Source of the DNA: Escherichia coli
GTDB taxonomy: Bacteria > Pseudomonadota > Gammaproteobacteria > Enterobacterales > Enterobacteriaceae
NCBI RefSeq assembly: GCF_041886205.1
Contig: NZ_CP169029.1
Length of the DNA stretch: 64,000 bases
Reading direction: 5' to 3' (one strand)
Part shown: positions 1-64,000 of the stretch, in pieces
Layout: every line of letters starts with the position of its first letter
Position numbering within the stretch: the stretch's first letter is position 1
Position numbers and translations under genes: made by a program
The notes under the pieces: generated by a model
The model's database searches: none
What the model was told of the DNA's origin: nothing
Seen by the model: the letters and a program-made list of their open reading frames with translations, nothing else

Positions 1-45
1 TAAAGAGACTTTTTACGTTTGTAAACCATCACAAGGAGCAGGACA

Positions 46-1086
46 GTGCTGAACGAAACTCCCGCACTGGCACCCGATGGTCAGCCGTACCGACTGTTAA
101 CTTTGCGTAACAACGCAGGGATGGTAGTCACGCTGATGGACTGGGGTGCGACTTTACTTTCCGCCCGTATTCCGCTTTCCGATGGCAGCGTCCGCGAGGC
201 GCTGCTCGGCTGTGCCAGCCCGGAATGCTATCAGGATCAGGCCGCGTTTCTGGGGGCCTCTATTGGTCGTTATGCCAACCGTATCGCCAATAGCCGTTAT
301 ACCTTTGACGGTGAAACCGTGACGCTTTCGCCAAGTCAGGGCGTTAACCAGCTGCACGGCGGGCCGGAAGGGTTCGACAAACGTCGCTGGCAGATTGTGA
401 ACCAGAACGATCGTCAGGTGCTGTTTGCCCTGAGTTCAGATGATGGTGATCAGGGCTTCCCGGGTAATCTCGGCGCGACGGTGCAATATCGTCTGACCGA
501 CGATAACCGTATCTCCATTACTTATCGCGCCACAGTTGATAAACCTTGCCCGGTGAATATGACTAATCACGTCTATTTCAATCTTGACGGCGAGCACTCT
601 GACGTGCGCAATCACAAGTTGCAGATTCTGGCGGACGAATATCTGCCGGTTGATGAAGGCGGCATTCCGCACGACGGCCTGAAATCTGTCGCCGGAACGT
701 CTTTTGATTTCCGCAGCGCCAAAATCATCGCCAGTGAGTTTCTTGCCGACGACGATCAGCGCAAAGTGAAAGGTTACGATCACGCATTCTTGTTACAGGC
801 CAAAGGCGATGGCAAGAAAGTGGCGGCGCATGTCTGGTCAGCAGATGAAAAATTGCAGCTGAAGGTCTACACCACCGCTCCGGCTCTGCAATTCTACTCC
901 GGCAACTTCCTCGGCGGCACACCGTCGCGGGGAACCGAACCTTACGCCGACTGGCAAGGGCTGGCTCTGGAAAGCGAGTTTCTACCGGACAGCCCGAACC
1001 ACCCTGAATGGCCGCAACCGGACTGCTTCCTGCGTCCTGGCGAAGAGTATTCCAGCCTGACGGAATATCAGTTTATTGCTGAGTAA
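46..1086 (+). CDS. galM: aldose 1-epimerase (galactose mutarotase)
   Basis: 346 aa ORF whose sequence matches remembered E. coli GalM; GTG start at 46 preceded by AGGAG; last gene of gal operon. Confidence 0.9.
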   Translation: MLNETPALAPDGQPYRLLTLRNNAGMVVTLMDWGATLLSARIPLSDGSVREALLGCASPECYQDQAAFLGASIGRYANRIANSRYTFDGETVTLSPSQGVNQLHGGPEGFDKRRWQIVNQNDRQVLFALSSDDGDQGFPGNLGATVQYRLTDDNRISITYRATVDKPCPVNMTNHVYFNLDGEHSDVRNHKLQILADEYLPVDEGGIPHDGLKSVAGTSFDFRSAKIIASEFLADDDQRKVKGYDHAFLLQAKGDGKKVAAHVWSADEKLQLKVYTTAPALQFYSGNFLGGTPSRGTEPYADWQGLALESEFLPDSPNHPEWPQPDCFLRPGEEYSSLTEYQFIAE

Positions 1087-1090
1087 TGTT

Positions 1091-1112
1091 AAGCCCTCGT
1101 CATGAGGGCTTT
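1091..1112 (+). terminator. hairpin downstream of galM (aagccctc-gtcat-gagggctt), weak U tract
   Basis: Inverted repeat directly after galM stop. Confidence 0.4.
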
Positions 1113-1241
1113 ATCTCATATTGTTCAAATCACCAGCAAACACCGACATATTTGCAACTCAATATTCACAACAACCTTACACTGCGCCACTATTTTCGCT
1201 ATGGTTATGCGTAAGCATTGCTGTTGCTTCGTCGCGGCAAT

Positions 1242-1264
1242 ATAATGAGAATTATTATCATTAA
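1242..1264 (+). promoter_or_regulatory. putative Fur box upstream of gpmA
   Basis: aatgagaattattatcatt resembles the Fur consensus GATAATGATAATCATTATC; gpmA is remembered as Fur-regulated. Confidence 0.4.
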
Positions 1265-1287
1265 AAGATGATTTGAGGAGTAAGTAT

Positions 1288-2040
1288 ATGGCTGTAACTA
1301 AGCTGGTTCTGGTTCGTCATGGCGAAAGTCAGTGGAACAAAGAAAACCGTTTCACCGGTTGGTACGACGTGGATCTGTCTGAGAAAGGCGTAAGCGAAGC
1401 AAAAGCAGCAGGTAAGCTGCTGAAAGAGGAAGGTTACAGCTTTGACTTTGCTTACACTTCTGTGCTGAAACGCGCTATCCATACCCTGTGGAATGTGCTG
1501 GACGAACTGGATCAGGCATGGCTGCCCGTTGAGAAATCCTGGAAACTGAACGAACGTCACTACGGTGCGTTGCAGGGTCTGAACAAAGCGGAAACTGCTG
1601 AAAAGTATGGCGACGAGCAGGTGAAACAGTGGCGTCGTGGTTTTGCAGTGACTCCGCCGGAACTGACTAAAGATGATGAGCGTTATCCGGGTCACGATCC
1701 GCGTTACGCGAAACTGAGCGAGAAAGAACTGCCGCTGACGGAAAGCCTGGCGCTGACCATTGACCGCGTGATCCCTTACTGGAATGAAACTATTCTGCCG
1801 CGTATGAAGAGCGGTGAGCGCGTGATCATCGCTGCACACGGTAACTCTTTACGTGCGCTGGTGAAATATCTTGATAACATGAGCGAAGAAGAGATTCTTG
1901 AGCTTAATATCCCGACTGGCGTGCCGCTGGTGTATGAGTTCGACGAGAATTTCAAACCGCTGAAACGCTATTATCTGGGTAATGCTGACGAGATCGCAGC
2001 GAAAGCAGCGGCGGTTGCAAACCAGGGTAAAGCGAAGTAA
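1288..2040 (+). CDS. gpmA: 2,3-bisphosphoglycerate-dependent phosphoglycerate mutase
   Basis: Start moved to ATG 1288 ([20 protein letters not shown] histidine phosphatase motif) with GAGGAG RBS; 250 aa. Confidence 0.92.
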
Positions 2041-2063
2041 ACGTCATTCGTTTAAAATGAGAA

Positions 2064-2091
2064 AGCCGACTGCAAGTGAGTCGGCTTTTTT
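2064..2091 (+). terminator. rho-independent terminator of gpmA
   Basis: GC stem gccgact/agtcggc followed by TTTTTT. Confidence 0.7.
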
Positions 2092-2111
2092 GTTGCTAAC
2101 AATGGAGCACA

Positions 2112-2190
2112 TTGCCTGATGCGACGCTGCGCGACTTATCAGGCCTGTGGTGATTCATCGGATACGCCACTCTGACGGCGCATCCGACAA
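2112..2190. repeat. REP (repetitive extragenic palindromic) element
   Basis: gcctgatgcgacgc...cttatcaggcc motif typical of E. coli REP units. Confidence 0.6.
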
Positions 2191-2197
2191 TTAAACC

Positions 2198-3250
2198 TTA
2201 CCCGCGACGCGCTTTTACTGCATTCGCCAGTTGACGTAACAGAGCATCGGTATCTTCCCAGCCGATGCAGGCATCGGTGATGCTCTTACCGTAGGCCAGC
2301 GGCTCCCCGCTCTCGAGGCTCTGATTGCCTTCCACCAGATGGCTTTCCACCATCACGCCAATAATGGCCTTTTCGCCACCGGCAATCTGCTGGCAAACGT
2401 CAGCACAAACATCCATCTGCTTTTTGAATTGTTTGGACGAGTTAGCATGGCTGAAATCGATCATCACCTGTGCTGGCAGGCCTGCTTTGTTCAGCCCTTC
2501 TTTCACTTCAGCAACGTGCTTCGCGCTGTAGTTAGGCTCTTTACCGCCGCGCAGAATGATATGGCAATCGCCGTTACCGCTGGTATTCACAATCGCCGAA
2601 TGCCCCCATTTCGTTACGGACAGGAAGCAGTGCGGCGCACCGGCGGCATTAATGGCATCGATAGCCACTTTAATCGTACCGTCGGTGCCATTTTTGAAGC
2701 CGACCGGACAAGAAAGCCCTGATGCCAGTTCGCGGTGCACCTGCGATTCGGTGGTACGTGCGCCAATTGCGCCCCAGCTCATCAGGTCAGCGAGATATTG
2801 TGGGGTGATCATATCGAGAAACTCACCTGCCGCTGGCAGACCGCTGTCGTTAATATCAAGCAGCAATTTACGGGCTATACGCAGACCGTCGTTGATCTGG
2901 AAGCTATTATCCATATGCGGATCGTTAATCAGCCCTTTCCAGCCCACCGTGGTACGCGGCTTTTCAAAATAGACGCGCATTACGATTTCCAGCTCATCTT
3001 TCAGCTCTTCACGCAGCGCCAGCAAGCGAGTGGCATACTCTTTTGCCGCGACAGGATCATGAATTGAGCATGGGCCAATCACAACCAACAGGCGATCATC
3101 ATTACCTTTCAGGATCTTATGGATCGCTTTTCGGGCATGGGCAACCGTATTCGCGGCATTTTCAGTAGCGGGGAATTTTTCCAGCAATGCGACAGGAGGA
3201 AGTAACTCTTTGATTTCTTTGATGCGTAAATCGTCGTTCTGATAATTCAT
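2198..3250 (-). CDS. aroG: 3-deoxy-D-arabino-heptulosonate-7-phosphate synthase, Phe-sensitive
   Basis: 350 aa ORF beginning MNYQNDDLRIKEIKELLPP; matches remembered AroG. Confidence 0.93.
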   Translation of the reverse strand: MNYQNDDLRIKEIKELLPPVALLEKFPATENAANTVAHARKAIHKILKGNDDRLLVVIGPCSIHDPVAAKEYATRLLALREELKDELEIVMRVYFEKPRTTVGWKGLINDPHMDNSFQINDGLRIARKLLLDINDSGLPAAGEFLDMITPQYLADLMSWGAIGARTTESQVHRELASGLSCPVGFKNGTDGTIKVAIDAINAAGAPHCFLSVTKWGHSAIVNTSGNGDCHIILRGGKEPNYSAKHVAEVKEGLNKAGLPAQVMIDFSHANSSKQFKKQMDVCADVCQQIAGGEKAIIGVMVESHLVEGNQSLESGEPLAYGKSITDACIGWEDTDALLRQLANAVKARRG

Positions 3251-3320
3251 GTCTGTTCCAGTGTTGCCATACTTATCTTAGTGAATGCAATACTTCCAAT
3301 CTATATCTTCCGTCAGAATG

Positions 3321-3338
3321 TGTAAACGGGGTTTTACA
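3321..3338. promoter_or_regulatory. TyrR box (TGTAAA-N6-TTTACA) in aroG promoter
   Basis: tgtaaacggggttttaca directly upstream of aroG on its promoter side. Confidence 0.6.
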
Positions 3339-3565
3339 CTATGAACGGATTAATCCTGGAATTAGCAAGAAAAACGCCAGATTGTCGCGAAAAACGAGAT
3401 CTCTCCTACAATTTCTAACTGTAACTCCTTTGTTTGTTAATTATTTCAAGATTCTCTGCTGCGTTTCATAACCTGGCTGAAATCTTAAACCAATGCCTTA
3501 TATTCACCTGCAAATGCACTGTTGGAAGAGGTTATCCGACATAACGACCATAACAGGAGCATCCT

Positions 3566-3946
3566 ATGAAAATGACAAAACTGGCCACATTATTTCTGAC
3601 TGCCACTCTAAGCCTTGCCAGCGGTGCCGCACTGGCTGCCGATAGCGGAGCGCAAACTAATAACGGCCAGGCAAACGCCGCAGCTGATGCGGGCCAGGTA
3701 GCCCCTGACGCCCGTGAAAATGTCGCGCCAAATAACGTCGACAATAACGGGGTAAATACCGGTTCTGGCGGCACAATGCTGCATTCGGATGGTTCTTCAA
3801 TGAACAATGACGGAATGACCAAAGATGAAGAGCACAAGAACACCATGTGCAAAGATGGTCGCTGTCCGGATATCAATAAAAAGGTACAAACCGGTGATGG
3901 CATCAATAATGATGTCGATACCAAAACCGACGGTACCACGCAGTAA
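3566..3946 (+). CDS. ybgS: secreted/periplasmic protein YbgS (signal peptide, low-complexity N/D/G-rich)
   Basis: 126 aa ORF with N-terminal signal peptide [24 protein letters not shown]; conserved position between aroG and zitB. Confidence 0.8.
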
Positions 3947-3967
3947 CCCTGCAAAATAGCCAATAAT

Positions 3968-3997
3968 GGGAGAGCGGAGTCTCTCCCTTTTAATTTT
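3968..3997 (+). terminator. rho-independent terminator of ybgS
   Basis: gggagag-cggagt-ctctccc hairpin followed by T-rich tract. Confidence 0.6.
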
Positions 3998-4059
3998 TCA
4001 CTTCTAAAAGCAGTATGATGTCATAAAGTTAAGTGAGAATAATTAAGGGATGACTCGTC

Positions 4060-4995
4060 ATGGCGCACTCACACACGTCCTCACACCTGCCAGAAGATAA
4101 TAATGCTCGTCGCTTGTTGTATGCTTTCGGCGTGACTGCCGGGTTTATGCTGGTAGAAGTCGTTGGTGGTTTTCTTTCTGGTTCTCTGGCATTGCTGGCC
4201 GATGCGGGTCATATGTTGACCGATACTGCCGCCCTGCTTTTCGCCCTACTCGCCGTGCAATTTTCACGTCGTCCTCCCACCATTCGCCACACTTTCGGTT
4301 GGCTAAGACTGACCACGCTCGCGGCGTTTGTGAATGCCATAGCCCTCGTGGTAATTACCATTTTGATTGTCTGGGAGGCGATAGAACGCTTCCGCACGCC
4401 GCGTCCGGTCGAGGGCGGCATGATGATGGCAATTGCCGTGGCTGGGTTGCTGGCAAATATACTTTCTTTCTGGTTACTTCATCACGGCAGCGAAGAGAAA
4501 AACCTCAACGTACGAGCAGCGGCACTGCATGTGCTCGGGGACCTGCTGGGTTCGGTTGGGGCTATTATTGCCGCGTTGATTATTATCTGGACTGGCTGGA
4601 CACCTGCTGACCCCATTCTCTCGATACTGGTGTCGCTTCTGGTTCTGCGTAGCGCGTGGCGACTGTTGAAAGATAGCGTGAATGAATTACTTGAAGGTGC
4701 ACCGGTATCGCTGGATATCGCTGAACTGAAGCGTCGTATGTGCCGGGAAATCCCGGAAGTCCGCAATGTGCACCATGTACATGTATGGATGGTAGGCGAG
4801 AAGCCGGTGATGACGTTGCATGTGCAGGTGATCCCGCCACACGATCACGATGCCTTGTTGGATCAGATCCAACACTACCTGATGGATCACTATCAGATTG
4901 AGCACGCCACCATTCAGATGGAATATCAACCTTGTCATGGGCCAGACTGCCACCTGAATGAAGGGGTGTCTGGCCATTCACATCATCACCATTAA
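4060..4995 (+). CDS. zitB: zinc efflux cation diffusion facilitator
   Basis: 311 aa CDF-family membrane protein with His-rich C-terminus (HSHHHH); matches ZitB and K-12 gene order. Confidence 0.9.
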
Positions 4996-5711
4996 TGGGA
5001 CAGCGCGCGTGAGCCTCTTTCACGTGCGCTGTTGATCCACATCCGGCTGCCGTTGAGCGCAATAAAGGTCAGGATGATGTACTCCAGAGACATGGCGTAA
5101 ACGCCCTGAAGTGCAAAAATAACGACGCTAATCACGTTAATAATCACCCACAACAGCCAGTTTTCCACATACTTACGCGTCATCAGAATCATTGCCACGA
5201 TAGATAACACCATCATGCATGAATCCCAGAACGGGAAAGCGTCCGGTTGCAGTTCAGGCATCACAACCTGTAATCCTAATGCTTGCATGATCATGACTGC
5301 CACGCGGGTCAAAAATGCAAACACCGGATTGATAAATACCGTCATCAGACCAATCGAAACAACGCAAACCGCCAACCAGCTGAGTGCCTTCGGCAATGGC
5401 AACCAGCGAATTTTCAACTCCGCCTCGTTCTGACTGGTTTGTCGCGACCACGCATACCAACCGTAAATATTCGCGGCAAAGAAAAACACCTGTAATAGCA
5501 GGCTGGCATACAGCTGAATCTGAAAGAAAATAATGCCAAACAAGGTGACGTTGATCAGGCCAAAGAAGTAGTTGCTGATCTTCTCCAGACTGGCAAGGCC
5601 AATACACAGCAACCCGGCGATCGTGCCTACCGCTTCGATCCATGAGAGATCATAACCGCCTGCCCCTATTGGTATATGTACCAGGATATTCTGCACACTA
5701 AAAAAATCCAT
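4992..5711 (-). CDS. pnuC: nicotinamide riboside transporter
   Basis: 239 aa multi-pass membrane protein, convergent with zitB; matches PnuC. Confidence 0.9.
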
Positions 5712-5748
5712 CTTTCCCCCAAAGCGTAACGTTACGCCTTATTATTCG

Positions 5749-6792
5749 TTATCCACGTAGTGTAGCCGCAAAATCCAGCATACGATTGAGCGGCACCAGC
5801 GCCCTCTCTCGCAGCCTTTCATCAACATGAACCTCGTGATTGCTTCCTTCCTGTTCTAATGCCTCTGCGATGGCCTGAAGGCCATTCATGGCCATCCACG
5901 GACAATGCGCGCAGCTGCGGCAGGTTGCACCCTCACCTGCGGTTGGTGCTTCCAGTAACTCTTTATCTGGCACCGCCTGCTGCATTTTGTAGAAAATACC
6001 CCGATCGGTTGCCACAATAAGCCTCTGATGTGGCAATGTTTTCGCAGCAGCGATCAGTTGACTGGTGGAACCGACCGCATCCGCCATATCGACAATAGCT
6101 TGTGGTGATTCTGGATGCACCAGTATGGCAGCATCCGGGTATTCTTCTTGCAAGCGGGTTAACGCCTGAGTCTTAAATTCATCATGCACAATACAGGCAC
6201 CCTGCCAGCATAGAATGTCTCCACCCGTCTGTTTTTGCACGTAACGCCCCAGATGTTTGTCGGGTGCCCAGATGATTTTTTCACCCAAACTATCAAGATG
6301 ATCAATAAGTTCGACGGCAATGCTTGAAGTTACCACCCAATCTGCGCGCGCTTTTACCGCAGCAGAAGTGTTGGCGTAGACGACGACAGTACGATCGGGA
6401 TGGGCATCGCAAAATGCGTTAAATTCTTCAACAGGGCAGCCGAGATCCAGTGAACATTCAGCCTGAAGTGTCGGCATCAGAATTGTTTTTTCCGGACTGA
6501 GAATTTTGGCGGTTTCTCCCATAAATCTCACCCCAGCGACTAACAAAGTAGAAGCGGGATGCTTTGCACCGAAGCGCGCCATTTCCAGAGAATCAGAAAT
6601 ACAGCCACCGGTTTCTTCTGCCAGTTGTTGAATTTCGGGATCGGTATAGTAGTGGGCAACCATCACCGCATTACGTTCTTTTAGCAGACGTTTTATCTTC
6701 TCGCGGTAATACGCTTTTTCATCAATGCTTAACGGCGTCGGCTTCGGGGGGAAAGGATAAATCGCCGTGTCTGGATCAAACATTACGCTCAT
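5749..6792 (-). CDS. nadA: quinolinate synthase A
   Basis: 347 aa ORF beginning [18 protein letters not shown]; matches NadA; nadA-pnuC operon arrangement. Confidence 0.93.
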
Positions 6793-6864
6793 CTTACCAT
6801 CTCGTTTTACAGGCTTAACGTTAAAACCGACATTAGCGTAATATTCGCTGTTATCGGTGTAATT

Positions 6865-6882
6865 TGTTTTATATGCTAAACA
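6865..6882. promoter_or_regulatory. putative NadR operator (TGTTTT-N6-TAAACA palindrome) upstream of nadA
   Basis: Palindrome tgttttatatgctaaaca about 75 bp upstream of the nadA start. Confidence 0.4.
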
Positions 6883-7037
6883 AGATAGTCGAATGGTGGG
6901 GAAAAGTCACTCGAATTACGTATGAGATGCCGAATGCCACACTTTGCGTCTTATTCCTCCGACGTAAAGTTGTTTACGCAGCAAGCGCGGAGTATGTCAT
7001 CAGGGTCAAGAATTGAAATTGAGAGATGCCTGAATAG

Positions 7038-7066
7038 CAAAAAAGCGCCTTTAGGGCGCTTTTTTA
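7038..7066 (-). terminator. rho-independent terminator of the lysT tRNA operon
   Basis: gcgcc/ggcgc hairpin with T tract on the minus strand immediately after the last tRNA. Confidence 0.7.
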
Positions 7067-7069
7067 CAT

Positions 7070-7145
7070 TGGTGGGTCGTGCAGGATTCGAACCTGCGAC
7101 CAATTGATTAAAAGTCAACTGCTCTACCAACTGAGCTAACGACCC
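7070..7145 (-). tRNA. lysQ: tRNA-Lys (UUU)
   Basis: Reverse complement matches E. coli tRNA-Lys including anticodon loop (ttaaaag = cUUUUaa) and CCA end. Confidence 0.93.
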
Positions 7146-7277
7146 CTTGCGGGATTATGCTGCTTTAATCATTCAGGATGGTGGGTCGTGCAGGATGACT
7201 GGACTTCGTCTCGCCCTTCGGGCCGTTGCTAACGCAACGTTATCCTTCACGTTCTCTACCAGTAACCACCTTTAAAT

Positions 7278-7353
7278 TGGTGGGTCGTGCAGGATTCGAA
7301 CCTGCGACCAATTGATTAAAAGTCAACTGCTCTACCAACTGAGCTAACGACCC
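7278..7353 (-). tRNA. lysZ: tRNA-Lys (UUU)
   Basis: Identical tRNA-Lys copy. Confidence 0.93.
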
Positions 7354-7499
7354 ATATGGGTGTTACCTGAAAGATTTCTACTCGGAACCAATCTTTAAAA
7401 TTGGTGGCTCGTGCAGGATGACTCGCTTCGCTCGCCCTACGGGCCGTTGCTGGCGTAACGTTATCCTTCACGCTTAACATCTGAGTTTGATGTTAAAAC

Positions 7500-7575
7500 T
7501 GGTGGGTCGTGCAGGATTCGAACCTGCGACCAATTGATTAAAAGTCAACTGCTCTACCAACTGAGCTAACGACCC
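7500..7575 (-). tRNA. lysY: tRNA-Lys (UUU)
   Basis: Identical tRNA-Lys copy. Confidence 0.93.
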
Positions 7576-7578
7576 GAG

Positions 7579-7654
7579 TGGTGGGTGATGACGGGATCGA
7601 ACCGCCGACCCCCTCCTTGTAAGGGAGGTGCTCTCCCAGCTGAGCTAATCACCC
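7579..7654 (-). tRNA. valZ: tRNA-Val (UAC)
   Basis: Reverse complement matches E. coli tRNA-Val1 (anticodon region ccttgtaaggg) with CCA end. Confidence 0.92.
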
Positions 7655-7705
7655 GATACTGCGCTGGATACTACAAACTACTTCCACCGAACCCACCGTA
7701 ATTAG

Positions 7706-7781
7706 TGGTGGGTCGTGCAGGATTCGAACCTGCGACCAATTGATTAAAAGTCAACTGCTCTACCAACTGAGCTAACGACCC
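7706..7781 (-). tRNA. lysW: tRNA-Lys (UUU)
   Basis: Identical tRNA-Lys copy. Confidence 0.93.
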
Positions 7782-7783
7782 GG

Positions 7784-7859
7784 TGGTGGGTGATGACGGG
7801 ATCGAACCGCCGACCCCCTCCTTGTAAGGGAGGTGCTCTCCCAGCTGAGCTAATCACCC
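7784..7859 (-). tRNA. valT: tRNA-Val (UAC)
   Basis: Identical tRNA-Val copy. Confidence 0.92.
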
Positions 7860-7994
7860 AATACTACGCTGGATACTACAACTAACTATGTTAGTGGTGG
7901 GTCGTGCAGGATGACTCGACTTCGTCTCGCCCTTCGGGCCGTTGCTGATGCAACGTTATCCTTCACGTTTTACTACCGCTTCCACCTTAGCGAT

Positions 7995-8070
7995 TGGTGG
8001 GTCGTGCAGGATTCGAACCTGCGACCAATTGATTAAAAGTCAACTGCTCTACCAACTGAGCTAACGACCC
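7995..8070 (-). tRNA. lysT: tRNA-Lys (UUU)
   Basis: Identical tRNA-Lys copy; first gene of the operon on the minus strand. Confidence 0.93.
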
Positions 8071-8234
8071 ACTTTTTCGTTGCTTTCGGTTTGTTTGATA
8101 TCCCGTGGCAACGGCGGCATATATTACTGATTTCAGACTTGAGCGCAACAAAAATTTCGATGCAGATCACTCAACTGCTTATGATTCGCACGACACGACC
8201 AGAAATAATGCGACTTCTGGTCGTGTGTTATGCA

Positions 8235-9026
8235 TTACATCGCGTTCAGACGTTTTTGTGCCTGTTTAGCGCCATCAGTACCAGGGTATTTACTGATAAC
8301 CTGCTGGTATACGGCTTTCGCTTTTGCGGTGTCACCTTTGTCCTGCATGATGACGCCGACTTTAAACATCGCATCAGCAGCCTTTGGTGACTTCGGATAG
8401 TTTTTCACTACCGAAGCAAAATAGTACGCCGCATCATCTTTTTTACCCTTGTTGTAGTTTAACTGACCCAGCCAATAATTGGCGTTTGGCAGGTAAGTTG
8501 AATCAGGGTAATTTTTGATGAAATTCTGAAATGCCACCATTGCGTCATCCTGGCGGGATTTATCCTGCACCAGCGCAATAGCTGCATTGTAATCCGTGTT
8601 TGCATCGCCGCTTTTCACCGGCGCGCCAGCATTCGCAGTACCAGCATCAGCTGTCGGCGTCGTTGATGCCGCCGCACCGCTTTGATCGCTGCTGGTTGAT
8701 TGCGCCGCTGCACCACCGCTGCTGAGGCTGTCGATCTGCAACAGGATCTGCTTTTGCCGCTCCACGACCTGATTCAGTTGATACTGATTTTCCTGAATCT
8801 GACCACGCAGGGAATCAATATCGGATTGATTATCAGAAAGTTGTTGCTGGAGTTGGGTTAAAAGCTGGCTGTGAGCATTAGAAATACGCTCAAGTTGAGT
8901 GACGCGGTCTTCGACCGAGCCTGAGCCGACACTACTGATTGGTGCCTGAGCAAAAGCGGCCCAGGGGGCCGCTATACCAACCAGTAACGACAGACTCAAT
9001 AGTTGATGTCTGAAGTTACTGCTCAT
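8235..9026 (-). CDS. cpoB: cell division coordinator CpoB (YbgF), TPR periplasmic protein
   Basis: 263 aa, signal peptide, coiled-coil Q-rich region then TPR repeats; last gene of tol-pal cluster. Confidence 0.9.
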   Translation of the reverse strand: MSSNFRHQLLSLSLLVGIAAPWAAFAQAPISSVGSGSVEDRVTQLERISNAHSQLLTQLQQQLSDNQSDIDSLRGQIQENQYQLNQVVERQKQILLQIDSLSSGGAAAQSTSSDQSGAAASTTPTADAGTANAGAPVKSGDANTDYNAAIALVQDKSRQDDAMVAFQNFIKNYPDSTYLPNANYWLGQLNYNKGKKDDAAYYFASVVKNYPKSPKAADAMFKVGVIMQDKGDTAKAKAVYQQVISKYPGTDGAKQAQKRLNAM

Positions 9027-9035
9027 GCAATTCTC

Positions 9036-9581
<546 letters not shown>

Positions 9582-9591
9582 TTAATTATTA

Positions 9592-10884
9592 TCACAGATA
9601 CGGCGACCAGGCAGGGAATTTGACCTGTCCATCAGTTGCCGGAAGACGCGCTTTGAAACGCCCATCTGTAGAAACCAAATTCAGCACGGATCCCATCCCC
9701 TGAGAAGAGCTGTAGATTACCATAGTGCCGTTAGGTGCCAGACTTGGCGTTTCATCCAGGAACGTGGACGACAGAACTTGTACGCCTCCCGTTGCCAGAT
9801 CTTGTTTGGCAATGTGCTGCTGCCCACCATTGGAGCTGACCATTACCATAAATTTACCGTCGCTGCTGACATCCGCATCCTGGTTCTGCGAACCTTCCCA
9901 GGTAATACGTTGTGGCGCACCGCCGTTGATATTCACTTTATAAACCTGCGGACGACCGGCCTGGTCAGAAGTAAATGCCAGGTTCTGGCTATCCGGGAAC
10001 CAGGTCGGTTCGGTATTGTTACTGCGACCATCAGTCACCTGGCGGATCTGACCAGAAGCCAAATCCATTACGTACAGGTTCAGACTACCGGTTTTCGACA
10101 AGGCGAATGCCAGTTTGCTGCCGTCTGGCGAGAATGCAGGTGCACCGTTGTGACGCGGGAATGAAGCCACCTGACGTACAGCGCCATTTGCCAGCGTCTG
10201 AATAACCAGCGCGGAACGACCGCTTTCGAAGGTCACATAAGCCAGTTTAGAACCGTCTGGTGACCACGCCGGAGACATCAGCGGCTGCGGTGAACGGTGA
10301 ACGACAAACTGGTTGTAACCGTCATAGTCAGATACGCGCAGTTCATACGGGAACTGACCGCCGTTGGTCTGAACAACGTAGGCAATACGAGTACGGAACG
10401 CACCTTTAATGCCGGTCAGTTTTTCAAACACTTCATCACTGGCGGTATGACCAGCATAACGCAGCCACTGCTTGTTCACTTTGTACGAGTTCTGAGCAAG
10501 TACAGTACCCGGTGCGCCGCCAGTGTCAACAAGTTGATAAGCAACATTGTAAGAACCATCCGGATTCGGAGTGACCTGACCGACAACTACAGCGTCAATG
10601 CCCAGTGCGGACCATGCAGCTGGTTGTACTTCCTGCGCACTACCCGGCTGCTGTGGCAGACGAGCGCGATCTAACGGATTAAATTTACCGCTGTTACGCA
10701 AGTCAGCAGCAACGATGCCGCCAATATCTTCAGGTGCCGCACCAGGCCCCGCCCACTGGAAAGGAACAACACCAATAGGACGACCGGAATCTACACCGCT
10801 GTCGATCACAATGCGGACTTCAGCATGCAGAACTGATGCCCACAGTATGAGAAAACCAAATGCTACTCGTAATGCCTGCTTCAT
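9592..10884 (-). CDS. tolB: Tol-Pal system periplasmic beta-propeller protein TolB
   Basis: 430 aa from [21 protein letters not shown]; matches TolB. Confidence 0.92.
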
Positions 10885-11016
10885 CATATCTCCCTTATCT
10901 GGACCGATGGCCCACGATAATTTAGCAGAATGTTAACAAACTAAAATACACAAAACTACCAGAACCCCGTGGCAACCGGTGCCTGATGTTGACCGTCCGA
11001 ACAGTCAACATCGCGA

Positions 11017-21822: not shown

Positions 21823-23268
21823 ATGGAACTTCGAAATAAGAAATTAACCCATGACGAATTCATGACCGAGCGGCAACAGGTACTGAAAACCTGGGAAACC
21901 GGCAAGGATGTTGAAAACTTTGAAGATGGCGTTAAATACCAACAAACCATCCCTGAGCATAAACGCTTCTCTCTTGCGCTGCTGAAAGCAGACAAGGAAG
22001 GTAAAACCCTTAGCCAACCGCGCGCAGGTGTGGCGCTGATGGACGAACACATCGAACTACTGAAAACACTACAAGAAGAGTGCGATCTGCTGCCAAGCAC
22101 CATCGATGCATATACCCGTCTGAATCGGTACGAAGAAGCGGCTGTAGGGATTAAAAAATCCATCGAAGCCGGAACCTCTAAACTGAACGGTTTACCGGTA
22201 GTTAACCACGGCGTCGCAGCTTGCCGTCGCCTCACCGAAACCCTGCAAAAACCGCTACAGATCCGCCACGGCACGCCAGATGCGCGTCTGCTGGCTGAAA
22301 TCTCGATGTCCAGCGGCTTTACCAGTTACGAAGGCGGCGGCATTTCCTACAACATTCCGTATGCCAAACGCGTAACGCTGGAAAAATCGATCCGCGACTG
22401 GCAGTACTGCGACCGTTTAATGGGGATGTACGAAGAACACGGGATCCGCATCAACCGCGAACCATTTGGCCCACTAACGGGTACGCTGATCCCGCCGTTT
22501 ATCTCGCACTCTATCGCCATAATCGAAGGATTGCTGGCACTGGAACAGGGTGTGAAATCTATCACCGTTGGTTATGGCCAGGTCGGCAGCCTGACGCAGG
22601 ATGTTGCGGCGATCCAGTCTCTGCGTGAACTTGCACACGAATATTTTCAGAGCTATGGCTATACCGACTATGAATTGAGTACCGTGTTTCACCAGTGGAT
22701 GGGCGGCTTTCCGGAAGACGAATCGAAAGCGTTCGCTATTATCTCCTGGGGCGCAGCCGTCGCGGGGATGTCTGGTGCCACCAAAGTCATCACCAAAAGT
22801 CCGCACGAAGCCTGGGGCATCCCGACTGCCGCTGCCAACATTCAAGGGCTAAAAGCCTCCCGCCAGATGCTCAACATGGTCAATGAGCAGAAATTCCCGC
22901 CGTGCCCTGCGGTTGAACTGGAAATTGAACTGATTAAGAGCGAGGTTCGCGCGGTACTGAATAAAGTGTTTGAACTGGGTAATGGTGATATTGCGCGCGG
23001 TACGGTGCTGGCATTTGAAGCGGGCGTACTGGATGTGCCGTTTGCGCCAGCCGCCTGCAACGCGGGCAAAATTCTTCCGGTCCGTGACAACACCGGCGCG
23101 ATACGCGTACTGGAAGCCGGAGCCGTTCCATTGCCAAAAGATATTCTCGACCTCCACCACGATTACGTTGCGGAACGCGCACGCTTTGAAGGACGCCAAC
23201 CGACATTCCAGATGGTTGTAGATGACATCAATGCTGTATCCCACAGTAAATTAATAGGAAGACCATAA
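21823..23268 (+). CDS. glmE: glutamate mutase epsilon subunit (methylaspartate mutase E chain)
   Basis: 481 aa; long blocks resemble remembered clostridial GlmE (PRAGVALMDEHIELL, REPFGPLTGTL, VFHQWMGGFPEDESKAF). Confidence 0.9.
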   Translation: MELRNKKLTHDEFMTERQQVLKTWETGKDVENFEDGVKYQQTIPEHKRFSLALLKADKEGKTLSQPRAGVALMDEHIELLKTLQEECDLLPSTIDAYTRLNRYEEAAVGIKKSIEAGTSKLNGLPVVNHGVAACRRLTETLQKPLQIRHGTPDARLLAEISMSSGFTSYEGGGISYNIPYAKRVTLEKSIRDWQYCDRLMGMYEEHGIRINREPFGPLTGTLIPPFISHSIAIIEGLLALEQGVKSITVGYGQVGSLTQDVAAIQSLRELAHEYFQSYGYTDYELSTVFHQWMGGFPEDESKAFAIISWGAAVAGMSGATKVITKSPHEAWGIPTAAANIQGLKASRQMLNMVNEQKFPPCPAVELEIELIKSEVRAVLNKVFELGNGDIARGTVLAFEAGVLDVPFAPAACNAGKILPVRDNTGAIRVLEAGAVPLPKDILDLHHDYVAERARFEGRQPTFQMVVDDINAVSHSKLIGRP

Positions 23269-24509
23269 TGAAAATAAAACAGGCTCTGTTCACCGCTGGC
23301 TACTCCTCATTCTATTTCGATGACCAGCAGGCGATAAAAAACGGAGCGGGTCATGACGGCTTTTTTTATACCGGGGAGCCGGTAACACAGGGGTTTAACG
23401 CCGTTCGTCAGGCCGGGGAGTGCGTATCGGTACAGTTGATTCTGGAAAACGGCGCGGTCGCCGTAGGTGACTGTGCTACCGTACAGTATTCCGGGGCAGG
23501 TGGTCGCGATCCACTGTTCCTCGCAGAGCACTTTATTCCGTTCCTCAACGATCATATCAAGCCATTACTGGTAGGCCGCGATGTGGATGCTTTCCTGCCG
23601 AATGCCCGTTTCTTCGACAAATTGCGTATTGACGGCAACTTGCTGCATACCGCCGTGCGCTACGGATTATCACAGGCGCTGCTTGATGCTACCGCGCTGG
23701 CAACCGGCCGTCTGAAAACTGAAGTGGTCTGTGATGAATGGCAGTTGCCACGCGTGGCGGAATCCATTCCATTATTTGGTCAGAGCGGCGACGATCGATA
23801 TATCGCCGTCGATAAGATGATCCTTAAAGGCATCGACGTGCTGCCCCATGCGCTGATTAATAACGTCGAGGAGAAGCTGGGCTTTAAAGGTGAAAAACTG
23901 CGCGAATATGTCCGCTGGCTGTCGGATCGCATTCTGAGCAAGCGCACCAGCGCACGCTACCACCCTACCCTGCACATCGATGTATACGGCACTATCGGTC
24001 TGATCTTCGATATGGATCCGCTTCGCTGTGCGCAATACATCGCCAGCCTGGAAACAGAAGCGCAAGGCCTGCCGCTCTACATTGAAGGGCCGGTCGATGC
24101 CGGTAACAAGCCCGATCAAATTCGCCTGCTGACCGCGATTACCAAAGAGCTGACGCGCCTCGGTTCTGGCGTGAAAATTGTGGCCGATGAATGGTGTAAC
24201 ACTTACCAGGATATTGTTGATTTCACCGATGCCGCCAGTTGCCACATGGTGCAAATCAAAACCCCGGATCTGGGCAGTATTCACAACATCGTCGATGCGG
24301 TTCTTTACTGCAACAGCCACAGCATGGAAGCATACCAGGGCGGCACCTGCAATGAAACTGATGTCAGTGCCCGCACCTGTGTCCACGTCGCCCTAGCCGC
24401 TCGCCCTATGCGTATGCTGGTAAAACCAGGGATGGGCTTTGACGAAGGCCTCGATATCGTCTTCAACGAAATGAATCGTACTATCGCGCTGTTGCAGGCT
24501 AAGGATTAA
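23268..24509 (+). CDS. mal: 3-methylaspartate ammonia-lyase (beta-methylaspartase)
   Basis: 413 aa enolase-superfamily protein; motifs GAGHDGF, VQYSGAGGRDPLF, ADEWCNT, HMVQIKTPDLG match methylaspartase; start overlaps glmE stop. Confidence 0.9.
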   Translation: MKIKQALFTAGYSSFYFDDQQAIKNGAGHDGFFYTGEPVTQGFNAVRQAGECVSVQLILENGAVAVGDCATVQYSGAGGRDPLFLAEHFIPFLNDHIKPLLVGRDVDAFLPNARFFDKLRIDGNLLHTAVRYGLSQALLDATALATGRLKTEVVCDEWQLPRVAESIPLFGQSGDDRYIAVDKMILKGIDVLPHALINNVEEKLGFKGEKLREYVRWLSDRILSKRTSARYHPTLHIDVYGTIGLIFDMDPLRCAQYIASLETEAQGLPLYIEGPVDAGNKPDQIRLLTAITKELTRLGSGVKIVADEWCNTYQDIVDFTDAASCHMVQIKTPDLGSIHNIVDAVLYCNSHSMEAYQGGTCNETDVSARTCVHVALAARPMRMLVKPGMGFDEGLDIVFNEMNRTIALLQAKD

Positions 24510-24512
24510 CAA

Positions 24513-25883
24513 ATGGCTCGTTCTTTTAAAGTCTTATCGCCAACGGCAATCCTCGGGTATGGATTCCCGGAAGAGAGCTTCCGCAAAGCGATGGCAGAAT
24601 CGCCTGATCTGATCGCCGTTGATGCAGGCTCTTCCGATCCTGGCCCCCACTACCTCGGAGCGGGCAAACCGTTTACCGATCGCGCAGGGGTCAAGCGCGA
24701 TCTGCGCTATATGATCACCGCAGGCGTGCAAAATAATATACCGGTGGTGATCGGAACGGCCGGCGGTTCTGGTGCCGCACCACACCTGGAGTGGTGCCGA
24801 GAAATAATTCATGAGATTGCCCGGGAAGAGCTCCTCTCGTTCTCGATGGCACTGATCCCGGCAGACGTTGACAAAGCCATCGTCCACCAGGCGCTGGATA
24901 ACGGCAAAATCACGGCGCTGGATTTTGTCCCGCCGTTAACCCACGACGCGATTGACGAAAGTACGTATATCGTCGCGCAAATGGGCATCGAACCCTTCCA
25001 GCGGGCGCTGAAAGAAGGCGCGCAAGTGGTGCTGGGCGGGCGCGCTTACGACCCGGCCTGCTTTGCTGCGCTCCCGATCATGCAAGGCTTTGATGAAGGT
25101 CTGGCGCTGCATTGTGGGAAAATCCTTGAATGCGCGGCAATCGCCGCAACGCCCGGCTCAGGCTCTGACTGTGCGATGGGCATCATTGATGACAACGGCT
25201 TTACGCTGAAGACATTTAATCCGAAGCGTAAATTTACCGAAACGTCAGCAGCTGCACACACACTGTATGAGAAATCCGATCCCTACTTCCTGCCAGGACC
25301 TGGCGGCGTGTTGAACCTGAAAGGCTGCACATTTAAAGCAGTCAATGACGGCGAAGTGTACGTCAGCGGTTCCAAGCATGAAGAAACGCCGTATGCCCTG
25401 AAACTGGAAGGTGCGCGACGGGTGGGCTTCCGCTGTCTGACCATCGCCGGAACGCGCGACCCGATCATGATCGCCGGGATCGATAAAATCATCGATGAAG
25501 TCAAAACCAGCGTTTCGCGTAACCTGTCGCTAGACGATGACAGCATTCGCATCAATTTCCACCTGTACGGCAAAAACGGGGTGATGGGCGACCATGAACC
25601 GATGCAAACTGCCGGGCATGAGCTGGGGATTGTCCTTGATGTAGTTGCACCGACCCAGGAAATTGCCAATAGTGTTTGCTCGCTGGTGCGCTCTACCATG
25701 CTGCACTACGGCTATGAAAACCGCATCGCTACCGCAGGCAACCTGGCGTTCCCGTTCTCTCCTTCTGATATCCAGGGCGGGCCGGTATACGAATTTTCCA
25801 TATATCACCTGATTGAAGCCAACGACGCTCTGCGTTTTGATTTCCATATTGAACAGGTGACGCCAGAAGGAGTTCAGGCATGA
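24513..25883 (+). CDS. conserved protein of unknown function (possibly DUF1446/AtuA-like family)
   Basis: 456 aa ORF 3 bp after mal; soluble; family assignment is from memory of motif pattern only and is tentative. Confidence 0.7.
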   Translation: MARSFKVLSPTAILGYGFPEESFRKAMAESPDLIAVDAGSSDPGPHYLGAGKPFTDRAGVKRDLRYMITAGVQNNIPVVIGTAGGSGAAPHLEWCREIIHEIAREELLSFSMALIPADVDKAIVHQALDNGKITALDFVPPLTHDAIDESTYIVAQMGIEPFQRALKEGAQVVLGGRAYDPACFAALPIMQGFDEGLALHCGKILECAAIAATPGSGSDCAMGIIDDNGFTLKTFNPKRKFTETSAAAHTLYEKSDPYFLPGPGGVLNLKGCTFKAVNDGEVYVSGSKHEETPYALKLEGARRVGFRCLTIAGTRDPIMIAGIDKIIDEVKTSVSRNLSLDDDSIRINFHLYGKNGVMGDHEPMQTAGHELGIVLDVVAPTQEIANSVCSLVRSTMLHYGYENRIATAGNLAFPFSPSDIQGGPVYEFSIYHLIEANDALRFDFHIEQVTPEGVQA

Positions 25884-26197
25884 AACAGTCAATTGTCTCA
25901 CTGGCGCAAGTCATTCGTTCGAAAAATGCCGGACCTTACGAACTGGTTTTAGATATTTTATTTAAAACTAAAGAAAACTATGAGCGAGTTAAATCATCAG
26001 GGCAATTAACCCCAGAACTGATTGCGCGCTTATATCATGTTGAACCTGACTTTATTCATCGTATTGTCTGGTTTGATCCTTCTAACGCAGTAAAAATCGT
26101 CATGCCACGAGATATTATCTCCGGGAATGTAGGTGACAATGATGTCTATGGTGCACAGCAACATGCACCTTTATTAAATATGAGTTTCGATTTGTAA
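25880..26197 (+). CDS. small conserved protein of unknown function (possibly DUF4387-like partner)
   Basis: 105 aa ORF whose start overlaps the previous stop (ATGA), i.e. translationally coupled. Confidence 0.65.
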   Translation: MKQSIVSLAQVIRSKNAGPYELVLDILFKTKENYERVKSSGQLTPELIARLYHVEPDFIHRIVWFDPSNAVKIVMPRDIISGNVGDNDVYGAQQHAPLLNMSFDL

Positions 26198-26280
26198 AAA
26201 TCCGAACACTTTTAGCCAACTGACATCCCGTCACTTATTGCAGTTCAACACTTCAGCTATTTGTAAGGTTGTAATAGCAG

Positions 26281-26313
26281 GTAGATGCCTGAATCTCTAT
26301 TCAGGCATCTACT
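26281..26313 (+). promoter_or_regulatory. perfect 13-bp inverted repeat with 6-nt loop (gtagatgcctgaa-tctcta-ttcaggcatctac) in the intergenic gap before the transporter gene
   Basis: Perfect palindrome between the small ORF and the transporter; only a weak T-rich tract downstream, so it may be an attenuator/processing site or a protein-binding site rather than a strong terminator. Confidence 0.45.
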
Positions 26314-26357
26314 TCTCCTGATTCTGATTTATCGCCGTGCACCTGATGGAGGAAAAA

Positions 26358-27638
26358 ATGAAGAAAATAAGTTTAACCACGATGATTCTTTTGGCGCTGG
26401 TACTTGGAATGATTATCGGCGTAGTGCTCAATAACACTGCTTCACCGGAAACAGCAAAACTCTATGCGCAAGAAATATCGATATTCACGACGATTTTCTT
26501 ACGACTGATAAAAATGATTATCGCTCCGCTAGTGGTTTCTACCCTGGTGGTAGGTATTGCTAAAATGGGCGATGCCAAAGCCCTTGGCCGTATTTTTTCT
26601 AAAACACTCTTTTTATTTATTTGCGCCTCATTGCTATCAATTGCCTTAGGCTTGATAACGGTAAATTTCTTCATGCCAGGTACAGGAATTAATTTTGTTG
26701 CACACGGTGCCGAAACCACTGGAGTGGTCGCGTCAGAACCCTTCACGCTAAAAGTATTTATTTCGCATGCTTTCCCCACCAGCATTGTCGATGCCATGGC
26801 GCACAATGAAATTTTGCAAATCGTGGTGTTCTCAATTTTCCTCGGCTGTAGCCTGACGGCGATTGGCGAGAAAGGCAGCGCCATCGTTCACGCCTTAGAT
26901 TCGCTGGCACATGCCATGTTAAAGCTCACTGGCTACGTCATGCTCTTCGCTCCCCTGACCGTATTCGCCGCTATTTCAGCATTGATTGCTGAACGAGGAC
27001 TGGCAGTTATGGTGAGCGCCGGGATCTTTATGGGTGAATTTTATTTCACCATGTTATTACTTTGGGTGCTGCTTATCGGTCTGGCCATCGTTTATGTCGG
27101 CCCCTGCATCAGACGCCTGACCCGCGCCCTTTCGGAACCCGCCCTGCTGGCATTTACCACATCCAGTTCTGAAGCGGCTTTTCCGGGAACGCTTGAAAAA
27201 CTGGAGCAATTTGGCGTTTCCCCCAAAATTGCCAGCTTTGTCTTACCCATTGGCTACTCATTTAATCTCGTTGGATCAATGGCCTACTGCTCCTTCGCCA
27301 CCGTTTTCATCGCCCAGGCCTGCAATATCCATTTATCCATCGGTGAGCAAATCACCATGCTGTTGATCCTGATGTTGACCTCGAAAGGAATGGCTGGCGT
27401 ACCACGCGCCTCAATGGTGGTTATCGCCGCCACGCTCAACCAGTTCAATATTCCGGAAGCGGGGCTGATCTTGCTGATGGGCGTTGATCCGTTCCTTGAT
27501 ATGGGGCGTTCCGCGACAAACGTCATGAGCAACGCAATGGGCGCTGCGATGGTGAGTCGGTGGGAAGGCGAACATTTCGGCGAGGGCTGTCGGGGTAAAG
27601 CATTAAAATCCAATGAATCGAACGTTGCTCTGCCCTGA
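26358..27638 (+). CDS. dicarboxylate/amino acid:cation symporter (DAACS family, GltP/DctA-like)
   Basis: About 426 aa multi-pass membrane protein with GltP-like motifs (KMIIAPLVVSTLVVGIAKMGD, TSKGMAGVP); start chosen at ATG 26358 after GGAGGA. Confidence 0.88.
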   Translation: MKKISLTTMILLALVLGMIIGVVLNNTASPETAKLYAQEISIFTTIFLRLIKMIIAPLVVSTLVVGIAKMGDAKALGRIFSKTLFLFICASLLSIALGLITVNFFMPGTGINFVAHGAETTGVVASEPFTLKVFISHAFPTSIVDAMAHNEILQIVVFSIFLGCSLTAIGEKGSAIVHALDSLAHAMLKLTGYVMLFAPLTVFAAISALIAERGLAVMVSAGIFMGEFYFTMLLLWVLLIGLAIVYVGPCIRRLTRALSEPALLAFTTSSSEAAFPGTLEKLEQFGVSPKIASFVLPIGYSFNLVGSMAYCSFATVFIAQACNIHLSIGEQITMLLILMLTSKGMAGVPRASMVVIAATLNQFNIPEAGLILLMGVDPFLDMGRSATNVMSNAMGAAMVSRWEGEHFGEGCRGKALKSNESNVALP

Positions 27639-27745
27639 GGGGGATCTTAAGCAATCAGAAGCCAATGACTACGTATTTTTATAAGCCGGATCATGAAGTT
27701 AGACGGCAATTAAGTAACACTAACGTTTAAGGTGAAAAGTGAAAT

Positions 27746-29398
27746 ATGTCCAAACCTTTTATCTGGCAAGAACCGTTTCTACAAAATAAAGACGGTACAG
27801 AATATACATTAATTAGCGATCAACATATTACAGTAACGGAATTAGACGGCGAAGAAGTGATAAAAATCGCTCCTGAAGCATTAACGCTGCTTGCCCGGCA
27901 GGCATTTTATGAAGCCTCTTTTTTCTTACGTTCCGCTCATTTGCAACAGGTCGCCAGCATTCTTAACGATCCGCAGGCCAGTAGTAATGATAAATACGTT
28001 GCGTTGCAGTTATTACGTAATGCTGAAGTCTCAGCAAAAGGGGTATTACCCAACTGTCAGGATACCGGCACCGCAACTATTGTTGCCAGTAAAGGGCAAC
28101 AGATATGGACCGGAGGTAACGACGCCGAAGCCTTAAGCAAAGGCATTTACACCACTTTTCAGGAAAATAATCTGCGCTTTTCACAAAATGCGCCGCTGGA
28201 TATGTATACCGAAGTCAATACGCAAACCAATCTCCCGGCGCAGATTGATATCAGCGCTGTCGCTGGTAATGAGTACCATTTTCTCTGTGTTAATAAAGGG
28301 GGCGGCTCTGCCAATAAAGCCGCGCTTTATCAGGAAACCAAATCCTTATTGCAACCAGAAAAACTGACCGCATTTTTAATCGAAAAAATGAAATCGCTGG
28401 GCACCGCTGCCTGCCCGTCTTATCACATCGCCTTTGTCGTCGGAGGGCTTTCAGCCGATCAAACCTTAAAAGTTGCCAAGCTGGCTTCTACGAAATATTT
28501 CGACAATTTGCCCACCAGCGGAAACGAGCAGGGACAAGCATTCCGTGATATTGAGCTGGAAAAAGCGTTGCTCGAGGCCAGTCAGCAATTTGGTATTGGT
28601 GCGCAATTTGGGGGTAAATATTTCGCTCATGATATTCGCGTCATTCGTCTGCCGCGTCACGGTGGCTCTTGCCCGATAGCTATGGCGCTCTCCTGTTCAG
28701 CCGATCGCAATATCAAAGCAAAAATTAACAAACACGGTATCTGGCTGGAAAAACTCGAACACAATCCGGGGCAATATATTCCAGCCTCACTGCGGGAAGA
28801 AAATCACGCGCAACATGTACAACTGGATCTAAACCGTCCGTTGCGTGACGTGATGCAGGATCTCGCCAGATTACCGGTAGGCACCCGCGTGTCGTTAAGT
28901 GGTCCCATCGTAGTGGCGCGCGATATCGCCCACGCCAAAATAAAAGCGCGGCTGGATAGCGGCGAACCGATGCCGGATTACCTGAAGCATCATATTGTCT
29001 ATTACGCTGGCCCGGCGAAAACACCGGAGAACATGGCCTGCGGTTCACTGGGTCCAACCACGGGCGGTCGAATGGACGGTTATGTCGATACCTTCCAGGC
29101 GGCTGGCGGCAGTCTGGTGATGTTATCGAAAGGTAACCGCAGCCAGCAGGTCACCGATGCCTGTCACAAACATGGCGGCTTCAATCTGGGAAGTATTGGC
29201 GGTGCAGCTGCGTTACTGGCGCAAGAATATGTCAAAAGTCTGCGTTGCCTGGAATACCCGGAGCTGGGTATGGAAGCGGTGTGGATGATGGAAGTGGAAA
29301 ATCTGCCCGCATTCATCCTGGTAGATGATAAAGGCAATAATTTCTTTAGTCAGTTTGAGCAGCAACACCGCTGCGCCAGTTGCCCTGCGGGACATTAA
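27746..29398 (+). CDS. fumD: class I fumarate hydratase family protein (FumA/FumB paralogue; likely mesaconase/fumarase)
   Basis: 550 aa, the size of Fe-S class I fumarases with Cys ligands; located with glutamate mutase and methylaspartase, as remembered for FumD of E. coli O157:H7. Confidence 0.8.
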
Positions 29399-29407
29399 GG
29401 AAAATGA

Positions 29408-30010
29408 ATGGAAGCGCGAATTTCAACTGAACGGCATGTGCAGCGCCAACAGAAATTGAAGGAACAGGTCGATACGCGCGTCGCGGCGGCGATAGAGAAA
29501 AAAGGGATCTTGATTGTTTTCACCGGCAACGGCAAAGGGAAATCCACTGCCGCGTTTGGTACTGTGACGCGCGCGGTGGGTCATGGCAAAACGGTGGGGG
29601 TTGCGCAGTACATCAAGGGGCAATGGGACAACGGCGAATACAACCTTCTCCAGCCGCTGGGGGTTGAGTTTCATATTATGGGAACCGGTTTTACCTGGGA
29701 GACACAGAACCGGCAAGCGGATATCGACGCGGCGAAAGAGGTCTGGTCGGAAAGCAAACGGATGCTGGCTGACAAGCGTTACGACTTAGTGGTGCTTGAT
29801 GAGCTGACCTATATGCTGGCTTACCATTATCTGGATACCGAAGAAGTGATCGCTTCTCTGCAAAACCGCCCGGCACAACAAAGTGTCATTGTCACCGGAC
29901 GCGGTTGCCACAGTCAGATATTAAAAATGGCGGATACGGTAAGCGAAATCCGTCCCGTCAAACATGCTTTTGATAACGGCATTCAGGCCCAGCCGGGTAT
30001 CGACTGGTAA
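29408..30010 (+). CDS. cob(I)alamin adenosyltransferase (CobA/BtuR family) paralogue
   Basis: 200 aa with P-loop GNGKGKSTAAFG and strong similarity along its length to remembered E. coli BtuR; last gene of the operon. Confidence 0.88.
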   Translation: MEARISTERHVQRQQKLKEQVDTRVAAAIEKKGILIVFTGNGKGKSTAAFGTVTRAVGHGKTVGVAQYIKGQWDNGEYNLLQPLGVEFHIMGTGFTWETQNRQADIDAAKEVWSESKRMLADKRYDLVVLDELTYMLAYHYLDTEEVIASLQNRPAQQSVIVTGRGCHSQILKMADTVSEIRPVKHAFDNGIQAQPGIDW

Positions 30011-30043
30011 TAACTGCGCCTGGCATCCCGCCAGGCGCAGGTT

Positions 30044-30949
30044 TTACATCTCCTGCGGTACGACCGATTTCACCAGCAACCATTCACGAAATTGCTGCAA
30101 GTGCGGTGAGTCAGACTTCTCTTCCTGCCACGTCATAATAAAACGATTACCGGTACGAATAGGCACATCACAGGGGATCACCATATCGCCACTATCCAAA
30201 TCATGTTGAATAGCGAACCGTGGTAACAGCGCCACGCCGAGATTAGAGCGCACGGCGGCAATCAGCATTGAAAGCAAATCGAAACGTGGTCCGTTGTTGA
30301 CCAGCGGACTGCTAACGCCAGATAAAGCAAACCACTCTTCCCAGCCAGTAATACGGGTGCTTTGATGCAGAAGTGGTAACTCAGTAAGCAGTTCTGCCAC
30401 TGACAGTTTTTGATCGGACATTGCAAGCAAACTGCCACTGCATACCGGCAAAATCTCCTCTTCAAAGAGATATTCTACTTCCGCCCAGGGCGCGCAAAAA
30501 TTTTCGCGCATAATGACAGCATCGTACTCCCGATTAAGAAAATCGCCGTTATTAGCTAAAGAATGAATATTAACAATAATATCGGGATGTAACTTTGTGA
30601 ATTCATGTAAATTTGGGATTAACCAGTGGGTACTAAAAGTAGGATTAACGGCAAGTTCAATAACCTGAACCGTAGGCTGCCAGGTCATAATGGTATTGGT
30701 ATCGCGTTCCAGCTTATTTAATGTTTCTTTTACTATCCCCAGGTAATACTTCCCTGCATCATTAAGAAAAATGCGTTTTTTAGAGTGTGAAAATAATGGA
30801 GTATGTAAAAATTCCTCCAGCGCACTTACTTGTCTGAATACAGCACTTTGGGTTAACGCTAACTCCTCTGCCGCTCTGGTATAACTTTCATGACGTGCGA
30901 CGACCTCAAAAGTCACCAGCAGTTCCGTTTTAGGTATTTTCCCTCGCAT
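30044..30949 (-). CDS. LysR-family transcriptional regulator
   Basis: 301 aa; N-terminal HTH (ESYTRAAEELALTQSAVFRQVSALEEFL) and LysR substrate-binding domain; convergent with the catabolic operon, divergent from the RtcB-like gene. Confidence 0.88.
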   Translation of the reverse strand: MRGKIPKTELLVTFEVVARHESYTRAAEELALTQSAVFRQVSALEEFLHTPLFSHSKKRIFLNDAGKYYLGIVKETLNKLERDTNTIMTWQPTVQVIELAVNPTFSTHWLIPNLHEFTKLHPDIIVNIHSLANNGDFLNREYDAVIMRENFCAPWAEVEYLFEEEILPVCSGSLLAMSDQKLSVAELLTELPLLHQSTRITGWEEWFALSGVSSPLVNNGPRFDLLSMLIAAVRSNLGVALLPRFAIQHDLDSGDMVIPCDVPIRTGNRFIMTWQEEKSDSPHLQQFREWLLVKSVVPQEM

Positions 30950-31539
30950 AATGCCTTCCGTGAAAAAAATAACAATTCAAAAATTATTTTATAAAAAACA
31001 GTAGCACTAATGAATATCATAATTCAAATAAACAAACCAGTCAGCTATATGTCCAACCAGAAAAATAAAGTGACAATAATCCTAAAACAGTAATTTCACC
31101 TCAGTTATCCACATGCAATACTTTAAAAATATTATTGCAAGAATATTATTCATATACATGAATATACTCTAAATAAGTCGAGTTGCAGGAAGGGAACAAA
31201 TAATGAATCTCCAGAAGATTACATAAGTAAGTGACCTGGGTGAGCGAACATCGATGCAGCACATGCAACTTGAATTATGACAAGTATACAATGATAAATT
31301 TAGATACCCTATGTTATATATTATCTATGTCCGGTTAAATTGAATGAGTCATGGCCTTAAAAGACTTCGCAAAAGATTATTTCTCTTTAACAATAAGCCA
31401 GATTTACCACTTGTAAAAATTGCTATCGCCACATACACTACGCGCGTTTTCTTTCCCTTTTGCTGGCTGCTGACCGGAAAGACAAAATTACCCTCGCAAT
31501 ACAGGGGGGTGTTTAACGTCTATATTTCAGGATAGCGTT

Positions 31540-32937
31540 ATGCATCATCTTTCAAGGTTTGATAAAGCCTTTCTGCGCAAAGGGATCCAACTTTCCCGCG
31601 CCAACAATATTGTTTCATTATCTCGTCCATCAGGTGCCAGTGCCCGCGTACTGTTGCCGGACGAACTGCCACTGGAAGAAAAAGCAGTGACACAACTGCT
31701 TGATTTTGCAGAAGTGAAGCTACCAGACCATCCAGGTTATGTACGCCAGACGTGCGCGACGCCAGATTTTCACCCCGGCAATGGCGTCCCCGTTGGCGCG
31801 GTGGTGGCCTCAACGCCGGATTTAGTCATTCCCGCCGCCATCGGCACCGATATTTCTTGCGGCATGCGGCTGCTAACGACTGGATTAACACTTGAACAAG
31901 CCGAAGCGCATAAAGACGTCATCACTCAGCGGTTAACGCAAGTGCTACTGCAAAATGAGCGCGATGTTCCGTTATCCGCACAGGCGTTCACCGCGCTTTT
32001 TGATGGCGGACCGGCAGATTGCGTGTCGACCTTGCCATCAGCAGGTCTCTGGACACGCATGAATATCCCCCGAATGGTACAAGAGATTGACCGCTGCATT
32101 GGGCTTAACGAGCATAACAGTCACTCGCGTTATGCCCCACCCGCCCTGCTGGCAACGGACCGCGCATTACTCCGCGACCCTTGTCTGGGTACGCCGGGTT
32201 CAGGTAATCATTTTATTGAACTTCAGGTAGTTGATAGCGTGATCGATCGCCATGTAGCCTGGCAACAAGGGCTGAAAACGGGCGATATCGTGGTGATGAT
32301 CCACAGTGGATCGCGAGATGTTGGCTTTTACGTCGGAAGACGCTGGATGGATCGCGCCCGTGCTGAATGGCCCATCGGACATAAACATCCACAAAGCGGG
32401 TTATATGGTCTGGCAGGCGGACTGGCGGAGGAATATCTACAAGCGATGGGAATGGCGGCGCGTTACGCATGGTTAAATCGCGTGACCATTGCGGAAATGG
32501 TTCGCGTATGTTTTGCCGATTTATTTCATCAGGATGATTCACATCTGGTGGTGGATGTGCCGCATAACATCATCCTTCGCGAACATGAAATGAATATTCA
32601 TCGCAAAGGTGCAACACCGGCACACGCGGGCGCTCTGGCATTAATCCCCGGTTCAATGGGCGATTATACGTGGCTTGCGGTAGGTTGCGGCAACCCGGAG
32701 TGGTTGTGGTCATGCAGTCACGGAGCAGGACGCAGCCAGCGTCGGCAGGCCATGCGCTCACGCGCGACTGAAGAGTCAACGCTGCCGTGGCAATGCGTCA
32801 CATTGCGTGAAGAACGACGTCTTGAAGAAGCGCCAGCTGCTTATAAAGATATTGCTCCGGTTATCGAAGCCCAACAAGAAGCTGGATTGATTCAGCCTGC
32901 GGTCAGATTTCGACCGTGGTTAACGTTTAAGGGGTAA
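31540..32937 (+). CDS. RtcB-family RNA ligase paralogue with ~55 aa N-terminal extension
   Basis: 465 aa; RtcB motifs DFHPGNG, IPAAIGTDISCGMR, GSGNHFIELQ, HSGSRDVG, IPGSMGDY, SCSHGAGR, AYKDI line up with remembered E. coli RtcB. Confidence 0.85.
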   Translation: MHHLSRFDKAFLRKGIQLSRANNIVSLSRPSGASARVLLPDELPLEEKAVTQLLDFAEVKLPDHPGYVRQTCATPDFHPGNGVPVGAVVASTPDLVIPAAIGTDISCGMRLLTTGLTLEQAEAHKDVITQRLTQVLLQNERDVPLSAQAFTALFDGGPADCVSTLPSAGLWTRMNIPRMVQEIDRCIGLNEHNSHSRYAPPALLATDRALLRDPCLGTPGSGNHFIELQVVDSVIDRHVAWQQGLKTGDIVVMIHSGSRDVGFYVGRRWMDRARAEWPIGHKHPQSGLYGLAGGLAEEYLQAMGMAARYAWLNRVTIAEMVRVCFADLFHQDDSHLVVDVPHNIILREHEMNIHRKGATPAHAGALALIPGSMGDYTWLAVGCGNPEWLWSCSHGAGRSQRRQAMRSRATEESTLPWQCVTLREERRLEEAPAAYKDIAPVIEAQQEAGLIQPAVRFRPWLTFKG

Positions 32938-33029
32938 CTGAAATGATAAATGGCCTGCGGTTCTCACGCAGGTCAAATCTGGTATCTGCGTAAGCTAACA
33001 AACTTGTTTATCAACAATTTCAGGCCATC

Positions 33030-33058
33030 CGAAGATGGCCTGAAATTATTGCCCCCCT
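33030..33058. terminator. hairpin downstream of mngB (ttcaggccatc-cgaa-gatggcctgaa)
   Basis: Perfect 11-bp stem directly after the mngB stop, flanked by A/T tracts; it also lies just past the right end of the insertion. Confidence 0.55.
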
Positions 33059-33081
33059 TAGATACACTTTTAGCGCAATAA

Positions 33082-35715
33082 TCAGCCAAGGCGGTAGATA
33101 AATGTCCGTGACTGCCCCGGTAAAAATGCCCCCAGTTCCTTTAAATTATCTCTTTCCGCTGTGCTGATGCTTTCATCCATCATCGTTTGCGTACATGAAA
33201 TCACCTCACGACTGAACGCGACAGTTGCCTCACAGGTTGTCGATTCTGCCGGATTAAACAGTCGCAATACCACTTCTTGCCGGTCTTCCGCTTTTTTAAG
33301 AGCGCTAATCAGGCATCCCACAGGAGGCATTTTCAGCAAGCTATGGCTTTCCGGCACATTGAATCCGGCTTTATTTAACTTCATCGCATCCCATGGGATT
33401 TTGTTGTAACACTGTACTGGCGTCAGCCATGCACGCGCCTGCTGGGCTACACCGGCGGTCGCAGGCGTACCTGTATAACTAAATAAGCTCAGACGGCAGC
33501 TAAAGGAGCCACGTAATTGTGAATCGGGCACCGGCATTTTTATGCCTGAAGGACGTCCAGGCCTTAAGAGCAGATCTTCTTTGCCCAGTAAGCCCACGCC
33601 ACGCAGCAACGTAATGGCAAAGGTTTTCTTCTCTTCACCGATGACTTCGAATTCACGTAGCCCTTCGCTAAAGACAGCCAGACCGTTACGCCCTTCCTGT
33701 AAGGCAGCATAGTTGAGCATATTCCATACCGGAACAGGCGCTTCTTTCCAGCCTTCTTGTTGCCAGACATCCATCGCACTGTCGCTCACCGGGCGCGTTA
33801 GTGAACCAAACTGGGTATCGGCCAGAACACTGTCGGTGTTAAAAGGTGTAGGGACCAGGACGCGAAGGCGATGATCGTCAGCCTGGTTATCAAGGTTGAT
33901 ATCCACATCAATACGTCTGCTGTTATCACTCAGAGTGACAACCAACTCCACCCCTACTCTGCCAGTGGATTGCCGGGCGCTGCGTTCTGACAAATTGAGC
34001 GGCACTGCCATGTCATAGCGGATAACAGCCCTGCTCTGCCAGGCTTCATGAATAATATCGCATTGCGGTTTCGCGTTCGCCGCGGTAATTACCCACTCTT
34101 CTTTTGCGGGTGAATAGTCATATTCATCACCATCATCAGAGCTTTCTTCAATTTGCAACACCCGGTCATAGCGCACACCGCTATCTTTATCTACCAGTTG
34201 TAGCGTTCCATCCTCATTGAGCGCAATTTGCCAGAAAGCATTTTCCAGTATCCCTTCAGCGTTACTTTTTGCCGCAATCACGTTGCCAGGCTGATTCGCT
34301 TCGATATAAAGCGTGCGATAGCCCATAGAAGGGACAATCTGGTTGATCTGTATATCAAACTCCATAAAGGGATCGTAATTACCGTAATGAACGATTTGCC
34401 GATCGATTAGGCCAGGATCGATCTCACGGGCATGGCGAATAAAATACGGCACAGGATGACCGCGATCGTCCCGTAAATTAAACTGGCTGGCGCGCAGGCG
34501 CACAGTGGTGTTAATCACTTCTTCTCGCGGCCAGGGCATCAGGTTAAACAGGACGAGTTTGTCGGCGTCGCTCTGCGGCATGTTGTCGGCGATTTTACGC
34601 ATATAGAAACGAATCAGATTATCCGCCATGTCTTCAGCCAGTTCGAAGCGGGCGACGATTTCGCGATGAACTTTGTCACTGCAACAACAACCGATGCTGT
34701 CGTGGGCATGATTTTTTAAGATCTCTTTCCACATTTTCTCCAGCAAGCCGTGGTGGTATTCAAAACCCAACGTCCAGGCCAGCGTTGCCAGCGGTTCCAG
34801 CAGATTAACAATCTTATTTTCAATACGTGCGTGGGCAACTTTGATATCCATGCGCGTGGAACCGATGGTGCGATGTACGCGCATATATTTGCCATCAATA
34901 AATTCACCTTTCAGGGTCGCCAGACTTTCACGCTGCGCTTCAATCTGCTCGAATACCTCTTCAAAGCGGCTCATCACAAACTTTCGTTGAGGATAAATTT
35001 CGCGAAGTTTCTCCATCACTTCGAAGATATTTTGCTGCAATGGCATCTGGTCATGACCATTCGGCAGCAAAATCTCTTTGGTTACTGACGCTTTTTCCAG
35101 CACGTCAAAATAGCTGTCGAGGCGTTTACGTAATCCGTCTTCGTCCGCAGGTAAGTACTTACCGATGGCATAACCCAACGGCAGCACCTGCGCCGTCACT
35201 TCGCTACCGTCACTGCTTTGCCACAAAAACTCGGTTTTATCCGTACCGTGGCGCTCAGAACATCCGCGCCAGAACATGGTGCGGGTAATGCCAAATCCAT
35301 TGTAGATATGCGGCAGTTGCCCGGACATGCCAAAGGAATCCGGTAAATAACCTATTTTCATCGGCTCGCCAAACGCGAGGCAGTCACGCATTCCGTACAT
35401 CAGATTACGGACGATGGATTCCGCAGAAACAATCGTGGTATCGGTCTGGGTATACCAAGGGCCGATAATCAACTTGCCGGCTTCTACCAGTTTCTTCACG
35501 CGGTCTTTGTTTTCCGGTTTCACCGCGAAATAATCTTCGAGGATCGCCGTTTGCCCGTCGAGTACGTAATATTTGTATTCGTTGTCCTGTTCCAGTCGGC
35601 ACAGGATCTCTTCCATATTATTGACCAGCAGAATGCGTGACTCTTCGGTGGTGAAATACCACTCCCGATCCCAATGCATATGCGGGGTGATGTGAACGCG
35701 AGATACCGCTTTCAT
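33082..35715 (-). CDS. mngB: mannosylglycerate hydrolase (alpha-mannosidase, GH38)
   Basis: 877 aa; matches MngB. Confidence 0.9.
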
Positions 35716-35732
35716 CGTCGTTTCCTTTTTGT

Positions 35733-37709
35733 TTATGGCATTACGCCATCAGTCAGATAGTTGCCATGCTTAACCGCGTGACGCCGCCAGATCAGGAGAA
35801 TTGCAGTCGAGATTGCAGCCCCCACCAATGCCGCACCAAACCAGCCAATTGCCGCCATAACACCGCCCGCGCCATTATCATGAAGTAAAAAGAGCGAGAA
35901 AATGCCGGCACCGGGTGTCGAAAGGCCGATATTCATCGCGCCGACGATAGCGCCCGTTACCATAGAGCCCAGCACAAACGAACCAATAACCCGCAGCGGA
36001 TCTTCAATCGCCATCGGGATAGCCCCTTCGGTAATACCTGCCAGCCCTAACAGCCAGGTGGATTTCCCGGTCTCAATTTCAAACTCTTTAAACAGGCGCG
36101 GTGCGAGCATCGTGGAAGCGGTTACGGTAAATGCCGAAACCATTTTGACGGAGGCGAAAATGGCATACGGGCCGTAGACGCCGTTCGCCATTGCGCCCAG
36201 GCAGAATGCATAAGCGGCTTTGTTCACTGGCCCTCCAAGGTCAAAGGAACACATAAAACCGAGAATGGCACCCAGCAACAGCGCGTTACTTCCTGACAGA
36301 CCGTTCAGCCAGGCGGTAAGCGAGTTATTGATCCAGGCGACAGGTTCCCCCACCACAAACAGCATCAGACTGCCCGCTCCCAATGTACCGAGCACCGGGT
36401 AGAGATAAAAAGTCAGGAAACCATTGAATTTACTGCTAAGACGCAAGTAATTTTTCACCCAGCGCATCAAGTAACCGGCTATCAATCCGCCAACGACCGC
36501 GCCGAGAAACCCGGAGCCGATCATGTTGGCGGCAAGTCCAGCCGCAAAGCCTGGCGCTAACGCCGGTTTATCTGCCAGTGAATAGGCGGTGTAGGCTGCC
36601 AGCACCGGTACCATCAAAATCCCGAGCATCCCGCCGCCCAGCTTGCGGTACATCCACAGCCAGGAGTTTTCTTCATTAAAGAGATCTTGTAGCCCGAAGA
36701 TTTGCGACAGTAATACCGCAACCGCCAGCACCGTGCCCCCCGCGACAATCAACGGCACGGCGAAAGAGATCCCGCTCAACAGTGCCTGTTTCAGCTCCGT
36801 TTTGACACTTTTCACCGGTTGCGTGTCTTGCTGTACGGTACGCGTCTCATCGCTACGCTTGAGGGTAAGCGCTTGTTGAATCAACGCTTCTGCATGGCGA
36901 ATCGGCTCGGCAACAGGCACTGAAAGCGCGGGAATGCCATTAAAACGCTCACTCTCCTTGATGGCGACTTCAGCCGCAAAAATACAGGCGGTTGCACTAT
37001 TGAGTTGATCCGCCGTTAAACGCCCTTCAATGCCGTTAGCGCCTTGTTTTTCAACGTAAACATTTACGCCGAGTTTGCGTCCGGCTTTTTCCAGATATTC
37101 CGCAGCCATATAGGTGTGAGCAATACCCGCCGGACAGGCCGTTACGCAGACGATAGTTGGCGCGTTGGAAAAAGAGGCAGAAGGTTGCGAGCCTCCCTTG
37201 TCATCCAGCGCCGAGAGCAATTCATCAGGCGTCGTCGCCGACTGTATACGCGCCCGAATCTCATCATCCGCAAGGCGCGTGGTCAGCGCTGTCAGCAGTT
37301 GCATATGCGTAGTACCCGCTTCATTGGGGGGAATCGCCAGCAACACCACTAAATCAACTGCTTCCGGGCCATCAACGCCTTCCCACTGAAGCGGCTCGCT
37401 GAGTGTGGCGACCGCAAACGCCGCTTCTTTTACCGCAGCAGTTTTGCCATGCGGCACAGCCAACCCTTCACCTAAGGCGGTCGGGCCAAGGCTTTCACGG
37501 CGATACACTTCTTCCAGAAATTGCTCAGTACTGGAAATTTTCCCCAGAGCAGCAAGACGTTGAGTCAACGCGTGGATGGCCTCTTCACGGCTGTTAAAGC
37601 GCGCATTCAGACACAACGCATCGCGGTGGGTCAGAGTCGTCAGATTCATAATGATCCTCACTTGATCGTTTTTATAGTCGCGCCAGTGTGCCCGATAAAA
37701 CAATACCAT
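35733..37709 (-). CDS. mngA: PTS 2-O-alpha-mannosyl-D-glycerate-specific EIIABC
   Basis: 658 aa fructose-family PTS permease with EIIA, EIIB and EIIC parts. Confidence 0.9.
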
Positions 37710-37817
37710 TATGTGATCAATTTCACTTGATTGAAATTATTTGTATTGTATTTGTATTATTTACAGGATGAATTTATCGGGCATAATGGCTAAATTCGTA
37801 TTAATGAGATACTAAAA

Positions 37818-38540
37818 ATGGGACACAAGCCCTTATACCGGCAGATTGCCGATCGCATTCGTGAGCAAATTGCGCGTGGGGAGCTTAAACCTGGCGATGC
37901 GTTACCCACTGAATCAGCACTACAAAGAGAGTTTGGCGTCAGCCGGGTTACGGTGCGTCAGGCTTTGCGCCAGTTAGTCGAGCAACAGATCCTCGAAAGC
38001 ATTCAGGGCAGCGGGACTTACGTCAAAGAAGAGCGGGTCAATTACGATATTTTTCAGTTAACCAGTTTTGATGAAAAACTGTCGGACCGTCACGTCGATA
38101 CACACAGTGAAGTCCTGATATTTGAAGTGATTCCGGCTGACGATTTTCTTCAGCAACAGCTACAAATCATCGCGCAGGATCGTGTGTGGCATGTGAAGCG
38201 CGTGCGCTATCGCAAGCAAAAGCCAATGGCGCTGGAAGAAACCTGGATGCCGCTTGCGTTGTTCCCGGATCTCACCTGGCAGGTCATGGAAAATTCGAAA
38301 TATCACTTTATTGAAGAAGTGAAGAAAATGGTTATCGATCGTAGCGAACAGGAAATCATTCCTCTGATGCCAACCGAAGAGATGAGCCGTCTGCTTAATA
38401 TCAGCCAGACTAAGCCGATTCTTGAAAAAGTATCGCGGGGATATTTAATTGATGGTCGGGTGTTTGAATATAGCCGCAACGCTTTTAATACCGATGACTA
38501 TAAATTTACCCTGATAGCGCAGCGAAAATCATCGCGATAA
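37818..38540 (+). CDS. mngR: GntR-family transcriptional repressor of mngAB
   Basis: 240 aa; GntR HTH with UTRA domain; divergent from mngA. Confidence 0.9.
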   Translation: MGHKPLYRQIADRIREQIARGELKPGDALPTESALQREFGVSRVTVRQALRQLVEQQILESIQGSGTYVKEERVNYDIFQLTSFDEKLSDRHVDTHSEVLIFEVIPADDFLQQQLQIIAQDRVWHVKRVRYRKQKPMALEETWMPLALFPDLTWQVMENSKYHFIEEVKKMVIDRSEQEIIPLMPTEEMSRLLNISQTKPILEKVSRGYLIDGRVFEYSRNAFNTDDYKFTLIAQRKSSR

Positions 38541-38543
38541 GCA

Positions 38544-38643
38544 CAAAAAAGGCCATCATACGATGGCCAACCATGTCGAAACCGACAGCCCTTCGCCATT
38601 CCTGTAGAGGGAAGCGGCGAGGGCTATTTCTTATTACAAGTAT
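38544..38643 (-). ncRNA. sdhX: 3'-UTR-derived sRNA SdhX (RybD) ending in bidirectional terminator hairpin (38551-38568)
   Basis: Region directly after the sucD stop on the minus strand ending in ggccatc-gtat-gatggcc plus U tract; placement from remembered literature, exact 5' end not determinable here. Confidence 0.5.
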
Positions 38644-39513
38644 TTATTTCAGAACAGTTTTCAGTGCTTCACCGATATCCGCCAGGCTGCGAACGGTTTT
38701 CACGCCTGCGGCTTCCAGAGCAGCGAATTTCTCATCCGCAGTCCCTTTACCACCGGCAATGATGGCACCCGCGTGGCCCATACGTTTGCCTTTCGGCGCA
38801 GTCACACCAGCGATGTAACCTACAACTGGCTTGGTAACGTGCTCTTTGATGTACGCAGCAGCTTCTTCTTCTGCGCTACCGCCGATCTCACCGATCATCA
38901 CGATCGCTTCGGTCTGCGGATCTTTTTCGAACATTTCGAGGATGTCGATGAAGTTAGCGCCAGGGATCGGGTCACCGCCGATACCGACACAGGTCGACTG
39001 ACCGAAACCGTAATCCGTGGTCTGTTTAACCGCTTCATAGGTCAGTGTACCGGAACGGGAAACGATACCCACTTTACCCGGTTTGTGAATGTGACCCGGC
39101 TGGATACCGATTTTGCATTCACCCGGAGTGATAACGCCCGGGCAGTTCGGGCCGATCATACGAACGCCGGCTTCGTCCAGTTTCACTTTCACAGTCAGCA
39201 TATCCAGCGTCGGGATGCCTTCAGTGATGGTGATAATCAGTTTGATGCCTGCATCAATAGCTTCCAGAATGGAGTCTTTGCAGAACGGTGCTGGTACGTA
39301 GATAACAGAAGCGGTAGCACCAGTAGCAGCAACAGCTTCACGCACGGTGTTGAACACCGGCAGGCCGAGGTGGGTAGTACCGCCTTTACCTGGGGTTACG
39401 CCGCCAACCATTTTAGTGCCGTATGCAATGGCCTGTTCTGAGTGGAAAGTCCCCTGGCTACCGGTAAAGCCCTGGCAGATAACCTTGGTGTTTTTATCAA
39501 TTAAAATGGACAT
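38644..39513 (-). CDS. sucD: succinyl-CoA synthetase alpha subunit
   Basis: 289 aa; matches SucD. Confidence 0.95.
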
Positions 39514-40679
39514 TATTTCCCCTCCACTGCGGCAACAACCTGCTGAGCTGCATCCGTCAGACCTTTTGCTGCAATAATATTCAGGCCGCTGTCAGCCAGT
39601 TTCTTCGCGCCGAGTTCGGCGTTGTTACCTTCCAGACGTACCACGACCGGTACGTTAACACCCACTTCCGCTACCGCGCCGATGATACCGTCAGCGATCA
39701 GGTCGCAACGAACGATACCGCCGAAGATGTTAACCAGAACGGCTTTCACTTTGTCGTCAGAGAGGATGATTTTGAACGCTTCGGTTACACGTTCTTTGGT
39801 TGCGCCGCCGCCAACGTCCAGGAAGTTAGCCGGTTCGCCGCCGTGCAGTTTAACGATGTCCATCGTACCCATCGCCAGACCTGCGCCGTTAACCATACAA
39901 CCGATGTTACCGTCCAGCGCAACGTAGTTCAGTTCCCACTGTGCAGCCTGTGCTTCACGCGGATCTTCCTGCGACTGGTCACGCATTTCGCGCAGATCAG
40001 GCTGGCGGAACAGTGCGTTGCCATCAGCGCCCAGTTTGCCGTCGAGGCAAATCAGATCGCCCTGTTTGGTGATGACCAGCGGGTTGATTTCGATCAGCGC
40101 CAGGTCGCGCTCCAGGAAAATGGTCGCCAGGCCCATGAAGATTTTGGTGAACTGCTGAACCAGTTTACCTTCCAGACCCAGTTTGAACGCCAGCTCGCGT
40201 CCCTGATACGGCATCGGGCCAGTCAGCGGATCAAGCGCAACTTTGTGGATCAGGTGCGGAGTTTCTTCCGCCACTTTTTCGATTTCCACGCCGCCTTCGG
40301 TGGAGGCCATAAAGACCACGCGACGTGAACTACGGTCTACAACGGCACCGAGATACAGCTCTTTAGCGATATCGGTCGCCGCTTCAACCAGAATCTGGTT
40401 AACCGGTTGGCCATTGGCATCTGTTTGATACGTTACCAGACGTTTGCCCAGCCAGTTTTCTGCAAAAGCACGGATGTCTTCTTTGCTGTTTACAACTTTC
40501 ACACCGCCCGCTTTACCGCGGCCACCAGCGTGAACCTGACATTTCACTACCCACGGACCGGCACCGATTTTTGAAGCGGCTTCTTCTGCTTCGCGCGGAG
40601 TAGTACAGGCATAACCCACCGGTGCTGGTAAGCCATAGCGGGCAAAAAGTTGTTTTGCCTGATATTCATGTAAGTTCAT
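39513..40679 (-). CDS. sucC: succinyl-CoA synthetase beta subunit
   Basis: 388 aa; matches SucC; stop overlaps sucD start. Confidence 0.95.
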
Positions 40680-40761
40680 GTGTTCTGTCCATCCTTCAGT
40701 AATCGTTATCTTTTAAACCGTAGACCGAATATTTCGTATCGCTTCCGGGTATTGTCGGTCA

Positions 40762-40935
40762 CCCGTAGGCCTGATAAGACGCGTTAAGCGTCGCATCAGG
40801 CATCGCTTGTCGGCTGCGGCGCGAGCGCCTTATCCGACCTACATTGGTGCTCCCCGTAGGCCTGATAAGACGCGTAAGCGTCGCATCAGGCTTCAATTGC
40901 CGGAGAAGGCGATAATGCCTTATCCGGTCTATAGT
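40762..40935. repeat. REP/BIME cluster between sucB and sucC
   Basis: Tandem inverted REP units (gtaggcctgataagacgcg...cgcatcaggc repeated). Confidence 0.75.
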
Positions 40936-40954
40936 GCAGGTGAATCTTAAACTA

Positions 40955-42172
40955 CTACACGTCCAGCAGCAGACGCGTCGGATCTTCCAGCAACTCTTTG
41001 ATCGTTACCAGGAAGCCCACGGATTCGCGACCATCGATCAGACGGTGATCGTAGGACAGCGCCAGGTACATCATCGGCAGGATCTCAACCTGACCATTCA
41101 CCGCCATCGGACGATCTTTGATAGCGTGCATACCCAGAATTGCGCTCTGCGGCGGGTTGATGATCGGCGTAGACATCAGGGAACCGAACACACCACCGTT
41201 GGTGATGGTGAAGTTACCACCGGTCAGATCTTCAACCGTCAGCTTGCCGTCACGGCCTTTAACTGCCAGCTCTTTGATTTTCTTCTCGATGTCTGCCATG
41301 CCGAGGGTATCGACATCACGCAGTACCGGCGTCACCAGGCCGCGCGGCGTAGAAACCGCCATGCTGACGTCGAAATAGTTGTGGTAAACCACGTCATCAC
41401 CGTCGATAGAAGCATTCACTTCCGGGTAACGTTTCAGGGCTTCAACCACCGCTTTCACGTAGAAGGACATAAAACCCAGACGGATGCCGTGGCGTTTTTC
41501 AAACGCTTCACCGTACTGCTTACGCAGATCCATAATCGGCTTCATGTTGACTTCGTTGAACGTGGTCAGCATGGCGGTGGAGTTTTTCGCTTCCAGCAGA
41601 CGCTCTGCCACACGCTTACGCAGGCGAGTCATCGGGACACGTTTTTCACTACGTGCAGCCAGAGCCGGTTGCGCCGCCGGAGCAGCCGCTGCCGGAGCAG
41701 ACTCTTTCGCCGGGGCTTTCGCCAGATGTTTTTCCACATCTTCACGAGTCAGACGACCACCCACACCGGTGCCTTTAATGGCGCTGGCGTCGAGATTGTG
41801 TTCAGCCAGCAGGCGACGGATCGCCGGGCTTAACGCATCGTTGTTTTGCTCTTCCAGAGACGCCTGCTGGCGTTGCGCCGGAGTGGACGCTTTCTCTTCA
41901 GATTTGGCGCTGGTTTCTTTACCGGCGCTGTTGCCTTCACGCAGGCGACCAAGGATCTGACGAGACGTTACCGTTGTACCTTCATCTTCCAGAACCGCAT
42001 CCAGAATGCCGTCTGCTGATGCCGGTACTTCCAGTACCACTTTGTCAGTTTCGATTTCTACCAGCACTTCATCACGTACGACTGCGTCGCCGGGTTTTTT
42101 ATGCCAGGTTGCGACGGTGGCATCGGCTACGGATTCAGGCAGGTCAGGGACCAGAATATCTACGCTACTCAT
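40955..42172 (-). CDS. sucB: 2-oxoglutarate dehydrogenase E2 (dihydrolipoyl succinyltransferase)
   Basis: 405 aa; lipoyl domain, Ala/Pro linker, catalytic domain. Confidence 0.95.
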
Positions 42173-42186
42173 TGTGTATCCTTTAT

Positions 42187-44988
42187 TTATTCGACGTTCA
42201 GCGCGTCATTAACCAGATCTTGTTGCTGTTTCTGGTGAACGGACATATACCCTACCGCCGGAGAGGCGGAGGCCGGGCGGCCTGCATAACGCAGAGAAGC
42301 CCCAAACGGAATCACTTCACGGAAATGATGCTGGCTGCAGTACCATGCGCCCTGGTTGAGCGGCTCTTCCTGGCACCAGACAAAATCCTTGACGTGAGCA
42401 AACTGCTGCAACACTTCCTGCATCGCTTTATGCGGGAACGGGTAGAGTTGCTCGATACGCACAATGGCGACATCGTGTTGATTGTTCTTACGGCGTTGTT
42501 CCAGCAGGTCGTAATAAACCTTACCAGAACACATCACTACGCGCTTCACGCCCTTCGGATCAAGCTCGTCGATTTCACCGATGGCTGGCAGGAAGGTGCC
42601 GTTCGCCAGTTCTTCGAGGCTGGAAACCGCCAGCGGATGACGCAGCAGGGATTTCGGCGACATCACGACCAGCGGACGACGCATCCCGCGCAGCGCCTGA
42701 CGACGCAGCATGTGGTAAACCTGTGCCGGGGTAGACGGTACGCACACCTGCATGTTTTGCTCAGCACAAAGTTGCAGATAACGTTCCAGACGCGCGGAGG
42801 AGTGCTCCGGCCCCTGCCCTTCGTAACCGTGCGGCAGCAACATCACCAGACCACACATCCGGCCCCATTTCTGTTCGCCAGAGGAGATGAACTGGTCGAT
42901 AACCACCTGCGCACCGTTGGCGAAGTCACCGAACTGAGCTTCCCAGATAGTCAGAGTGCGTGGTTCTGCGGTGGCATAACCGTATTCAAACGCCAGCACT
43001 GCTTCTTCAGACAGTACGGAGTCCCAGACACGGAATGCGCCCTGCCCGTTATGGATATGTTGCAGCGGCGTGTAAGTGGAACCGTTAGACTGGTTGTGGA
43101 TAACCGCGTGGCGGTGGAAGAAGGTACCGCGACCGGAGTCTTCACCCGACAGGCGAACCGGAATGCCTTCGTCAACCAGCGTGGCGTAAGCGAGGTTTTC
43201 CGCGCCGCCCCAGTCGAACAGTTTCTCACCGGCTGCCATTGCCTGGCGATCGCCATAAATCTTGGCAACGCGAGACTGCATTTCAACCGCTTCCGGCACC
43301 GTGCTGATGCGTTTAGCCAGTTCCTGCAGGCGCTTCATCTCAACTTTGTTCGGGTACTCTTCGTCCCATTCGTGGTTGAGGTACGGCGACCAGGTGAAAG
43401 AGTGCATGTTCATCGGACGCCACTCTGCTACCACGCAATCGCCAGCATCCAGCGCATCGCGGTACAGGTTAACCATCTCGGTGGCATCTTCCAGCGTCGC
43501 CACTTTTTCCTGCTCCAGCTTGTCAGCGTAGATTTTGCGCGGTGTCGGATGTTTTTTGATTTTCTGATACATCAGCGGCTGGGTTGCGCTCGGCTCGTCG
43601 GCTTCGTTGTGGCCGTGACGGCGGTAGCACACCAGGTCGATGAAGACATCACGTTTAAAGGTGTTACGGAAATCGAGCGCCAGACGGGTCACAAAGGCAA
43701 CGGCTTCCGGATCATCCGCGTTAACGTGGAAAATCGGTGCCTGAACCATCTTACCGATATCAGTACAGTACGGTGTAGAACGGGCATCCAGCGGGTTAGA
43801 GGTGGTGAAGCCAACCTGATTGTTGATAACGATACGTACCGTACCGCCAACTTCATAACCACGCGCTTTCGACATGTTCAGAGTTTCCTGAACCACGCCC
43901 TGCCCGGTCACTGCGGCGTCACCGTGGATGGTGATTGGCAGCACTTTGTTGCTGCTCGGCTCATCAAGTCTGTCCAGACGGGCACGAACAGAACCGATAA
44001 CGACCGGGCTTACAATCTCAAGGTGAGACGGGTTAAACGCCAGCGCCAGGTGCACCAGGCCGCCATCGGTCTGGAAGTCAGACGAGAAGCCCATATGGTA
44101 TTTCACGTCACCCGTGCCGAGGTGTTCTTTATGTTTACCGGCAAACTCGTCGAACAAGTCTTGCGGTTTTTTACCCAGCACGTTCACCAGCACGTTCAGA
44201 CGACCACGGTGCGCCATCCCGAGAACCACTTCGCGGGTGCCGCTGTTGCCAGCGTGGCGGATCATCTCTTTAAGCATCGGGATTAACGCGTCACCGCCTT
44301 CCAGCGAGAAGCGTTTTGCGCCAGGGAATTTTGCGCCGAGGTAACGTTCAAGGCCTTCAGCGGCGGTCAGTTCGCTTAAGAAGCGTTTTTTCTCTTCGCT
44401 ATTGAAAGTCGCGCGACCAGACTCGATACGCTGTTGGATCCAGCGTTTTTCTTCGGTGCTGGTAATGTGCATATACTCGGCACCAATCGGGCCGCAGTAG
44501 GTTTGCTTGAGGGCTTCCAGCAGCTCGCCGAGTTTCATGGTTTCTTTGCCGCTGGCAAATGAACCGACGTTGAAGGTCTCCTGGAAGTCTGCTTCGGTCA
44601 GATCGTGGAAAGACGGATCCAGATCGGCCACTTTATCTTGCTGCCACAGTCCCAGCGGATCGAGATTCGCATGCTGGTGACCACGGAAGCGGTATGCGTT
44701 AATGAGCTGCAGGACTTTAACCTGCTTCACATTGGTGTCAGGGTCGGAGATCGTTGAAGAGTAACGTGAAGCGTCTTTCGCCAGGCGGCGGAAATATTCA
44801 CGCGTTTGAGAGTGGAATTGATCCGGTTTGACTCCCGTACCAGGTAACTGCTGGAACGTCGAACGCCAGTTAGCGTCAACCGAGTCAGGATCGGTTAAGA
44901 AGTCTTCATAGAGCTGTTCTATCCAGCTCTGGTTTGCGCCAGAGAGGTAAGAAGAGTCCAACCAGGCTTTCAAAGCGCTGTTCTGCAT
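42187..44988 (-). CDS. sucA: 2-oxoglutarate dehydrogenase E1
   Basis: 933 aa; matches SucA. Confidence 0.95.
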
Positions 44989-45165
44989 CGTGATCCCTTA
45001 AGCATCTTTTTTATGCTTACTTCGCCGTGGATACTACCACGCACAGTGATGTGCGTGCCGGGGTTCACTTGCGAGCTCTTGTCTACGTAGTGGCTCGCGA
45101 AGGAACCTTTAAAAACTGTCTTAGTGTCAGGGGCAGTTTTTAAAGATTTCCTGCATTTCTTTGTT

Positions 45166-45288
45166 ACGCCTGATGCGCTGCGCTTATCAGGCCTACGGGT
45201 AATGGCTTGTAGGCCGGATAAGGCGTTCACGCCGCATCCGGCACTGGTTGCCTGATGCGACGCTTGCGCGTCTTATCAGGCCTACGGT
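45166..45288. repeat. REP/BIME cluster between sucA and sdhB
   Basis: Multiple REP units (gcctgatgcg...cttatcaggcctac). Confidence 0.75.
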
Positions 45289-46005
45289 TTACGCATTACG
45301 CTGCAACAACATCGACTTGATATGGCCGATGGCGCGCGTCGGGTTCAGCCCCTTCGGACATACACTGACGCAGTTCATGATGCTGTGACAGCGGAATACG
45401 CTGAATGCATCGCTCAAACCGTCGAGGCGGCTGTCAGTCTCGGTATCACGGCTATCGATCAGGAAACGATATGCCGCTAACAAGCCTGCCGGGCCGATAA
45501 ACTTATCGGGATTCCACCAGAAAGACGGACAAGAGGTTGAACAACATGCGCAGAGAATACATTCATACAGCCCGTCGAGTTTTTCGCGCTGCTCTGGCAT
45601 CTGTAAATGCTCGCGAGCTGGCGGATTTTGTCCATTATTCAACAGGTAAGGCTTAATTTTCTCATATTGCGCATAGAATTGTCCCATGTCTACCACCAAA
45701 TCGCGGATCACCGGTAAACCTGGCAGCGGGCGAATCACAATCTTCTTGCCCGGCTGGTTGAGTGCCGAAATCGGGGTAATACAGGCCAGACCATTCTTGC
45801 CGTTCATGTTCAGACCGTCGGAACCGCACACACCTTCACGACAGGAGCGGCGGAACGACAGGCTGGGATCTTTCTCTTTCAGCTGGATAAGCGCATCCAG
45901 CAGCATCATGTCGCGACCTTCTTCCGCTTCCAGGGTGTAATCCTGCATACGCGGAGCATCATCAACATCCGGGTTATAGCGATAAATTGAAAACTCGAGT
46001 CTCAT
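45289..46005 (-). CDS. sdhB: succinate dehydrogenase iron-sulfur subunit
   Basis: 238 aa with Cys clusters for 2Fe-2S, 4Fe-4S and 3Fe-4S centres. Confidence 0.95.
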   Translation of the reverse strand: MRLEFSIYRYNPDVDDAPRMQDYTLEAEEGRDMMLLDALIQLKEKDPSLSFRRSCREGVCGSDGLNMNGKNGLACITPISALNQPGKKIVIRPLPGLPVIRDLVVDMGQFYAQYEKIKPYLLNNGQNPPAREHLQMPEQREKLDGLYECILCACCSTSCPSFWWNPDKFIGPAGLLAAYRFLIDSRDTETDSRLDGLSDAFSVFRCHSIMNCVSVCPKGLNPTRAIGHIKSMLLQRNA

Positions 46006-46020
46006 TTTCCTGTCTCCGCA

Positions 46021-47787
46021 TTAGTAAGTACGAATCTTCGGCGGGAATGCCGGGCGCAGTTTCGGTTCCATGTTGACGCTTCGGCGCGTCATGGATTCCG
46101 ACTCAGGCAGATACAGGGAGTGGCACAGCCAGTTTTCATCATCACGATCCGGGAAGTCGAAGCGGCTATGTGCGCCACGGCTTTCGGTACGGAAGTTGGC
46201 AGAAACAGCCGTTGCATACGCCGTTTCCATCAGGTTATCCAGTTCCAGGCACTCAACGCGCTGGGTGTTGAACTCGCTGGAAGTGTCATCCAGACGGGCA
46301 TTTTTCAGACGTTCGCGGATCACTTTCAACTGCTCAAGCCCTTTCGCCATCGCATCACCTTCACGGAAGACCGAGAAGTTATGCTGCATACATTCTTGCA
46401 GCGCTTTACGAATCGCCACCGGATCTTCACCGTTACGATTATTGTTCCAGCGGTTCAGACGATCCAGAGACGCTTCTACATCAGACTCGCTGGCATCGCG
46501 CAATGCGCCCTGCTCGGCGATAGACTCTTGCAGATGCAGACCTGCCGCACGACCAAAGACCACCAGGTCCAGCAGCGAGTTGCCGCCCAGACGGTTAGCG
46601 CCGTGTACCGATACACAAGCGATTTCACCAACGGCAAACAGCCCCGGAACAACCACATCTTCGCCTTTCTCGTTCACCGTCAGCGCCTGACCGGTCACTT
46701 TGGTCGGAATACCGCCCATCATGTAGTGACAGGTTGGGATAACCGGAATCGGCTCTTTCACCGGATCGACGTGAGCGAAGGTACGGGAGAGTTCCAGGAT
46801 ACCCGGCAGGCGGGATTCGAGAACTTCTTTACCCAGGTGGTCGAGTTTCAGTTTCGCGTGTGGCCCCCACGGACCATCACAGCCGCGACCTTCACGGATT
46901 TCGATCATGATGGAACGCGCCACCACATCACGGCCCGCCAGGTCTTTGGCGTTCGGCGCATAACGCTCCATAAAGCGTTCGCCATGTTTGTTCAGCAGAT
47001 AACCGCCTTCACCACGGCAACCTTCGGTGACCAGTACGCCCGCACCGGCAATACCGGTCGGGTGGAACTGCCACATTTCCATATCCTGCACCGGTACGCC
47101 TGCGCGGATAGCCATGCCGACGCCGTCGCCAGTGTTAATGTGGGCGTTAGTGGTGGACTGATAAATACGCCCTGCCCCGCCAGTCGCCAGCACGGTAGCG
47201 CGGGCTTTGAAATAAACCACTTCACCAGTTTCGATGCACAGTGCAGTACAACCCACCACCGCGCCATCCTGGTTCTTCACCAGATCCAGCGCATACCACT
47301 CGGAGAAAATGGTGGTGTGGTTTTTCAGGTTCTGCTGATAAAGCGTGTGCAACAGTGCGTGACCGGTACGGTCAGCCGCCGCCGCAGTGCGTGCCGCCTG
47401 CTCGCCGCCGAAGTTTTTCGACTGACCGCCAAACGGACGTTGATAGATACGACCATCATCAAGACGCGAGAACGGCAGGCCCATGTGTTCGAGTTCCAGA
47501 ATCGCTTCCGGCCCGGTTTTACACATATATTCAATCGCGTCCTGGTCACCGATATAGTCCGACCCTTTTACGGTGTCGTACATATGCCATTCCCAGTTAT
47601 CTTCATGGGTATTACCCAGCGCAACGGTAATGCCGCCTTGCGCAGAAACGGTATGGGAACGGGTCGGGAAGACTTTAGAGAGCAGCGCACAGGTCTGGCC
47701 GCTCTGGGAAATTTGCAGCGCCGCGCGCATACCTGCGCCGCCGGCACCAATCACAACTGCATCAAATTCTCTGACTGGCAATTTCAT
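46021..47787 (-). CDS. sdhA: succinate dehydrogenase flavoprotein subunit
   Basis: 588 aa from [19 protein letters not shown]; start trimmed from the ORF-track start. Confidence 0.95.
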
Positions 47788-48134
47788 CACACACCCCACA
47801 CCACAACGAATCCATAAATCACGTAAACCACCAGTGCAACGACAATCACCAGTTGCAGCATCAGGCGCAAAGCCAGCGGTTTAACGTAGTCGGTCAACAC
47901 CTGCCACATGCCGATCCAGGCATGGATCAAGATAGAAAACAGCGCCAGCAGGGTGAACACTTTGGTAAACGCAGAGGCGAAGAAACCGATCCAGACTTCA
48001 TATGTCAGCTCGCCACTGGTAGCGAAAAAACCGACCATATAAATGATGTAGAGCGTCAGGACGATAGCGGTAGCGCGAACGAGGATGAAATCATGTACGC
48101 CATTGCGTCCTAATGCGGAGGCGTTGCTTACCAT
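47787..48134 (-). CDS. sdhD: succinate dehydrogenase membrane anchor subunit
   Basis: 115 aa; matches SdhD. Confidence 0.93.
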
Positions 48135-48517
48135 ATGAGGACTCCTGCGAGAAGTGAAAGCACGACAGTAATAACAAAGGAGATTTTGGCGGAGCGTTTA
48201 CCCGCTTCGAATGTTTCTTCCAGATAGCCAAAATCCATCATCATGTGGCGAATACCTACGACGACGTGATACGCCAGAGCGGTAAGGATGCCCCACATGA
48301 TAAATTTGACGAAGAAGCTGCCCATAATCGCGGAAGCTTGCTCGAAACCTTCAGGGGAAGAGAGGCTGGTACCCAGAAGCCACAGCAGGATGCCCACTGC
48401 AACAAAGGTGATCACACCGGAAACGCGATGGAGAATGGACGCTATCGCCGTGATGGGGAACCGGATGGTCTGTAGGTCCAGATTAACAGGTCTTTGTTTT
48501 TTCACATTTCTTATCAT
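48128..48517 (-). CDS. sdhC: succinate dehydrogenase cytochrome b556 subunit
   Basis: 129 aa from [15 protein letters not shown]; start trimmed by 5 codons from the ORF-track start. Confidence 0.92.
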
Positions 48518-49225
48518 GAATAACGCCCACATGCTGTTCTTATTATTCCCTGGGGACTACGGGCACAGAGGTTAACTTTCTGTTACCTGGAGACGTCGGG
48601 ATTTCCTTCCTCCGGTCTGCTTGCGGGTCAGACAGCGTCCTTTCTATAACTGCGCGTCATGCAAAACACTGCTTCCAGATGCGAAAACGACACGTTACAA
48701 CGCTGGGTGGCTCGGGATTGCAGGGTGTTCCGGAGACCTGGCGGCAGTATAGGCCGTTCACAAAATCATTACAATTAACCTACATATAGTTTGTCGGGTT
48801 TTATCCTGAACAGTGATCCAGGTCACGATAACAACATTTATTTAATTTTTAATCATCTAATTTGACAATCATTCAACAAAGTTGTTACAAACATTACCAG
48901 GAAAAGCATATAATGCGTAAAAGTTATGAAGTCGGTATTTCACCTAAGATTAACTTATGTAACAGTGTGGAAGTATTGACCAATTCATTCGGGACAGTTA
49001 TTAGTGGTAGACAAGTTTAATAATTCGGATTGCTAAGTACTTGATTCGCCATTTATTCGTCATCAATGGATCCTTTACCTGCAAGCGCCCAGAGCTCTGT
49101 ACCCAGGTTTTCCCCTCTTTCACAGAGCGGCGAGCCAAATAAAAAACGGGTAAAGCCAGGTTGATGTGCGAAGGCAAATTTAAGTTCCGGCAGTCTTACG
49201 CAATAAGGCGCTAAGGAGACCTTAA

Positions 49226-50509
49226 ATGGCTGATACAAAAGCAAAACTCACCCTCAACGGGGACACAGCTGTTGAACTGGATGTGCTGAAAGGCACGCTG
49301 GGTCAAGATGTTATTGATATCCGTACTCTCGGCTCAAAAGGTGTGTTCACCTTTGACCCAGGCTTCACTTCAACCGCATCCTGCGAATCTAAAATTACTT
49401 TTATTGATGGTGATGAAGGTATTTTGCTGCACCGCGGTTTCCCGATCGATCAGCTGGCGACCGATTCTAACTACCTGGAAGTTTGTTACATCCTGCTGAA
49501 TGGTGAAAAACCGACTCAGGAACAGTATGACGAATTTAAAACTACGGTGACCCGTCATACCATGATCCACGAGCAGATTACCCGTCTGTTCCATGCTTTC
49601 CGTCGCGACTCGCATCCAATGGCAGTCATGTGTGGTATTACCGGCGCGCTGGCGGCGTTCTATCACGACTCGCTGGATGTTAACAATCCTCGTCACCGTG
49701 AAATTGCCGCGTTCCGCCTGTTGTCGAAAATGCCGACCATGGCCGCGATGTGTTACAAGTATTCCATTGGTCAGCCATTTGTTTACCCGCGCAACGATCT
49801 CTCCTACGCCGGTAACTTCCTGAATATGATGTTCTCTACGCCGTGCGAACCGTATGAAGTTAATCCGATTCTGGAACGTGCTATGGACCGTATTCTGATC
49901 CTGCACGCTGACCATGAACAGAACGCCTCCACCTCCACCGTGCGTACCGCTGGCTCTTCGGGTGCGAACCCATTTGCCTGTATCGCAGCAGGTATTGCTT
50001 CACTGTGGGGACCTGCGCACGGTGGTGCTAACGAAGCAGCGCTGAAAATGCTGGAAGAAATCAGCTCCGTTAAACACATTCCGGAATTTGTTCGTCGTGC
50101 GAAAGATAAAAATGATTCTTTCCGCCTGATGGGCTTCGGTCACCGCGTATACAAAAATTACGACCCGCGCGCCACCGTAATGCGTGAAACCTGCCATGAA
50201 GTTCTGAAAGAGTTGGGCACGAAAGATGACCTGCTGGAAGTGGCTATGGAACTGGAAAACATCGCGCTGAACGACCCGTACTTTATCGAGAAGAAACTGT
50301 ACCCGAACGTCGATTTCTACTCTGGTATCATCCTGAAAGCGATGGGTATTCCGTCTTCCATGTTCACCGTCATTTTCGCAATGGCACGTACCGTTGGCTG
50401 GATCGCCCACTGGAGCGAAATGCACAGTGACGGTATGAAGATTGCCCGTCCGCGTCAGCTGTATACAGGATATGAAAAACGCGACTTTAAAAGCGATATC
50501 AAGCGTTAA
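49226..50509 (+). CDS. gltA: citrate synthase
   Basis: 427 aa; matches GltA; divergent from sdhC across a ~700 bp regulatory region. Confidence 0.95.
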
Positions 50510-50537
50510 TGGTTGATTGCTAAGTAGTAAATATTTT

Positions 50538-50568
50538 AACCCGCCATTCATATGGCGGGTTGATTTTT
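50538..50568 (+). terminator. rho-independent terminator of gltA
   Basis: aacccgcca...tggcgggtt hairpin followed by T tract. Confidence 0.7.
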
Positions 50569-50900
50569 ATATGCCTAAACACAAAAAATTGTAAAAATAA
50601 AATCCACTATCGGATATTCATATATTCTAAAAAAATATATATCGGTATAAATTATAAACAAATCGATGGCTTTTAATCACCTATGTTCCTCTCAGTCACA
50701 TGAATAAACCACCAAATATAGCGCTTCCCTATAATTTCCAATGTTTTATTCATTAAACAATTAATTCATGTAATCAATTAATTACTTTTACATTTAATAA
50801 AATTAATAATATTTTTAAGAAAAACTAAAAACATTCGACAATTAAATAAGATATTCTTGCACCGATATACCTTTTTTCTTTTCTGTTAAAGGACTCAGTT

Positions 50901-51467
50901 ATGTTTAAAGGACAAAAAACATTGGCCGCACTGGCCGTATCTCTGCTGTTCACTGCACCTGTTTATGCAGCTGATGAAGGATCCGGTGAAATTCACTTTA
51001 AAGGTGAGGTTATTGAAGCGCCTTGTGAAATACATCAGGATGATATTGATAAAGAAGTTGAACTTGGTCAGGTGACCACCAGCCACATTAATCAGTCACA
51101 TCACAGCGATGCCGTTGCTGTCGACCTGCGCTTAGTCAACTGCGATCTGGAAAACTCCAGCAACGGTTCCGGTGGCAAGATTTCTAAAGTTGCAGTCACC
51201 TTTGATAGCTCAGCGAAAACAACCGGCGCAGATCCGATTCTCAACAACACCAGCACGGGTGAAGCCACCGGCGTCGGCGTGCGTTTATTGAATAAAAATC
51301 AAACCAATATCGTTTTAGGCACCGCTGCTCCTGACATCGACCTGGCACCGACCTCCAGCGAACAAACGCTGAATTTCTTTGCCTGGATGGAACAAATTGA
51401 TCAGGCAACACCTGTAACGCCAGGCGCAGTTACAGCGAATGCGACCTACGTGCTGGATTATAAATAA
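50901..51467 (+). CDS. ybgD: fimbrial major subunit-like protein
   Basis: 188 aa with signal peptide and fimbrial subunit fold; first gene of the chaperone-usher operon. Confidence 0.85.
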   Translation: MFKGQKTLAALAVSLLFTAPVYAADEGSGEIHFKGEVIEAPCEIHQDDIDKEVELGQVTTSHINQSHHSDAVAVDLRLVNCDLENSSNGSGGKISKVAVTFDSSAKTTGADPILNNTSTGEATGVGVRLLNKNQTNIVLGTAAPDIDLAPTSSEQTLNFFAWMEQIDQATPVTPGAVTANATYVLDYK

Positions 51468-51475
51468 GTATTACT

Positions 51476-53977
51476 TTGGCGGCGCTATCGCCGCCTTTCC
51501 TCAAATATTTATCAGGTATGGACACCGTGAATATTTATCGACTCTCTTTTGTATCCTGCCTGGTCATGGCGATGCCTTCCGCATTGGCGGTCGAATTCAA
51601 CCTGAATGTTCTCGATAAATCGATGCGCGATCGTATTGATATATCATTATTAAAGGAAAAAGGTGTCATTGCTCCAGGCGAATATTTTGTTAGCGTTGCG
51701 GTAAATAATAACCAAATCAGTAACGGGCAAAAGATTAACTGGCACAAAAATGACGATAAAACCATTCCATGCATCAATGATTTACTGGTCGATAAATTTG
51801 GCTTAAAACCTGAAGTCCGTCAGTCGTTACCATTGATAAATCAGTGCGTCGATTTTAGCTCCCGACCTGAAATGCTCTTCAATTTTGATCAGGCCAGTCA
51901 GCAACTAAATATCACCATTCCGCAGGCCTGGCTGGCGTGGCACTCAGATAACTGGCCCCCACCCTCCACATGGAAAGAAGGTGTCGCCGGTGTCCTGATG
52001 GATTACAACTTGTTTGCCAGCAGCTACCGCCCACAGGATGGCAGCAGCAGCACTAATCTTAACGCCTATGGAACAGCCGGAATCAACACGGGGGCATGGC
52101 GCTTACGCAGTGATTATCAGTTGAATCAGACTGATAGCGATGATAACCATGAACAGTCAGGCGAAATATCACGCACCTATCTTTTTCGCCCGTTACCGCA
52201 ATTAGGTTCAAAATTAACCCTCGGCGAAACGGATTTTAGTTCCAATATTTTCGACGGTTTTTCTTATACCGGCGCGGCACTGGCAAGTGACGATCGAATG
52301 TTGCCATGGGAACTACGCGGCTACGCCCCACAAATTAGCGGTATTGCACAGACCAATGCCACGGTGACGATCAGTCAATCAGGCCGCGTCATTTACCAGA
52401 AAAAAGTCCCACCAGGCCCATTTATCATTGACGACCTTAATCAGTCCGTCCAGGGGACGCTGGATGTCAAAGTGACGGAAGAAGATGGTCGGGTGAACAA
52501 TTTCCAGGTTTCGGCAGCATCGACGCCCTTTCTGACTCGCCAGGGACAGGTGCGCTATAAACTGGCCGCGGGTCAGCCACGGCCCTCCATGTCACATCAA
52601 ACTGAAAATGAAACCTTTTTTAGCAATGAAGTTTCCTGGGGGATGCTCTCAAACACCTCGCTGTACGGCGGCCTGCTGCTTTCTGGTGATGACTACCATT
52701 CTGCCGCAATAGGTATCGGGCAAAATATGCTGTGGCTTGGCGCGCTGTCGTTTGATGTCACGTGGGCCAGTAGTCACTTTGATACTCAGCAGGACGAGCG
52801 GGGCTTAAGCTACCGTTTTAATTACAGCAAACAAGTGGATGCCACCAACAGCACGATTTCGCTCGCCGCTTATCGTTTCTCCGATCGTCATTTTCACAGC
52901 TACGCCAACTATCTTGATCACAAATACAACGACAACGATGCGCAGGACGAAAAACAGACGATCAGCTTATCCGTGGGCCAACCGATTACCCCACTAAACC
53001 TCAATCTTTACGCCAACCTGCTGCATCAAACCTGGTGGAATGCAGACGCCTCCACGACCGCTAACATCACGGCGGGTTTTAATGTTGATATTGGTGACTG
53101 GAGAGATATCTCGATCTCAACGTCATTCAATACGACCCATTACGAAGATAAAGAGCGCGACAACCAGATTTACCTGTCGATTTCGCTCCCCTTCGGTAAC
53201 GGTGGTCGGGTTGGCTATGACATGCAAAACAGTAGCCACAGCACCACACACCGCATGTCGTGGAACGACACGCTGGATGAACGTAATAGCTGGGGCATGT
53301 CTGCCGGACTGCAATCCGACCGTCCGGACAATGGAGCCCAGGTGAGCGGTAACTATCAGCATCTGAGTTCAGCGGGTGAGTGGGATATTTCTGGTACCTA
53401 TGCCGCCAATGATTACAGTTCCGTCAGCAGCAGCTGGAGCGGTTCTTTCACCGCAACCCAATATGGTGCAGCGTTTCATCGCCGCAGCTCCACCAATGAA
53501 CCACGCCTGATGGTCAGCACCGATGGCGTGGCAGATATTCCGGTTCAGGGCAATCTCGACTACACCAACCATTTTGGTATTGCGGTGGTTCCATTGATTT
53601 CCAGTTACCAGCCTTCCACCGTGGCGGTCAACATGAATGACTTACCCGACGGCGTAACAGTTGCAGAAAACGTTATCAAAGAAACGTGGATTGAAGGCGC
53701 GATAGGTTACAAATCACTGGCTTCCCGTTCCGGTAAAGACGTTAACGTCATCATTCGCAACGTCAGCGGTCAGTTCCCTCCCCTCGGTGCGGATATCCGC
53801 CAGCATGACAGCGGCATTAGCGTGGGAATGGTTGGCGAGGAAGGACACGCCTGGTTAAGCGGAGTCGCTGAAAATCAAAAATTTACCGTGGTCTGGGGTG
53901 ATAGCCAGCGTTGCTCGATCCATCTTCCTGAACATATGGAAGACACCGCAAATCGCCTGATTTTACCTTGTCATTAA
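51476..53977 (+). CDS. ybgQ: fimbrial outer-membrane usher
   Basis: About 815-833 aa usher; true start probably a few codons inside the ORF-track start (near 51518-51527). Confidence 0.85.
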   Translation: MAALSPPFLKYLSGMDTVNIYRLSFVSCLVMAMPSALAVEFNLNVLDKSMRDRIDISLLKEKGVIAPGEYFVSVAVNNNQISNGQKINWHKNDDKTIPCINDLLVDKFGLKPEVRQSLPLINQCVDFSSRPEMLFNFDQASQQLNITIPQAWLAWHSDNWPPPSTWKEGVAGVLMDYNLFASSYRPQDGSSSTNLNAYGTAGINTGAWRLRSDYQLNQTDSDDNHEQSGEISRTYLFRPLPQLGSKLTLGETDFSSNIFDGFSYTGAALASDDRMLPWELRGYAPQISGIAQTNATVTISQSGRVIYQKKVPPGPFIIDDLNQSVQGTLDVKVTEEDGRVNNFQVSAASTPFLTRQGQVRYKLAAGQPRPSMSHQTENETFFSNEVSWGMLSNTSLYGGLLLSGDDYHSAAIGIGQNMLWLGALSFDVTWASSHFDTQQDERGLSYRFNYSKQVDATNSTISLAAYRFSDRHFHSYANYLDHKYNDNDAQDEKQTISLSVGQPITPLNLNLYANLLHQTWWNADASTTANITAGFNVDIGDWRDISISTSFNTTHYEDKERDNQIYLSISLPFGNGGRVGYDMQNSSHSTTHRMSWNDTLDERNSWGMSAGLQSDRPDNGAQVSGNYQHLSSAGEWDISGTYAANDYSSVSSSWSGSFTATQYGAAFHRRSSTNEPRLMVSTDGVADIPVQGNLDYTNHFGIAVVPLISSYQPSTVAVNMNDLPDGVTVAENVIKETWIEGAIGYKSLASRSGKDVNVIIRNVSGQFPPLGADIRQHDSGISVGMVGEEGHAWLSGVAENQKFTVVWGDSQRCSIHLPEHMEDTANRLILPCH

Positions 53978-54723
53978 TTAAGGAAATGAAAATGACATTT
54001 ATGAAAGGACTTTCCCTTTTGTTGTTGGTTGCCAGTCTGTGCAGCCACGCTGCACTACAACCCGATCGCACTCGTATTGTGTTCAACGCTAATGATAAAG
54101 CTACCAGTCTGCGAGTAGATAATCGTAGCGATAAACTCCCCTACCTCGCTTATTCCTGGCTCGAAAATGAAAAAGGGGAGAAAAGCGACGATCTTCTGGT
54201 CGCCCTGCCACCGATACAACGTCTGGAACCGAAAGCAACAACGCAGGTGCGGATAGTCAAGCAAGCGTCGACCGCGAAATTACCAGGCGATCGCGAAACG
54301 CTATTTTTCTACAATATACGTGAAGTTCCTCCCGCCCCGGAAAAAAACAGCGACCATGCCGTTTTGCAAGTCGCCATCCAGAGTCGTATCAAGGTGTTCT
54401 GGAGACCGTCCGCGTTACGCAAGAAAGCAGGAGAAAAGGTCGAACTGCAGCTGCAAGTCAGCCAGCAGGGCAACCAACTTAGCTTAAAAAACCCGACCGG
54501 TTATTATCTGACAATCGCCTACCTGGGCCGAAATGAGCAAGGCGTTCTCCCGGGTTTCAAAACTGTAATGATTGCGCCTTTTAGTACAGTCAGCACAAAC
54601 ACCGGAAGCTATAGCGGCAGCCAATTTTATCTCGGTTATATGGATGATTACGGCGCGTTACGCATGACAACGCTCAACTGCAGCGGACAATGCCGTTTAC
54701 AAGCAGTGGAGGCGAAGAAATGA
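53968..54723 (+). CDS. ybgP: fimbrial periplasmic chaperone
   Basis: PapD-like chaperone; true start probably near 53992; overlaps usher stop. Confidence 0.85.

Positions 54724-64000: not shown

Follow-up and report, generated by a model that had tools for sequence, protein, structure and literature searches.

The repeated spacers of an Escherichia coli lysT operon are short-form copies of the tRNA-linked repeat family RtT

We found that positions 7070-8070 of the window, meaning the whole 64,000-nucleotide stretch of E. coli DNA that was analysed, hold an ordinary lysT operon of seven tRNA genes, and that the three long repeated spacers of this operon are copies, in short form, of the long-known tRNA-linked repeat (TLR) family, Rfam RtT. 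The feature is already known, as the TLRs of Egan & Landy 1978 and Rudd 1999, both as summarised in PMC8144298. An account in which the elements mimic tRNA ends for processing and are deleted between direct repeats is, taken as a whole, likely to be correct for these spacers.

ARAGORN calls exactly seven tRNA genes in this interval, all on the minus strand, and the Rfam tRNA model concurs with every call, in agreement with the first-pass annotation of five identical tRNA-Lys(UUU) and two tRNA-Val(UAC) genes. Named by comparison with K-12, the tRNA-Lys(UUU) genes are lysT (7995-8070, 79.2 bits with the Rfam tRNA model, identical to K-12 lysT), lysW (7706-7781), lysY (7500-7575), lysZ (7278-7353) and lysQ (7070-7145), and the tRNA-Val(UAC) genes are valT (7784-7859) and valZ (7579-7654). 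By direct string comparison, the five tRNA-Lys genes are identical to one another and to those of K-12, and the same is true of the two tRNA-Val genes. The single-strand order Lys-Val-Lys-Val-Lys-Lys-Lys is shared by the ARAGORN calls and the K-12 annotation, while the features under BLAST matches and in fetched loci place cpoB upstream and nadA downstream. The operon had been described as arranged like that of K-12, which holds for gene order but not for spacer content, since K-12 carries a fourth and a fifth element. A simple sigma-70 scan found no promoter reaching threshold at lysT, and because of this we give only a candidate identified by eye on the minus strand (8113-8148), with TTGCGC (8148-8143), a 16-nt spacer, TAATAT (8126-8121) and a G+C-rich discriminator GCCGCC (8118-8113). 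The putative operon terminator (7039-7065, minus strand), a hairpin GCGCC-CTAAA-GGCGC (7059-7045) followed by a U run, was likewise read from the sequence, its hairpin having been missed by a simple terminator scan. In K-12, the operon is co-transcribed and processed by RNase P, with transcription continuing to lysQ, and its described terminator is identical in sequence to that of the valU operon (PMC4176162).

The long spacers lie at 7860-7994 (135 nt), 7354-7499 (146 nt) and 7146-7277 (132 nt) and, much as had been noted, share a core of ~55 nt. Adjoining the core in each is a single 18-nt copy of the tRNA-Lys 3' end, ATCCTGCACGACCCACCA, which matches the gene at 18/18 positions at 7912-7895 and 7196-7179 and at 17/18 at 7419-7402. 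A 19-nt motif from the core occurs three times against 0.17 expected, a count reached in 0/100 shuffles. Since the operon is on the minus strand, the tRNA-3' copy comes last in the transcript, and each filled spacer reads as tRNA, ~27-nt trailer, core and tRNA-3' copy. The earlier description of three spacers beginning with an 18-20 nt copy followed by ~50 nt of shared sequence was thus right about the copy (18 nt) and the core, but gave their order as seen on the plus strand. All three elements begin one base past a tRNA-Lys CCA, and the 80-82 bp between the direct repeats in the window hold no ORF. A tRNA pseudogene is ruled out, as neither ARAGORN nor the Rfam tRNA model makes a call within any spacer and there is no recognisable cloverleaf with an anticodon arm.

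Element 1 is a 100-nt unit (7895-7994, minus strand) that is missing in some strains and was delimited using Rfam RtT, its fold, comparison with the empty site and its Citrobacter orthologue. It comprises a 27-nt trailer (7994-7968) and a folded element of 73 nt (7967-7895) ending in the 18-nt copy (7912-7895), and its fold is significant, with a z-score of -3.77 and no equally stable shuffle among 200. The remaining 35 nt of this spacer (7860-7894) form the valT leader, which makes up the entire lysT-valT spacer in strains without element 1 (loci L009 and L010). Element 3 (7179-7277, minus strand), a 99-nt unit assigned from Rfam RtT and its fold, likewise has a 73-nt folded element (7251-7179) ending in the copy (7196-7179), with a z-score of -4.30 (0/200 shuffles); in its empty form, found at loci L002, L004, L005 and others, this spacer is 33 nt. 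Element 2 (7402-7499, minus strand), a 98-nt unit assigned from Rfam RtT and compared with K-12, has a 5' hairpin TTAACATC/GATGTTAA (7496-7474) and a 71-nt element (7472-7402) ending in the one-mismatch copy (7419-7402). It carries two private substitutions, one in the tRNA-3' copy and the other breaking a pair of hairpin H1, and its fold has lost significance (z -1.22, with 22/200 shuffles equally stable), which fits weak constraint. The empty lysW-valZ spacer (7655-7705, 51 nt), identified by comparison with K-12, has no significant fold (z -0.34).

The covariance model for RtT (RF00391, gathering cut-off 45 bits) scores element 1 at 60.2, element 3 at 56.7 and element 2 at 47.8 bits, although model positions ~1-58 fall on the upstream tRNA-Lys gene, whose T arm is borrowed across a 44-nt insertion, so that the 5' third of the model is covered through this T arm and not within the spacer element. 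TLRs are defined by a 3' end of 18-19 bp identical to that of the upstream tRNA or rRNA, and K-12 has 22 of them at ten loci, with one to five at each (PMC8144298). All three of our elements lie directly after a tRNA gene, end in a tRNA-3' copy and resemble other TLRs, their core being common to the tyrT units and to 120 loci of other genomes. They represent a short form of ~72 nt without the GGAUGAGAA...GGUUCGA domain. Hammerhead and kink-turn readings of the conserved GGAUGAGAA, made by eye, were set aside, as the GGAUGAGAA motifs belong to the long form and not to the window copies. RefSeq places its 'RtT sRNA' annotation on long-form copies only, with none under short-form matches, and the 59-nt core matches in 5261/5426 E. 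coli genomes with no annotation beneath. This annotation gap in RefSeq E. coli genomes leaves short-form TLRs unannotated, and readers therefore meet them as unexplained repeats.

Across 27 short forms, RNAalifold predicts a closing helix and three hairpins. In this alignment 95.0% of cells pair, compared to 87.5% in shuffles (the observed value was reached in 0/500) and 28-50% in slid registers, and among 31 long forms double changes occur in 14/28 pairs against 8.1 expected (0/500). The alignments thus indicate that the fold is preserved through compensatory base changes, although in the closing helix the covariation could reflect copied strands of the tRNA itself and not compensatory evolution. 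A conserved, covarying fold would suit a working regulator, namely a released TLR RNA acting as a sponge or protein-binding small RNA that reports tRNA-operon transcription, by analogy with the proposal for RrA/B/F (Hfq, CsrA) and the demonstration for the unrelated 3'ETS-leuZ. Processing and in vitro binding of Hfq and CsrA are documented for the 5S-linked relatives (PMC8144298), and Klebsiella RNA-seq detects RtT RNAs and shows them to change (PMC4147364). We nevertheless consider such a role rather unlikely, since predicted CsrA binding is <0.01 for the 19 tRNA-operon TLRs (PMC8144298), the short form is without GGA-loop hairpins, and E. coli strains lose the elements freely. A stringent-response role was dropped because PMC8144298 reports that this claim for tyrT RtT was withdrawn in 1994.

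The core occurs in many Gammaproteobacteria. In the 120 loci of other genomes, it follows Lys, Tyr, Arg(ACG), Arg(CCG), Pro(CGG), Pro(UGG) and Gln tRNAs as well as 5S rRNA, and is itself followed by 17-22 nt of the upstream gene's own 3' end; in the copies that follow 5S genes in other genera, the closing strand complements the copied 5S end. For the lysT-valT and lysY-lysZ elements, orthologues flanked by homologous sequence exist in Citrobacter and Enterobacter, and orthologous elements whose trailers and flanks are both homologous occur in these two genera and in Pluralibacter. Every host tRNA has the T loop GTTCGAATCC; Ser, His and Glu tRNAs also have it without being hosts, while Val tRNA, with the T loop GTTCGATCCC, is never a host. 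The duplicated block begins at (A)ATCC within the T loop and stops 0-4 nt past CCA, with an extra copy of the T-stem 5' half plus TTCGA in long forms. A related module free of tRNA occurs in Pectobacterium, both singly and in a 74-bp tandem array, and in Alloalcanivorax, with co-varying stems. It is conceivable, if rather improbable, that the TLR core (H1-H2-H3) belongs as a single branch to a broader family of dispersed, structured intergenic repeats, and that it was captured at GTTCGAATCC-type T loops and then retained to mimic tRNA ends, with a closing helix that follows each host gene, so that TLRs would be functional or self-propagating RNA elements rather than debris.

To follow the operon across strains, we joined both unique flanks into one query and took the interval length from the match span, because the internal repeats broke up the BLAST matches of the whole operon to E. 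coli genomes beyond interpretation. Of 5426 E. coli genomes, 5407 carry the cpoB and nadA flanks, and the length classes of the interval between these flanks were decoded to architectures in a sample of 59 complete genomes. Sixteen length classes or architectures were present in this sample, with 0-5 TLRs and 5, 6 or 7 tRNA genes, which supports the earlier suggestion of a hotspot for copy-number change. The operon is without any TLR in 13 of the 59 genomes; TLR-less strains are common, and the elements are therefore dispensable. K-12 has five TLRs, four in spacers and one after lysQ, compared to three in the window. Its lysW-valZ spacer is 149 nt long, against 51 nt here, with a 98-nt TLR exactly at the tRNA 3' end, and the TLR tail unit beyond the lysQ terminator is absent here, single in K-12 and double in some strains. 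Each empty spacer is exactly the portion of the filled spacer that follows the 18-nt copy, and by this comparison the empty spacers look like a precise loss of 98-100 bp between 18-bp direct repeats. The differences among E. coli strains are best explained by old elements having been lost precisely and tRNA genes having been lost in blocks, and not by recent creation of spacers. The cpoB-nadA locus is among the more variable small intervals of E. coli, which affects assembly, typing and the dosage of tRNA-Lys and tRNA-Val genes, and the range of natural strains, from those that have every element to those without any, offers ready material for asking whether TLRs do anything.

Such variation is also what would be expected if the spacers were inert debris of unequal crossing-over or duplication in the operon, with the tRNA-3' fragments as leftovers whose sole effect is to make copy-number change easy. 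Copy number varies widely among the sampled E. coli, many strains are without every element, one window copy (element 2) is decaying, and TLRs of tRNA operons are without any known function (PMC8144298). We judge this reading distinctly unlikely, given that in many genera the core stands beside 5S rRNA or one of six other tRNA species and always carries the 3' end of the gene concerned, that double changes preserve its helices to an extent well above that of shuffled and slid controls, and that orthologous copies have outlasted the split of E. coli, Citrobacter and Enterobacter although the flanking direct repeats favour loss. The first-pass annotation had seen in the spacers a footprint of past unequal recombination or duplication; the repeats do make the locus structurally unstable, but RtT family membership, other host genes, orthologues and a conserved fold show more than local debris.

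The extent of the duplicated block, from (A)ATCC to CCA plus 0-4 nt, matches T-loop attachment sites, and TLRs might by analogy be small non-autonomous mobile elements, or scars of integrative elements, whose insertion in the T loop duplicates the stretch from there to the 3' end, as tRNA-targeting integrases do. The common T loop of the hosts, the exclusion of Val, the second T-stem copy in long forms and the tRNA-free module of Pectobacterium and Alloalcanivorax all point the same way. Even so, this origin appears very unlikely, as only 98-156 bp separate the repeats, with no integrase, transposase or ORF, orthologous positions across genera indicate vertical descent and loss, and Ser, His and Glu tRNAs do not serve as hosts although their T loop is identical to that of the hosts. 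A scan of viral contigs returned 12 matches, four of them TLRs next to tRNAs of the host and the others fortuitous matches within coding sequence; with no kilobase-scale element or integrase between the repeats either, a phage or integrase link was rejected. Finally, that the spacers code for a tpr-like small peptide rich in arginine, tpr being annotated within the tyrT RtT repeat of K-12, or act as intrinsic terminators or attenuators in the operon, as hairpin-plus-T sites flagged by a simple scan at 7224-7239, 7445-7460 and 7940-7955 would have it, is almost certainly wrong, because there is no ATG-started or conserved frame, stops occur in all frames, the core frame differs from that of tpr and the 71- and 73-nt elements shift it, while the flagged sites lie on the plus strand, antisense to the operon, the minus-strand hairpins have no U run, and K-12 operon transcription reaches lysQ (PMC4176162).

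In the processing-mimic and direct-repeat-deletion account that we favour, each TLR would be part of the polycistronic tRNA precursor. Elements 1 and 3 are predicted to fold on themselves into a compact structure of three hairpins and a closing helix, in which CGUGAAGGAU would pair with the first ten bases of the 18-nt copy (T-loop AUCC, T-stem 3' strand and acceptor 3' strand) and the remaining ACCCACCA would be left single-stranded, resembling a tRNA 3' end. The copied end may then let the tRNA 3'-finishing enzymes excise the TLR as a separate piece, possibly by RNase E cleavage just past CCA followed by exonuclease trimming, an idea borrowed from the 5S-linked RrB (PMC8144298), and RNase P would free the next tRNA. 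In the DNA, the genuine tRNA 3' end and its 18-bp copy form a direct repeat 98-100 bp apart, with the five identical 76-bp Lys genes as longer repeats. Strains of E. coli would differ at this locus because recombination or slippage between these repeats can precisely remove a single TLR or remove a block of tRNA genes.

The closest known counterparts are the lysT TLRs of K-12, which are the same elements at the same locus, each directly after a tRNA-Lys gene, with the 18-nt tRNA-Lys ending and near-identical sequence; they differ in number, five compared to three, and the lysY-lysZ copy of the window has two private substitutions. T-loop class attachment sites, set out by Williams in 2002, reportedly have inserted DNA flanked by a direct repeat of the tRNA stretch that begins in the T loop and reaches the 3' end. 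The lysT elements resemble these in layout, but have only ~80 bp between the repeats, no integrase and, in the viral-contig scan, no phage link. RtT/rttR of tyrT (RF00391; Bosl & Kersten 1991, as cited in PMC8144298) shares the hairpins CGUUGC-loop-GCAACG and GCCC-GNA-GGGC and a third, variable hairpin, and it also ends in the upstream tRNA's 3' end, to which its closing strand is complementary. In contrast, the tyrT copies are of the long form (~119 nt), with the GGAUGAGAA...GGUUCGA domain and another hairpin, and have a tRNA-Tyr end, 178-bp tandem units and an overlap with the annotated tpr ORF. The 5S-linked TLRs RrA, RrB and RrF show the same family hallmark but lie between two rrn operon terminators, have GGA motifs and bind Hfq and CsrA in vitro, whereas tRNA-operon TLRs are predicted not to bind CsrA (PMC8144298). 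Lastly, 3'ETS-leuZ (Lalaouna et al. 2015, as summarised in PMC8144298) is unrelated in sequence and structure, and its function as a RyhB/RybB sponge is there said to have been shown by experiment; as a released TLR would be, it is a by-product of tRNA operon processing that could have an independent life.

ARAGORN called seven tRNA genes at 7070-8070, all on the minus strand and in the transcript order Lys(UUU), Val(UAC), Lys, Val, Lys, Lys, Lys, and the Rfam tRNA model concurred. The five Lys genes are identical to each other, as are the two Val genes, and the first-pass annotation was right to liken the set to the K-12 lysT operon. The operon is flanked by the cpoB ORF (8235-9026, minus strand) on one side and nadA (5749-6792, minus strand) on the other, and the sequence is matched at 100% in a number of complete E. 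coli genomes. Spacer lengths are 135, 2, 51, 3, 146, and 132 nt, and each of the three long ones carries a copy of the 18-mer ATCCTGCACGACCCACCA, the final 18 nt of tRNA-Lys (one mismatch in the copy at 7419-7402). A common core adjoins each copy, and its 19-nt motif was found at three sites in the window (64 kb) vs 0.17 expected by chance. Both components had been described at first pass, but in the order seen from the plus strand; on the transcript strand, the tRNA is followed by a ~27-nt trailer, the core comes next, and the tRNA-3' copy is last. Elsewhere in the window, Rfam matched the CpoB/ybgF intercistronic thermometer between pal and cpoB (RF02782, 142 bits; 8997-9135, minus strand). 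Above-threshold matches at 45212-45282 (plus), 40768-40839 (minus), and 62672-62714 (minus) were to the REP-derived naRNA4, with 88 and 64 bits, and to ES036/CssrF, with 75 bits.

The three long spacers scored 60.2, 56.7, and 47.8 bits against the Rfam RtT model (RF00391), which has a cut-off of 45 bits. In the Rfam alignment, the genuine similarity comprises two hairpins (H1, CGUUGC-loop-GCAACG; H2, GCCC-GNA-GGGC), a variable third hairpin, and a tRNA-like end. The model's 5' third found a match only in the T arm of the tRNA-Lys upstream, across a 44-nt insertion, which makes the lysT spacer elements a short form of this family, whose members have been named tRNA-linked repeats (TLRs; PMC8144298). 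The K-12 tyrT locus contains four long-form units, each terminating in the 19-nt 3' end of tRNA-Tyr. A viral contig (IMGVR_UViG_2660238126_000002) carries a tyrT-type TLR with its 5' half swapped for unrelated sequence, as if truncated where a prophage or insertion begins or ends. When we searched with a 59-nt core of the short form, 5261 of 5426 genomes gave matches, with a median of 6 places per genome (range 1-11), and we found no annotation under these matches. The identity of the operon and of its elements is established. We rejected tpr-like coding in the spacers, tRNA pseudogenes (by ARAGORN and the Rfam tRNA model), and internal terminators, the flagged sites being on the wrong strand for the operon. 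Those terminator-like sites, H1 followed by TTATCCTTCA on the antisense plus strand, occur in all three elements (7224-7239, 7445-7460, and 7940-7955) and are probably a by-product of the element sequence.

We scanned for the core motif with one genome per species, which gave at least 120 loci, and ran ARAGORN on the listed loci. Among the matches listed, the gene found 50-125 nt upstream of the core is that of tRNA-Lys(UUU), Tyr(GUA), Arg(ACG), Arg(CCG), Pro(CGG), Pro(UGG), or Gln(UUG), in many Enterobacterales genera as well as Gilliamella, Marinobacterium, Amphritea, and Photobacterium. In nearly all of these matches, 17-22 nt after the core reproduce exactly the 3' end of that particular tRNA, beginning at (A)ATCC of the T loop, and core copies upstream of tRNA-Thr(GGU) or tRNA-Asp are 5S-linked TLRs whose last bases copy the 3' end of 5S rRNA. 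A rule for the whole family is thereby shown, in which an element bears the 3' end of the gene upstream of it. Unequal crossing-over confined to the lysT operon does not account for this pattern, and the spacers, read at first pass as a recombination or duplication footprint, are not local debris. Every host tRNA among the matches listed shares the T loop GTTCGAATCC; tRNA-Val (T loop GTTCGATCCC) was not found as a host there, nor were the Ser, His, and Glu tRNAs that have the host-type T loop. The shared T loop, the start point within it, and the second T-arm half in long forms are suggestive of a mobile or integrative origin, but an enzyme gene is absent, our viral-contig scan gave no phage link, and the elements occupy orthologous positions across genera.

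Within each element, we found complementarity between the 5' strand and the end that the element has copied, with CGUGAAGGAU facing AUCCUGCACG for Lys (one A·G mismatch), GGGGAAGGAU facing AUCCUUCCCC for Tyr, GGGAGGAU facing AUCCUCCC for Arg, ACGGCAGGAU facing AUCCUGCCGU for Gln, and GGCAGUU facing AACUGCC for 5S rRNA. In 5S-linked TLRs of Superficieibacter, Pseudocitrobacter, and Siccibacter (loci L023, L088, L064, L066, and L067), the 5' strand GGCAGTT is complementary to the copied 5S end (AACTGCCAGGCAT), and therefore the closing helix tracks the host gene even when that gene is not a tRNA. For 27 distinct Lys and Arg short forms, RNAalifold predicted this closing helix and three hairpins, with standard pairs in 95.0% of cells vs 87.5% in column shuffles (0/500 as high) and 28-50% when the register was slid by 1-3 columns, and a covariation score of 0.142 vs 0.042. 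The long forms (n=31) showed both-side changes in 14 of 28 pairs vs 8.1 in shuffles (0/500) and 94.8% pairing vs 33-41% in slid registers. The search pattern itself set H1 and H2, which are therefore uninformative on pairing conservation, and closing-helix covariation could mirror copying of the tRNA's own strands; in long forms, an alternative pairing is possible, with a T-arm-like hairpin (GNAGG-AUGAGAA-CCUNC) plus a T arm interrupted by the core. Neither the search pattern nor tRNA copying applies to the third hairpin or to the additional hairpins of the long forms, which do co-vary, and the fold is shown to be conserved. In the window, the elements of the lysT-valT (7895-7994) and lysZ-lysQ (7179-7277) spacers adopt the consensus fold (z-scores -3.77 and -4.30), while that of the lysY-lysZ spacer (7402-7472) has no significant fold (z -1.22). 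The latter carries two substitutions absent from K-12 and the other fetched strains, G to A in H1 (giving CGTTAC) and C to G in the tRNA copy (giving ACGAGCC); since genomes 100% identical to the window exist, it is a lineage variant and not a sequencing error.

To follow the locus within E. coli, we built a single query from the unique 2-kb sequences that flank the operon and took the match span as interval length. Both flanks were found together in 5407 of 5426 genomes, and 59 of the 5407, a non-random sample spread over the match ranking, were divided by length into 16 classes (958-1697 bp); the locus is a copy-number hotspot, as proposed at first pass. Architectures were decoded from one representative per class, the remaining members being assigned by length. 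The window type, K-135-V-2-K-51-V-3-K-146-K-132-K with TLRs in the 135-, 146-, and 132-nt spacers, spans 1444 bp (9/59 genomes); the K-12 type has all four long spacers filled and one 156-bp unit after lysQ (1697 bp; 11/59); and the type with no TLR, K-35-V-2-K-51-V-3-K-48-K-33-K, spans 1147 or 1118 bp (13/59). Further architectures included those with two tail units, six genes (O157:H7 and one other type), or five genes (KVKKK), and five of the 59 genomes had fewer than seven tRNA genes. Because an empty spacer is in every case exactly what follows the 18-nt copy in its filled form, the differences all amount to one clean unit of 98-100 bp with an 18-bp direct repeat as its boundary, demonstrating a clean presence/absence polymorphism of TLRs. 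Overall, the first-pass annotation was correct in observation and half right in interpretation.

Several other differences were seen at this locus. The 156-bp unit after lysQ, present in 0, 1, or 2 copies by strain (K-12 locus L001; tails of L002, L004, and L007), carries a second copy of the operon terminator. It contains a palindrome made from the T arm of tRNA-Lys together with the reverse complement of that arm (GATTCGAACCTGC A GCAGGTTTGAG), 8 bp of which are missing from one strain. Further downstream of lysQ, K-12 has a 28-bp insertion containing ATCCTGCAC, and the lysQ-nadA interval occurs in 248-bp and 277-bp forms. At the valT position, E. coli O157:H7 F8798 has a one-base variant of tRNA-Val(UAC), GGGGGGCGGCGG vs the standard GGGGGTCGGCGG, which is annotated as tRNA-Val nonetheless.

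In two Citrobacter species, the lysT-valT element shares its trailer and the valT leader downstream of it with that of the window, and a 5'-hairpin element like that at lysY-lysZ is also present in Enterobacter cloacae, Pluralibacter, and others, with a co-varying hairpin stem. Since lysT elements recur in other genera, they predate E. coli, and its empty sites are best read, on this comparison, as precise deletions, although gene conversion between Lys genes may have produced TLR gains. Such deletions could result if the 18-bp repeats recombine or slip against each other, and losses of tRNA genes if the identical 76-bp Lys genes cross over. The K-12 lysT operon is a single transcript that RNase P separates starting from the 3' end, in a study that does not mention the repeats (PMC4176162). 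For the 5S-linked TLR RrB, the copied end has been proposed to direct RNase E cleavage, defining the RNA 3' end (PMC8144298), and by analogy the lysT copies might act likewise. TLRs may have a regulatory role; those of tRNA operons are predicted non-binders of CsrA.

A related three-hairpin module with no nearby tRNA occurs in Pectobacterium and Alloalcanivorax (L078 3220-3476, Pectobacterium betavasculorum; L077 ~6785; L085; L068-L070, Alloalcanivorax xenomutans). It consists of CAACGTTGC-loop-GCAACG, GCCCGNAGGGTGA, and then a hairpin with GGA in its loop. In Pectobacterium, the module is arrayed in tandem, with 3.5 copies of a 74-bp unit, and also occurs singly between gene ends and terminators; Alloalcanivorax has the same architecture, with stems that differ and co-vary. 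The module reached only 21 bits against the RtT model, below the 45-bit cut-off, and had a weak RsmY-like match (14 bits). These tRNA-free occurrences hint that the TLR core is part of a wider repeat family, and they are the sole loose end with some novelty in this analysis.

Otherwise, the feature is already known. According to PMC8144298, TLRs were first observed in 1978 by Egan and Landy, and the Rudd 1999 catalogue, as reported there, lists 22 copies spread over ten K-12 loci, each of which has one to five; TLRs are marked by a 3'-terminal 18-19 bp that exactly repeats how the tRNA or 5S rRNA upstream ends. The five TLRs that we count at K-12 lysT, four in spacers and one after lysQ, agree with the maximum of five per locus in the published catalogue, and our elements thus belong to an already described TLR/RtT family at this locus.

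Follow-up and report, generated by a model that had tools for sequence, protein, structure and literature searches.

Here, we present evidence that the cmlAB gene pair in a 64,000-nucleotide stretch of an Escherichia coli genome (the window) very probably encodes the large (AtuA) and small (DUF4387) subunits of a CoA- and ACP-independent heteromeric citramalate lyase that ends the glutamate pathway. The evidence comprises near-identity and fold identity to a solved citramalate lyase, the presence of both chains in its crystals, the ligands in these crystals, the position of the pair in its operon, and the mutual exclusion between cmlAB and the alternative modules across loci. Because the structures, a preprint, and our genomic tests agree, we conclude that cmlAB in all likelihood accounts for the long-known last step of the pathway, the conversion of (S)-citramalate to pyruvate and acetate, by a nonhomologous enzyme, rather than for an unrecognized extra step, as a preliminary description of this DNA had suggested.

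As that description had stated, cmlAB is located between the methylaspartate ammonia-lyase gene upstream and a DctA/GltP-family symporter gene downstream. Before their identification, the two genes were the only ones in the operon without an assigned role. The features of this region are:

19967..20416, + strand: glmS, methylaspartate (glutamate) mutase subunit S (NCBIfam NF002612, E 7e-76; start at 19967 per the RefSeq annotation)
20416..21804, + strand: glmL, mutase accessory/reactivating protein (NCBIfam TIGR01319, NF040745)
21823..23268, + strand: glmE, methylaspartate mutase subunit E (NCBIfam TIGR01503, E 4e-260)
23268..24509, + strand: mal, methylaspartate ammonia-lyase (NCBIfam TIGR01502, E 1e-162)
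24501..24515, + strand: mal/cmlA coupling, with AAGGA at 24501-24505, the mal stop codon at 24507-24509, and the cmlA ATG at 24513 (read from the sequence)
24513..25883, + strand: cmlA, very probable citramalate lyase large subunit (456 aa, ATG start, Pfam AtuA/DUF1446)
25867..25883, + strand: cmlA/cmlB coupling signal, an AAGGAG Shine-Dalgarno sequence in the 3' end of cmlA followed by the ATGA overlap (read from the sequence)
25880..26197, + strand: cmlB, very probable citramalate lyase small subunit (105 aa, ATG start, Pfam DUF4387)
26280..26313, + strand: stem-loop of 15 bp within the 160 nt that separate cmlB from the transporter gene (RNA fold)
26358..27638, + strand: GltP/DctA-family dicarboxylate/amino acid:cation symporter (NCBIfam NF002461/NF008440, under the curated cut-offs; RefSeq annotation)
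27746..29398, + strand: fumD, class I fumarase/mesaconase (NCBIfam NF011921, 1279 bits, over the cut-off)
29408..30010, + strand: cobO, cob(I)alamin adenosyltransferase (RefSeq annotation)
30014..30040, + strand: terminator-like GC-rich hairpin of 11 pairs at the operon end
30044..30949, - strand: LysR-family regulator gene, convergent with the operon (RefSeq annotation)

The reading frames of 456 and 105 aa with overlapping start and stop codons, noted previously, exist exactly as described: the cmlB ATG (25880-25882) overlaps the cmlA TGA (25881-25883) to form an ATGA junction, and the AAGGAG motif (25867-25872) lies within the 3' end of cmlA, 7 nt 5' of the cmlB start. The gap between the mal stop codon and the cmlA start is 3 nt, showing that cmlA is tightly coupled to mal. 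cmlA has a dN/dS of 0.03-0.06 and cmlB one of 0.04-0.10, values in the range seen for mal and glmE; both are genuine coding genes on which purifying selection is strong. Their tentative assignment to DUF1446/AtuA and DUF4387 was borne out by a Pfam scan, in which CmlA matched AtuA (PF07287, formerly DUF1446; E 2.1e-18, residues 63-394, a moderate and partial match) and CmlB matched DUF4387 (PF14330; E 2.9e-39). A PADLOC defence screen gave zero matches for CmlA or CmlB.

In the spacer downstream of cmlB, RNA folding of positions 26195-26360 gave a minimum free energy (MFE) of -41.3 kcal/mol (z -2.85), and the stem appears in the MFE structure as well as in the centroid; based on this prediction, the stem-loop may possibly be a partial terminator or an mRNA-stabilizing hairpin. 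The symporter encoded next probably takes up glutamate. A regulator of the LysR family, as found at the end of this operon, is present in 18 of 80 surveyed cml loci; these 18 are mostly enterobacterial and include two from Rhodocyclales at 45% identity. An Rfam scan of the island, e.g., for a B12 riboswitch, returned nothing at E <=0.1. In most non-enterobacterial clusters, a gene for an uncharacterized TsaE-like/AlaX-like protein is located 3' of cmlB. Two AT-rich ORFs upstream of the operon (17972-18916 and 18998-19480) were considered as the counterpart of the conserved P-loop gene located 3' of cmlB elsewhere and rejected, having no similarity to it and being absent from all 80 loci.

The CmlAB proteins are closely related to those in PDB entries 9ERQ and 9EVF (released October 2025), which derive from another species, Raoultella planticola, and to which the E. 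coli copy is likened by sequence and fold. CmlA is 92.3% identical to chain A over residues 1-456 of 456 (E 1.6e-292; 35 differences), and CmlB is 84.6% identical to chain B over 104 residues (E 5e-57; 16 differences). None of the 35 and 16 differences is at an invariant position. E. coli CmlA keeps 168 of 168 subfamily-invariant columns and has the family-wide polar invariants D37, S40, D42, E160, R177, D180, K203, E206, C207, E253, Y294, K297, E299, D316, Y352, E370, S416, Y426, and H432. The fold of the solved CmlAB is shared by E. coli CmlAB and has no other solved relative in the PDB. The chains are named "Citramalate lyase, subunit A (cmlA)" and subunit B (cmlB), and both are present in the crystals, in agreement with the earlier suggestion that the two products work together. 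According to the entry titles, 9ERQ contains AMPPNP and citramalate, while 9EVF contains ADP and pyruvate; of the roles proposed previously, handling of a pathway intermediate is the one that has held up.

The January 2026 preprint that uses the enzyme describes its activity in vivo: R. planticola cmlAB splits citramalate to pyruvate and acetate, cmlAB enables an E. coli acetyl-CoA auxotroph to grow on mesaconate, this growth is lost on plasmid curing, and isotope label reaches acetyl-CoA, with Acs up-regulated for the use of "mesaconate-derived acetate" (10.64898/2026.01.16.699985). A literature search on DUF4387, AtuA, CmlA/CmlB, Raoultella, and post-2022 "citramalate lyase" returned this tool-use preprint and no primary description of CmlAB; the assignment thus rests on PDB titles, molecule names, and one preprint. 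The view that the biochemical function of the pair is undefined is accordingly outdated, and the function of CmlAB is already on public record, with genome annotation lagging behind.

The operon contains glmSLE, mal, and the class I fumarase/mesaconase gene, i.e., the makers of (S)-citramalate from glutamate. In the proposed pathway, GlmSE would convert glutamate to (2S,3S)-3-methylaspartate with GlmL and CobO as helpers, CobO supplying AdoCbl; Mal would convert (2S,3S)-3-methylaspartate to mesaconate, and FumD would convert mesaconate to (S)-citramalate, the substrate of CmlAB, which would then cut the C2-C3 bond to yield pyruvate and acetate. A FumD orthologue has been characterized biochemically, and the cmlAB pair was already pointed out in this operon in 2015 (PMC4682846). 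In that study, Kronen & Berg found no citramalate lyase in O157:H7 E. coli and concluded that "the fate of (S)-citramalate is still unclear" (PMC4682846). The citramalate lyase assignment would close this gap.

Among 80 cmlA loci from ~10 phyla, cmlB adjoins cmlA in 78. The position of mal could be assessed in 73 of these loci; it is present in 69 and directly upstream of cmlA in 66. A class I fumarase is encoded in 43 of the 80 loci. By tblastn, CitD/E/F (E. coli and Peptoclostridium queries) and E. coli CitC/G were found in none of the 80 loci, and neither were the CoA-transferase and the CoA-ester lyase of Ensifer. Conversely, citXC-citDEF adjoins glmSLE-mal in Peptoclostridium, which lacks cmlAB, and genes for a CaiB-type CoA-transferase and a CoA-ester lyase are located directly 3' of mal in Ensifer. 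The preliminary description had held that clostridial operons contain nothing comparable, which holds only in part: classical clostridial clusters have the functional analogue CitDEF, and several genomes of the class Clostridia (Terrisporobacter, Oscillospiraceae) carry cmlAB. Four loci of the CmlA subfamily are without glm/mal in the available flanks (Accumulibacter, Shewanella, and Desulfospira, whose 10-kb flanks are complete on both sides, and the short contig L081); therefore, the subfamily is not strictly tied to glutamate fermentation.

Based on the ligands, we infer that an adenine nucleotide takes part in CmlAB catalysis. In the crystals, citramalate as the substrate accompanies nonhydrolysable AMPPNP, and pyruvate as the product accompanies ADP. 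Our favored guess, which is speculation, is that the C4 carboxylate would be transiently activated as an acyl phosphate and that an acetyl-phosphate-type enolate would leave, with acetate as the net product. More generally, we tentatively propose, as a possibility that we would not put at even chances, that ATP is a chemical participant in nucleotide-assisted hydroxy-acid lyase chemistry common to the whole AtuA/DUF4387 family, in which a C4 acyl phosphate forms, the C-C bond is cleaved, and the phosphate either returns to ADP or is released as acetyl phosphate. If the phosphate returned to ADP, ATP would be a catalytic cofactor, doing for CmlAB what the acetyl-ACP thioester does for CitDEF. 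Under this family-wide proposal, the TsaE-like/AlaX-like protein would be an accessory factor of the system. It is also conceivable, and to us somewhat doubtful, that the same enzyme consumes ATP and is an ATP-dependent rather than a simple lyase, i.e., (S)-citramalate + ATP -> pyruvate + acetyl phosphate + ADP. Acetate kinase would then recover acetate and ATP, or Pta would make acetyl-CoA. ackA and pta, sought near the cml loci as a hint of acetyl phosphate, were not found there; because these are housekeeping genes, this lack of co-localization is uninformative. ATP is nowhere mentioned in the preprint (10.64898/2026.01.16.699985).

The position of the pair directly 3' of the mutase and methylaspartase genes, together with a nucleotide ligand as in many chaperones, could suggest that cmlAB assists, maintains, or protects the B12-dependent glutamate mutase or another pathway enzyme, as had been considered at the outset. 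However, the operon already encodes the dedicated helpers GlmL, which fills the reactivase role, and CobO, and the crystals hold citramalate and pyruvate, neither of which is a mutase ligand. Moreover, cmlAB alone gives conversion of mesaconate to acetyl-CoA in an E. coli host that lacks glm genes (10.64898/2026.01.16.699985), several genomes have the pair without nearby glm/mal genes, and distant members of the family adjoin genes for fumarase or PrpD-type dehydratases without a mutase; we therefore regard such a role as highly unlikely. The name "3-methylaspartate ammonia-lyase" on several homologues in NCBI (P0002, P0060, and P0072) would have CmlA be a second methylaspartate ammonia-lyase, or an enzyme acting on methylaspartate or mesaconate. 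This label is without known basis according to Kronen & Berg (PMC4682846), CmlA and the neighboring Mal have no similarity (BLASTP E 0.3), the Pfam scan of CmlA gave AtuA only and no MAAL_N/MAAL_C or enolase-superfamily domain, and the CmlA fold is unlike anything else in the PDB, leaving this explanation with hardly any credibility.

A different question is whether the citramalate lyase functions in other enterobacteria while the E. coli copy is cryptic or unused, i.e., part of a silent island. Extracts of E. coli ATCC 700728 had no detectable citramalate lyase activity, and neither conditions under which the cluster is expressed nor glutamate-dependent anaerobic growth were found for this strain (PMC4682846). 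Also, the island is accessory; cmlAB is carried by 1125 of 5426 complete E. coli genomes (21%) and is absent from K-12. However, dN/dS is 0.03-0.05 even relative to the closest sampled relative (Escherichia sp. locus L023), 1121 of the 1125 pair-bearing genomes align over at least 80% of the length of the pair at at least 95% nucleotide identity, and every invariant residue is retained, arguing that a silent island is improbable. Because Kronen & Berg observed neither activity nor expression conditions, we deduce the activity of E. coli CmlAB from orthology and suggest on this basis that it is an active enzyme.

As of June 2026, RefSeq PGAP, Pfam, and NCBIfam still label these proteins "AtuA family", "DUF4387", or, wrongly, "3-methylaspartate ammonia-lyase"; as a result of this outdated annotation, citramalate lyase goes unrecognized in thousands of genomes. 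With the citramalate lyase assignment, about one-fifth of E. coli strains (O157:H7 among them) would encode a complete route from glutamate to pyruvate and acetate, as would many other bacteria of the gut, the mouth, and the environment. The AtuA/DUF4387 family comprises ~2,100 clusters at 50% identity, for which CmlAB is now a first functional anchor. Its genes typically adjoin those of fumarase- or PrpD-type hydratases, and the two parts are paired or fused, at times also to a CoA-transferase. A word-indexed DUF4387 profile search returned stand-alone small proteins only, while the fusions were revealed by an exhaustive search of representatives. Fused forms are also present in eukaryotes. 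If the nucleotide-assisted lyase chemistry were true, it would provide a reaction type for these eukaryotic fused forms and for Pseudomonas AtuA.

CmlAB would be a non-orthologous replacement of both the CitDEF of classical clostridial clusters and the CoA-transferase and citramalyl-CoA lyase of some alphaproteobacteria. CitDEF, with CitC, CitX, and CitG (Clostridium tetanomorphum type, EC 4.1.3.22), is encoded in the methylaspartate-pathway cluster of classical clostridia (PMC4682846) and has the same net reaction and place in the pathway as CmlAB. However, the two have neither a sequence nor a fold relationship, and neither CmlA nor CmlB matched the Cit families in NCBIfam or Pfam. CitDEF requires an ACP that bears a phosphoribosyl-dephospho-CoA prosthetic group, works through an acetyl-thioester cycle, and depends on three maturation enzymes, while CmlAB is without all of these and, according to the PDB entry titles, binds an adenine nucleotide. 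Two genes stand in for a six-gene ACP-dependent machine, and this replacement and the unique fold are the reasons why CmlAB is already used in synthetic C1/C5 metabolism. The CoA-transferase and citramalyl-CoA lyase route, the Ensifer genes of which fill the slot of cmlAB after mal, likewise converts citramalate to pyruvate and a C2 unit; in contrast to CmlAB, it depends on CoA, yields acetyl-CoA, and relies on unrelated families (CoA_transf_3, HpcH/CitE-like).

Pseudomonas AtuA, encoded in the atu cluster and giving PF07287 its name, belongs to the same Pfam family as CmlA; this is kinship at the family level rather than orthology, and none of the atu genes (those for geranyl-CoA carboxylase AtuC/F, AtuD, AtuE, and others) is present in the annotated neighborhood. 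To our knowledge, the function of Pseudomonas AtuA has never been established. In the Atu/Liu pathway, 3-hydroxy-3-isohexenylglutaryl-CoA, a tertiary 3-hydroxy acid, is cleaved with release of acetate, a reaction formally analogous to the cleavage of citramalate. Finally, members of the isocitrate lyase/PEP mutase superfamily (isocitrate, methylisocitrate, and 2,3-dimethylmalate lyases) catalyze a CoA-independent retro-aldol cleavage of a hydroxy-polycarboxylate in which a carboxylate alpha-carbanion is expelled, and this superfamily provides a mechanistic precedent for CmlAB.

The two ORFs lie between the methylaspartase gene mal on the 5' side and a GltP/DctA-type symporter gene on the 3' side, and their start and stop overlap, as the preliminary description had proposed:

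24513-25883, + strand: cmlA, ORF of 456 codons
25880-26197, + strand: cmlB, ORF of 105 codons

The cmlA stop codon and the cmlB ATG share bases (ATGA), with AAGGAG at 25867-25872 ahead of the ATG; cmlA, with AAGGA ahead of it, starts 3 nt past the mal stop. Based on Pfam, CmlA has an AtuA domain (PF07287, E 2e-18) and CmlB a DUF4387 domain (PF14330, E 3e-39), confirming the tentative assignment to DUF1446 (AtuA-like) plus DUF4387; no NCBIfam model matches either protein. We noticed that cmlB has a GC content of 0.38 and the coupled cmlA one of 0.55. This difference is systematic over 78 loci with CmlA homologues (mean gap, 7 points; 7-15, mostly 11-14, among enterobacterial loci), arguing that it is a property of the family and no sign of separate acquisition.

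The pair had been described as of undefined function and tentatively linked to an unrecognised pathway step; neither view holds. A PDB sequence search matched CmlA to chain A (92.3% identity, 456/456 residues aligned) and CmlB to chain B (84.6% identity) of both 9ERQ and 9EVF, where the chains are named "Citramalate lyase, subunit A (cmlA)" and "subunit B (cmlB)"; 9evf, titled "Citramalate lyase - ADP - pyruvate complex", was released on 2025-10-08. The AlphaFold2 model of E. coli CmlA (pLDDT 84) superposes on 9evf_A at TM 0.92 and supports this identity; the fold is without other solved relative. Judged by this similarity, the E. coli pair should be a citramalate lyase of two subunits and new structure that binds a nucleotide and performs the known last step of the pathway, citramalate cleavage. 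At 92% identity it is an orthologue of the solved enzyme, encoded in the same operon type as its counterparts in other enterobacteria. The assignment itself is not new, the function of CmlAB being already resolved in public data, and our literature search found no primary description of the enzyme; the value left lies in the annotation gap, the role of ATP, and the extrapolation to the whole family.

Consistently, with Raoultella planticola Cml, a gift of Berg expressed as cmlAB, an E. coli acetyl-CoA auxotroph grows on mesaconate via FumA and then Cml, curing of the cmlAB plasmid abolishes this growth, label arrives in acetyl-CoA upon isotope tracing, and Acs is upregulated, capturing acetate (10.64898/2026.01.16.699985). 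Kronen and Berg characterised FumD of this very cluster and found neither citramalate lyase activity nor its gene in E. coli O157:H7, such that "the fate of (S)-citramalate ... is still unclear" (PMC4682846). cmlAB is the sole unassigned function of the operon, and citramalate cleavage is precisely the step otherwise missing.

The suggestion that the pair maintains or protects glutamate mutase is disfavoured because GlmL and CobO already fill such functions, the crystals contain citramalate and pyruvate (9ERQ/9EVF), cmlAB is functional in a host that lacks glm (10.64898/2026.01.16.699985), and Accumulibacter, Shewanella, and Desulfospira carry pairs of the CmlA subfamily as two-gene units on their own. 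It could also be argued that cmlAB is part of a silent island in E. coli, compatible with the failed search for expression conditions in 2015 (PMC4682846); however, both genes are under purifying selection as strong as that on mal and glmE (dN/dS 0.03-0.10), and the pair is kept at a nucleotide identity of at least 95% in nearly all carrier genomes. Separately, NCBI records give three CmlA homologues (P0002, P0060, and P0072, from Salmonella, Riflebacteria, and Lentisphaerae) the name '3-methylaspartate ammonia-lyase'. We rejected this name for CmlA, which has no similarity to Mal (E 0.3) and no MAAL domain; the label is therefore a propagated misannotation.

The two chains of the solved enzyme bind an adenine nucleotide together with the substrate citramalate or the product pyruvate (9ERQ/9EVF; ligands per the PDB titles). 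Because non-hydrolysable AMPPNP accompanies the substrate and ADP the product, ATP is probably a participant in catalysis and not just a passive ligand. A free carboxylate does not readily expel an acetate carbanion, a difficulty that CitDEF, the ACP-dependent citramalate lyase, overcomes with a thioester; a transient acyl phosphate would therefore be a sensible equivalent in CmlAB. The phosphate would either return to ADP, with net formation of pyruvate and acetate, or be released as acetyl phosphate; pyruvate and acetate are the net products stated in the preprint and are also suggested by its Acs result (10.64898/2026.01.16.699985). The low-confidence parts of the CmlA model are three invariant loops only (residues 48-54, 211-215, and 254-258), which we speculate may be mobile active-site lids.

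The co-directional block has the order glmS, glmL, glmE, mal, cmlAB, symporter gene, fumD (class I fumarase/mesaconase), and cobO. It forms an accessory island of ~16 kb between cydA and mngB, which are adjacent in K-12-type genomes. The window matches E. coli strain wlxctx60 at 100% identity. cmlAB is carried by 1125 of 5426 complete E. coli genomes, and at least 80% of window 15000-36000 is covered in only 286 genomes. Two features lie 3' of the block:

30014-30040: strong terminator-like hairpin, with a convergent LysR gene
31540-32937: stand-alone RtcB-family RNA ligase, within 30968-33081, the rest of the island in this strain

The island varies at its right end, the match to E. coli O157:H7 stopping at ~30967, through the LysR gene; neither rtcA nor rtcR lies near the RtcB gene. 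Within the block, 160 nt separate cmlB from the transporter gene, and this spacer contains a 15-bp stem-loop (26280-26313; region fold z -2.85, weak U-tract after), which could divide the operon into two transcripts, glmSLE-mal-cmlAB and gltP-fumD-cobO, or make the mRNA upstream of it more stable. Where glmS starts is ambiguous: a start at 19904 gives the longest ORF (170 aa), the RefSeq start is equivalent to 19967, and the NCBIfam match to the longest ORF begins at residue 22. An Rfam scan of window 17000-33200 gave nothing at E 0.1 or better; in particular, no cobalamin riboswitch precedes the operon, which is B12-dependent. Two AT-rich ORFs between the cydA regulatory region and glmS, 17972-18916 (GC 0.38) and 18998-19480 (GC 0.37; operon, ~0.53), have no significant family match in NCBIfam or PADLOC; the latter is a frameshifted pseudogene in the RefSeq annotation of an identical genome. 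Because both are missing from 80/80 related loci, we consider them E. coli-lineage cargo outside the pathway.

Among distant AtuA-family genes on annotated plasmids and chromids (31-56% identity), the DUF4387 gene always comes next. Their neighbours are dehydrogenases and class I fumarase on Klebsiella plasmids, MmgE/PrpD dehydratases, tricarboxylate transporters, and LLM oxidoreductases in Comamonadaceae, and CoA-ligase/CoA-lyase genes in a haloarchaeon. On Klebsiella pneumoniae IncFIB/HI1B plasmids (locus L088, 6989-15048), the order is LysR / AtuA - DUF4387 - aldehyde dehydrogenase - SDR - alcohol dehydrogenase - aldehyde dehydrogenase - class I fumarase; this operon, whose AtuA is 56% identical to CmlA, is on at least 12 Klebsiella plasmids and looks like a catabolic route ending in a fumarase-lyase pair. 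An exhaustive search with the DUF4387 profile gave 2138 clusters at 50% identity, with natural fusions among them, AtuA-DUF4387 (P0351, 621 aa) and AtuA-DUF4387-CoA-transferase III (P0303, 1096 aa); the two partners are therefore obligate throughout the family. The latter fusion hints that some members act on, or hand over to, CoA esters. A further protein (P0292, 735 aa) has an apparent partial duplication of the AtuA C-terminal region ahead of its DUF4387 domain. Across the range of these distant AtuA-family genes and their DUF4387 partners, D37, S40, D42, E160, R177, D180, K203, E206, C207, E253, Y294, K297, E299, D316, Y352, E370, S416, Y426, and H432 of CmlA and S14, K15, N16, G18, D25, K72, R77, G82, D88, Q93, Q94, and L98 of CmlB are invariant, a pattern that suggests one conserved catalytic apparatus, to which both subunits contribute, with variable substrate pockets. 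Citramalate lyase is the first functional anchor for the family, which also includes AtuA of terpene catabolism in Pseudomonas.

A scan with one genome per species gave 80 loci with a CmlA homologue 56-96% identical, spanning Enterobacterales, Rhodocyclales, Riflebacteria, Aminicenantes/Acidobacteriota, Spirochaetes, Lentisphaerae, Chloroflexi, Desulfobacterota, and Clostridia. Using tblastn with the window proteins, we found CmlB at 78/80 loci and class I fumarase at 43/80. Mal was present at 69 of the 73 loci whose upstream sequence is long enough, immediately 5' of the CmlA gene and in the same orientation at 66, and GlmE at 67/80. The isolated pairs in Accumulibacter, a Shewanella, and Desulfospira joergensenii (L029, L003/L004, L068, and L071; 58-68% identical) lie amid genes of unrelated function, namely rpoBC, hrpA, and RND efflux genes, with no glm or mal gene within 10 kb. 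In Bacteroidota, Prevotella nigrescens carries cmlAB together with a mesaconase of two subunits. None of the 80 loci matched E. coli CitD/E/F/C/G, Peptoclostridium CitD/E/F, or the Ensifer CoA-transferase and CoA-ester lyase. Peptoclostridium acidaminophilum, in contrast, has citXC-citDEF beside glmSLE-mal and lacks cmlAB, and Ensifer adhaerens has a CaiB-type CoA-transferase and a CoA-ester lyase directly after mal. Thus, one slot is filled by three unrelated and mutually exclusive modules, CmlAB, CitDEF, and the CoA-transferase/CoA-ester lyase, a pattern characteristic of non-orthologous displacement at one step.

Follow-up and report, generated by a model that had tools for sequence, protein, structure and literature searches.

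The hairpin described here lies in the methylaspartate cluster of Escherichia coli, within a stretch of 64,000 nucleotides (RefSeq contig NZ_CP169029.1) that was analysed as a whole and is called the window. The cluster has the order glmS-glmL-glmE-mal-atuA-DUF4387 and, beyond an untranslated gap, symporter-fumD-cobO. Pfam and RefSeq agree on this gene order, and the genes and landmarks are as follows (window positions).

up to 20416: glmS
20416-21804: glmL
21823-23268: glmE
23268-24509: methylaspartate ammonia-lyase (mal)
24513-25883: AtuA-like gene (atuA, DUF1446)
25880-26197, plus strand: DUF4387 gene (Pfam PF14330, E = 2.6e-39; also in RefSeq), the last gene of the upstream half
26198-26357, plus strand: untranslated gap of 160 nt, with the hairpin 83 nt past the stop codon and 45 nt ahead of the next ATG
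26279-26314, plus strand: full RNA stem of 16 pairs in the MFE and centroid structures, which add G26280·U26313 and A26279-U26314 to the perfect arms
26281-26294, plus strand: 5' arm GTAGATGCCTGAAT, the perfect complement of 26299-26312, aligning with the 5' arm of the hairpin termed hp2 in 32 related loci
26295-26298, plus strand: loop CTCT, 4 nt, unconstrained and 4-11 nt long in orthologues
26299-26312, plus strand: 3' arm ATTCAGGCATCTAC, 14 nt and 100% complementary to the 5' arm according to the repeat finder
26313-26330, plus strand: tail TTCTCCTGATTCTGATTT, weakly T-rich, not a canonical U-tract and not called by the terminator scan
26348-26360, plus strand: Shine-Dalgarno GGAGG (26348-26352) and symporter ATG (26358-26360), read from the sequence and with 26358 as the RefSeq start
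26358-27638, plus strand: dicarboxylate/amino-acid:cation symporter, GltP-like, SDF family (Pfam PF00375, E = 2.3e-102), the first gene of the downstream half
27746-29398: class I fumarase (fumD)
29408-30010: cobO/btuR
30014-30040, plus strand: canonical terminator-like hairpin of 11 pairs, 9 of them G-C, followed by GTTTTAC
30044-30949: LysR-family gene, convergent

DUF4387 ends with its stop codon at 26197 and RefSeq places the symporter ATG at 26358, which gives the 160-bp gap that the earlier note had described; its account of the flanks, a pair of unknown genes on one side and a transporter/fumD/btuR block on the other, matches Pfam, RefSeq and the published cluster. Because the other genes overlap or sit a few bases apart, the gap can be regarded as an internal operon spacer, and the hairpin in it is probably transcribed within one operon mRNA. 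The sole canonical terminator that our terminator scan found in the cluster lies 3' of cobO (30014-30040); it is the true operon end and serves as an internal comparison. RefSeq annotates no feature in the gap, and the other long gap of the operon, between symporter and fumD, is unstructured (z is +0.9). At the symporter Shine-Dalgarno the motif GATGGAG is nearly invariant among relatives.

The cluster corresponds to the methylaspartate pathway; its fumarase has been characterised as the mesaconase FumD, and pathway activity and enzymes were undetectable in laboratory cultures (Kronen & Berg, PMC4682846). Literature searches with the Sakai tags ECs0752-ECs0762 and ECs0764 returned only a mention of FumD (ECs0757) and incidental tags in two unrelated studies, searches with guessed EDL933 tags (Z0886-Z0892) returned nothing relevant, and searches for DUF4387/DUF1446 yielded no transcript or function data. 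We find the AtuA-like (DUF1446) and DUF4387 genes (24513-26197) as a pair directly 3' of the methylaspartate ammonia-lyase and mutase genes in Enterobacterales, Aromatoleum/Azoarcus, Telmatospirillum, Desulfotomaculum, Clostridiales and Dictyoglomaceae. The pair is a candidate for a missing pathway step, since PMC4682846 leaves open what E. coli does with citramalate. The locus is present in 1,124 of 5,426 complete E. coli genomes, so that about a fifth of them, O157:H7 and O145 included, carry the methylaspartate/mesaconate island.

The palindrome gtagatgcctgaatctctattcaggcatctac (identical to GTAGATGCCTGAATCTCTATTCAGGCATCTAC) occupies positions 26281-26312 on the plus strand, as read from the window sequence. 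A perfect 13-bp palindrome had been placed at 26281-26313 in the earlier note: it is real and its stem is perfect, with the end coordinate set one base too far and with the 13-bp stem and 6-nt loop forming a subset of the 14-nt arms and 4-nt loop returned by the repeat finder. The local fold (66 nt) has a free energy of −24.8 kcal/mol compared with −11.6 ± 2.7 kcal/mol for shuffled sequences (z is −4.9; none of 200 shuffles does as well). The stem has 14-16 bp, with 6 of the 14 core pairs being G-C (43% G+C) and with A-U and G·U pairs at its base. When we simulated the 64-kb window 100 times with a first-order Markov model, perfect hairpins with arms of at least 14 nt and loops of 3-10 nt never arose (mean of 0.0 per simulated window), and those with arms of at least 12 nt had a mean of 0.05. 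The hairpin pattern is unique within the window, and its chance expectation is 0.

To sample related loci, a genome collection was scanned with the AtuA-like protein, yielding 61 loci. The order DUF4387 to symporter, with a gap of 120-364 nt, is found in Citrobacter, Klebsiella, Enterobacter, Lelliottia, Pluralibacter and Buttiauxella, and also in Salmonella arizonae and diarizonae, Yersinia, Morganella, Hafnia and Budvicia. We aligned 33 gaps from the Escherichia/Citrobacter-type group. In this alignment the E. coli palindrome is matched by a hairpin that typically reads GGCGTGCGYCTGAGC-loop-GCTCAGGCGCACGCC in the relatives, and hairpins stand at this same position in 32 loci from Citrobacter, Klebsiella, Enterobacter, Salmonella arizonae/diarizonae, Buttiauxella, Lelliottia and Pluralibacter. 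The sequence common to the E. coli hairpin and its relatives is limited to a preceding CAGG and the core GCCTGA/TCAGGC. RNAalifold recovers from the alignment this hairpin (hp2), a further hairpin upstream of it (hp1), and a helix enclosing hp2. In hp2, 94.5% of the alignment cells are paired and 11 of 14 pairs show compensatory changes on both sides; for the full named structure the values are 94.1% and 15 of 23 pairs. In 500 shuffles these values were never attained, and controls made by sliding are 21-46% paired. Seven double compensatory substitutions separate E. coli from the relatives' consensus with pairing kept.

Wobble pairs in hp2 are strongly asymmetric: 48 cells contain G·U and 8 contain A·C, and the structure is thus read on the sense strand, where 94.5% of the cells pair as compared with 85.7% on the minus strand. 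With third-codon identity in atuA as a neutral proxy (0.67 among relatives, 0.535 between E. coli and relatives), the hp2 arms of E. coli and its relatives have an identity of 0.49, near neutral, and the stem is nonetheless perfect. Loop columns are at or below neutral (0.52 among relatives, 0.16 between E. coli and relatives), and the loop varies from 4 to 11 nt across orthologues. The compensatory changes, the variable loop, the wobble asymmetry and the neutral drift of arms that remain paired therefore argue for an RNA structure rather than a fixed-spacing operator. By these alignments the hairpin is clearly a selected sense-strand RNA structure, selection acting on the structure and not on its sequence. 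The covariation also bears out part of what the earlier note had offered as an RNA option (a partial terminator, or a processing or stability element): it establishes the selected structure, and which of these RNA roles the structure plays is a separate inference.

The architecture around the hairpin varies between lineages. Both hairpins occur in the Citrobacter-type group; of the two, E. coli retains just hp2. In Yersinia, Hafnia and Budvicia the hairpin is hp1, and it carries a U-run. The clade of Pseudescherichia vulneris, Escherichia sp. ESNIH1 and UBA7338 keeps hp1 and the flanking helix and has no hairpin at the hp2 position. In all lineages examined, DUF4387 is followed by one or more strong hairpins. 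The relatives' hp1 (GGAGCAC...GTGCTTC) has compensatory changes in 4 of 9 pairs, with 63 G·U cells against 3 A·C cells (the hp1/linker region spans gap alignment columns 24-60 and 61-86, for example 7686-7853 in locus L018). The linker CATGCGGTTGGTCACAACAGG has an identity of 0.89 among relatives, compared with 0.67 for the neutral proxy, and the helix GGTTGGT/ACCAGCC, which encloses hp2, folds at −11.3 kcal/mol compared with −5.1 kcal/mol for shuffles (1% of shuffles do as well) and shows one-sided changes only. The spacer in Citrobacter, Klebsiella, Enterobacter and Salmonella thereby combines two covarying hairpins, an enclosing helix and constrained internal-loop strands (CATGCGGTTGGTCACAACAGG, ACCCTACA). 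E. coli lacks hp1, the enclosing helix, the conserved linker and an ACCCTAC tail and keeps the hairpin alone; its flanking helix, at −9.3 kcal/mol, is no better than shuffles (−9.7 kcal/mol).

Two Escherichia loci have no symporter gene. In E. whittamii and in strain E1V33 (L033 and L047; 7686-7975), fumD starts ∼270-290 nt after DUF4387, and a 12-bp hairpin with a CCTG/CAGG core, of uncertain homology to the E. coli hairpin, is found ∼30 nt after DUF4387. cobO is shortened in both, matching only over residues 123-167 in E. whittamii and 114-200 in E1V33. The lineage pattern, these symporter-less loci, the unstructured symporter-fumD gap, and the lack of helix and linker in E. coli together associate the hairpin with the upstream segment, on its 3' side, and not with a leader of the symporter.

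Long, highly structured insertions are present at two different places of the spacer, one of ∼195 nt in Klebsiella oxytoca (L053, 7686-7880) and one of ∼110 nt in Citrobacter amalonaticus S646 (L046, ∼7810-7925). They look ERIC/IRU-like and would be consistent with a transcribed non-coding spacer that tolerates inserts. A small ORF across the relatives' spacer, starting from the ATG in TTCATGCGG, was considered and rejected, as the codon is ATA in Pluralibacter and the loop indels are not multiples of three. Searched against Rfam 15 at a permissive E-value, the E. coli window gave only chance-level scores (16-19 bits compared with gathering scores of 50-130) and C. amalonaticus gave none. A metagenome scan with the conserved 14-mer ATGCGGTTGGTCAC returned chance matches, the flanking motif being in none among the matches listed.

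Within E. coli, the hairpin 52-mer and its gap are found by blastn at one place per genome (median 1, maximum 2) in ∼1,123 of the 5,426 genomes and nowhere in the others. The perfect-stem allele is present in 610 of 1,124 records; in 316 the 52-mer differs solely by 26303 A>G, a change that converts a U-A pair to U·G. Other sampled variants comprise loop SNPs at 26295 and 26297, a further wobble at 26285 (A>G) and, in some strains, 26307 A>T and 26310 T>C, each of which breaks a single pair. All sampled variants fold at −19 to −24 kcal/mol. The stem SNPs, two keeping the pair as a wobble and two breaking a pair, are too few to test selection. In strain 100416, an IS1B insertion with an adjacent deletion has removed DUF4387 together with the hairpin's left arm (up to the equivalent of window position 26287), and the IS1 end adjoins CCTGAATCTCTATTCAGGC (L002, 3249-4010).

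Our preferred reading, held tentatively at a probability of about 0.45, is that the hairpin is a protective or punctuating stem-loop between cistrons, with an effect on mRNA decay or 3'-end formation. A stable stem-loop in the spacer of the polycistronic mRNA, between the enzyme genes from glmS to DUF4387 and symporter-fumD-cobO, would block 3'-to-5' exonucleases (PNPase, RNase II) after endonucleolytic cleavage downstream of it, and the upstream enzyme segment would outlive the transporter segment, as in malE-malF and other cases of 'differential operon decay'. The weakly U-rich tail in E. coli may add some pausing or partial termination. Two features of protective stem-loops are found here: a stable sense-strand structure at the boundary of operon segments, and its conservation in related species. 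Decay-protective structures have been documented for E. coli operons, with conservation in Salmonella and Enterobacter (Dar & Sorek 2018, PMC5927463); most of those lie inside coding sequence, whereas the present hairpin is intergenic. The stem-loops of malE-malF and other differential-decay operons share with it a stable stem without a U-tract, soluble enzymes encoded upstream and a membrane transporter downstream, and conservation in enterobacteria. The malE-malF element is, however, a REP repeat with hundreds of copies, in contrast to the single-copy, locus-specific hairpin described here. Two observations speak against a punctuating stem-loop: the additional conserved features of the relatives (hp1, flanking helix and linker) are needless for a simple exonuclease block, and the clade of Pseudescherichia vulneris, ESNIH1 and UBA7338 has no hairpin at this position. 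Most likely the hairpin belongs to an ordinary kind, mRNA punctuation by a barrier to decay or a weak terminator, and resembles known protective intercistronic hairpins; the one at this locus stands outside Rfam and RefSeq annotation. With a structure-selected element in the internal gap, the two halves of the operon, one for the enzymes and one for transporter/mesaconase/cobalamin, probably differ in expression, during or after transcription, and positions 26279-26314 provide a precise mutable target for this question.

The stem could instead act on transcription itself, as a weak or partial terminator or a pause site at which a fraction of RNA polymerases stop, so that transcription of the transporter/fumD/cobO half falls below that of the enzyme half. 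We consider this unlikely. The hairpin is stable and, as with intrinsic terminators and attenuators, a somewhat T-rich stretch follows it in E. coli: the tail TTCTCCTGATTCTGA has a T-score of 3.49 (96th percentile of window positions), near the 4.25 of the cobO terminator. In Yersinia the hairpin in the same gap is a canonical terminator (a 10-bp stem followed by TTTTTTC), so termination at this boundary does occur in the order, and the DUF4387-symporter gap can be read as a transcript boundary across it. However, the tail TTCTCCTG contains only 4 T in its first 8 nt, as against at least 5 T in the 8 nt directly 3' of the stem for a U-run, and the full hairpin is not called by the terminator scan, in line with the earlier remark that a strong U tract is lacking; the hairpin is thus not a canonical terminator. 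Set beside the G+C-rich stem of roughly 5-14 bp in intrinsic terminators, the stem is very stable but long, with 43% G+C and weak pairs at the base, a mixed match. In the 31 non-Escherichia relatives that keep the hairpin, the tail ACCCTACAC is C-rich and T-poor, with a T-score of ∼1.6 that is essentially the minimum (11 non-Escherichia tails scored), and the conserved function can therefore not be intrinsic termination. An equally doubtful role is that of a cis-regulatory leader for symporter-fumD-cobO, either as a structured 5' UTR bound by protein, sRNA or metabolite or as a papBA-type 5' protective hairpin that stabilises the downstream segment after RNase E cleavage. Protective 5' hairpins downstream of RNase E sites have been documented (PMC5927463), and the papBA-type and ompA 5' stem-loops resemble the present case in that an intercistronic hairpin with unstructured A/U-rich flanks stands upstream of the gene to be stabilised. 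The symporter ATG follows the hairpin by 45 nt, and by a similar distance in relatives, where the stable enclosing helix, the sequence-constrained single strands flanking it and the second covarying hairpin upstream would also suit a leader. E. coli, however, has dispensed with helix, linker and ACCCTAC tail, the helix shows no two-sided changes where it exists, the structure belongs to no Rfam family, and the Shine-Dalgarno is neither within the hairpin nor paired to it. The S646 insertion moreover comes between the ribosome-binding site and the hairpin region, loci without the symporter gene still have a hairpin after DUF4387, and the cleavage site required by a papBA-type element is hypothetical here. 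The RNase E motif RN|WUU does occur near the hairpin (e.g. GATTT at 26326-26330); it is too degenerate to carry weight in an A/T-rich gap of 160 nt. Less probable still is that the E. coli hairpin is the remaining core of a structured cis-regulatory RNA, so far undescribed, in the DUF4387-symporter spacer of enterobacterial methylaspartate operons, as the elaborate spacer of the relatives might suggest. If so, the ligand of the spacer RNA could be a protein, an sRNA or a pathway metabolite (glutamate, mesaconate, cobalamin), and the genes for transporter, mesaconase and cobalamin adenosyltransferase could be set independently of those for mutase and lyase.

Readings of the palindrome as DNA fare worse. 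The earlier note had also proposed the operator of a dimeric regulator, perhaps the LysR protein encoded downstream. On this reading a dimeric factor, for example the LysR-family product of 30044-30949, would bind the palindrome to control an internal promoter or block elongation; we regard this as very improbable. Operators classically take the form of a perfect dyad, the cluster ends with a LysR-family gene, and a CCTGA/TCAGG core is found in most orthologues. The spacing from CCTGA to TCAGG, however, changes from 8 nt in E. coli to 14 nt in Citrobacter; in Buttiauxella the core is absent and the stem is kept. The outer half-site sequence has been swapped by compensatory changes, and the tolerance of G·U over A·C, a strand asymmetry, is unexpected for a site in duplex DNA. 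A consensus scan, which weak or activator-dependent promoters could escape, found no sigma-70-like site on the plus strand of the gap in E. coli, Citrobacter braakii or Yersinia alsatica. Sigma-54, CRP, FNR, ops and sigma-S consensus sequences, compared by eye with the conserved linker and tail of the relatives, did not fit in spacing. The palindrome should thus not be taken as the presumed LysR operator. An absence of function, with the palindrome arising by chance or as a remnant of a mobile or repeated element (REP- or MITE-like), is less credible again. It would accord with the lack of RefSeq annotation, with the pair-breaking SNPs 26307 A>T and 26310 T>C in some strains and with the one strain that has lost the left arm through the IS1-associated deletion, but the chance expectation is ∼0 per window, the hairpin is single-copy in ∼1,123 E. 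coli genomes and absent from the others, as no repeat family would be, and its position is conserved with compensatory evolution across genera. As it is single-copy, the hairpin is not a REP element, and an origin from REP/BIME or another repeat family was rejected on the blastn result for 5,426 E. coli genomes. Chance is excluded, and a lack of function is strongly disfavoured.

A conserved protein site in this cluster would look different, as can be seen upstream of glmS. There, at 19836-19853 and 131 nt ahead of the glmS ATG, the 18-mer TGAAAATAGATCAATTGC includes a T-N11-A dyad (TGA-N7-TCA); it is found without a single change in the E. coli window and, of 58 related loci checked, in 35. 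LysR-type operators carry T-N11-A near a regulated promoter. The 26281 hairpin resembles them in dyad symmetry and in having a LysR-family gene in its cluster, and is unlike them in its variable spacing and sequence, its strand asymmetry and the lack of an adjacent promoter; TGAAAATAGATCAATTGC fits far better. We propose the 18-mer as a candidate operator for the LysR regulator of the cluster, or as a promoter element, and as a much better operator candidate than the palindrome. The LysR gene of Aromatoleum is divergent from glmS, which suggests the glmS promoter as the LysR target and again counts against the hairpin.

Several smaller observations concern recurring motifs and the island flank. 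In 14 of 21 relatives (loci L006-L059, ∼1430-1445) CCCTACA stands just before the Shine-Dalgarno of glmS, and it appears again directly 3' of hp2; the E. coli window has CTTACA at the glmS site (∼19950-19960), and in Yersinia and Hafnia CCCTAC precedes the symporter ATG by ∼20 nt. This recurrence may be due to chance, a 7-mer being expected ∼1.6 times per locus. A recurrence of GGTTGGTCA at ∼12.2 kb in six loci proved to be cobO coding sequence. On the right flank of the island (30949-33100), the window strain, which is PT62-like, carries the LysR gene, an RtcB-family gene and then mngB/mngA; in O157 Xuzhou21, sucD/sucC directly follow the LysR gene. A second perfect 14-bp hairpin is located in the convergent rtcB-mngB gap (33012-33051, perfect core 33016-33047). 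Its arms ATTTCAGGCCATC / GATGGCCTGAAAT are similar to the arms ATTCAGGCATC / GATGCCTGAAT of the 26281 hairpin with their order swapped, a likeness that may reflect coincidence or a common motif.

Follow-up and report, generated by a model that had tools for sequence, protein, structure and literature searches.

The open reading frame (ORF) that closes the methylaspartate (glutamate mutase) cluster of this Escherichia coli chromosome encodes a full-length member of the CobA/BtuR/CobO adenosyltransferase family. We term it cobA2; it occupies 29408..30010 on the plus strand (200 codons, ATG to TAA, 200 amino acids) of the window, by which we mean the whole 64,000-nucleotide stretch analyzed here. 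Taken together, the comparisons described below make it reasonably probable that cobA2 is a pathway-linked adenosyltransferase, (re)making adenosylcobalamin (AdoCbl) locally for glutamate mutase when the cluster is on.

That cobA2 is a cluster gene is already known, annotated, and published, and the gene is ordinary in this respect. PGAP names it "cobO, cob(I)yrinic acid a,c-diamide adenosyltransferase". The cluster was described by Kronen & Berg (PLoS One 2015, PMC4682846), who characterized FumD biochemically as a mesaconase/fumarase and listed "CobA, cob(I)alamin adenosyltransferase" and a LysR regulator among the cluster members in the legend of their Fig 5; this CobA is the same gene as cobA2, the O157:H7 orthologue being 99.5% identical at the DNA level. 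The same study put the frequency of the cluster at 26.5% among E. coli strains and at 90.6% among O157:H7 strains, found no condition giving cluster expression in E. coli ATCC 700728, saw no effect of added hydroxo-, cyano-, or adenosylcobalamin in anaerobic growth tests, and gave the fate of citramalate as unknown. We found no paper in the literature that studied the cobA2 paralogue itself, and a search for expression data by the locus tags ECs0753 to ECs0758 returned nothing on cobA2. PMC4682846 names CobA only in the figure legend; the divergence from btuR, the phylogeny, and the residue and selection analyses are from the present work, which cleanly separates the cluster-linked from the yciK-linked clade and adds evidence for purifying selection, a putative two-unit architecture in which cobA is coupled to fumD, and a clade-specific loss of Arg165. 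The significance of cobA2 is modest, and what the cluster as a whole does for the cell is the more interesting question.

Family membership and conserved residues of cobA2

The Pfam profile PF02572 (CobA_CobO_BtuR) matched the cobA2 product over its entire length (positions 1 to 172 of 172; E value, 4.7e-64; 216 bits, with a cut-off of 25.7), and two NCBIfam models scored above their cut-offs (TIGR00708 cobA, an equivalog model, with 246.6 bits against 167.75; NF004637, with 295.6 bits against 185). The CobA N-terminal family PF12557 (Co_AT_N) reached 20.6 bits, slightly below its cut-off of 21.4; it and PF02572 were the only Pfam matches, PduO-type and EutT-type families being absent from them. 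Salmonella enterica CobA (PDB 1G5R/1G5T/1G64 and 4HUT) and E. coli BtuR are of the same family and length class. Residues 6 to 200 of cobA2 aligned without gaps to residues 2 to 196 of the crystallized S. enterica enzyme (1g5r; 195 residues; E value, 2.5e-88; ~70% identity; 4hut was aligned too), and the equivalents of its P-loop, Phe91/Trp93, Arg51, Glu128, and Arg161 are all found in cobA2. In the putative N-terminal helix segment ahead of the P-loop domain, residues 6 to 30 of cobA2 pair gap-free with 1g5r residues 2 to 26.

The P-loop reads GNGKGKST (residues 40 to 47; 29525..29548, plus strand). Its Ser46 is a Thr in S. enterica and E. coli; among 119 diverse family members, 49 have Ser at this position, as do the copies from Hafnia, Edwardsiella, and Morganella. 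Every residue of the motif is typical of the family, and inactivation of the P-loop by the Thr-to-Ser change was ruled out, since the change is common in the family. Phe95-Thr96-Trp97 (29690..29698, plus strand) corresponds to Phe91/Trp93 in the alignment to 1g5r and 4hut, and the Phe95 and Trp97 positions did not vary among the 83 enterobacterial sequences examined. Phe91 and Trp93 are called critical in the title of Moore et al. 2012 (cited in PMC5282855). In cobA2 numbering, K43, K45, T47, R55, F95, W97, E132, and R165 are all kept. The equivalents of Lys39, Lys41, Thr43, Arg51, Glu128, and Arg161 (S. enterica numbering) are present in cobA2 and in 15 of 15 cluster-linked copies, and these positions are the most conserved in the family (85 to 98% among the 119 diverse members). 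We infer that the cobA2 product is an active ATP:co(I)rrinoid adenosyltransferase. Substitutions fixed in the cluster-linked copies comprise R28K, T42S, P70D, and R74Y, next to a 4-residue N-terminal extension; the four positions vary across the wider family, so that the changes are no evidence of new chemistry, and a reading of them as altered chemistry was rejected.

A preliminary description of this DNA had taken the gene for a second adenosyltransferase gene, paralogous to the housekeeping one, and this was borne out. The protein shares 131 of 196 positions (67%) with the E. coli BtuR encoded between yciK and rluB in another strain, and DNA identity to btuR is ~68%, far below the near 100% that the description had named as the mark of an assembly duplication; the inactive P-loop that it had named as the other sign against its reading was not found either, the motif being intact. 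Whereas the housekeeping gene lies between yciK and rluB, this synteny is missing at cobA2, which comes after fumD as the last gene of the methylaspartate cluster.

Between E. coli cobA2 and its orthologues from other genera, pN was 0.085 to 0.118 and pS was 0.68 to 0.83, which is saturated. Where dS could be estimated, dN/dS was ~0.04 to 0.09, similar to that of the housekeeping btuR. cobA2 is under strong purifying selection, which lends indirect support to ATP-dependent adenosylation of cob(I)alamin or cob(I)inamide by its product.

Gene order and transcription of the cluster

The window is E. coli chromosome, running from tol-pal and cydAB to mngAB, suc, sdh, and gltA. An insert between cydA and mngB carries the cluster, with the order glmS-glmL-glmE-mal-AtuA-like-DUF4387-gltP-fumD-cobA, all on the plus strand, together with two low-GC plus-strand ORFs without a Pfam match and, after the LysR gene, an RtcB-family gene on the plus strand. 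The cluster here thus lies between cydA on one side and the RtcB gene and mngB on the other, whereas sucD is the neighbor of the LysR gene in O157:H7 strain Z869; the O157:H7 orthologue of cobA2 is likewise found directly after fumD (ECs0757) and before the LysR gene.

The first gene, glmS (19967..20416; PF02310 B12-binding; E value, 1.1e-13), encodes the sigma subunit of glutamate (methylaspartate) mutase, which binds B12 and is the presumed cofactor client, and its 99% identical O157 orthologue is annotated as methylaspartate mutase subunit S. It is followed by glmL/mutL (20416..21804; PF13941 MutL; E value, 6.6e-140), which encodes the glutamate mutase accessory protein (PGAP name, "methylaspartate mutase accessory protein GlmL"), a putative reactivase that is cited in PMC4682846 as a chaperone for reactivation, and by glmE (21823..23268; TIGR01503, 863 bits with a cut-off of 390; PF06368, E value of 4e-214), which encodes the catalytic epsilon subunit. 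These three genes lie 7.6 to 9.4 kb upstream of cobA2. Next come mal, for methylaspartate ammonia-lyase (23268..24509; TIGR01502, 542 bits with a cut-off of 286), and a pair spanning 24513..26197 that consists of an AtuA-like gene (24513..25883; PF07287) and a DUF4387 gene (25880..26197; PF14330), the pair being 84 to 92% conserved in 13 of 13 other species. A gltP-like gene for a dicarboxylate/amino acid:cation symporter of the SDF family (26358..27638; PF00375; E value, 2.3e-102) follows, for which the mechanically called ORF begins at a GTG at 26337 and 26358 corresponds to the PGAP start in O157. fumD, for a class I fumarase/mesaconase (27746..29398; NF011921, 1,279 bits with a cut-off of 1,060), directly precedes cobA2, and a LysR-family regulator gene (30044..30949, minus strand; PF00126 and PF03466) is convergent with it.

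The gap between fumD and cobA2 is 9 nt, and it is the same or nearly so in O157:H7 and in all 13 other species. An AAGGA Shine-Dalgarno sequence (29397..29401, plus strand) overlaps the fumD stop codon and ends 6 nt before the cobA2 ATG. By its sequence context, cobA2 is coupled most tightly to fumD, which encodes an Fe-S and not a B12 enzyme, rather than to glmS or glmE. Three bases past the cobA2 stop codon, a terminator-like hairpin (30014..30040, plus strand; 11 base pairs, of which 9 are G-C, and then GTTTTA; −25.0 kcal/mol, z −6.9) separates the convergent cobA2 and LysR genes. It ranked first among the terminator-like hairpins of the 14.6-kb region that was scanned, and a hairpin of differing sequence is found 3′ of cobA in all 14 cluster loci (O157:H7 and 13 species).

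The preliminary description had presented cobA2 as the end of an operon. It is the last gene of the cluster, but a single operon is uncertain, as a second strong hairpin lies between DUF4387 and gltP (26276..26316, plus strand; −25.2 kcal/mol, z −5.1; none of 200 shuffles folded as well) and recurs at the same position, again with differing sequences, in 14 of 14 loci examined, where it could be a boundary or a processing site. Because of this hairpin, the cluster may consist of two transcription units, one from glmS through DUF4387 and the other comprising gltP-fumD-cobA. Junctions are short or overlapping within glmS-DUF4387 and at fumD-cobA2, and the gaps between the blocks measure 107 to 139 nt.

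The same description had suggested that the island is self-sufficient for making AdoCbl from imported corrinoids, and this was not supported. No corrinoid transporter, Co(II)/Co(I) reductase, flavodoxin, or cobUST-type loop-assembly gene was recognized among the scanned cluster ORFs, and no cobalamin riboswitch or other B12-linked RNA element was present in the whole window at Rfam gathering thresholds. cobA2 would add only the last step, which is already supplied by btuR in the same genomes. A further suggestion of that description, that the pathway may be limited by cofactor supply rather than by enzyme level, is speculative; the one laboratory study saw no cluster expression, whether or not cobalamins were added.

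Spread and descent of cobA2

At least one CobA-type gene is present in 5,422 of 5,426 complete E. coli genomes, and cobA2 is found at an identity of at least 95% in ~1,122 of these records. The 10-kb glmS-to-cobA block, at a coverage of at least 80%, is found in 1,117 complete genomes, and given these two numbers, cobA2 is inherited with the cluster approximately one to one. The whole cluster is present in about 21% of complete E. coli genomes, almost all of which have kept btuR as well; among the records listed, each cobA2 carrier has a second, 68%-identical place (btuR), and the totals (6,546 places in 5,425 records) are consistent with two places per carrier. An optional methylaspartate cluster, present in roughly one in five complete E. 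coli genomes (O157:H7 among them), brings along a predicted cofactor-activation step of its own and a putative reactivase. In PLSDB, no clear plasmid-borne cobA2 was found, the matches being mostly chromosome-sized records or large fragments labeled as plasmids.

For the comparison across species, contigs of one genome per species were scanned, giving 80 loci, and the proteins of the window were then searched for by tblastn. Identity to cobA2 was sharply bimodal. The loci at 80 to 86% identity, which come from several Citrobacter species, a Raoultella metagenome-assembled genome (MAG), Lelliottia, two Buttiauxella, and Klebsiella michiganensis, carry GlmL-GlmE-Mal-AtuA-like-DUF4387-GltP-FumD-CobA and a convergent LysR gene in 13 of 13 cases; the LysR gene is at the same position in all 13 species (80 to 87% identical), and the cobA2 orthologues of these species and of O157:H7 are full length. 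This linkage at 13/13 loci, together with the inheritance of the E. coli cluster as a unit, upholds the earlier proposal that the paralogue is encoded with a B12-dependent enzyme, here glutamate mutase as the presumed client. Loci at 65 to 71% identity have the arrangement yciK-cobA-rluB (65 yciK-linked loci), with the single exception of Morganella morganii. Nine genomes other than E. coli contain both kinds of loci.

A neighbor-joining tree was built with 200 bootstraps and seven outgroup CobA sequences. The cluster-linked copies were monophyletic in all 200 bootstraps (100%), and the yciK-linked copies formed a group of their own, without cluster copies, in 74%. The comparative linkage and the neighbor-joining result together mark cobA2 as an ancient paralogue or xenologue that stems from the Enterobacterales or their vicinity, and not as a recent duplicate of btuR.

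Candidate roles of cobA2

In the reading that we prefer, a pathway-linked adenosyltransferase, the glutamate mutase (GlmS/GlmE) needs AdoCbl and, like other AdoCbl enzymes, comes to carry damaged cob(II)alamin or hydroxocobalamin. GlmL would exchange the dead cofactor out of the mutase, transferase-bound Co(II) would be reduced to Co(I) by a host reductant, and CobA2 would then move the adenosyl group of ATP onto it, so that AdoCbl is regenerated. With cobA2 encoded next to fumD in the cluster, adenosylation capacity would scale with the pathway, as opposed to supply by btuR alone. The GlmL accessory protein or reactivase is encoded in the cluster alongside cobA2, and we infer that cobA2 is co-expressed with the cluster and that glutamate mutase profits from it. 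Against this reading stand the failure to detect cluster expression in ATCC 700728 even with added cobalamins, the formal redundancy with btuR, the closer coupling of cobA2 to fumD than to glmS or glmE, the conserved hairpin between the glm-mal block and gltP-fumD-cobA, and the Morganella module described below. For engineering purposes, co-expression of glmL and cobA2 may help glutamate mutase expression in E. coli or the function of the cluster.

Known systems offer parallels for such an arrangement. PduO, PduGH, and PduS accompany diol dehydratase in the same three-part logic, and the pdu system of Salmonella resembles the present cluster in that a dedicated adenosyltransferase and a reactivase occur in a host that also has the housekeeping CobA. 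Redundancy of EutT and PduO with CobA has reportedly been dealt with by Johnson 2001 and Sheppard 2004. For ethanolamine ammonia-lyase, PMC9426561 sets out the same logic with EutT and EutA. In the eut operon of Salmonella, too, the adenosyltransferase is encoded with the AdoCbl enzyme and its reactivase, the counterpart of the latter here being GlmL. As a functional class, the EutT/PduO paradigm fits cobA2, which lies in a conserved cluster with an AdoCbl enzyme and a reactivase while the host keeps a general adenosyltransferase, and the design of a pathway-private adenosyltransferase would have been reached here for a third time, with the CobA family. EutT and PduO differ from cobA2, however, in belonging to protein families unrelated to CobA, and the present cluster, unlike eut and pdu, encodes no microcompartment shell proteins, so that the rationale of a private cofactor pool is not transferable. 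The human/PduO-type adenosyltransferase (MMAB) delivers AdoCbl to methylmalonyl-CoA mutase; it is similar in the idea of an adenosyltransferase that serves one carbon-skeleton mutase but has a fold unlike that of the CobA type. No CobA-type enzyme is known to transfer AdoCbl directly.

Alternatively, cobA2 might be an active CobA without a dedicated role, duplicating btuR and captured together with gltP-fumD-LysR from a donor that had cobA beside B12 genes. We regard this as unlikely. Every cobA2 carrier examined also has btuR, which makes cobA2 formally redundant, its catalytic residues are ordinary for the family, and its tight linkage to fumD leaves room for such a history. In M. morganii, gltP, fumD, and cobA (196 amino acids), one further ORF, and a LysR gene (62% identical) adjoin cobT, cobC, cobS, and cbiP, and no glm or mal genes were found within 10 kb on either side of cobA, so that the linkage of cobA2 to glm and mal could be partly historical. 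The Morganella copy, like the cluster clade, falls outside the yciK-linked group; it was the sister of the cluster clade in a midpoint-rooted tree, a pairing that received only 46% bootstrap support when outgroups were added. Proteus mirabilis, of the same family as Morganella, has the ordinary yciK-linked arrangement. Against capture without a role stand the saturated synonymous sites combined with a dN/dS of 0.04 to 0.09 in lineages that also hold btuR, and the retention of the gene in 13 of 13 species and about one to one with the cluster in E. coli. If the gene were purely redundant, some lineages should have lost it or let it decay; retention and long-term selection speak against pure redundancy and for the pathway-linked role.

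It is improbable, in our estimate, that cobA2 is a specialized variant with a changed partner surface, which would use an electron donor other than FldA or hand AdoCbl directly to GlmS; if true, CobA2 would be without precedent among CobA-type enzymes in having a client of its own. In its favor is the loss of the Arg165/Asp166 surface pair (S. enterica numbering), which is invariant in the enterobacterial housekeeping CobA: Arg165, found in 67 of 67 yciK-linked copies and in the Morganella copy, is replaced by Ser, Thr, or Ala in 15 of 15 cluster copies, and the adjoining Asp166 is replaced as well. The other clade-fixed changes, R28K, P70D, and R74Y, could be read in the same way. Buan & Escalante-Semerena (J Biol Chem 2005) are said to have found Arg9 and Arg165 of CobA important for FldA docking and not for catalysis. 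Yet the equivalent of Arg9 is kept in the cluster copies, no candidate reductase was seen among the cluster ORFs with a Pfam match, and position 165 varies freely in the wider family (P, E, A, R, Q, K, and D among the 119 diverse members), which places the loss of Arg165 within normal variation and leaves specialization with a low probability.

Practically no weight remains for an artifact or a dead gene: an assembly duplicate of btuR was ruled out by the 67% protein and ~68% DNA identity and by the occurrence of cobA2 at an identity of at least 95% in ~1,120 independent complete genomes, and a decayed pseudogene was ruled out by the intact 200-codon frame and P-loop, the full-length orthologues, and a dN/dS far below 1.

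The Arg165-Asp166 position and the fumD-cobA module

In the cluster-encoded CobA, the Arg165-Asp166 pair (Salmonella enterica CobA numbering) is replaced by Ser169-Gln170 (residues 169 and 170 of the ORF, nt 29912 to 29917). Arg165 was invariant in the yciK-linked enterobacterial CobA/BtuR sequences examined (67 of 67), and the 15 cluster copies carry Ser, Thr, or Ala followed by Gln, Leu, or Arg at this site.

In Morganella morganii (locus L062, nt 6573 to 17112), gltP-fumD-cobA is followed by an ORF encoding an M48-peptidase-like protein and by a LysR gene, and the module directly adjoins cobT, a histidine-phosphatase (cobC-like) gene, cobS, a 181-amino-acid ORF, and cbiP. No glm or mal genes were found within 10 kb on either side of the Morganella cobA. 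The arrangement points to a fumD-cobA module that existed before it became linked to glutamate mutase in Enterobacteriaceae.

The gap between gltP and fumD is 1150 to 1362 nt in the 13 cluster loci of other enterobacterial species (L003 to L015), compared to 107 nt in E. coli. The extra ∼1.2 kb presumably corresponds to the glutaminase gene glsA, which is drawn in Fig. 5 of Kronen and Berg (PLoS One 2015, PMC4682846); the E. coli cluster has presumably either lost glsA or never acquired it.

The AtuA-like/DUF4387 pair and the downstream hairpin

Between mal and gltP (nt 24513 to 26197) lie the genes for an AtuA-like protein (456 amino acids, PF07287) and a DUF4387 protein (105 amino acids), which overlap by 4 nt and differ in GC content (0.38 for the DUF4387 gene versus 0.55 for its AtuA-like neighbor). 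The pair is conserved at 84 to 92% in all 13 other species, and in Dictyoglomus a homologue adjoins mal (Kronen and Berg, PMC4682846). The DUF4387-gltP intergenic region contains a perfect 16-bp hairpin (nt 26276 to 26316; −25 kcal/mol, z −5.1). All 13 other species also have a hairpin at this intergenic position, with a different sequence, suggesting that the cluster is divided at a conserved site, which may be a transcript boundary, an attenuator, or a processing site.

Ends of the insert and other window features

On the left, between cydA and glmS, two adjacent low-GC ORFs of 314 and 160 amino acids (nt 17972 to 19480; GC, 0.37 to 0.38) gave no Pfam match; the intergenic region after them is 486 nt long and has a GC content of 31%. 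Both ORFs are also present in O157:H7, annotated as hypothetical proteins. On the right, an RtcB-family RNA ligase gene (nt 31540 to 32937; PF01139, E value of 4.4e-95), preceded by an AT-rich spacer of 590 nt, lies between the LysR regulator gene and mngB. At the corresponding site of the O157:H7 strain Z869, both the RtcB gene and mngRAB are missing and the LysR gene adjoins sucD, so that E. coli lineages differ in how the insert is joined on its right-hand side.

Other window features are ordinary for E. coli and bear no relation to the cobA finding: seven tandem tRNA genes with three interleaved RtT repeats (nt 7073 to 8070, minus strand), a CpoB/ybgF thermometer (nt 8997 to 9135, Rfam match), and, at other positions, Rfam matches to naRNA4 and ES036.

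Follow-up and report, generated by a model that had tools for sequence, protein, structure and literature searches.

A predicted stand-alone RtcB-family RNA ligase of Escherichia coli, its conserved structured mRNA leader and its independence from a neighbouring LysR-type regulator

RtcB enzymes require GTP and Mn2+ and join RNA ends that carry a 2',3'-cyclic phosphate or a 3'-phosphate to ends that carry a 5'-OH. Only for two bacterial systems, the RtcR/sigma-54 operon and the PrfH-coupled RtcB2, is it known what the ligase repairs and how the cell decides to make it. A stretch of 64,000 nucleotides of E. coli DNA, called the window below, carries an RtcB-family gene outside both of these systems. 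The gene, which encodes a protein of 465 aa (31540..32937, + strand), is divergent from that of a LysR-type regulator (30044..30949, - strand) across a 590-bp gap whose AT-richness is visible in the sequence. The annotation of its neighbourhood shows none of rtcA, rtcR and prfH, as the original prediction had said. That prediction left two alternatives, in which either LysR serves a catabolic island and the ligase is unrelated to it, or the two genes form a dedicated regulator-ligase module. Our own reading, to which we assign a probability of roughly 0.6, is that of a stand-alone ligase that is independent of LysR and has a translation-gating leader in its own mRNA.

The LysR gene and its adjacency to rtcB

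Both reading frames were borne out, and the PGAP annotation of identical strains holds the same two genes. The regulator is GcvA-like: its residues 3-294 match the NCBIfam GcvA subfamily over the full length at 220 bits, under the cutoff of 288. LysR regulators often control the gene that is divergent from their own. The window shows the divergent orientation, as do 138 E. coli genomes, which would fit a module with rtcB under the control of LysR bound to the intergenic region between them. The genome counts tell otherwise. Among 5,426 E. coli genomes the LysR gene occurs in 1,127 and this rtcB in 300 (about 5%), but they are adjacent in those 138 only, and the number for LysR matches that for methylaspartate mutase E of the methylaspartate island (1,131). 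In the strain 142-type genomes, about 145 in E. coli, a seven-gene hut operon stands between LysR and rtcB (hutU is present in 145 genomes), and O157:H7 carries LysR without an intact rtcB, of which 3' remnants are kept.

At the junctions, homology of the window to the hut-type and O157-type genomes ends at 30967, 18 bp past the LysR start codon, and restarts at 31432. The AT-rich spacer between these points (30968..31431) is specific to the window-type arrangement, replaces the hut operon of the strain 142-type genomes and harbours an ERIC/IRU repeat (about 31160-31300). The repeat is recognised by its copy number, the 141-bp ERIC segment being present in 5,425 of the 5,426 genomes with a median of 8 copies, and by a match at 31225-31246 to the ERIC2 primer sequence (2 mismatches; 0 expected by chance). 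Some 460-490 bp separate the predicted rtcB promoter from the start of LysR, and no conserved LysR partner adjoins rtcB in the other species examined. The module is thereby refuted by pan-genome counts and junction analysis, and we grant it next to no probability. The first alternative is supported by the E. coli genome counts: LysR is very likely part of the methylaspartate (glutamate mutase) island and unrelated to rtcB. Since O157:H7 keeps rtcB remnants, the adjacency in the window is a deletion product from which the intervening hut operon was lost. The sucD-cydA interval is a recombination-prone hotspot, and the LysR-RtcB 'divergon' a deletion artefact arising there, so that a tempting mis-annotation is corrected.

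The accessory RtcB protein and its relatives

The rtcB gene itself is intact. Pfam RtcB (PF01139) matches residues 63-465 of the product with model positions 7-426 of 426 (E=5.8e-95), and its metal and GMP ligands form a complete set on alignment with the K-12 and P. horikoshii proteins. D104, C107, N223-H224, H255, H342 and H394 align with D75, C78, N167-H168, H185, H281 and H337 of K-12 RtcB, and H394 is found within SCSHGAGR. The catalytic Asp, Cys and His residues and the GMP-accepting His, whose roles are those given in the literature, are invariant in two protein alignments (A1 and A7). Foldseek superposes an AF2 model (pLDDT 85.5, pTM 0.89) from end to end on the structures of P. horikoshii and human RTCB, with TM scores of 0.78-0.81 (4dwq, 0.78; 8odo, 0.80; E about 1e-29). 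From Pfam match, residues and fold it is highly probable that the gene product is a stand-alone ligase of the RtcB family, catalytically intact, for 3'-phosphate and 5'-OH RNA ends.

An extra N-terminal segment of ~55 aa had been proposed, a figure that derives from the start of the Pfam model and is overstated. Residue 43 aligns with residue 20 of K-12 RtcB (offset ~23 aa), and internal insertions make up the rest of the extra length. Against P. horikoshii RtcB, residue 40 aligns with residue 30, which leaves about 10 extra N-terminal residues with a predicted short helix at 6-13. An additional N-terminal domain is ruled out by these offsets and by the full-length match of the fold. The likeness to archaeal and human RTCB (P. 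horikoshii PH1602; 4dwq, 8odo) extends to a similar length and to the N-terminal strands; however, identity over the structural alignment is 22-27%, and the bacterial accessory gene comes without archease or a tRNA-splicing context.

Lengths of 462-470 aa are usual in a large RtcB subfamily whose members, 54-67% identical, are encoded by Pseudomonas, Burkholderia, Variovorax, Gilliamella, Xenorhabdus, Pectobacterium and others; 288 relatives were found in the reference genomes of about 100,000 species. With K-12 RtcB (RtcB1) the accessory protein shares family, fold, metal-binding and GMP-accepting residues and presumably chemistry. It is not an ortholog of RtcB1, being 29% identical and present in 300 genomes as against 4,857 for the canonical gene, and the same identity shows that it is no recent duplicate of the housekeeping rtcB. 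Unlike the K-12 rtcBA operon, accessory rtcB has neither rtcA nor RtcR/sigma-54 control, its neighbours are LysR and mngB, and in place of a CARF-domain activator it has a predicted sigma-70-type promoter and a structured leader. The RtcB2-PrfH module of E. coli ATCC 25922 is likewise an accessory RtcB paralogue of some E. coli strains, but accessory rtcB has no adjacent prfH, and its product scores 167.9 bits with NCBIfam TIGR03073 (release_rtcB), under the cutoff of 271.8. It is also about 90-100 aa longer than the two NCBIfam RtcB profiles (356 and 379 positions). The papers on RtcB2-PrfH cover RtcB1 and RtcB2 only (PMC9304027, PMC9223846), and our literature search returned no paper on this further E. 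coli RtcB or on an rtcB leader. Accessory rtcB defines a third, widespread and stand-alone type of RtcB.

The neighbours of accessory rtcB are unrelated in each lineage examined, and no conserved partner was seen in Pseudomonas, Burkholderia, Variovorax or two enterobacterial contexts. Membership in a defence system is ruled out by a PADLOC search in which neither the LysR nor the RtcB protein was matched; PHROGs gives a generic 'tRNA splicing ligase' match only. A phage origin is ruled out too: IMG/VR holds just five distant relatives (40-46% identity, two of the five with the leader), and the E. coli locus lies outside any prophage. On balance, accessory rtcB seems to travel horizontally as a unit made up of its own predicted sigma-70 promoter, a structured leader of ~95 nt and the coding sequence. 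The leader, which has no match in Rfam, is the sole constant companion of the gene.

A conserved structured leader RNA

The putative sigma-70 promoter of E. coli rtcB (31411..31439, + strand) combines a -35 element TTGTAA (31411-31416), a 17-nt spacer and a -10 element TACACT (31434-31439). It agrees with the consensus at 8 of 12 positions and was not flagged by the promoter scan, and the transcription start that it would set is placed from sequence. A -10-like box occurs at the equivalent position before the first hairpin of the leader in Pseudomonas, Burkholderia, Variovorax and one enterobacterial lineage, and in Pectobacterium and Gilliamella strong sigma-70 promoters (TTTACA-17-TAGAAT, 10/12) lie immediately upstream of the leader.

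The leader comprises about 94 nt (31446..31539, + strand). Hairpin P1 pairs its 5' arm UCUUUCC (31450..31456) with a purine strand GGAAAGA (31476..31482) at -9.2 kcal/mol. Its loop segment GCUGGCUGCUG (31462..31472) includes an invariant GCUGCUG (31466-31472). An inner hairpin (ACCCUCG...CAGGGGGG, 31490..31509) follows, variable in sequence and conserved in structure across species, with a strongly covarying inner P2. Next come a pyrimidine-rich strand GUCUAUAUUU (31518..31527), singled out by the partner-swap test as alternative partner of the purine strand, and a ribosome-binding segment or anti-loop CAGGAUAGC (31528..31536) that is complementary to the P1 loop. The whole leader folds at an MFE of -29 kcal/mol (z = -2.28).

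The motif lies upstream of the accessory RtcB clade in 84 of 86 loci, in more than 80 species of Beta- and Gammaproteobacteria, with GCTGCTG 61-133 nt before the rtcB start in each of the 84; the heptamer also occurs in two relatives at 44-45% identity. It is invariant in two leader alignments (A2 and A3), and stays so between two classes of proteobacteria and over a protein identity range of 44-95%. These seven contiguous nucleotides are the only invariant ones: neither sequence nor length is constrained in the junctions and the remaining loops, and Comamonadaceae leaders tolerate insertions of 40-60 nt. Rfam 15 (covariance models, E <= 1) gave no match in 29900-33200 of the window or in the leader of six other loci. 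Our covariance model R2 matches the E. coli leader at 31444-31542 with 20.9 bits, and across 0.7 Mb the matches of our covariance models are essentially confined to rtcB 5' ends. The best off-target, and sole candidate for a second copy near another gene (L086 6426), proved to be no more than a terminator.

Of the 46 non-redundant leaders, 45 can form P1, from arms that differ widely (GCGCGC/GCGCGC, CAUUC/GAAUG and CTTTCC/GGAAAG are examples); it is 90% paired, with compensatory changes in 7/7 pairs across species. P1 and inner P2 together are 85.4% paired versus 66.1% in shuffled sequences, with a covariation of 0.451 versus 0.176 (0.085-0.187 in slid controls) and changes on both sides of 11/11 pairs; for the nested rod the values are 89.0% versus 80.1% and 0.344 versus 0.207. 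These covariation counts are inflated, the alignments having been fitted to the structures tested and the sequences being related. A plain MAFFT alignment of all leaders (A2) failed to align the arms; covariance models seeded by clade took its place, together with a partner-swap test that needs no alignment. In this test P1, H2 and H1 each pair better with their own partner (0/5000 permutations; for H2, -9.2 versus -7.1 kcal/mol with a swapped partner), and negative controls are null.

H1, the helix between the loop and the segment before the AUG, is 83-92% paired across species with changes of the wobble type only; treated as a pseudoknot, it is 82.9% paired in an alignment that had not been fitted to this helix. 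RNAalifold returns H1 and H2 with compensatory pairs. A contiguous loop/pre-AUG helix of at least 6 bp can form in 72% of leaders versus 16% of shuffles and ends 0-5 nt from the AUG in most of them. In E. coli the helix is a short one with a break (4+3 bp, -6.8 kcal/mol; -8.7 with the natural variant T31533C), GCUG at 31462-65 pairing with UAGC at 31533-36 and CUG at 31467-69 with CAG at 31528-30. Intrinsic terminators, GC-rich hairpins with a U-run directly behind them, are flagged in the leaders of Pectobacterium and Gilliamella and none in those of E. coli and Burkholderia; universal attenuation by an intrinsic terminator is out, since the terminator is present in some lineages only. Taken together, there is good reason to regard the leader as a functional RNA element, which adds a new candidate class of cis-regulatory RNA with an unusually strict 7-nt invariant loop.

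Readings of the leader

Expression of the ligase may be controlled mainly after the start of transcription. P1, at the beginning of the leader, would display GCUGCUG in its loop, and pairing of the loop with the 7-12 nt directly before the start codon, as a nested rod or an H-type pseudoknot, would occlude the ribosome-binding site (RBS) by default. The P1 purine strand could switch to the downstream pyrimidine strand, and with these two alternative partners the leader would be bistable; in E. coli the second pairing (a':a'') is weak, at -5.1 kcal/mol as compared with -9.2 for P1 (a:a'). Judged by these complementarities, we lean towards a leader that gates translation of rtcB by masking the RBS. 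Some signal linked to RNA damage might relieve the masking, a trigger that we put forward tentatively and hold to be rather doubtful. If the leader does gate translation, it offers a ready means of tracing which signal prompts RNA repair.

Two competing explanations are unlikely. In one, the leader is a mere stabilising 5' hairpin and a constitutive translational damper on a potentially harmful ligase, with neither signal nor switch. The predicted transcript does have P1 at its very 5' terminus, and 5'-terminal hairpins are known to stabilise mRNAs; moreover, masking is modest in nested-only thermodynamics, where RBS accessibility is 0.44 versus 0.52 and lower in 31 of 46 leaders. Yet a damper leaves unexplained why the purine strand keeps two partners that exclude each other, and why a 7-nt loop is invariant across two proteobacterial classes and so wide a range of protein identity. 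In the other, the leader is a riboswitch for a metabolite or an ion, in which the P1/H1 pseudoknot would serve as aptamer and, once a ligand is bound, close the RBS. SAM-II and preQ1-II are examples of small translational riboswitches that sequester the RBS in pseudoknots of similar architecture. The rtcB leader likewise is compact, pairs a hairpin loop with the ribosome-binding segment and could form an H-type pseudoknot; its conservation extends over the RBS, its strands may exchange in a bistable manner, the promoters look strong and constitutive and no conserved protein partner is encoded nearby. It differs from these riboswitches in the second, mutually exclusive pairing of a stem strand, in its lack of an Rfam match and in having a single contiguous invariant block, with junctions and other loops free to vary and long insertions tolerated in Comamonadaceae. 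Gene context, not being conserved, suggests no candidate ligand.

A bolder version of the gating leader, quite improbable in our estimate, is a self-reporting sensor of RNA damage, or 'fuse'. The GCUGCUG loop would mask the RBS in intact mRNA until an endoribonuclease leaving 2',3'-cyclic-phosphate and 5'-OH ends cut the exposed loop; a ribotoxin, a toxin-antitoxin RNase (the loop has two GCU triplets) or a HEPN-type nuclease are candidate cutters. The cut would destroy the masking helix and the ligase would be translated from the 5'-OH fragment, until RtcB re-sealed its own leader, a nicked hairpin held by the P1 stem, and so turned itself off. The leader also recalls the XBP1 and HAC1 mRNA stem-loops, which have CNGCNG-like loops and are cleaved by IRE1 and ligated by RtcB, whose substrates are breaks in such loops. 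The CUGCUG of the rtcB leader is CNGCNG-like and associated with RtcB, but this is resemblance only, as its loops are of 10-19 nt rather than 7, a second matching loop is missing and bacteria are not known to have IRE1. In a variant of the fuse, the loop might be titrated by exposed fragments that contain CAGCAGC and derive from an RNA with universal conservation, and the invariance of the loop would then be explained. In 16S rRNA the heptamer CAGCAGC occurs in the 530-loop region, the site of the 515F primer; the chance that a 7-mer match to rRNA arises by coincidence is roughly 1 in 4. The 7-nt invariance is accounted for by none of the explanations tested.

It is very unlikely that the element acts as DNA, as an inverted-repeat operator past the -10 box whose central GCTGCTG is recognised by a repressor. 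An inverted repeat with an invariant centre that begins about 10 nt after a -10-like box is what an operator would look like; however, its arms change completely yet stay complementary, unlike the half-sites of proteins, many of the pairs are G-U and valid only in RNA and on the + strand, the complement of the loop is kept 60-130 nt away at the AUG, and no conserved regulator gene is found nearby. Barely credible is a leader peptide, be it the 63-codon ORF that ends 4 nt before rtcB or a shorter uORF through GCUGCUG, whose translation would control rtcB by attenuation: a NUG-initiated frame does cross the core in 33 of 46 leaders, mostly in CUG-CUG phase, but that bias arises because the invariant G supplies the last base of NUG, a start codon is missing from 13 of the 46, most of the starts in the others are not AUG and have no SD sequence, and ends and frames vary, some stopping and others running into rtcB.

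The 63-codon ORF is present at 31344..31535 (+ strand) as claimed, and of the two suggestions made for it, leader peptide or spurious, the latter stood, the frame not being conserved. Its first 88 nt fall outside the conserved block, upstream of the predicted -10 box, its stop is lost in strain PT62 (TAG to CAG) and its frame is broken in L012/L013. It has no NCBIfam match, and the 46 leaders share no conserved uORF. Under the 3' third of this ORF lies the conserved structured leader, which the original prediction had missed. At the far end of the gene, sequence inspection points to a convergent terminator region between rtcB and mngB (32952..33045), with hairpins at 32952-32974 and 33018-33045.

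An RtcB-family gene without conserved neighbours

The region in question is 100% identical to strain wlxctx60, and the window, a stretch of E. coli chromosome, runs in the order galM, tol-pal, cydAB, an accessory island, mngRAB, sucABCD-sdh, gltA and phrB. A LysR-type regulator of 301 aa (30044-30949, minus strand) and an RtcB-family protein of 465 aa (31540-32937, plus strand) flank a 590-bp gap of AT-rich composition, within which a 63-codon ORF (31344-31535, plus strand) stops 4 nt upstream of the rtcB start. All of these coordinates could be reproduced as first described, and the PGAP annotation of near-identical strains agrees for the same two genes, LysR and RtcB.

By every defining feature that can be tested, the 465-aa protein belongs to the RtcB family. 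The Pfam RtcB model matches residues 63-465 (E=6e-95), and the metal-binding and GMP-accepting residues are all present (D104, C107, N223-H224, H255, H342 and H394, the last in SCSHGAGR), align to K-12 D75, C78, N167-H168, H185, H281 and H337, and are invariant across the subfamily. An AlphaFold model (pLDDT 85.5, pTM 0.89) can be superposed from end to end on P. horikoshii RtcB (TM 0.78) and human RTCB (TM 0.80). Judging from family membership and the intact catalytic residues, the protein is a putative RtcB-type RNA ligase. The N-terminal extension of ~55 aa in the original prediction is an artefact of where the Pfam model starts: residue 43 corresponds to K-12 residue 20 and residue 40 aligns to P. 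horikoshii residue 30, the rest of the added length being internal insertions. Since identity to K-12 RtcB is only 29%, the gene is not a recent duplicate of the housekeeping rtcB. Its subfamily comprises many proteins of 462-470 aa that are 54-67% identical to it, encoded by Pseudomonas aeruginosa, Burkholderia, Ralstonia, Variovorax, Comamonas, Janthinobacterium, Gilliamella, Snodgrassella, Xenorhabdus, Pectobacterium and others.

As far as the literature on E. coli RtcB paralogues could be searched, only the rtcBA-rtcR and RtcB2-PrfH types have been described. The 465-aa gene belongs to neither system, because it has neither the defining neighbours nor the scores of either; its NCBIfam score for the PrfH-coupled type is 167.9, below the cutoff of 271.8. 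A search of the proteins with anti-phage defence models gave no match. The gene is genuinely stand-alone, and in every lineage examined outside E. coli its neighbours are unrelated: nuo, methyltransferase and transporter genes in P. aeruginosa, NmrA/DUF2848 in Burkholderia, dmsABC/DUF3788 in an enterobacterial lineage, FIST/oxidase in Variovorax, hut in an 86% relative and yibQ/glycosyltransferase in an 82% relative. Two of these neighbourhoods contain Rfam matches of their own. The Variovorax locus (L010) carries a tandem glycine riboswitch (7885-8115, minus strand; RF00504, 56.6 and 32.8 bits) upstream of the FAD-oxidase gene, which is oriented convergently to rtcB, and this element is unrelated to the rtcB leader. 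Upstream of P. aeruginosa rtcB, between nuoN and the methyltransferase gene (L005 4974-5087, minus strand), lies a weak RsmY-like match (27 bits against a gathering score of 57), probably due to chance.

A conserved leader beneath the 63-codon ORF

The real point of interest underlies the ORF that had been flagged as 'leader peptide or spurious'. To test this ORF, the 250 nt 5' of the start codon were compared across rtcB loci, and the final ~95 nt before the AUG proved strikingly alike in E. coli, Pseudomonas, Burkholderia and Variovorax. The ORF itself was rejected as a gene: strain PT62 lacks its stop codon, the frame is interrupted in close relatives, and the conserved block does not take in its first 88 nt. 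It is therefore spurious, a reading frame without conservation, and a leader peptide controlling rtcB was likewise rejected. Scanning a single genome from each species added 80 loci, and in 84 of the total of 86 an invariant GCTGCTG is found 61-133 nt 5' of the start; the two loci that lack it are a truncated match and one from a Peptococcaceae MAG. The motif is also present in two relatives with only 44-45% protein identity. Searches of Rfam 15, even at E <= 1, left the leader unmatched in the window and six other loci, and a paper describing it was not found in the literature.

In E. coli the leader is preceded by a predicted promoter that is weak by consensus (-35 TTGTAA, 31411-16; -10 TACACT, 31434-39); the promoter of Pectobacterium and Gilliamella reads TTTACA-17-TAGAAT (10/12). 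About 10 nt after the -10 follows a pyrimidine arm a (UCUUUCC, 31450-56), and then a loop that includes GCUGCUG (31466-72) and the purine strand, a' (GGAAAGA, 31476-82). Next come an inner hairpin of variable sequence (P2, 31490-31509), a second pyrimidine strand, a'' (31518-27), and the anti-loop CAGGAUAGC (31528-36), directly 5' of the AUG. Position 31533 is polymorphic, with T in the window and C in PT62 and four comparison loci (L003, L004, L012 and L013). The C variant removes the stop of the 63-codon ORF and converts a loop/anti-loop G-U pair into G-C, taking the pairing from -6.8 to -8.7 kcal/mol.

Several Burkholderiales (Variovorax, Acidovorax, Delftia, Rubrivivax, Methylibium and relatives) have expanded leaders of 127-158 nt (L010, L018, L021, L022, L037, L074 and others), in which one or two additional GC-rich hairpins separate the purine strand from the anti-loop; P1 (the a:a' hairpin), GCUGCUG and the pre-AUG CAGCAGC are retained. 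The leaders of Snodgrassella (Betaproteobacteria; L052 2909-3003) and Gilliamella (Gammaproteobacteria; L027 2908-3003), both bee-gut symbionts, are near-identical, implying recent transfer of promoter, leader and gene between classes within one habitat.

Alternative pairings and their regulatory reading

Of 46 non-redundant leaders, 45 can form P1, with arms as diverse as UCUUUCC/GGAAAGA, UUCCGC/GCGGAA, CCCUCUA/UGGAGGG, GCGCGC/GCGCGC and CAUUC/GAAUG. Unconstrained MFE and RNAalifold often favour a rod, whose two helices join GCUGCUG to the anti-loop (H1) and a' to a'' (H2), with arm a left unpaired. In model-based alignments of these related sequences, fitted to the structures under test, P1 plus the inner hairpin is paired at 85.4% versus 66.1% when shuffled, with a covariation of 0.451 versus 0.176 (0/500; slid controls 0.085-0.187) and 11 of 11 pairs altered on both sides; the corresponding values for the rod, from alignments fitted in the same way, are 89.0% versus 80.1% and 0.344 versus 0.207 (0/500). 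H1 considered as a pseudoknot is 82.9% paired in an alignment not fitted to it, and virtually every change in it affects one side only and is compatible with wobble pairing, the pattern expected when one strand does not vary.

An alignment-free partner-swap test compared the energies of own and swapped partners over 5000 permutations. Own partners were favoured for P1 (-9.5 versus -7.6 kcal/mol), H2 (-9.2 versus -7.1) and H1 (-11.6 versus -10.8), each at 0/5000, and two negative controls were both null. A contiguous helix of at least 6 bp between the loop and the pre-AUG segment occurs in 72% of leaders versus 16% of shuffles, ending 0-5 nt from the AUG in most leaders. Two single-clade covariance models find distant leaders in the correct place and on the correct strand, and match the window leader at 31444-31542 (20.9 bits); their off-targets in 0.7 Mb are weak only, the best being an ordinary terminator.

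As an account of the leader, a classic riboswitch is possible, but support for it is poor, because the invariant positions are confined to seven contiguous nucleotides and large insertions are tolerated. In some Gammaproteobacteria (Pectobacterium and Gilliamella) the inner hairpin and a U-run are terminator-like, but no such terminator is predicted in E. coli or Burkholderia, and attenuation is thus probably not the general mechanism. That the conserved element is a DNA operator is unlikely, since its arms covary and many of the pairs are G-U.

Control of translation by the leader RNA is the reading we propose. Transcription of rtcB would start from its own predicted sigma-70-type promoter, and the invariant loop would pair with the ribosome-binding segment, so that translation is probably off by default. 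Under nested-only thermodynamics the loss of accessibility at the ribosome-binding site is modest (0.44 versus 0.52) and is seen in 31 of the 46 leaders. In E. coli, H1 comprises 4+3 bp (-6.8 kcal/mol) and the a':a'' pairing is weak (-5.1 kcal/mol); in the mean over the 46 leaders, P1 and a':a'' are nearly isoenergetic. The purine strand a' would exchange between arm a and strand a'', which with near-equal energies would amount to a bistable design; such strand exchange is a common feature of RNA switches. When P1 is in place, pairing of the loop with the anti-loop would give an H-type pseudoknot, with which the loop lengths appear compatible. The leader would behave similarly to pseudoknot leaders that mask the ribosome-binding site, yet no described family matches it. 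The strict invariance of the loop, with no neighbour gene conserved alongside, points either to a universal partner in the cell or to cleavage at a specific sequence. The 2',3'-cyclic-phosphate and 5'-OH ends left by some RNases are exactly the substrates of RtcB, and a cleavage-activated, self-resealing 'fuse' is therefore an attractive reading of the leader. What is new is the combination of an enzyme family already known with a widely conserved, probably riboregulatory leader that had not been described before.

LysR and the history of the locus

The original prediction, confirmed in part, also entertained a LysR-ligase module, which the distribution of the genes over 5,426 complete E. coli genomes refutes. 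The 465-aa rtcB and its leader are present in 300, each time as a single chromosomal copy, LysR in 1,127 and the two side by side in only 138; the methylaspartate mutase E gene is found in 1,131, hutU of the local hut operon in 145 and the canonical rtcB in 4,857. The sucD-cydA interval has three layouts: mngRAB-rtcB, the 590-bp gap, LysR and a methylaspartate island in the window; sucD-rtcB divergent from a seven-gene hut operon whose end adjoins LysR in strain 142, where hut thus separates the supposed partners; and sucD-LysR, without hut or rtcB, in O157:H7.

Pairwise BLAST reveals two short rtcB 3'-end remnants in O157:H7 (TW14359, L002 10374-10470, between LysR and sucD), matching window 32664-32720 and 32894-32932, and therefore rtcB was lost there by deletion rather than never acquired. 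By the same method, the DNA upstream of LysR is common to O157:H7 and the hut type. Homology of the window to the other layouts ends 18 bp past the LysR start codon (30967) and restarts at 31432. The intervening 464-bp window-specific segment (30968-31431) stands in place of the hut operon and contains an ERIC/IRU-type intergenic repeat (31160-31300; ERIC2 primer site 31225-31246, two mismatches), a repeat present in 5,425 of the 5,426 genomes, with a median copy number of 8. The shared LysR-upstream DNA, the remnants and the homology breaks together identify the hut type as ancestral and the LysR-RtcB 'divergon' as a secondary juxtaposition.

The layout breakpoints lie no more than 18 bp from the LysR start codon (window 30950-30967 and the L002 and L003 junctions) and, at the rtcB unit, within about 110 bp upstream (31432) and 5 bp inside (32932). 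The LysR promoter region consequently differs between lineages, and in hut-type strains LysR may share a transcript with the hut operon. The accessory island has at its far end, between cydA and glmS (17972-19419), two hypothetical genes of low GC content (0.34-0.37), one annotated as frameshifted. A strong AT-skew anomaly of -0.476 (bin 11001-12000) coincides with tolA (11017-12282, minus strand), the repetitive Ala/Lys/Glu-rich domain of which is presumably its source.

Follow-up and report, generated by a model that had tools for sequence, protein, structure and literature searches.

The window analysed here, a stretch of DNA of 64,000 nt, is part of an Escherichia coli chromosome. A 201-nt probe spanning the region of interest matches 5,425 of the 5,426 complete E. 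coli genomes, and over 40 kb it is collinear with strain LHM10-1, the two being 99.5-99.8% identical. The region of interest lies between two convergent genes, both identified from the list of open reading frames and from the annotations of K-12 and LHM10-1. On the minus strand, sucD (38644..39513, 289 aa, stop codon at 38644..38646) is the last gene of the sdhCDAB-sucABCD operon, the gene order of which is confirmed in collinear LHM10-1. On the plus strand, mngR (37818..38540, stop codon at 38538..38540) runs towards it and ends 10 nt from a terminator hairpin; mngR provides context and lies outside the small RNA discussed below. The segment between them, 38543..38643 on the minus strand, has the same orientation as sucD, begins immediately downstream of its stop codon and occupies the end of the operon. 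Further away, the sucB-sucC spacer (40768..40853) contains a REP-type element matching Rfam naRNA4 with 64 bits and is about 91 nt longer than in LHM10-1, the surplus being probably an extra REP unit. Rfam models also recognise a CpoB/ybgF thermometer (8997..9135, 142 bits) and a Lys/Val-type tRNA cluster with interspersed RtT repeats (7073..8070).

The sucD 3' UTR is composed of five parts. Past the TAA of sucD, the minus strand reads AUACUUGUAAUAAGAAAU, hairpin 1, GUCGGUUUCGACAUGGUU, GGCCAUC-GUAU-GAUGGCC and UUUUUUGU, that is, an A/U-rich leader (nt 1-18), an interrupted stem-loop of 39 nt (nt 19-57; 38587..38625, -22 kcal/mol), a single-stranded linker, a terminator hairpin and a tail. The 99-nt segment folds at -39.9 kcal/mol, with a z-score of -5.2 relative to shuffled sequences, and none of the 200 shuffles folds as well. 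The terminator hairpin (38551..38568, minus strand) consists of 7 bp, five of them G-C, with a free energy of -11.5 kcal/mol, and is followed by a tail of six U residues (38545..38550). As a pattern alone, such a terminator is not rarer than chance, since one was found in a 2.2-kb region versus 2.2 expected in shuffled sequences. Its stem, however, is supported by covariation. In an alignment of 20 sequences, representing about a dozen named genera and two unclassified MAGs, 100% of the cells are paired and compensatory changes occur at three of six pairs, and no slid control came close. The RNA end itself has been mapped in K-12, where Term-seq recorded a strong 3' end at 765148 (+) under each of the three growth conditions (Adams et al. 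2021, PMC7815308, supplementary file 1); two rows of the table show read counts of 19,842 and 34,704. The flanking sequence printed there puts this end at the final U of U6, which corresponds to nt 99 of SdhX and to position 38545 of the window. The segment of 38544..38643 with a ggccatc/gatggcc hairpin and a U tract, which had been delineated in the initial annotation, agrees within 1 nt with the K-12-based span of 38543..38643.

In K-12 MG1655, the equivalent interval is occupied by the curated ncRNA gene sdhX (b4764, 765050..765150), which extends from the first base after sucD to 2 nt before the mngR stop codon. The window contains the full-length form of about 101 nt (38543..38643, minus strand; z-score of its minimum free energy, -5.2), which aligns with K-12 sdhX without gaps and is identical to it at 99 of 101 positions. 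The sole difference is at nt 4-5 (38639..38640, minus strand), where the window has CU and K-12 has UC. These two bases lie in the unstructured A/U-rich 5' leader, adjoining the presumed 5' processing site of the long form and outside every validated pairing segment. The 201-nt haplotype seen in the window is uncommon, with exact copies in only eight of the 5,426 complete E. coli genomes; the sdhX element itself is covered to at least 80% in 5,424 of them. In a spread sample of these matches, nt 6-101 or 6-99 of sdhX are mostly 100% identical. The window strain differs from K-12 by an accessory island of about 13 kb beyond mngAB, which is missing in K-12 and leaves the small RNA untouched. The island (~19968..32937, beyond mngB), annotated from collinear LHM10-1, encodes RtcB, a LysR-type regulator, cobO, a class I fumarate hydratase, a dicarboxylate symporter, AtuA-like and DUF4387 proteins, methylaspartate ammonia-lyase and methylaspartate (glutamate) mutase subunits. 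From this gene content, the island may be read as a glutamate/mesaconate pathway.

The key functional element of SdhX is the conserved seed UUCGACAUGGU, with the core CGACAU, for which pairing with the ackA start codon region was shown by compensatory mutation (Miyakoshi et al. 2019, PMC6393394). The seed, left unverified in the initial annotation, is unchanged in the window, where it corresponds to nt 64-74 of SdhX (38570..38580, minus strand). It is unpaired or weakly paired in both the minimum free energy and the centroid folds and is located directly upstream of the terminator. We compared the window copy with K-12 target genes by a search for contiguous complementarity. Nucleotides 64-73 are complementary to positions -2..+8 of K-12 ackA (CCAUGUCGAG, covering the AUG and a UCG codon) over 10 bp, including one G.U pair. 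The ackA gene of this strain is outside the window; since 5,424 of 5,426 E. coli genomes match the region -50..+50 of ackA at 99% identity or better, the same target site is assumed here. A second segment, GUUUCGACAU (nt 62-71; 38573..38582, minus strand), overlaps the seed, includes G62 and forms 10 pairs with positions -22..-13 of K-12 fdoG, with G62 facing C-13 as in the published compensatory mutants. A third, the E. coli-specific segment GCUUCCCUCUACAG (nt 29-42; 38602..38615, minus strand), includes C34 and forms 14 contiguous pairs with positions -20..-7 of K-12 katG. In E. coli, G62 has been reported to pair with fdoG C-13 and the C34 region with the katG Shine-Dalgarno sequence, the latter on the basis of C34G compensatory mutagenesis (PMC6393394), and SdhX-ackA and SdhX-katG chimeras were recovered by Hfq CLASH (PMC7213987). 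Complementarities of the window copy to ackA, fdoG and katG thus reproduce the published pairings and mutant positions.

Two other results of the target analysis were discarded. RNAduplex predictions for full-length SdhX and ackA yielded meaningless long duplexes, because this approach ignores intramolecular structure. Nucleotides 2-11 (38633..38642) can form 10 contiguous pairs, two of them G.U, with positions -15..-6 of ackA, around the Shine-Dalgarno sequence. About 0.3 such runs are expected by chance, and the 38-nt form of SdhX suffices for repression, so this complementarity is probably a coincidence. The UC/CU polymorphism leaves it intact, since both alleles pair with GG.

Taken together, the orthologous position, the 99/101 identity, the unchanged published seed and the K-12 3' end indicate that 38543..38643 on the minus strand is almost certainly sdhX, the source of the Hfq-dependent sRNA SdhX (formerly RybD), an operon-derived 3'-UTR sRNA that regulates ackA. 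The initial annotation had proposed a probable SdhX sRNA in the sucD 3' UTR and suggested alignment with annotated K-12 sdhX as a check; the alignment matches directly after sucD, and a stable RNA 3' end is documented in K-12 at an identical sequence. The sequence-only call was accurate to 1-2 nt. In the window itself, the identification is carried by position, near-identity, intact seed, terminator and target complementarities, conservation across genera and covariation. SdhX has been characterised since 2018-2019, and the RNA in the window is this already known sRNA with a trivial two-base variant. From the near-identity and the literature on K-12 and Salmonella, we infer that the strain expresses and uses SdhX as K-12 does.

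Published work on the identical K-12 sequence or on Salmonella is the source for the mapped 3' end, the processing by RNase E, the dependence on Hfq and the repression of targets. In Salmonella, both SdhX species vanish in an rne-ts strain (PMC6393394). Neither a transcription start site nor a conserved promoter precedes the SdhX 5' ends (PMC6393394), and these observations argue against separate transcription of SdhX from a promoter located within the distal part of sucD, in the manner of MicL in cutC. Inside sucD, the minus strand does carry one weak sigma-70-like match (39089..39062, 9/12). Yet it is the sole promoter-like match on that strand and lies some 420 nt ahead of the 5' end of the sRNA, and promoter-like matches as a whole occur at chance level (three found versus 2.6 expected), making a dedicated promoter extremely unlikely. 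The segment could alternatively encode a small protein, given that the mechanical list of open reading frames includes one of 33 aa (38498..38599, minus strand) with its AUG in hairpin 1. This frame, however, crosses the terminator and the mapped 3' end at 38545, so that no stop codon for it would be transcribed; the AUG is enclosed in the stem of hairpin 1, and the region upstream of the seed is not conserved between genera. We consider the probability of a coding function to be virtually nil.

Processing of the operon mRNA, the favoured origin of SdhX, is expected to yield two forms. The ~10-kb sdhCDAB-sucABCD transcript would end at the intrinsic terminator formed by the hairpin at 38551..38568 and the U6 tail. 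RNase E would cut this mRNA near the sucD stop codon, giving the ~101-nt form, and a second cut around G62/U63 would give a form of ~38 nt. The latter, equivalent to SdhX2 and predicted from published data (PMC6393394, PMC9438474), would comprise the seed, the terminator and U6 (38545..38582, minus strand). G62 sits at the SdhX2 processing site (PMC6393394). Judging from the motif, the short form should start at about G62/U63, a likely RNase E site, as GG↓UUU (nt 61-65) fits RN↓WUU. Both forms would retain the single-stranded seed just upstream of the terminator. Hfq is expected to bind the terminator and the U tail, and the seed to pair across the ackA start codon, blocking translation of acetate kinase and sparing pta. 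Consistent with this scheme, Hfq dependence and target repression have been reported for SdhX (PMC6393394), with AckA being lowered and Pta not (PMC6393394, PMC9438474). Expression of the TCA-cycle operon would thereby be coupled to acetate and acetyl-phosphate metabolism. The additional E. coli segments would extend regulation to fdoG, through G62 together with the seed, and to the Shine-Dalgarno sequence of katG, through the loop of hairpin 1. The physiology of E. coli SdhX was described by De Mets et al. (2019), as cited in PMC6393394 and PMC9438474.

Conservation of the sucD 3' UTR was assessed in relatives of SucD, with one genome per species, the best 80 loci being kept and the sequence past each sucD stop codon inspected. 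Among the 17 loci with the most similar SucD, 14, all of Enterobacteriaceae type, carry the exact 11-nt seed. They belong to E. albertii, Mangrovibacter, Phytobacter, Pluralibacter, Superficieibacter, two Citrobacter, Kluyvera, Cedecea, three Enterobacter isolates and two MAGs. These loci differ in the spacing between the stop codon and the seed, which is 27 to 64 nt, and their upstream hairpins have unrelated sequences. Hairpin 1 of E. albertii carries a compensatory double change, C28-G47 to U28-A47, which supports this stem. In Serratia, Dickeya, Rahnella and Hafnia the seed is reduced to a TCGACAT(G) core; two Serratia, Dickeya and two Rahnella contain TCGACAUG, and Hafnia has TCGACAUA. 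The GG of the seed is replaced by UU in Serratia, Dickeya and Rahnella and by AU in Serratia plymuthica. Among the 80 best sucD loci, no seed was found in Erwiniaceae, Photorhabdus, Arsenophonus, Budvicia, an Enterobacter-labelled locus or any non-Enterobacterales gammaproteobacterium. In the inspected loci of Erwiniaceae, Arsenophonus and Budvicia, the sucD 3' UTR is essentially a bare terminator. All 20 aligned sequences share T-GACAT, and the C following the first T, which completes the CGACAU core, is nearly invariant. These independent genomes, compared at the sequence level, bear out the published view of a 3' UTR that evolves fast except for its seed and U tail. The Enterobacter-labelled locus just mentioned, from Enterobacter sp. 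BIGb0383 (L015, 2368..2470), has a two-hairpin sucD 3' UTR that lacks the SdhX seed, and Yersinia artesiana (L043, 2377..2450) keeps only GUUCGACAC, followed by a hairpin with no clear U tract. Both may represent independent losses or decay of SdhX.

The initial annotation described the hairpin as shared with convergent mngR and its U tract as serving that gene as well. The hairpin does lie between the two convergent stop codons, 10 nt from that of mngR, but the U tract is present on the sucD strand only, and the second part of the description is therefore not upheld. UUUUUUGUGCUU follows the hairpin on the minus strand; on the plus strand A6 precedes it and AACCAUGUCGAA follows, the mngR strand past the hairpin thus reading AACCAUGU rather than a U tract. 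A consensus terminator scan called the site on the minus strand only. Between K-12 positions 765000 and 765199, the only curated Term-seq 3' end on either strand is the sucD-sense end at 765148 (+) (PMC7815308). No mngR-sense 3' end is present in the K-12 Term-seq tables for LB or M63 glucose (PMC7815308), conditions in which mngR expression may be too weak, and we found no specific report in the literature of sucD/mngR as a mapped bidirectional terminator.

Moreover, SdhX and mngR are not always neighbours. In E. coli O157:H7 F7386 (L084, 2996..3662), SdhX is kept and mngR is not adjacent; instead, a LysR-family gene lies about 560 bp downstream, followed by cobO and a class I fumarase. E. 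albertii also has SdhX, with a different sequence downstream and a neighbour other than mngR. In about 630 of the 5,426 genomes, coverage of the 201-nt probe, which reaches into mngR, falls below 80%. A rival reading of the locus is that the hairpin is chiefly a bidirectional sucD/mngR terminator and that the segment, as a purely structural 3' UTR, does not act in trans. Besides the placement of the hairpin, this reading can draw on a report that hairpins between convergent E. coli genes terminate in both directions without canonical features, via polymerase collisions (bioRxiv 10.1101/2022.10.23.513370). It is nevertheless very unlikely. The strand asymmetry of the U tract, of the scan and of the mapped ends is against it, as is the occurrence of the same SdhX sequence in O157:H7 and E. 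albertii without mngR as a neighbour. A terminator role would also leave unexplained the invariant, single-stranded 11-nt seed upstream of the stem, and trans-regulation by SdhX has been demonstrated experimentally, including the loss of ackA regulation upon seed mutation (PMC6393394). Thus, SdhX remains the preferred reading, and use of the terminator hairpin by mngR is not supported by the sequence features considered here. More generally, a hairpin alone is insufficient ground for proposing a shared terminator at convergent gene pairs.

A more plausible intrinsic stop for mngR than the terminator hairpin would be hairpin 1 (38587..38625). Read on the plus strand, it has a predicted free energy of -23.4 kcal/mol and is followed by AUUUCUUAUUACAAGUAUUUAUUU. 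If mngR ended after hairpin 1, its 3' UTR would be antisense to nearly all of SdhX. In strains with mngR beside sucD, the two transcription units might then overlap as an antisense pair, with mngR transcription reading through the terminator to hairpin 1, an arrangement that we regard as very unlikely. Transcription in the opposite direction may also extend into the neighbouring gene. The table of bicyclomycin-sensitive Term-seq ends (PMC7815308) includes a Rho-dependent 3' end at K-12 position 765604 (+), equivalent to ~38089 (-) of the window, antisense inside mngR. Read as the product of read-through at the sdhX terminator, this end implies some sdh-suc transcription antisense into mngR. 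If the overlap were true, SdhX could be titrated or destabilised when mngR is expressed, or mngR could be dampened when sdh-suc is strongly transcribed; either effect would provide a lineage-specific link of mannosylglycerate use to acetate and TCA control.

SdhX is poorly represented in annotation resources. Neither SdhX nor RybD was found as a family in Rfam 15, with the whole window searched at the gathering threshold and 38400..38800 at E-values up to 10. Matches of isrD and MicA at the terminator are far below threshold and were dismissed as chance. In the sampled PGAP-annotated RefSeq records of E. coli, no feature underlies the sdhX match. With neither an Rfam family nor a PGAP feature, SdhX is unannotated outside the curated K-12 record. 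Most E. coli genome records therefore do not show it, and it has to be recognised by its position and seed.

The window copy and K-12 SdhX share the locus, seed, hairpin 1, terminator, U6, G62, C34 and complementarity to ackA, fdoG and katG. SdhX1 and SdhX2 of Salmonella Typhimurium (PMC6393394) are also derived from the 3' UTR, processed by RNase E and dependent on Hfq, and have the same seed core, terminator architecture and conserved ackA target. By contrast, the long form of Salmonella SdhX is 87 nt, lacks the katG-pairing region and has a U in place of E. coli G62 (PMC6393394), in accordance with its targeting of fumB and yfbV rather than fdoG or katG. In these respects the window copy is of the E. 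coli type and not of the Salmonella type. SdhX further resembles CpxQ, GlnZ/STnc800, NarS, MalH and SroC, in which an operon terminator likewise serves as the Hfq module, RNase E releases the RNA and a short seed is located upstream, whereas the parental mRNAs, seeds and targets differ. Among such 3'-UTR-derived Hfq-dependent sRNAs, SdhX is unusual in how little is conserved besides the seed and the U tail.

Follow-up and report, generated by a model that had tools for sequence, protein, structure and literature searches.

The A/T-rich gltA-ybgD spacer as a probable H-NS-silenced regulatory region of the ybgDQPO fimbrial operon in Escherichia coli

Gene organisation and base composition of the ybgDQPO locus

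The DNA analysed here, referred to throughout as the window, is a stretch of 64,000 nucleotides (64 kb) from Escherichia coli. Its plus strand carries, in order, gltA, a non-coding spacer, ybgD, ybgQ, ybgP, ybgO and abrB; the next gene, nei, is on the opposite strand, as are sdhCDAB and sucA upstream of gltA. The gltA-ybgDQPO-abrB segment occupied the same chromosomal position as in K-12, with the operon between gltA and abrB. The locus is that of an E. coli strain other than K-12, because the nearest complete genome was that of the pig strain LHM10-1, which differed from it by 27 mismatches over 14.6 kb. The citrate synthase gene gltA (49226 bp–50509 bp), assigned from its open reading frame and the RefSeq annotation of LHM10-1, was in the same orientation as ybgD, and its product was 100% identical in all haplotypes compared.

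Four intact genes on the plus strand make up the operon. ybgD (50901 bp–51467 bp) encodes a fimbrial major subunit of 188 amino acids (Pfam Fimbrial, E-value 3.5e-30), ybgQ (51518 bp–53977 bp) an outer-membrane usher of 819 amino acids (Pfam PapC_N, Usher and PapC_C, and the LHM10-1 annotation), ybgP (53992 bp–54723 bp) a periplasmic chaperone of 243 amino acids (Pfam PapD_N and PapD_C) and ybgO (54720 bp–55781 bp) a two-domain tip adhesin of 353 amino acids, the last identified from a PDB-chain match and a weak Pfam match. Residues 24–222 of YbgO matched the solved PDB chains 9rx0_A and 9rww_A ("Fimbrial protein") with an E-value of ~1e-131, and residues 218–353 gave a sub-threshold Pfam Fimbrial match (23.2 bits, cut-off 25.6 bits) corresponding to a C-terminal pilin domain. 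These matches fit a two-domain tip adhesin with a separately crystallised receptor-binding domain. More distant matches of the N-terminal domain were to PDB entries 9rwu and 9rwe, and a literature search found no publication describing 9rx0_A or 9rww_A.

As in Ybg-type chaperone-usher systems, a subunit, an usher and a PapD-like chaperone were encoded in one intact operon together with a two-domain tip adhesin. The initial annotation had described the operon as intact (subunit, usher, chaperone and adhesin), and this was borne out: none of the four genes contained internal stops, the lengths of their products (188/819/243/353 amino acids) were close to those in K-12 (188/818/242/353 amino acids) and the expected Pfam domains were present. 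Frameshifts or premature stops in ybgQ or ybgP had been named as evidence that would count against silencing; neither gene contained any. A GC-rich hairpin (GGCGGCG/CGCCGCC, plus strand, 51478 bp–51495 bp; RNA fold −14.3 kcal/mol, z −3.3) was located in the gap between ybgD and ybgQ, directly 3′ of the ybgD stop codon. In the haplotypes of E. coli, in E. whittamii and in Escherichia sp. E1V33, the stem was invariant and the loop variable; the hairpin probably acts within the operon as an attenuator or mRNA stabiliser, setting the ratio of subunit to usher.

Immediately upstream of ybgD, the 331 bp between 50570 bp and 50900 bp (134 A, 118 T, 54 C and 25 G) had a G+C content of 23.9%, compared to 50.5% for the whole window. 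The 331 bp frame with the lowest GC content in the 64 kb (50560 bp–50890 bp, 22.7%) overlapped this stretch, as did every one of the 30 frames, out of 63,670, that were lower in GC than it. At 50792 bp–50818 bp it also contained a 27 bp run of A and T only, the longest in the window, and CAATTAATT was found twice (50754 bp–50766 bp and 50771 bp–50783 bp). Two sub-blocks of 50 bp within 50660 bp–50759 bp had a GC content of 30–36%, and the block at 50760 bp–50809 bp had 10%. The region therefore has the several hundred bp and the A+T content far above the genome mean by which H-NS-silenced regions are recognised. It had been annotated initially as ~330 bp of almost pure A/T with long TTAATTAAT-like runs; the runs are real and the extreme A/T-richness was confirmed, but "almost pure" was an overstatement, as G and C make up a quarter of the bases. 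The other stretches of lowest GC in the window (17416 bp–17746 bp, 19515 bp–19845 bp and 30969 bp–31299 bp) were non-coding gaps or gene ends within an island between cydA and mngB (17300 bp–33100 bp) that is not found in K-12. According to the LHM10-1 annotation, this island encodes methylaspartate mutase (glmS/glmL/E subunit), methylaspartate ammonia-lyase, an AtuA-family protein, a DUF4387 protein, a dicarboxylate symporter, a class I fumarase, cobO, a LysR regulator and RtcB.

Anatomy of the spacer and candidate promoters

The full spacer between gltA and ybgD extends from 50510 bp to 50900 bp (391 bp, 25.6% GC), its 3′ limit abutting the ybgD ATG at 50901 bp. A terminator scan of the plus strand identified an intrinsic terminator of gltA at 50536 bp–50568 bp, with a 12 bp stem, a 4-nucleotide loop and a T-run, for which an RNA fold of −19.9 kcal/mol (z −4.8) was calculated. 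In the haplotypes assigned below to clade 3 (L006, L008 and L009), the stem (50536 bp–50563 bp) has CCCGCT/AGCGGG in place of CCCGCC/GGCGGG, a compensatory change that keeps the hairpin. The terminator is followed by an A-rich core-genome segment (50564 bp–50606 bp) that was near-identical in K-12. By alignment, the opening ~97 bp of the spacer consist of the gltA terminator and core-genome DNA and lie outside the fimbrial cassette.

Beyond this point the spacer could be divided into a distal and a proximal part. The distal part of the ybg cassette (50607 bp–50737 bp) was A/T-rich and hypervariable, with a mean column identity to the window of 0.60–0.65 across haplotypes. The proximal part contained a conserved A/T-rich core (50744 bp–50836 bp, plus strand), identified from the alignment, which at 10–18% GC was the most A/T-rich portion of the spacer. 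Conservation of three blocks within the core (50757 bp–50769 bp, 50791 bp–50802 bp and 50808 bp–50834 bp) persisted when other Escherichia were added to the three E. coli clades. Downstream of the core, the ribosome-binding site AAGGA (50889 bp–50893 bp) and the ybgD start codon could be read directly from the plus strand (50889 bp–50903 bp); AAGGA was invariant in all nine of the aligned sequences and the bases flanking it were nearly so.

A consensus scan of the spacer returned three promoter-like sites, compared to 3.5 expected in composition-matched shuffles, and because of this the placement of a promoter rests on conservation rather than on an excess of sites. One site, TAAACA-N16-TAAAAT (50576 bp–50603 bp, plus strand, 9 of 12 consensus matches), lies in the core-genome part, and a transcript starting from it would have a 5′ UTR of ~290 nucleotides. 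The best promoter of K-12 ybgD for RpoD given by Shimada et al., TAAACA-16-TAAAAT (PMC3946193), consists of the same hexamers. In clade-3 haplotypes the −10 hexamer of this site is replaced by TTAAAC and is thereby destroyed. A second site, TTTACA-N17-TATTTT (50787 bp–50815 bp, plus strand), was found inside the conserved core; in every haplotype of E. coli, and in E. whittamii as well, its −10 hexamer was recognisable as TATTTT, TATTGT or TATTAT. Located by consensus and conservation together, this sigma-70 site is the best candidate for the ybgD promoter. We infer that it would be used rather than the upstream site, because the −10 hexamer of the latter was lost in clade 3 and the site is in DNA near-unchanged relative to K-12.

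Alignments also revealed a small conserved block, GATATTCTTGC (50846 bp–50862 bp, plus strand), downstream of the candidate promoter and ahead of the ribosome-binding site, which could be an alternative −10 hexamer or an operator. A single match to the IHF consensus was found at 50772 bp and was absent from the K-12 alignment as a conserved site, and CRP-like sites in the spacer were limited to one half-site. An Rfam scan of 50300 bp–51600 bp in E-value mode returned no matches, and therefore no known sRNA or leader. Open reading frames of at least 20 amino acids in the spacer were rejected as genes, their translations being of low complexity and A/T-derived, with none credible.

Spacer haplotypes and losses of the operon

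Identity between the window and K-12 fell abruptly at 50606/50607 bp, from 98–100% to 62–76%, and the part of the A/T-rich stretch that belongs to the variable ybg cassette was confined to the 294 bp between 50607 bp and 50900 bp. A search with these 294 bp alone gave a match in 3,011 of 5,426 complete E. coli genomes. Identity to the window spacer was at least 99% in nine of the 5,426, was 90–95% in 1,482 (the JS316 type, which is the clade of the window) and was 60–80% in ~1,500, a band made up of the K-12 type together with another clade, the third. The common JS316-type spacer, 93% identical to that of the window, was found in STEC strains too. Alignment of the spacers resolved three deep haplotype clades that were 60–76% identical to one another, with GC contents of 25.6–25.9% (window clade), 29.0% (K-12) and 31.4–31.6% (clade 3). 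A DNA-pattern scan of species-representative genomes located the ybg locus beside gltA in E. whittamii and in Escherichia sp. E1V33, where the spacers had 29–32% GC; BLAST of the E1V33 spacer against that of the window detected no similarity. The A/T-richness of the spacer was thus held at 24–32% GC, including in other Escherichia species, while its sequence turned over.

The divergence from K-12 extended into the operon. Differences from K-12 were far greater in ybgP and in the mature part of ybgD than in ybgQ, ybgO or the flanking genes gltA and abrB, with protein identities of 79.9% for YbgD and 87.3% for YbgP, whereas the region encoding the YbgD signal peptide shared ~96% nucleotide identity. 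A high variant density in ybgP has also been reported from a genome-wide association study of STEC (PMC12547504). In strain 08-00022 a spacer of clade 3 precedes a gene for a YbgD that is 97.9% identical to that of the window, and the spacer haplotype and the ybgD allele assort independently, as a mosaic. It is conceivable, though we would hold this only tentatively, that 50607 bp–50900 bp is a separately exchangeable regulatory module, with three haplotypes recombining independently of the antigenic allele of ybgD beneath a shared H-NS "lid". Were this so, the conditions under which the same Ybg fimbriae are expressed would differ between E. coli lineages, with a possible contribution from the cluster of motifs in ybgQ that is described below.

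Some E. coli genomes carry the cassette and in others it has been deleted or replaced, which associates the spacer with variable or horizontally acquired genes. In the B2 strain ATCC 25922 (L003, 7206 bp–7240 bp) a deletion joins ~50640 bp to 55389 bp of the window and leaves a remnant of ybgO; BLAST placed the endpoint of this deletion at 50606 bp only because the haplotypes diverge, the real junction being at ~50640 bp. Strain PEC240 (L010, 3100 bp–3870 bp) has an IS1 at ~50706 bp and a deletion that extends to 55570 bp. These are independent losses of the operon, both with endpoints inside the A/T-rich spacer. In some E. coli strains a TRAP-transporter island follows gltA in place of the ybg cassette, and strains TW11681 and FDAARGOS_1077 carry usher pseudogenes. 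Sequences with the order gltA-ybgD-ybgQ and 80–89% identity to the window were also found in a 309 bp Alkalicoccobacillus contig (L013) and in a 3.2 kb contig of a Collinsella MAG (L015); their occurrence in unrelated Gram-positive genomes is most likely due to contamination or mis-binning.

Probable repression by H-NS and comparison with known systems

The orthologous spacer of K-12 has been characterised in several published studies. As the ybgD/gltA region (751980, 413 bp) it is one of the 78 "promoter islands" of Panyukov and Ozoline 2013 (PMC3661553); it was bound by H-NS in all of the ChIP-chip data sets compared (Table 1 of that study), it overlaps a GIST genomic island and its associated genes were called foreign by two methods. 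Genomic SELEX by Shimada et al. placed a binding site for the RpoD holoenzyme and a site for H-NS in it (PMC3946193). When wild type and Δhns strains were compared by RNA-seq by Forrest et al. (PMC8894471, Supplementary Data 2), the log2 fold changes were 3.31 for ybgD (P 1.3e-19, logCPM 3.4), 1.30 for ybgQ (P 4e-5) and 2.08 for gltA, with gltA ~100-fold more abundant than ybgD. Positive values were read as higher expression in Δhns because the known targets hdeAB, bglG, proVWX, yadK and leuO are positive in the same table; on this reading ybgD would be raised ~10-fold and ybgQ ~2.5-fold. In addition, ybgD was reported to be induced by overexpression of BolA (PMC4337573), and the ybg genes to be more highly expressed in HUS-associated than in non-HUS STEC (PMC6033998). 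Wurpel et al. described Ybg as core-associated but not intact in many strains and cited repression of cryptic chaperone-usher fimbriae by H-NS (PMC3559732). The initial annotation had called the spacer an H-NS-silenced cryptic fimbrial promoter and had suggested H-NS ChIP at the K-12 locus and expression of the operon in an hns mutant as checks. Both are available in the K-12 literature, and together with the SELEX data they support the proposal by way of an allele that is 62–76% identical to that of the window from 50607 bp onwards.

The spacer is in our judgement likely to be the regulatory region of ybgDQPO, A/T-rich and silenced by H-NS, with the terminator of gltA at its front. The first ~60 bases of the spacer would end gltA transcription and the remaining ~330 A/T-rich bases would serve as the regulatory region of the operon. 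RNA polymerase carrying sigma-70 may bind there, TTTACA-N17-TATTTT being the best candidate site, and the low G+C content would make the same DNA a preferred substrate for H-NS. Judging from its composition and its orthology with K-12, the allele in the window is expected to be bound as well. H-NS would coat the spacer, probably extending to ybgD and to the A/T-rich beginning of ybgQ, and the coat would block productive initiation, such that the operon would be almost silent under laboratory conditions. Higashi et al. 2016 found that regulatory spacers bound by H-NS diverge faster than unbound ones (PMC4720273), and the divergence of the window spacer matches this pattern.

The same composition might have arisen by passive drift under A/T-biased mutation, in the poorly constrained spacer of a variable, decaying cassette that had been acquired once, with the binding of H-NS a consequence that has no selected role. 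The distal half of the spacer, only 60–65% conserved, is in keeping with this, as are the many lineages in which the operon is deleted or broken (the B2 deletion, the IS1-associated deletion and the usher pseudogenes) and the report by Wurpel et al. that many strains lack an intact locus (PMC3559732). The proximal core and the ribosome-binding site have persisted, however, across three clades and across species, the four genes are intact in the window, as they are in the other full-length alleles that were compared, and GC is held at 25–32% across Escherichia species while the sequence changes. The strong response of ybgD to deletion of hns in K-12, its reported induction by BolA (PMC4337573) and its reported higher expression in HUS-associated STEC (PMC6033998) also count against this reading. 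Passive drift is therefore an unlikely explanation.

A still less probable alternative is that ybgDQPO has no meaningful promoter of its own and is expressed by read-through from gltA, the spacer being a terminator followed by a long leader. The two genes are co-oriented and only 391 bp apart, and in Δhns both were up, with gltA the far more abundant. As gltA was also up and was ~100-fold more abundant, read-through of the terminator could add to the signal of ybgD in that data set. Against a purely read-through origin, the terminator is strong (12 bp stem, −19.9 kcal/mol, T-run), ybgD rose more than gltA in Δhns (log2 3.3 vs 2.1), RNA polymerase holoenzyme binds the K-12 spacer in vitro and a promoter-like site is present in the conserved core. 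A phase-variation switch is hardly credible, even though many fimbrial operons are phase-variable and several imperfect inverted repeats occur in the spacer: a fimS-type invertible element was ruled out because these repeats, besides being short and imperfect, are of a kind usual in A/T-rich DNA, with no clean pair bracketing the promoter and no recombinase gene adjoining the operon, and a pap-type Dam/Lrp methylation switch because the spacer has no GATC, the nearest being at 50401 bp and 50980 bp, and no papI/papB-like regulator gene adjoins the operon.

Silencing of the spacer by H-NS, the reading that we prefer, was also considered with respect to nucleation motifs and DNA curvature. The high-affinity H-NS motif TCGATAAATT, reportedly described by Lang et al. 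2007, had one match only in the spacer, with two mismatches. Helical phasing of AA/TT with a periodicity of 10–11 bp was not significant in the spacer (P 0.33) and no phased A-tracts were detected there. Neither a motif of this kind nor phased A-tract curvature therefore marks the region; both are common in H-NS-silenced regions but are not obligatory. Three matches to TCGATAAATT were found instead near the start of ybgQ, where the DNA is A/T-rich (51532 bp–51798 bp, local GC 35–39%), at 51532 bp on the minus strand and at 51612 bp and 51789 bp on the plus strand, the last of which was the sole perfect match in the 64 kb. All three sites of this TCGATAAAT(T/A/C) cluster were conserved in four E. 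coli haplotypes, the clustering itself having a P of ~0.02 relative to random positions, and two of the three decayed in other Escherichia species. The cluster could be a downstream nucleation site for H-NS; it is a weak lead only, because those two sites are not kept in other Escherichia species.

At bgl and proU, silencing by H-NS operates through upstream and downstream sites. By analogy, ybg has an A/T-rich upstream region and a second A/T-rich patch with nucleation-type motifs ~0.6–0.9 kb downstream, inside the operon, which may resemble that arrangement. The motif cluster of ybg differs in that it is part of a coding sequence and has not been retained outside E. coli, and bridging between two sites is hypothetical.

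A closer likeness is to the cryptic K-12 operons yad, yeh, yfc, yra, sfm and ycb, for which the work of Korea et al. 2010, in the form in which it is cited in PMC3559732, gives an A/T-rich spacer before a chaperone-usher operon, poor expression in the laboratory and derepression in the absence of H-NS, as for ybg. The yadN, yehD, yfcV, yraH and sfmA spacers are found in the same promoter-island table as that of ybgD (PMC3661553), and the Δhns list that includes ybgD (PMC8894471) also has genes of yad, yeh, yfc and sfm. In contrast to ybg, which is absent or broken in many lineages, yfc was the sole cluster intact in all of the genomes examined by Wurpel et al. (PMC3559732).

The nearest system is the K-12 ybgD/gltA island itself (751980_413). 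The two spacers are orthologous, with the same genes in the same orientation and lengths of 389 bp (K-12) and 391 bp (window); both are A/T-rich and abut a variable fimbrial cassette, and they share the core, the ribosome-binding site and the first 97 bp. The window allele differs in belonging to another deep haplotype, 62–76% identical from 50607 bp on, in its GC content (25.6% vs 29.0% in K-12) and in its longest A/T run (27 bp vs 12 bp), and the measurements of H-NS binding refer to the K-12 allele only. Coordinates of ChIP peaks and promoters from K-12 are consequently not transferable base-for-base to other strains. The feature as such is already known, its K-12 counterpart being a catalogued H-NS-bound promoter island and ybgD a documented H-NS-repressed gene. 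What is added here is the mosaic structure of the spacer, with one part core DNA and the other cassette DNA, the three deep haplotypes, the composition kept without the sequence and the shuffling of spacers relative to the ybgD allele. This swapping of haplotypes is mildly interesting and fits published ideas, and it makes the ybg locus a convenient natural test of how regulatory DNA covered by H-NS diversifies, the idea put forward by Higashi et al. 2016.
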